DNA from: a bacterium
GTDB taxonomy: Bacteria > SZUA-182 > DTGQ01
Reading direction: 5' to 3'
Assembly (NCBI GenBank): GCA_040752695.1
Contig: JBFMGO010000129.1
Coordinates: forward strand, 1-15,398
DNA: 15,398 nt
The notes under the pieces are model-generated. The model saw only the letters and a list, made by a program, of their open reading frames with translations. It was not told where the DNA came from and did no database searches. Both the position numbers and the translations under genes were made by a program. Positions 1 to 15,398 of the stretch are shown here, one piece after another; within the stretch, counting starts at the first letter, position 1; each line of letters starts with the position of its first letter.

Positions 1-1512
1 AAAATAGACTTCCCCATAATCAAAATCAAGATAGGCCATGGACCAGAAAGCCAGTGACTGCCTGGCAAGGTCGAGATAATCCTTTCTGCCTGTCTGGCCA
101 TACAGAATCAGGTAGGCGAGAATGCACTGCTCCTGCTGCCACCAGGCTTTGCGGTTATGCCAGGTGAATTCCAGCGGCATCCCATTCTTTGGTTCCCGTT
201 CTACGACATCGAAGCAGCCGCCGCGGATCTGATCAAGCCCGTAGATCTTCATCGCATCGCCCAGTTTTATGGCCAGATCAAGATATTCCTTTTTCCCAAG
301 CAGATTATATACTCTACTCAAATTCCAGGCTATCTTAAGGTTGTGTCCCACGACAGCGCGGTTCTGCTGCCATTTATATGTCTTATCCGGTGTCCAGTCC
401 CGTAAAAAGCGTTCCTGAACATAAGGGATTTTCGGATCAGGGTCTGGAAATTTATCAACGATTAAGTCAGCGAGTTCTTCCTGCATCGCCTTGCATTGAT
501 CAAAGAGGACGCAGAATTCTTCATTGGTGATATTTTGGATGGTAAGCATGAGATTCAAAAGATAAGCTGGTGTGTGATCACCGATTGAATTCCAGTTTTT
601 CTTCGCGCAATTATCTCCCAGAGCCGGTACATCGGGTTCGAAATTTGCATAATCAAGATGTGAGTAATACCCTCCCAGGTGCTCGTCTTTATATCTTTTA
701 AAAAGATTGATTGTTCTTTTTATGTCGTCGAGTGTTTCCCAGTCGTTGGAAATCCGGTAAAAATTGGAAAGCCCGGCCAGGGCATAGATCTGCTCGTAGA
801 GAGGGATGGTATTTCTATCATCGCTAAACAGTGAGGGAAGTATTTTTTCTCCCTTACAGTAGGCATGTGCCCAAACCACAAAAGACCCGTTGTGGCTTTC
901 GAGTCTAAAGGTATCTCTCTGGTATTCCACTCCTTTTCTTGCTGCCCAATAATAGCGATCGTTTCCTGTCATAAGATACGCAGCGGACAACCCGGAAATC
1001 AGACGGGACAAAGTAGCGCACTCCTGTATGGGGTCCTTTTCTCTGGAGCCGATGTATGAAAGATTTGTCTGGTATGTGGAATAATCATAGGTACTGCCCG
1101 GACCGAAAAGATTTAAAAGCCACTGGTCTGCAAGGGCACCGATCTGAGTCAGCCAATAGTGAGGTTCTTCAAAAAGATACTTACCCTCTGCGTCATGGAA
1201 TAAGGTTACCTCCCGCGCATCAAAACGTGATTTGTCTTCATGAAGTTGCCGGATGCCATAAACTCCGACAAACAATCCTTTCTGAATGTAGCGGCTGAGT
1301 CTTCCTTCGGGACTGTCCACGTAATTCTGAGGTGCCGGGATTCTATCGCGATCGAGTTTGTCAAAATTTTTTATGAACTTGTAACTGGTAGCATCGCCAA
1401 CACAGATGTCAAAGACATCACCGCTTTGACAGACAACCTGAAAGCAGCGGCTCGGCGGATTAACGTCCTGCACAATACCCATTATTCCTTCACTGTGAGT
1501 ATAATATTTCAT
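1..1512 (-). CDS. Large AGE-superfamily (N-acylglucosamine 2-epimerase / cellobiose epimerase-like, (alpha/alpha)6 barrel) protein; 3' end runs off the window (at least 504 aa)
   Basis: Absent from the ORF track because no stop lies in the window. Manual translation from ATG at 1512 (GGGAGG SD at 1517-1522) is open to base 1: MKYYTHSEGIMGIVQDV...QECATLSRLISGLSAAYLMTG...PLYEQIYALAGL...KNWNSIGDHTPAYLLN...VQERF...WQQNRAVVGHNLKIAWNL...KAWWQQEQCILAYLILY...GEVYF. The helical pattern and the GH..W and WW motifs fit the AGE fold. Confidence 0.9.
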   Translation of the reverse strand, partial: MKYYTHSEGIMGIVQDVNPPSRCFQVVCQSGDVFDICVGDATSYKFIKNFDKLDRDRIPAPQNYVDSPEGRLSRYIQKGLFVGVYGIRQLHEDKSRFDAREVTLFHDAEGKYLFEEPHYWLTQIGALADQWLLNLFGPGSTYDYSTYQTNLSYIGSREKDPIQECATLSRLISGLSAAYLMTGNDRYYWAARKGVEYQRDTFRLESHNGSFVVWAHAYCKGEKILPSLFSDDRNTIPLYEQIYALAGLSNFYRISNDWETLDDIKRTINLFKRYKDEHLGGYYSHLDYANFEPDVPALGDNCAKKNWNSIGDHTPAYLLNLMLTIQNITNEEFCVLFDQCKAMQEELADLIVDKFPDPDPKIPYVQERFLRDWTPDKTYKWQQNRAVVGHNLKIAWNLSRVYNLLGKKEYLDLAIKLGDAMKIYGLDQIRGGCFDVVEREPKNGMPLEFTWHNRKAWWQQEQCILAYLILYGQTGRKDYLDLARQSLAFWSMAYLDFDYGEVYF

Positions 1513-1525
1513 TGTTCCTCCCTGG

Positions 1526-1555
1526 GAGAAATTACAGTCTGAGAAATTACAGCCT
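1526..1555. repeat. 15-bp tandem duplication spanning the PfpI stop codon
   Basis: GAGAAATTACAGTCT GAGAAATTACAGCCT. Confidence 0.85.
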
Positions 1556-2149
1556 GCTTTTTCTATCTCTCTCCTGCAATTGTCTAAAGAATTCCTTGAT
1601 AAAGGGGACTGAGTGGGAGCTCATCCTCCCGGTAACCAGATTTCCATCAACATGGACATCCTTATCCACATACCTGAAGCCTGCATTTTTTACATCATCG
1701 ATGATGTTATAGGCACAAGTTACCTCTTTTGCCTTTACTGCATCTTTTAGAGAACATAAGATCCACATGGCATGGCAAATGGTCCCCACAAGATGTCTAT
1801 CGGACCGCAGTATTTTCTCGACAAGTGCACGGGGCTCGGGACGTTCTAATACACCAGGCTGCTTTTCTTTTTGGAACCACCAGCGCAGACGGTCCGCCCA
1901 GTATCCACCTCCAAAGATAAACCCTGCAAAATCATAGATATTGACTTCATGGATGCTCATATCCACAACTAATCTGAAAATCGGCTCGTCGCCGGAAGGA
2001 ATGCTTTTTCTCTTTCCATTGTCCACTTCTTTGTCTGTGGTAATAAGAACAGGCTTAAATCCTGCATCTTTAATTTCCCTGATGATGGGAAAGTAGCTGA
2101 ATGAAACCCATTCATCTTCAACAAATACGCCAATTTGTTCTGTAGTCAT
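1547..2149 (-). CDS. DJ-1/PfpI family protein (class I glutamine amidotransferase-like), 200 aa
   Basis: Motifs FIFGGGYWADRLR, GTICHAMW (nucleophile-elbow Cys-His) and YVDKDVHVDGNLVTGR. The start overlaps the upstream gene by 32 bp. Confidence 0.9.
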   Translation of the reverse strand: MTTEQIGVFVEDEWVSFSYFPIIREIKDAGFKPVLITTDKEVDNGKRKSIPSGDEPIFRLVVDMSIHEVNIYDFAGFIFGGGYWADRLRWWFQKEKQPGVLERPEPRALVEKILRSDRHLVGTICHAMWILCSLKDAVKAKEVTCAYNIIDDVKNAGFRYVDKDVHVDGNLVTGRMSSHSVPFIKEFFRQLQERDRKSRL

Positions 2150-2966
2150 TATGCTCTCTTCCTTCCGATGTCAGGATTTTTACTATCATCTCACCACAAA
2201 GATAGGACGATGCTGTTGAGCGGCTGGTTAAAAAAGGCCAATCTAAAACAACGGATGTTCTTCTTCCCAGATTTCCATGGTAGCCGCCGTCAGGGCCGGT
2301 GGCATCACGCAGAATATATTCCAGAGGATAAGGAGGCGGGCCTATGTTAATGTCCGTGTTGAGAAAACCAGTCCCATCTTTATAATCGTATTCGAGCACA
2401 TGACCGGTAACATGTTTCCCCCAAAGAATGCTCTTCCGATCGTTCCAGTCCCGTGCAAAGGCAAGACAGGCCACACCATAGCATTCAGCCGCCACGAGCT
2501 TATCCAACTTCATAAAACCCAGAATAAGATCGTGGACCCTGCTATTGTTCACCATGTCAATTAAAGGGCCGCTTCCACCAACTAATAACAAACAATCATA
2601 GGACGCTAAATCCTTTTGTACTGCATAAAGGGCGTCATGGTAATCTTCGAGTTTCCTGAGATACAGAGGATCACATACATAGGGTCTTTCCGGCAGCCAG
2701 GAGGAAAGATTCAGTGGCTTCTCCAGTCGGTATGATTCATCAATCTCACGGCCTCGACGAGCATTTTCCTCAGTAGTGACCTGCCGTCCAAGGGGTGGAT
2801 CAATGTAATCGGCATTCAGGCTGGGAGGCAGCGCCCTTGGCCTTTTTCCTTTTGGGGTGGCAAAAGTTACGTCGAATCCGGCATTATCCAAATGATACAA
2901 GGGGCCTACTAATTCCTCAGCCCAATACCCCCATTCAGACAAAACAGTCAAAACTTTTTTATTCAT
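2118..2966 (-). CDS. DJ-1/PfpI (Hsp31/ThiJ-like) type 1 glutamine amidotransferase domain protein, 282 aa
   Basis: Motifs LSEWGYWAEELVGP, FATPKG, YDCLLLVGGSGP, VAAECYGVACL, GKHVTGH and FLTSRS. An AAGGAG SD lies just upstream of the ATG. Confidence 0.88.
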   Translation of the reverse strand: MNKKVLTVLSEWGYWAEELVGPLYHLDNAGFDVTFATPKGKRPRALPPSLNADYIDPPLGRQVTTEENARRGREIDESYRLEKPLNLSSWLPERPYVCDPLYLRKLEDYHDALYAVQKDLASYDCLLLVGGSGPLIDMVNNSRVHDLILGFMKLDKLVAAECYGVACLAFARDWNDRKSILWGKHVTGHVLEYDYKDGTGFLNTDINIGPPPYPLEYILRDATGPDGGYHGNLGRRTSVVLDWPFLTSRSTASSYLCGEMIVKILTSEGREHNDYRTNWRIC

Positions 2967-2981
2967 TTGAACACTCCTTTC

Positions 2982-3072
2982 TTATCTCAGGTTGTATCTC
3001 AGTCCTTGTCTCAGGTCTTATCTCAGTCCTTGTCTCAGGTTTTATCTCAGGCATTATCTCAGGTCTTATCTC
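2982..3072. repeat. 12-bp tandem repeat, about 7.6 copies
   Basis: ttatctcaggtt gtatctcagtcc ttgtctcaggtc ttatctcagtcc ttgtctcaggtt ttatctcaggca ttatctcaggtc ttatctc. Confidence 0.95.
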
Positions 3073-3085
3073 TTCTTTAGGTTAT

Positions 3086-4753
3086 TCACGAAAGAGAGTT
3101 ATCGAGAAATACGTCTACAAGACATGGTTTCCCCATGCGAAAAGCTTTATCCAGGACCGGGGCAAGTTCAGATGGATCTTCAACATGAAATCCGGCTACC
3201 CCCATACCTTCTGCCAATTTTTTAAAATTAAGACGTGGATGAACAAGATCCATATTATCCGGGAACGGACGTTCCGGAGGCTGGGGATTACCCCAGTAGC
3301 TAAGCAGGTTATATTTAAGTATTTTATAGCTGGCGTTGTTACAGATTATGAAAACTACAGGGATATCATAACGGGCTGCCGTATACAGAGCGTGAATGCC
3401 GAAACTTCCGCCACCGTCACCGACGATGGCCACAACAGGCCGGTCAGGGTGAGCTAATTTCAGTCCTATACCTCCTGGTATGCCCACTCCGAGGATGCCC
3501 TCCCTTACCTGAAAGAACTGACCAGCCCGACTAGGACGGATGTAACGAAGAAGCTGCTCCGAGCAGGTAATGGCCTCATCGAAAATGAGTGTTTCAGGGG
3601 TGATGAACCGGGAAAGTTCCCGCATGAGTCGAGCAGGCCTTATGGGTGTAAGGTCCATAGTGATATCGTCTTTGGCGATGGCCTCGTTTCGTTCATCAAG
3701 GGCCTTTTGATGAAACGTATCAAACCTCTTTTTTGCCTTTGCTCTGTCCTTTTCCGTCATTCTCTTTTCCAGTTCTTCACATAAGGCGGCAAGGCTTAAT
3801 TTCGGATCTGCCATAATGGCCAGATCTGCTACGAAATTCTTTCCAATTTCCCATGTATCCAAATCGATATGAATAATTTTTGCATTTTGTGCAAACACAT
3901 TTTCAGTGAGGGGAAAAACTTCCGGAAAAACATAACTCCCGCAGATGAATACCACATCGGCATCCTTGACTATCTCCCGGCTCGAGCTCCCAAACATATG
4001 CCCGGTCAGCCCCATGAACAGGGGGTACTCAAAACTGACATTCACCTCAGCCGAGTCAGCACCGTATATGGGACAACCCAGAATCTCTGCGAATTTTTCA
4101 GCTTCCTGCTTTGCGTCAGAAAAAGCCAGGCCGTCTCCCATGATGAAAATGGGATTTTCAGCGGACAAGAGAAGAGATATCGCCTCTTGTATGAACGCTT
4201 GATCGGGAGAAACACGTGTTGAAATTCTGGTTGCAGGTCTTATCTCGACATTTACCTCTTCATCGAGACAATCCATGGGAAAAGACAGATACACGGGACC
4301 GTAGGGCGGGGTTGTCGCAACCTTTACAGCGCGCCTGAGCATTCTGGCAACCTCAGAACCTCTGCGAATCTGGGTACACCATTTTGTTACCGGCCTGGCA
4401 AGTTCCTGCAGATTCGCAGCCATCTGTGCATCCATATTGTATATGTCAAGAGGTCCTTCTCCAGCTAATACTATTAAAGGAGCGCAGCCTCGCTTCGCCT
4501 GATACAACATGCCAATAGCGTTGCCGGTGCCTACTGAACAGTGTAGTTGCACAAATGCCGGCTTTCGAGCTGCCCGCGCATAGGCATCACCCATAGCAAT
4601 AGCCATTGTTTCATGAAGACAGAGAATATACTTGATATCGGAGAAATCAGATAGTGCATCATTAAAACTTTCCTCCGATGTGCCGGGATTACCAAATATA
4701 TAGGTTACTCCCTCAGCAATAAGCTGACGAATAAGTGCCTCTTTGGTAAACAT
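3086..4753 (-). CDS. Thiamine-diphosphate-dependent enzyme, benzoylformate decarboxylase-like, 555 aa
   Basis: IFGNPGTSEE, catalytic Glu in LHETMA, QLHCSVGTGNAIG (BFD-like NLH..GTGN), and the ThDP-binding motif VGDGG...ICNNASY. GAGAGGAG SD upstream. Confidence 0.92.
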   Translation of the reverse strand: MFTKEALIRQLIAEGVTYIFGNPGTSEESFNDALSDFSDIKYILCLHETMAIAMGDAYARAARKPAFVQLHCSVGTGNAIGMLYQAKRGCAPLIVLAGEGPLDIYNMDAQMAANLQELARPVTKWCTQIRRGSEVARMLRRAVKVATTPPYGPVYLSFPMDCLDEEVNVEIRPATRISTRVSPDQAFIQEAISLLLSAENPIFIMGDGLAFSDAKQEAEKFAEILGCPIYGADSAEVNVSFEYPLFMGLTGHMFGSSSREIVKDADVVFICGSYVFPEVFPLTENVFAQNAKIIHIDLDTWEIGKNFVADLAIMADPKLSLAALCEELEKRMTEKDRAKAKKRFDTFHQKALDERNEAIAKDDITMDLTPIRPARLMRELSRFITPETLIFDEAITCSEQLLRYIRPSRAGQFFQVREGILGVGIPGGIGLKLAHPDRPVVAIVGDGGGSFGIHALYTAARYDIPVVFIICNNASYKILKYNLLSYWGNPQPPERPFPDNMDLVHPRLNFKKLAEGMGVAGFHVEDPSELAPVLDKAFRMGKPCLVDVFLDNSLS

Positions 4754-4872
4754 CTGTGTTCTCCTCTCGGTAATAAAACAAATCTTTTAAAACATTATAA
4801 TTTAAAATATATTCATCATTAAAATGTATTCTTACATAAAATAATTTGAGATTACTCTTAGTTTGCCTTTAG

Positions 4873-4881
4873 TATATCGGC
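4873..4881 (-). promoter_or_regulatory. Putative sigma28 (FliA/SigD/WhiG-type) -10 element for the ThDP-DJ-1-AGE operon
   Basis: Minus strand reads GCCGATATA, preceded by TAAT with a 16-nt spacer. Consensus is TAAA-N15/16-GCCGATAW. Confidence 0.45.
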
Positions 4882-4998
4882 ATTTTTTACGAAAAAAATT
4901 ACTACTGATTCAAATATTTATATTCTGAATCATAAAAAAATGAAAGTTATTGGAATAATTTTTTTTCAATGATCCTGTCATAATAAAAGAAATTTTTT

Positions 4999-5007
4999 AC
5001 CGATATA
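4999..5007 (+). promoter_or_regulatory. Putative sigma28-type -10 element for the GH13 gene
   Basis: ACCGATATA about 55 nt upstream of the ATG. It shares CCGATATA with the divergent element, but the -35 match is poor. Confidence 0.4.
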
Positions 5008-5062
5008 TAACTTTAAATTTTATTAAAGTTAAAATTTAAATAATTCAAGGGAGGGCGAGTCC

Positions 5063-6940
5063 ATGGCTGTCGTAATTGAAAGGGATGCACCTCAGGAAGT
5101 TTCATCAGTAGACATTAAACCACGGGGAAGAATCTATCCAAGTCCTGCCACCTGGAGGGATCAAATTTTATACTTTCTTCTCCCTGATCGATTCAGTGAT
5201 GGGGGCGAAGGCCATCGGCCACTCTTTGACCGGACAAACCCGGATGTATTCAAGACCAGGGATAAACGGAGCTGGATGGAGGGAGGCAGGAGGTTTCAGG
5301 GTGGAACAATTACGGGGATTGAGAGTAAGCTGGATTATTTAAAGGGTCTTGGAGTAACTACCCTTTGGATCGGCCCGATCTGGCGCCAGCGTCCGGATTT
5401 GGAAACGTACCATGGTTACGGAATCCAGAACTTCCTTGACATCGACCCTCGGTTTGGAACCCGCCAGGATTTAAGGGATCTTGTCGATGCGGCTCATGAC
5501 CGGGATATGTACGTTATCCTGGATATCATCTACAATCACACAGGGAATAACTGGTTTTACAAAAGTAACGGATATCCGGTGGCGGATATTGATTATCGCT
5601 TTGAGCCTCCCTATCCTTTTGGCGGATGGCGCTCCAGGCAAGGAGAGTGCATCGATTCCATAAGCACTCTCGACGACGGGGTTTGGCCGAGAGAATTCCA
5701 GAACCGTGACTGGTATACCCGCGCAGGCAGGATCAATCACTGGGACCCACAGCCCTGGGAAGATCCGATGAATCCCAATAATGAATTCCGGCGCGGAGAT
5801 TTTTTTGATTTAAAAGACCTGGACTTAAGTGATTGGGATTCTGGTAAAAACAGGGAGATTCTGAACGCCATTTCCCGTGCCTACCAGTACTGGATCGCCC
5901 TGAGTGATTGCGATGGGTTCCGTATCGATACTCTTAAACATGTTCCTCTCGAAGCATCCCGAAAATTCTGCGGTGCGATACATGAATATGCAGAATCTAT
6001 CGGCAAGGAGAATTTTCTTCTCCTCGGAGAGGTGGCAGGTAGTGGTGAAATGGTCCATAATTATCTTGGCATTTTTGGCCAGAATATCGATGCTGCCTTA
6101 GATATTGGAGTGCCGCCCAACATTTTGGCAGCAATGGTCAAGGGCTTTGGGGACCCGGCTGGTTTTTTCAACCAGTTTAGGGGTGGCGGGCAGGATATTT
6201 TAGGCTCTCATCGTGAACTGGGGCGCTATCATGTATCGATTCTGGACGATCATGATATGGTGACCCGGAATGGAAAACACCGCTTTGCCGCCAATGCCCC
6301 TATCCCCGGCATTTATCAGCAGGTCGCTCATGCCGTAGGTGTGCAATTGACAACTTTGGGGATTCCGTGTATCTACTATGGCACTGAGCAGGCTTTCGAC
6401 GGGACACAGAATCGCCATGATCCGAGTGTTGACAGCGGCTTTGAGGACCGGTATATCCGCGAGTCGATGTTTGGAGGCACATTCGGGGCATTCGAAACGA
6501 GCGGCTGCCATTTCTTTAATCCGGATCACCCAACATATCTTCGCATTGCCGCCCTGTCCAGGGTTCGCGGGAGAAATGACCTGATTGGCCGGACGCTTCG
6601 GCGCGGGCGCCAGTACTTTCGGCAAACCTCGGTCCAGGGTCGTCCCTTTTCCTTTCCAGGGGGAGGTGAATTAGTTGCCTGGTCACGCATCCTGCTCAAT
6701 CAGGAGGTCATCATCGCCCTCAATACGAACGGGATACAAAGCCGGGGTGCTGACATTACCGTGGATTCATCATTGCACCCCGTAAACTCCGCGGTATCCG
6801 TTTTCTACCGGGGCGACTGGAGCGATGCCGAACTGAAAAACCCACCCACAGGCCGGACCATACCTGTTCAGTCAGCCCAAGATGGCCGGGCAAGCATCAG
6901 GATTGATCTTCCTCCTGCCGGTATGGCTGTCCTGGGCTAG
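5063..6940 (+). CDS. GH13 alpha-amylase family glycoside hydrolase, 625 aa, no signal peptide
   Basis: YFLLPDRF, FQGGTITGIESKLDYLKGLGVTTLWIGP, YHGYG, region I DIIYNH, region II DGFRIDTLKH (nucleophile D), region III LLGEV (acid/base E), region IV ILDDHD, and GIPCIYYGTEQ. GGGAGG SD upstream. Confidence 0.95.
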   Translation: MAVVIERDAPQEVSSVDIKPRGRIYPSPATWRDQILYFLLPDRFSDGGEGHRPLFDRTNPDVFKTRDKRSWMEGGRRFQGGTITGIESKLDYLKGLGVTTLWIGPIWRQRPDLETYHGYGIQNFLDIDPRFGTRQDLRDLVDAAHDRDMYVILDIIYNHTGNNWFYKSNGYPVADIDYRFEPPYPFGGWRSRQGECIDSISTLDDGVWPREFQNRDWYTRAGRINHWDPQPWEDPMNPNNEFRRGDFFDLKDLDLSDWDSGKNREILNAISRAYQYWIALSDCDGFRIDTLKHVPLEASRKFCGAIHEYAESIGKENFLLLGEVAGSGEMVHNYLGIFGQNIDAALDIGVPPNILAAMVKGFGDPAGFFNQFRGGGQDILGSHRELGRYHVSILDDHDMVTRNGKHRFAANAPIPGIYQQVAHAVGVQLTTLGIPCIYYGTEQAFDGTQNRHDPSVDSGFEDRYIRESMFGGTFGAFETSGCHFFNPDHPTYLRIAALSRVRGRNDLIGRTLRRGRQYFRQTSVQGRPFSFPGGGELVAWSRILLNQEVIIALNTNGIQSRGADITVDSSLHPVNSAVSVFYRGDWSDAELKNPPTGRTIPVQSAQDGRASIRIDLPPAGMAVLG

Positions 6941-6969
6941 ATACCCGATTAAACAAAAGGTGGAAAATG

Positions 6970-6986
6970 TGTAGTAAATCACTACA
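6970..6986. promoter_or_regulatory. Enhancer-like palindrome TGT-N11-ACA (candidate PrsR site / PEP-CTERM box) 1
   Basis: TGTAGTAAATCACTACA (TGTAGT-N5-ACTACA). Confidence 0.65.
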
Positions 6987-7050
6987 ATGAGCCTGCTACA
7001 GGGTTAATGAAATCATTACCATAGCTTCGATAAGAGAAAAGGCAAAACAG

Positions 7051-7067
7051 TGTTGCCAAAAGCTACA
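7051..7067. promoter_or_regulatory. Enhancer-like TGT-N11-ACA site 2
   Basis: TGTTGCCAAAAGCTACA, with the same spacing and CTACA half-site as sites 1 and 3. Confidence 0.55.
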
Positions 7068-7137
7068 GCCCATTCAGGTGATCAAAGGAGATTCGCCGGA
7101 AAGATTCAGGAAAAGCAGGTATCGTTGCCTGTAATCA

Positions 7138-7191
7138 TTACCTGAATGTGCAGGTTACCTGAATGTGCAGGTTACCTGAATGTACAGGTTA
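7138..7191. repeat. 17-bp tandem repeat x3 with an internally palindromic unit
   Basis: TTACCTGAATGTGCAGG x2, then TTACCTGAATGTACAGG, then TTA. Confidence 0.95.
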
Positions 7192-7245
7192 GGTTTCAGT
7201 ATTTTGTTACTAAAAATCCACATGCATTTTCTGGTGAAGGGACGC

Positions 7246-7262
7246 TGTAGGAAAAAACTACA
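7246..7262. promoter_or_regulatory. Enhancer-like TGT-N11-ACA site 3
   Basis: TGTAGGAAAAAACTACA (TGTAG-N7-CTACA). Confidence 0.65.
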
Positions 7263-7340
7263 GAAAAATGAAAAAAATCCAAGCTGAACCGCATACGGAA
7301 TCCGAAAGAATGAAAAAAAATGTTCTCCCTTGCTCTATTA

Positions 7341-7435
7341 CTGTCCTATCATAATAATCCCTGCCTATCAAATAATCCCTGCCCATCATAATAACTTCTG
7401 CCTGTCGTACTAATCTCTGCCTATCATAATAATCC
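7341..7435. repeat. 19-bp tandem repeat x5 (units 18-20 bp)
   Basis: Consensus CTGCCTATCATAATAATCC; units start at 7341, 7361, 7379, 7398 and 7417. Confidence 0.93.
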
Positions 7436-7450
7436 CAGGGATACTTGCAG

Positions 7451-7496
7451 ATATGAGATCGATGCTGGCTAATATATGAGACTGGTGCTGGTTAGT
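7451..7496. repeat. 23-bp degenerate tandem duplication
   Basis: ATATGAGATCGATGCTGGCTAAT / ATATGAGACTGGTGCTGGTTAGT; five differences, all transitions. Confidence 0.75.
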
Positions 7497-7557
7497 TGAA
7501 TAGCCCCGGCTTTTAAATTTTATTACTTAATATATATTATTATGATAATCATTAATA

Positions 7558-7574
7558 TTGGTATTGATATTGCA
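7558..7574 (+). promoter_or_regulatory. sigma54 (RpoN) -24/-12 promoter for the PEP-CTERM genes
   Basis: TTGGTAT-TGATA-TTGCA, with GG (7560-7561) and GC (7572-7573) exactly 10 nt apart. It lies upstream of PEP-CTERM genes and a sigma54 activator is encoded nearby. Confidence 0.75.
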
Positions 7575-7603
7575 ATATCAATAAATATTGAATTTATTCG
7601 AAT

Positions 7604-7637
7604 CCTTATTGGCAACTATACCTTATTGGTAACTTTT
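7604..7637. repeat. 17-bp tandem duplication
   Basis: CCTTATTGGCAACTATA / CCTTATTGGTAACTTTT. Confidence 0.75.
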
Positions 7638-7868
7638 GCCATGCTGCGGGAAAGGAGATTCTCGATGTGAATGACTGATTAGTTCTTGGAATTTTCAAGA
7701 ACGAAAACATAACAAACATTTTGTACCCCCCAATGCGTAATTTTTTCGATGTTTTGGCTTTCTCAAAAAGGAGGCACAACAAGACCGCTTAAACTCAATC
7801 ATAGTTTCTCACTCAATAGGTTAGATCGAGGGTGCGAAATGTGGGCTATAAGGAAAGGAGGTGAAAAA

Positions 7869-8501
7869 ATGAAAAAGGGCTTAGCTTTTCTCTTAGCAGC
7901 ATTTGGAATCTTCCTGTCAGTAGGTATTCAAACTGCAGCAGCAGTTTCATTTCAATTCATTGGATTGTATCAGCTAACTGATGCTGACGGAGATCATTTT
8001 TCAGAATCTCTCATCATTTATGACAGTAGTACTATTATGGAAAAGAATCCGGCAGATGATGTCTTAAAATATGTAAAATTTACTCCTTTGACCCTGGATA
8101 AGAATGAGTACACCCCTGGAGACAGGTACTCCCTGGTAGAAGTTACCGTTCAAGATGGTTTTCAGGCTTTCGATAATGCTAATAATCAGCTATTTACTGC
8201 AGCGACTCACTTGAAACCTTTGATAAAGACTGGCGATAATACCATGGCTCTCATGTCCATGATGGACATGAGCGGGGTTGGAGGATCAAAAATTGCAGAT
8301 GCCTTCATAGATAATGGCCAAGGGAAATTAGCTGTTACATTAATGTTCTCTGGAGGATTCAATCCCGAATCGGGACAGCAAATCATGGGCGTATATACCG
8401 GGACTGCAAGTCTTCCCAGTATTCCTGAACCCTCAACATTGCTCCTGTTCGGATTGGGGTTCCTCAGCTTTTTAGGCTTATGTGTTCAGAGAAAACAGTA
8501 G
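7869..8501 (+). CDS. PEP-CTERM sorting domain protein, 210 aa
   Basis: Start revised to ATG 7869 (AAGGAGGTG SD). Signal peptide MKKGLAFLLAAFGIFLSVGIQTAAA; C-terminus IPEPSTLLLFGLGFLSFLGLCVQRKQ (PEP, TM helix, basic tail). Confidence 0.93.
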   Translation: MKKGLAFLLAAFGIFLSVGIQTAAAVSFQFIGLYQLTDADGDHFSESLIIYDSSTIMEKNPADDVLKYVKFTPLTLDKNEYTPGDRYSLVEVTVQDGFQAFDNANNQLFTAATHLKPLIKTGDNTMALMSMMDMSGVGGSKIADAFIDNGQGKLAVTLMFSGGFNPESGQQIMGVYTGTASLPSIPEPSTLLLFGLGFLSFLGLCVQRKQ

Positions 8502-8511
8502 TAAGTAAGAA

Positions 8512-8547
8512 GGAAAAAGGAGAGGGGTTTAATCCTCTCCTTTCTCC
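8512..8547 (+). terminator. Stem-loop after the first PEP-CTERM gene (terminator or mRNA stabiliser)
   Basis: GGAAAAAGGAGAGG pairs with CCTCTCCTTTCTCC (13 of 14 pairs). There is no clean U-tract after the stem. Confidence 0.55.
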
Positions 8548-8655
8548 ATACTCATGCTTTTACATGGATATATTAATTATAATAGAAATAAAAATAAAAA
8601 AATAACAGATAAGGGAAGAAAAGCTGTTTACCCTAAAATGAAAGGAGGTGATAGA

Positions 8656-9336
8656 ATGAAAAAGAAAGGCGTAGTATTAGTGGGGCTCATGATTTGCTTT
8701 TGCCTCATGAGTGTAAGGAGTGGATCGGCAACGTCGACTTCGGCCTCTTTTTTCCTCATGTCTAACGAGTTATACATTATCAATAACACGATAGGCAGTT
8801 CTTTCTCGGAAACCCTGCATCTTGGAGATGCTTACATCGGATTTCCGGATCCGTCCGATAATGTACTTTCAACAATCCGGTTTTCTGATATGATGTTATC
8901 TGCTGCCGACCATACATCAGGTTCCAATATTTTCCCATTTTCCCCTCAGGAATACCTTTTGACAGCGTATGACAATTCCGGACAGACGCTCTTTACCGGG
9001 CAATATGGCGTTGATTACCTTAAAATTAACATCGATGCATCTACAGGAGCCCTCGTATCAGAGATGAAATTCAACTTGACAGACATAAGACGGGGCAATG
9101 CTTCTGGCTCTCCCATTGCTGATATATTTATCAACGCGGATAAAGGGACAATGAATGTGACTCTTCAGTTTCATGGGAGTATTAATCCAATTGCTGACAT
9201 CGAGGATGGTAAAATGGTTAGGGGTGTTTATATGGGTATGGGAGGTAGTGAGGTTCCAGAACCATCCACACTTATCCTCTTGATAGTTGGCCTTTTAGGT
9301 TTTGGGGGATCTGCCGTCATGCGGAAGAACGGTTAA
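8656..9336 (+). CDS. PEP-CTERM sorting domain protein, 226 aa, paralogue of the upstream gene
   Basis: Start revised to ATG 8656 (AAAGGAGGTG SD). Signal peptide MKKKGVVLVGLMICFCLMSVRSGSA; C-terminus VPEPSTLILLIVGLLGFGGSAVMRKNG. Confidence 0.93.
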   Translation: MKKKGVVLVGLMICFCLMSVRSGSATSTSASFFLMSNELYIINNTIGSSFSETLHLGDAYIGFPDPSDNVLSTIRFSDMMLSAADHTSGSNIFPFSPQEYLLTAYDNSGQTLFTGQYGVDYLKINIDASTGALVSEMKFNLTDIRRGNASGSPIADIFINADKGTMNVTLQFHGSINPIADIEDGKMVRGVYMGMGGSEVPEPSTLILLIVGLLGFGGSAVMRKNG

Positions 9337-9376
9337 TCGCCCAAGACTGTTTCATTTACAAAGCTGGTTTCTGTGA

Positions 9377-9397
9377 GAAAAGAGGGGAGTGCCCCTC
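9377..9397 (-). terminator. Hairpin, possible intrinsic terminator for the minus-strand prs transcript
   Basis: GAGGGG-agtg-CCCCTC, preceded by GAAAA on + (a short U-tract on -). Confidence 0.35.
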
Positions 9398-9463
9398 GCA
9401 AGGATAGTTTATTTTCGAATAAGTCCAGAGGTTTTGGCATTCAGTCAAAACGGCCTTGATCCT

Positions 9464-9489
9464 GTAATTTCCAGGAAAGCGGGAATCCA
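9464..9489. repeat. Degenerate REP-like palindromic element (ATTCCC-N8-GGGAAT, RS3/RPE-like)
   Basis: GTAATTTCCAGGAAAGCGGGAATCCA matches GTCATTCCCGCGAAAGCGGGAATCCA (element recalled from memory) at 22 of 26 positions. Confidence 0.5.
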
Positions 9490-9609
9490 AAAAAAGAGTT
9501 GGTTATCCCCCAAAATGGGTTCCCTTCAAGAGCCGCTTATGCAGGCAGATTGAGGCTCGGGATTATGGTGAATATCAAAATAGGTGGATATATCCGAAAA
9601 TACCCTTGT

Positions 9610-9628
9610 GAGGGGTGCCCCTTTTTTT
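9610..9628 (+). terminator. Possible intrinsic terminator
   Basis: GAGGG-gtgc-CCCT short stem followed by a T-run. Confidence 0.4.
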
Positions 9629-9641
9629 ATTTGGCGATAAT

Positions 9642-9679
9642 TGTGGATTCCAAGTGCAACTGTGGATCCCAAGTGCAAT
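9642..9679. repeat. 19-bp tandem duplication
   Basis: TGTGGATTCCAAGTGCAAC / TGTGGATCCCAAGTGCAAT. Confidence 0.88.
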
Positions 9680-9709
9680 AAAGGGAAGATACTGGTTTTT
9701 AGCTTTCTT

Positions 9710-11059
9710 TTATTTTTCGATTTTATATTTTTTAATCAGGTCATAAACGGTAGTCCGGGCAATCCCGAGACTCTCCGAGACCTTGGAGAGGTTACCGTTA
9801 AACTTTTTTAGGTAATTCGACAATAATTCCTTCTCTACTTTTGCCGTAGCTTCTTTCAGGGTTATCATTTCCCCGCAATTTTTTCCATAGAGAATCCCTA
9901 AATCTTTTGGCTTTATGTTCTTATCGATAGAGAGCGCCACAGCTCTCTTTATCCTGTTTTCTAATTCTCTTACATTCCCCGGCCATTGATAAGCTTCGAT
10001 AGCCTCCAGCGATTCTACAGTAAGCCGTTTAAAGGGAAGGCCTTTCTCGTTGATATATTTTTCCATAAGCCATTGAGCCAAAAGAACGATGTCCTCCCCT
10101 CTCTCCCGCAGAGGCGGTAACTCGATGACTACCCCGCTTAACCGGAAATAAATGTCTTCACGAAAGGTGCCTTTTTCGACTTCGTGCTCCAGATTTTTGT
10201 TGGTTGCGGCAATAACCCTCACATCTACCGGTATTAATTGGTTCCCACCGATCCTTTGTATCTTCTTTTCCTGTAAAAACCTCAGCAGCTTGACTTGCAG
10301 ATAAACAGGTAATTCTGCAATTTCATCAAAAAATAACGTTCCTTCATGAGCACTTTCAATCTTGCCAATTCTTTTCGAGTGGGCATCGGTAAAAGCTCCT
10401 TTCTCATGACCGAATAATTCACTTTCCAGCAGGTTTTTCGGAATGGCACCAGAGTCAATGGGAACGAATGGCTTATCAGCTCTATAACTGCACTTATGAA
10501 TGGCTTGAGCCGCTAATTCCTTGCCTGTTCCGCTCTCTCCGCCTATCAGGATACTCAGATCAGTTTGCGCGACTTTTCTTATGAGGTTCATTATTTTTCT
10601 CATCTTTGCGCACTTGCAAAAAATGCCCCAAAACTCATGCCCTTCTTCCGGCTCGGATTGCGGCTGTATACTTTCGAGCTCCAGGTTCCTGATATATAAG
10701 GCCCGGTCCAATATGACTTTTAATTCCTGAAGGTCTATCGGTTTAATATAATAGTCATGGGCTCCGATATGGAGGGCATTCACAGCGTTTTCCTTTTCGC
10801 TTTGACCCGTTATCATGATCACTTTGACATAAGGATCAATTGCCAGAATTCTTTTTAAAACTTCAAAGCCATTGGGAGTATCCTCAGGTGAGGATAAGGT
10901 TACGTCGAGAGTTACAATATCGGGTTTAATCTTCCTGAATTGCTTTATGGCCTCGTTCCCCTCATAAGCCGTAAATACTTCATACCTGTCATGTAAGCCC
11001 CATTTGAGCTGCTTACAGATAATCTCTTCATCATCTACGATAAGTAGTTTAGGATGCAT
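9710..11059 (-). CDS. prsR: sigma54-dependent response regulator (REC-AAA+-Fis HTH), PEP-CTERM-box regulator PrsR-like, 449 aa
   Basis: REC motifs LLIVDDE, VTLDV, ITGQ and YIKP. Walker A GESGTGKE, ELFGHEKGAFTDA, LFFDEI, WPGNVRELEN and HTH LGIARTTVYDLIKKY. Adjacent to a PrsK-like kinase and PEP-CTERM genes. Confidence 0.88.
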   Translation of the reverse strand: MHPKLLIVDDEEIICKQLKWGLHDRYEVFTAYEGNEAIKQFRKIKPDIVTLDVTLSSPEDTPNGFEVLKRILAIDPYVKVIMITGQSEKENAVNALHIGAHDYYIKPIDLQELKVILDRALYIRNLELESIQPQSEPEEGHEFWGIFCKCAKMRKIMNLIRKVAQTDLSILIGGESGTGKELAAQAIHKCSYRADKPFVPIDSGAIPKNLLESELFGHEKGAFTDAHSKRIGKIESAHEGTLFFDEIAELPVYLQVKLLRFLQEKKIQRIGGNQLIPVDVRVIAATNKNLEHEVEKGTFREDIYFRLSGVVIELPPLRERGEDIVLLAQWLMEKYINEKGLPFKRLTVESLEAIEAYQWPGNVRELENRIKRAVALSIDKNIKPKDLGILYGKNCGEMITLKEATAKVEKELLSNYLKKFNGNLSKVSESLGIARTTVYDLIKKYKIEK

Positions 11060-11185
11060 CGTTTTTCCCTGTTCCCTTCCTATCTTGCGTAAATCTCAGT
11101 ACATATCGCGCTCAATGCGCGACCCGTGTTGTAGCATACATAATTGAAAACCGCTCTATAATGCCTGCTCGAATGTATTTCTCCG

Positions 11186-13519
11186 TTATTCGACTAAAAC
11201 AGGCTCCTGGGTCAGGCTCTCAGTCTCCACGGGCAAAAATATCCTGAACGTAGTGCCCTTTCCTTCCTCACTTGTCACCTCTATTTTCCCTCCATGGGCA
11301 GCTACAAACAGCTTACTCTGGTAGAGCCCGATGCCCAATCCCCCTTTTTTGCTTGTCTGGAAAGGTTTAAAAAGCTTTTGACTAAGGAATTCCTTTGACA
11401 TTCCCGATCCATTATCTTCAACTTCAATAATGATGATAGTGCCACCCTTAAATGTGGCCGAGACAGAAATCCGCCTATTATCTTTTCTCTCTTTCATCGC
11501 TTCCTGAGCATTGATGATCAGGTTATTCACTACACTCTGGATTTTTTCCCGATCTACCTTTACCTTCGGTAAACGGCCATATACTTCAATAAACCGGATC
11601 TCATGCGAACCCGCTTGAGCATTCTCCACGGCAGCATGGAGTAATTCAGTGAGATCGGTAGTAACCTTGTTCAAGGAAGTTCCCTTTGGTAAACAGGAAA
11701 CCTTACCGATAAGCTTATTCATGTTAAGAATGACATTTGAGATGGTTTTAATGGAATCCTTTTGAAACTCCACGTCATGAAAATTCTGAGTGGCATTTTG
11801 AACGAGAAGGGAGAGCATGGAGATCCCATTTTTAAGATCATGCAGGATAAAGGACGAAACCTTATCCATGAACTCTATTTCTTTCAACGTAATAAGTCGT
11901 TCTGACAGCTTGATATTTATGATTTGACTCGATACTTGAAGACAATAGGCTTTGAGAATCTGGTAATTTTCCTGGTTAAAAGCTGCTCCGGTTATTTCCT
12001 TCCCGAGGGTAATAAAACCGATAAGATCTTCTTTTACGATGAGGGGGCTTATGGATGAAACTTTGCATACTGAAAAAAGCTCCCTGTTCATGTCCACGAG
12101 TTCTTTTTCCCGTTTACTTTTGCCAAGAGAGATTATGTCAAAGGGCTCCCCCCTGGCTTCCAGGTATATCATGAGGGGATTATCTCTATCTACTGATATC
12201 TCGGCCTGCTCGGCTCGCAGTGGCTTCAGTGACGAGGATACATAGAATTTCTTATCATCTTCGTTATAAAGAAAAATTACCACTGAATCAGTATAAAAAA
12301 CTTCGGAGAGAAACTTTGAAAAGTTCGCTAACATTTCGATGAGATTTATTGGAGAGCAGATCCTGTTGGTGAGTTCAATCCACTCTTCCCGGTAGTCGTG
12401 CCTGTAGCTGTAAAAATATTCTCCGATAAATGCCTTCAGCAGCCTCCTGTTCTTTTCAAGCAAGATGAAGGTTCCCGTAACCATAAGGAAAGCAAGGACC
12501 AGGACCGGACTGAAAACCTGGTTGAAACTGAATTTCAGGATTCGTGCCAATTCCCCGACCAAGCCGATGAGGACAAGGTAACTGCTGATGACTATCCCTG
12601 TAAATGACCCATAAACTACGCACTGTGGTGAACCAATGGTAATTCTGGTCAGTTGATGTCTGAAAATGCTGAAGGCGAGAAGTCCTAAGCATATGAAAGT
12701 AATAGTTGAGCCAATAGGCAGATAGGTCAGGTTAATATGTGGGAAAATGATTAACTTACAGGTAATGTAAATGTAGAAAAGGAAAGCAGAGAACATTGCC
12801 ATAATGCTGTACTTAATTTGCCATTTTTTGATTCCTTTTGCATTCCTGAATAGTGTCTCCAGGTTCACAAGGATAAAAGTAAAAGTAAATATCAAAAAAA
12901 ACAGAAAAAATTTACCTATTTTCCCTAAATAAAAAATATTTTGAGGATTGTTGCCTTGAAAGGAGAAAGAAACCGGATCAGTTGCCAGATAGATAAAGAG
13001 GTCAGAAGGGATAAAGATAAAAAAGATGATAGATGAAACGAATATTACAGATAAAACCGGCTTCCATTTCTTGATCCATTTCTTCGCTTCTTCAGGGCTA
13101 CTCCTTGCGAAAGTAAGGCTTAAAAGAGACCATGAGCCTGGAGCAAGGCAATATCCCACCAATCCGATTCGCCCCCAGAATAATAATCTCGATGCATTGG
13201 AGGAATTCTGGAGAATAAAATTGGCTAACTCTGCTATACTGATGCTGCATAGGGCGAAAAAAAAGATTCTGTTAATAGTATGCCGGTGATTTTGGTAAAG
13301 AAGGACCATCCCGAAGCATAAAGCAAATACGAAGTTAACCAGTGATGGAATCGAGTGATTATCTATGCTTGACTTAATAAAAGGTGTATTAATTACCTGT
13401 CCACTTAAGTACGGCACCACGACTGCCGCACTCCAAAAGTGGTTGGCATCCACAGCAGGTAATAACCGTCCGGTTATGTGACATGTGGCGTACTGAGTCA
13501 TATTTTTTAACATGTCCAT
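11186..13519 (-). CDS. prsK: PEP-CTERM system histidine kinase PrsK-like (multi-TM, GAF, HisKA/HATPase); exact start uncertain
   Basis: Many hydrophobic TM segments, YRHDYREEW, a GAF-like region, H-box FILHDLKN, N-box NLIINAQEA, VEDNGSGM, LFKPFQTSKKGGLGIGLYQ and AHGGKIEV. Confidence 0.88.
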   Translation of the reverse strand: MDMLKNMTQYATCHITGRLLPAVDANHFWSAAVVVPYLSGQVINTPFIKSSIDNHSIPSLVNFVFALCFGMVLLYQNHRHTINRIFFFALCSISIAELANFILQNSSNASRLLFWGRIGLVGYCLAPGSWSLLSLTFARSSPEEAKKWIKKWKPVLSVIFVSSIIFFIFIPSDLFIYLATDPVSFSFQGNNPQNIFYLGKIGKFFLFFLIFTFTFILVNLETLFRNAKGIKKWQIKYSIMAMFSAFLFYIYITCKLIIFPHINLTYLPIGSTITFICLGLLAFSIFRHQLTRITIGSPQCVVYGSFTGIVISSYLVLIGLVGELARILKFSFNQVFSPVLVLAFLMVTGTFILLEKNRRLLKAFIGEYFYSYRHDYREEWIELTNRICSPINLIEMLANFSKFLSEVFYTDSVVIFLYNEDDKKFYVSSSLKPLRAEQAEISVDRDNPLMIYLEARGEPFDIISLGKSKREKELVDMNRELFSVCKVSSISPLIVKEDLIGFITLGKEITGAAFNQENYQILKAYCLQVSSQIINIKLSERLITLKEIEFMDKVSSFILHDLKNGISMLSLLVQNATQNFHDVEFQKDSIKTISNVILNMNKLIGKVSCLPKGTSLNKVTTDLTELLHAAVENAQAGSHEIRFIEVYGRLPKVKVDREKIQSVVNNLIINAQEAMKERKDNRRISVSATFKGGTIIIIEVEDNGSGMSKEFLSQKLFKPFQTSKKGGLGIGLYQSKLFVAAHGGKIEVTSEEGKGTTFRIFLPVETESLTQEPVLVE

Positions 13520-13544
13520 ATTTGGGATACTATCAAGGGGCCAA

Positions 13545-13568
13545 GAGAGTTTGGACGAGAGTTTGGAT
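13545..13568. repeat. 12-bp tandem duplication
   Basis: GAGAGTTTGGAC / GAGAGTTTGGAT. Confidence 0.75.
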
Positions 13569-13600
13569 TCATGAATAAAGGACGAAGGAGCCTGGTCTAA

Positions 13601-13714
13601 AAAATATCTCGATAAAATTCCCGGAAAAGTATCTCGATAAAATTCTCCAAAATACCTCGATAAAACTCCCCAAAAATTTCACAAAATATCTTGATAAAAC
13701 TCCCAAAAATTTCC
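13601..13714. repeat. 21-bp core repeated x4 with irregular spacing
   Basis: AAAATATCTCGATAAAATTCC-like cores start at 13601, 13626, 13649 and 13683. The last two units share an extra CAAAAATTTC. Confidence 0.92.
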
Positions 13715-13725
13715 AATTGATTTGG

Positions 13726-15398
13726 TTACTGTAATTTTTTCCATAAAGCTCTTGCCTCACGTATTTCCGGAAAATTCTCAGTTATCTTTAAAGCGGTGTC
13801 CAGTGATTCCAGAGCGTCTTTTTTCTGATTGTTTTCATAGTAGGCGAGTGCTAAGTGATAGTGGATACTTGGATTTTTTTTATTCAGGTTGGCCGCCTTT
13901 TCAAATTGTCTTATTGCTTCTTTTTTATCGCCGCCCTTATAAAAAGCCCAGCCTAACGTATCTACAATATTTCCATTATCTGGATTTAAGTCTACGGCTT
14001 TTTTTGCATACTGAACGGCTCGATCCAAGTCAATACCCTTATCAGCAAGGATCCAGGCTAATTGGTTGAGAGCTACAAGTGCGTGAGGGTCCGCTTTGAT
14101 GGCCTTTTGATAGTTATCAATAGCCATCTTATAATTGTTGGCTTTTTCAAAAAGTAAGGCGATCTTTATACGTTTATCCACATCGTCTTCATAGTGCTGC
14201 AAGTAACTATCATATTCATGAATGGCCTTTCGGAGATAATCGTTTTTCCCTTCATTATTATCATTTACTTTAGTTCCTTTATCTAGTGAATAGTAAATAT
14301 CCCCAAGGGCGAGATGAACGGACGCCAGTCTTGGATCTGCTTTCAATGTTTTTTCGAAATACTCCCTGGCTTTCGCAGTATCGGTGTTTGCAAAGAATTG
14401 ACCCATCAGGTAACTCACCAGAGGGTTATCGGGGGATTTTTCTAAAAGACGGCTTTCTTCTTCCCGTACTCTGCTCATCCAGCCCTGTTTCATATAGGTT
14501 GCCATGAGAGGTAAATGAGAACCGATAAATTGGGGATCAGCCTGGTAGTAATGGGCAATATCTATCTTTTTATTCATCAGTTCTGGAGCAAAGATATTGC
14601 ACTTGACATACATTTCACTTGCTTCCCTGTATTTCCCCTGGCAGGCAAAAATATTTGCTTTAACTAAATAAAGAAATTTGTTTGAATCATTGATTCTTAG
14701 TGCCTGGTCAACAGAGGCCAAGGCTTTTTGGTAATCCATTTTGAGATTTTGAAGAATAGCTAAACTGCAATAAAGATTTGTATCTTCAGGATTTTTCCCC
14801 AACGATGATTCGAAAGCCGCCAAAGCTTCCTTGTGTTTCCCCATGACCAGGTAGATCAATCCAAGGATATTCCCTCCTGTTCCCGCCTCCTGATTATGGT
14901 CAAATGCCTTGTCATATGCAGCCAGAGCTTCTGAAAATTTCTCCTGTTTTACATAAAGGTCAGCCAGCAGTAGATTCAAAGATGGATTGGAAGGTTGAGA
15001 TTTTGTCGAATTCTCGATAATAGAAATAGCTTCATCGGGTTTTCCCATTTTTTCATAAATGCGGCTCAGCATTATCAGTTCCTTGACAGATTGCTTGTTC
15101 AATTCACTGGCTTTCTCAAACATGGAAATAGCTTCTTTGGTTTTACCTTGTTGGATGTCGATCAGTCCAATTTCATAGTATAATTCGGGGTTCGAGGGAT
15201 CAAGAGTCGAGGCTTTTTGTAAATAGGATACAGCGGTAGAAAAATCTTTCTTTACTGTGCTGATAAAGGCAAGCCTCTGGTATGAGGAAATAAGGTTTGG
15301 ATCAATCTTGAGGGATACGTCAAAGGTGGCCACGGCATCTTCAATTTTATTCTGAGTAAGGAGTATCTCTCCCAGGAATGCATAAACAAAAGGGTTCT
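13726..15398 (-). CDS. Multi-TPR protein (PrsT-like, PEP-CTERM/EPS-associated); 5' end lies outside the window
   Basis: The frame stays open upstream of the track's GTG start to the window edge (NPFVYAFLGEILLTQNKIEDAV). Continuous TPRs; C-terminal ALNQLAWIL...IVDTLGWAFY...IHYHLALAY...FPEIREARAL is typical of this TPR class. Confidence 0.85.
   Translation of the reverse strand, partial: NPFVYAFLGEILLTQNKIEDAVATFDVSLKIDPNLISSYQRLAFISTVKKDFSTAVSYLQKASTLDPSNPELYYEIGLIDIQQGKTKEAISMFEKASELNKQSVKELIMLSRIYEKMGKPDEAISIIENSTKSQPSNPSLNLLLADLYVKQEKFSEALAAYDKAFDHNQEAGTGGNILGLIYLVMGKHKEALAAFESSLGKNPEDTNLYCSLAILQNLKMDYQKALASVDQALRINDSNKFLYLVKANIFACQGKYREASEMYVKCNIFAPELMNKKIDIAHYYQADPQFIGSHLPLMATYMKQGWMSRVREEESRLLEKSPDNPLVSYLMGQFFANTDTAKAREYFEKTLKADPRLASVHLALGDIYYSLDKGTKVNDNNEGKNDYLRKAIHEYDSYLQHYEDDVDKRIKIALLFEKANNYKMAIDNYQKAIKADPHALVALNQLAWILADKGIDLDRAVQYAKKAVDLNPDNGNIVDTLGWAFYKGGDKKEAIRQFEKAANLNKKNPSIHYHLALAYYENNQKKDALESLDTALKITENFPEIREARALWKKLQ

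What the first reader, a model, noticed from the sequence alone, without database searches (positions are those of the whole stretch)
1..6940. Candidate uncharacterised alpha-glucan/sugar-carbonyl pathway: GH13, atypical AGE enzyme, two DJ-1 proteins and a ThDP decarboxylase
Seen: four closely spaced minus-strand genes (ThDP, DJ-1a, DJ-1b, AGE-like) divergent from a GH13 gene with no signal peptide. Known: GH13 acts on alpha-glucans, AGE-fold enzymes abstract the C2 proton of reducing sugars, many DJ-1/PfpI proteins are glutathione-independent glyoxalases, and BFD-like enzymes decarboxylate or cleave 2-oxo compounds. Inference: a kinase-free route in which glycogen or malto-oligosaccharides become dicarbonyl or 2-keto intermediates, then hydroxy acids or aldehydes. 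I know of no characterised pathway with this gene set. More genes may lie beyond the left edge.
Basis: partly seen in the sequence, partly recalled or inferred. Interest (0 to 1): 0.8.

Follow-up and report, generated by a model that had tools for sequence, protein, structure and literature searches.

The report
Glycogen-linked carbonyl enzyme operon, icfG-related
Four genes here begin a 12-gene cluster, shared by at least six bacterial phyla, that joins a glycogen-type enzyme to an altered sugar-epimerase-like protein and likely turns stored glucose into a small carbonyl product by a route whose chemistry is untested; the amylase gene facing the other way is mostly not part of it.

Summary
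The five genes are real. The four minus-strand genes (ThDP enzyme, DJ-1a, DJ-1b, AGE-fold protein) start an operon that continues on contig C56 with a CBM48-GH13, five SnoaL-like proteins, a metallo-hydrolase and a VOC protein; a related contig spans the 55-nt gap. The core travels together: among 27 dereplicated loci, DJ-1b is present in 27, a GH13 in 25, all five families in 16, across at least six named phyla. The window's own divergent GH13 is not that partner (1 of 27 loci; chance-level genome overlap). This is the switch-free clade of the Synechocystis icfG cluster, whose regulators are published but whose enzymes are not; its GlgX2 showed no debranching activity. New here: the AGE-fold protein keeps three cellobiose-epimerase-type histidines but has an invariant Lys (235 of 235) where solved relatives have Glu, plus an N-terminal OB fold, and lacks the N-acetyl pocket. 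Best guess: Schiff-base elimination of an unphosphorylated glucan sugar to a dicarbonyl, processed by DJ-1 and ThDP enzymes (about 0.4). Against: this DJ-1b lacks the catalytic Glu and the C56 GH13 is frameshifted. The scan noted this cluster family before in six other genomes.

The parts
1..1512 (-). AGE-fold (alpha/alpha)6 enzyme, residues 1-504 of about 631; N-terminal OB-fold domain (about 1-110), barrel (about 120-550), C-terminal beta domain on C56. Core of the system.
334..345 (-). His390-x-x-Lys393 of the GHNLK motif: catalytic His kept, family Glu replaced by an invariant Lys
   Evidence: H and K in 235 of 235 full-length relatives; aligned to GHAIE of 8bry and GHDIE of 3vw5
1547..2149 (-). 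DJ-1b, PfpI/YhbO-like, 200 aa; Cys125-His126 kept, Glu18 equivalent replaced by Ser. Core of the system.
   Evidence: PF01965 E 2.1e-18; C125 and H126 in 73 of 73 relatives, Glu at position 18 in 69 of 73, Ser in the 4 nearest; beside AGE in 27 of 27 dereplicated loci; fused to AGE in L050, L057, P0044, P0092
2118..2966 (-). DJ-1a, Hsp31-like (ThiJ_like), 282 aa; Glu18, Cys162, Tyr163. Optional module with the ThDP gene.
   Evidence: PF17124 E 4.8e-19; E18, C162, Y163 in 32 of 32 relatives; adjacent to the ThDP gene in 27 of 27 loci where both were scored as separate ORFs; fused to DJ-1b in 7 distinct loci
3086..4753 (-). ThDP-dependent enzyme, benzoylformate-decarboxylase-like subfamily, 555 aa; first gene of the operon
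   Evidence: three TPP domains; best NCBIfam BFD 313.8 bits, cut-off 493; Glu48, His71, GDG..NN kept, PEVFP in place of the BFD His281 region; in 20 of 27 dereplicated loci
4754..5062 (.). AT-rich divergent intergenic region, presumed to hold both promoters
   Evidence: sequence, GC dip; sigma-70 scan 2 sites against 2.8 expected, so no support from it
5063..6940 (+). Cytoplasmic GH13 with intact Asp/Glu/Asp motifs, 625 aa; a local neighbour, not the conserved partner
   Evidence: PF00128 E 1.4e-44; motifs GFRID, GEVAG, LDDHD; at 40% identity or more beside AGE in 1 of 120 loci; genome overlap with AGE 2 of 201 and 1 of 301

Best explanation
This is the head of a conserved operon (ThDP enzyme, DJ-1a, DJ-1b, AGE-fold protein, then on the next contig a CBM48-GH13, SnoaL-like, metallo-hydrolase and VOC genes) that likely converts unphosphorylated sugar drawn from alpha-glucan into a small carbonyl- or acid-type product. 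Shown: gene content, order, contig join, cross-phylum conservation, folds, residue patterns. Inferred step 1: the operon's own GH13 (CBM48 type here, GlgX2 type in the icfG clade) releases or remodels a specific malto-oligosaccharide or glucose. Inferred step 2: the AGE-fold enzyme opens the ring and forms the enediol/ketose with its three histidines, and the invariant Lys next to C2 traps it as a Schiff base so that a neighbouring OH or O-glucan is eliminated, giving a deoxy-osone (dicarbonyl) rather than an epimer. Inferred step 3: a DJ-1 cysteine takes the dicarbonyl to a hydroxy-acid or thioester; in this genome DJ-1a is the better candidate since DJ-1b lacks the general-base Glu. Inferred step 4: the ThDP enzyme decarboxylates or ligates the 2-oxo product, and SnoaL/VOC/MBL (GMC, EthD elsewhere) proteins cyclise or finish it. 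The divergent GH13 in the window is an accessory neighbour at most.
Against: No activity has been measured for any protein. The Lys may only be half of a swapped salt bridge: position His535+3 is an invariant Glu where cellobiose epimerases have Arg (recalled). The GlgX2 result also means the alpha-glucan feed is unproven. DJ-1b here has Ser at the Glu18 position, which PMC13333263 calls essential for glyoxalase activity. ThDP and DJ-1a are missing from the fetched stretch in 7 and 8 of 27 loci, so they are not obligatory. The accessory genes vary widely. The C56 GH13 is one base out of frame against L032 and two related read sets, and the AGE protein has Ser173 where 231 of 235 have Tyr, so this copy may be decaying.
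Confidence: 0.4

Rival explanations
1. Ordinary isomerase plus clean-up kit: the AGE-fold protein is a plain aldose-ketose isomerase or 2-epimerase for glucose or maltodextrin ends, and the DJ-1, VOC, GMC and reductase genes are a co-regulated carbonyl-stress set, not a linear pathway.
Against: Invariant departures from known isomerases (Lys for Glu, Ser/Ala at the stacking Trp position, two extra domains); fixed DJ-1a/ThDP adjacency, 27 of 27, and many SnoaL-type genes are hard to explain as generic detoxification.
Confidence: 0.27
2. Retro-aldol route: the AGE-fold protein works like AprG, cleaving a hexose through a Lys Schiff base into C2+C4 or C3+C3 pieces that the ThDP enzyme joins or DJ-1 proteins rearrange.
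Confidence: 0.15
3. Sensor: the AGE-fold protein binds a sugar and signals through STAS proteins or its OB domain; catalysis is secondary.
For: AGE-STAS fusions in 18 loci; N-terminal OB fold resembling SSB; icfG regulators control carbon metabolism (PMC12329169).
Against: The whole catalytic set is invariant over 40-100% identity; the window's clade has no STAS gene beside it and none of the switch queries hit this genome at E 1e-8; OB folds are common and show no function.
Confidence: 0.08
4. One reading: the divergent GH13 at 5063-6940 is the entry enzyme of a five-gene pathway.
For: Kept in the same place in L032 (69% identity); intact catalytic motifs, no signal peptide; could compensate for the frameshifted C56 GH13.
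Against: 1 of 120 AGE loci; cyanobacterial sample AGE 20, this GH13 18, both 2 of 201, chance 1.8; second sample 5, 13, both 1 of 301 on different contigs; not found in the three relatives that have the AGE gene; a plasmid homologue has no cluster genes within 12 kb. It is less conserved against L032 (69%) than the operon genes (92-94%).
Confidence: 0.1

Closest known systems
[quoted passage not shown] PCC 6803 (slr1852-slr1862; passages in PMC8670252, PMC12329169; Shi 1999 seen only as a citation)
   Same: AGE-annotated gene (Slr1855) with a GH13 (Slr1857) and a stress-protein gene (slr1854); loci fetched here show hypothetical-CMD-DJ-1-AGE-STAS-GlgX-STAS-PP2C-kinase in that order (L129); the published slr1857 primer encodes MERIDI, the N-terminus of the cluster GlgX clade.
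   Different: This copy belongs to the other AGE clade (about 40% identity): no STAS, kinase or phosphatase; a CBM48 TreZ/GlgB-like GH13 instead of GlgX2; adds DJ-1a, ThDP, SnoaL, MBL, VOC. Only the regulatory half is characterised in the papers seen.
Cellobiose 2-epimerase / mannose isomerase / YihS group of the AGE superfamily (PF07221)
   Different: 13-18% identity; about 630 aa with OB-fold and C-terminal beta domains; Lys for the Glu at His+3; no Trp at the RmCE Trp385 position by motif spacing.
N-acylglucosamine 2-epimerase (the Slr1855 annotation; NF052547)
   Same: Fold and the two acid/base histidines.
   Different: 22.9 bits against a cut-off of 600; Tyr/Asn/His where AGEs have Phe/Ala/Ile to make room for the N-acetyl group.
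AprG transaldolase of apramycin biosynthesis (PDB 9lfi)
   Same: (alpha/alpha)6 barrel acting on a free sugar, Schiff-base chemistry reported.
Anhydrofructose pathway of fungi and red algae (recalled, not tested)
   Same: Kinase-free route from glycogen/starch to dicarbonyl-type small molecules.
   Different: Uses GH31 glucan lyase and aldos-2-ulose dehydratase; neither family appeared among the recurring neighbours examined.

Membership tests
icfG cluster (Synechocystis type) | AGE-like gene beside a GH13 and a DJ-1 gene | tested here: met
icfG cluster (Synechocystis type) | Partner-switch genes (two STAS, RsbW-like kinase, PP2C IcfG) in the cluster | tested here: not met
   none in C129 or the C56 continuation; cluster-type queries no hit at E 1e-8 in the genome
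icfG cluster (Synechocystis type) | GlgX2-type debranching homologue as the GH13 | tested here: not met
   C56 gene is the CBM48 TreZ/GlgB-like type, 24% to cluster GlgX
icfG cluster (Synechocystis type) | Direct sequence homology to Slr1855 | not testable with these tools
   no named PCC 6803 sequence was available; link rests on gene order, annotation and the slr1857 primer
AGE superfamily (PF07221) | (alpha/alpha)6 barrel and Pfam score over cut-off | tested here: met
AGE superfamily (PF07221) | Two acid/base histidines | tested here: met
   H394 and H535 (L001 numbering) 235 of 235; the second lies on C56; mapped by motif, not by superposition
N-acylglucosamine 2-epimerase | Phe/Ala/Ile pocket for the N-acetyl group | tested here: not met
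   Tyr242, Asn312, His317 invariant
Cellobiose 2-epimerase / YihS | Third His, Tyr and Asn binding C2-OH | tested here: met
   third His is at Asn+5 rather than +4
Cellobiose 2-epimerase / YihS | Glu three residues after the first catalytic His | tested here: not met
   Lys in 235 of 235
Glyoxalase III (DJ-1): DJ-1b | Nucleophilic Cys | tested here: met
   C125, 73 of 73
Glyoxalase III (DJ-1): DJ-1b | General-base Glu18 equivalent | tested here: not met
   Ser18 here and in 4 of 73 relatives; Glu in 69
Glyoxalase III (DJ-1): DJ-1a | Glu and Cys pair | tested here: met
   E18, C162 in 32 of 32; Tyr follows Cys where Hsp31 has His; HchA model 33.5 against 365 bits
Glyoxalase III (DJ-1) | Activity on 2-oxoaldehydes | not testable with these tools
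   needs assay
Benzoylformate decarboxylase | NCBIfam NF005485 cut-off | tested here: not met
   313.8 against 493
Benzoylformate decarboxylase | Ser26, His70, His281 (numbering and roles recalled) | tested here: not met
   His71 kept; Thr at the Ser26 position; Val at the His281 position
GH13 (window gene) | Asp/Glu/Asp catalytic motifs | tested here: met
   alignment

The most novel reading that the evidence does not exclude
The cluster is a widespread, unrecognised bacterial pathway that turns alpha-glucan into a small molecule without phosphorylation, started by a new kind of AGE-fold enzyme in which an epimerase active site has gained a Schiff-base lysine and become a sugar eliminase or aldolase; it would be a bacterial counterpart of the anhydrofructose pathway and the missing enzymatic half of the icfG operon.
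Probability: 0.35. Interest if true: 0.85.

Novelty: new variant of a known kind. Interest (0 to 1): 0.6.

Why it matters
The icfG operon has been tied to carbon regulation in a model cyanobacterium for three decades, yet in the papers seen its enzymes have no reaction, and its 'debranching enzyme' did not debranch. The family is large (4555 proteins among 8000 candidates scored) and spans many phyla. The residue analysis gives a cheap, sharp test: the 'GlcNAc 2-epimerase' label is very likely wrong, and one invariant lysine decides between an ordinary isomerase and a new sugar-cleaving or eliminating reaction. If the latter holds, bacteria have a second, kinase-free fate for stored glucose.

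Full report
Observation. The window is all of contig C129 of genome G000. The five ORFs are present as described and match their Pfam families above cut-off. None reaches the cut-off of a named NCBIfam enzyme: best scores are BFD 313.8 against 493, PfpI 63.3 against 139, HchA 33.5 against 365, AGE 22.9 against 600. All five lack an N-terminal hydrophobic segment. The rest of the window is a PEP-CTERM/PrsK/PrsR/TPR locus with no link to the finding.

The operon continues. Searching the genome with full-length relatives placed the C-terminal part of the AGE-fold gene at the end of contig C56, followed at once by a CBM48-GH13. C56 then has three SnoaL_2 proteins, two further small proteins of similar kind with no Pfam hit, an MBL-SnoaL fusion and a VOC protein. 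Metagenome contig L032 aligns to both contigs at 85-91% nucleotide identity and leaves 55 bases between them; it has the same order and the same divergent GH13. The operon is therefore ThDP, DJ-1a, DJ-1b, AGE, GH13 and seven more genes. The C56 GH13 is one base out of frame relative to L032 and to two related read sets; whether this is real is open.

Conservation. Loci came; they are best hits and a cyanobacterial sample, not a random draw. After dropping 13 loci that were duplicates, own-genome or without the AGE gene, 120 remained. With 4 kb or more on both sides and 70% dereplication, 27 remained: DJ-1b 27, GlgX- or CBM48-type GH13 25, ThDP 20, DJ-1a 19, all five 16, STAS plus kinase 9, VOC 11, EthD 10, GMC 9, SnoaL 9. 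Without dereplication (58 loci) the figures are 54, 55, 24, 23 and 18. Complete five-family sets are on named records of Actinomycetota, Deinococcota, Pseudomonadota, Bacteroidota, Cyanobacteriota and a Thermodesulfobacteriota MAG. DJ-1a and the ThDP gene were adjacent in 27 of 27 loci where both were scored as separate ORFs; fusions were AGE+STAS 18, DJ-1b+DJ-1a 8 rows (two are one locus), AGE+DJ-1b 2. A midpoint-rooted tree of 62 proteins gave two main clades: the window's, mostly with the CBM48-GH13 and no STAS, and an icfG-like one mostly with GlgX and STAS; L035 and L029 are exceptions. Distribution is patchy: strong matches in 3 of 60 relatives and in neither of two same-genus genomes 96-97% complete, 20 of 201 in a cyanobacterial sample, 5 of 301 in another phylum sample.

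The divergent GH13 is not the partner. It has intact catalytic motifs, but a homologue at 40% identity or more lay beside the AGE gene in 1 of 120 loci, L032. Genome overlap with the AGE gene was 2 of 201 (18 and 20 positives, 1.8 expected) and 1 of 301, on separate contigs; none of 60 relatives matched at 1e-40.

Other enzymes. DJ-1b keeps Cys-His but has Ser at the Glu18 position, as do its 4 nearest of 73 relatives; 69 have Glu. That Glu is described as essential for glyoxalase chemistry (PMC13333263, passages). DJ-1a keeps Glu and Cys with an invariant Tyr after Cys (32 of 32). The ThDP enzyme keeps the cofactor motif, Glu48 and His71 but not the BFD His281 position (BFD residue roles recalled). 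Both cluster GH13 types keep the catalytic motifs. The genome has GlgE, TreS, maltokinase and GlgB homologues together on C59, so alpha-glucan is plausibly present.

What is known. slr1852-slr1862 of Synechocystis is described as holding Slr1855 (N-acetylglucosamine 2-epimerase by annotation), Slr1856, a GlgX and IcfG (PMC8670252, passages). The kinase, phosphatase and STAS proteins are characterised and mutants have carbon phenotypes (PMC12329169, passages). GlgX2/Slr1857 showed no debranching activity and no mutant phenotype (10.1101/2022.11.21.517384, passages). The slr1857 cloning primer (PMC4911114, methods passages only) encodes the N-terminus seen in the cluster GlgX clade. PMC3726282, PMC5714215 and PMC3276265 (passages) add only expression, NtcA binding and a SNP. 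I could not align to Slr1855 itself. Searches found no paper giving the enzymes a reaction; the library lacks most subscription journals and I read no supplements.

Verdict. A real, widespread system; this copy is the switch-free, ThDP-containing variant of the icfG-type cluster. Odds: system real 0.95; alpha-glucan-linked 0.75; elimination to a dicarbonyl as set out 0.4; plain isomerase plus stress set 0.27; retro-aldol 0.15; sensor 0.08; divergent GH13 as true entry enzyme 0.1. The scan has noted the family in six other genomes; I had the icfG lead in my notes before that look-up. Interest 0.6.

Noticed in passing
window 7749-15398: Two PEP-CTERM proteins, PrsR (547 bits, over cut-off), PrsK (374, over cut-off) and a 5'-open TPR protein like PrsT: a standard exosortase-A-type regulatory locus.
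   Followed up: partly
L014:17199-19675 (G000 C56, about 32325-34801): The operon's CBM48-GH13 is split into 714 + 108 aa by a one-base shift relative to L032 and two related read sets; real pseudogene or assembly error not settled.
   Followed up: partly
L014:9146-13125: Directly after the VOC gene, same strand: a 723-aa STAND-like NTPase and a 603-aa TrkA_N + RyR-domain protein; also present after the cluster end in L032's DNA match.
   Followed up: no
L015:3900-5747 (G000 C119): A second ThDP enzyme, 39% identical, standing apart from any cluster gene.
   Followed up: no
window 2980-3072, 7138-7191, 7345-7436, 13601-13716: Short intergenic tandem repeats (12, 17, 19 and 23/34-nt units), several in gaps between genes.
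   Followed up: no
L032:12361-14128: Two Lcl_C + SnoaL fusion genes inserted in the cluster, not in the matching C56 stretch.
   Followed up: no
hit H20, NC_011738.1:313307-313852: A match to only residues 8-176 of the AGE-fold protein (OB-fold part) beside an IS630 transposase.
   Followed up: no
L003:15309-20140: After the cluster: a CBM20 amylase and an adenylation-carrier-reductase protein (AMP-binding, PP-binding, NAD_binding_4).
   Followed up: no
L025, L029, L028, L027: Clusters on plasmids carry their own glucan-synthesis genes (GlgE, GlgB, TreS, maltokinase, glycogen synthase, nucleotidyltransferase).
   Followed up: partly
window 994-996: AGE residue 173 is Ser where 231 of 235 relatives have Tyr.
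   Followed up: no
L014:1-9097: A polysaccharide/capsule-type gene run on the other strand of C56 (flippase-like, acyltransferase-like, nitroreductase-like by inspection).
   Followed up: no
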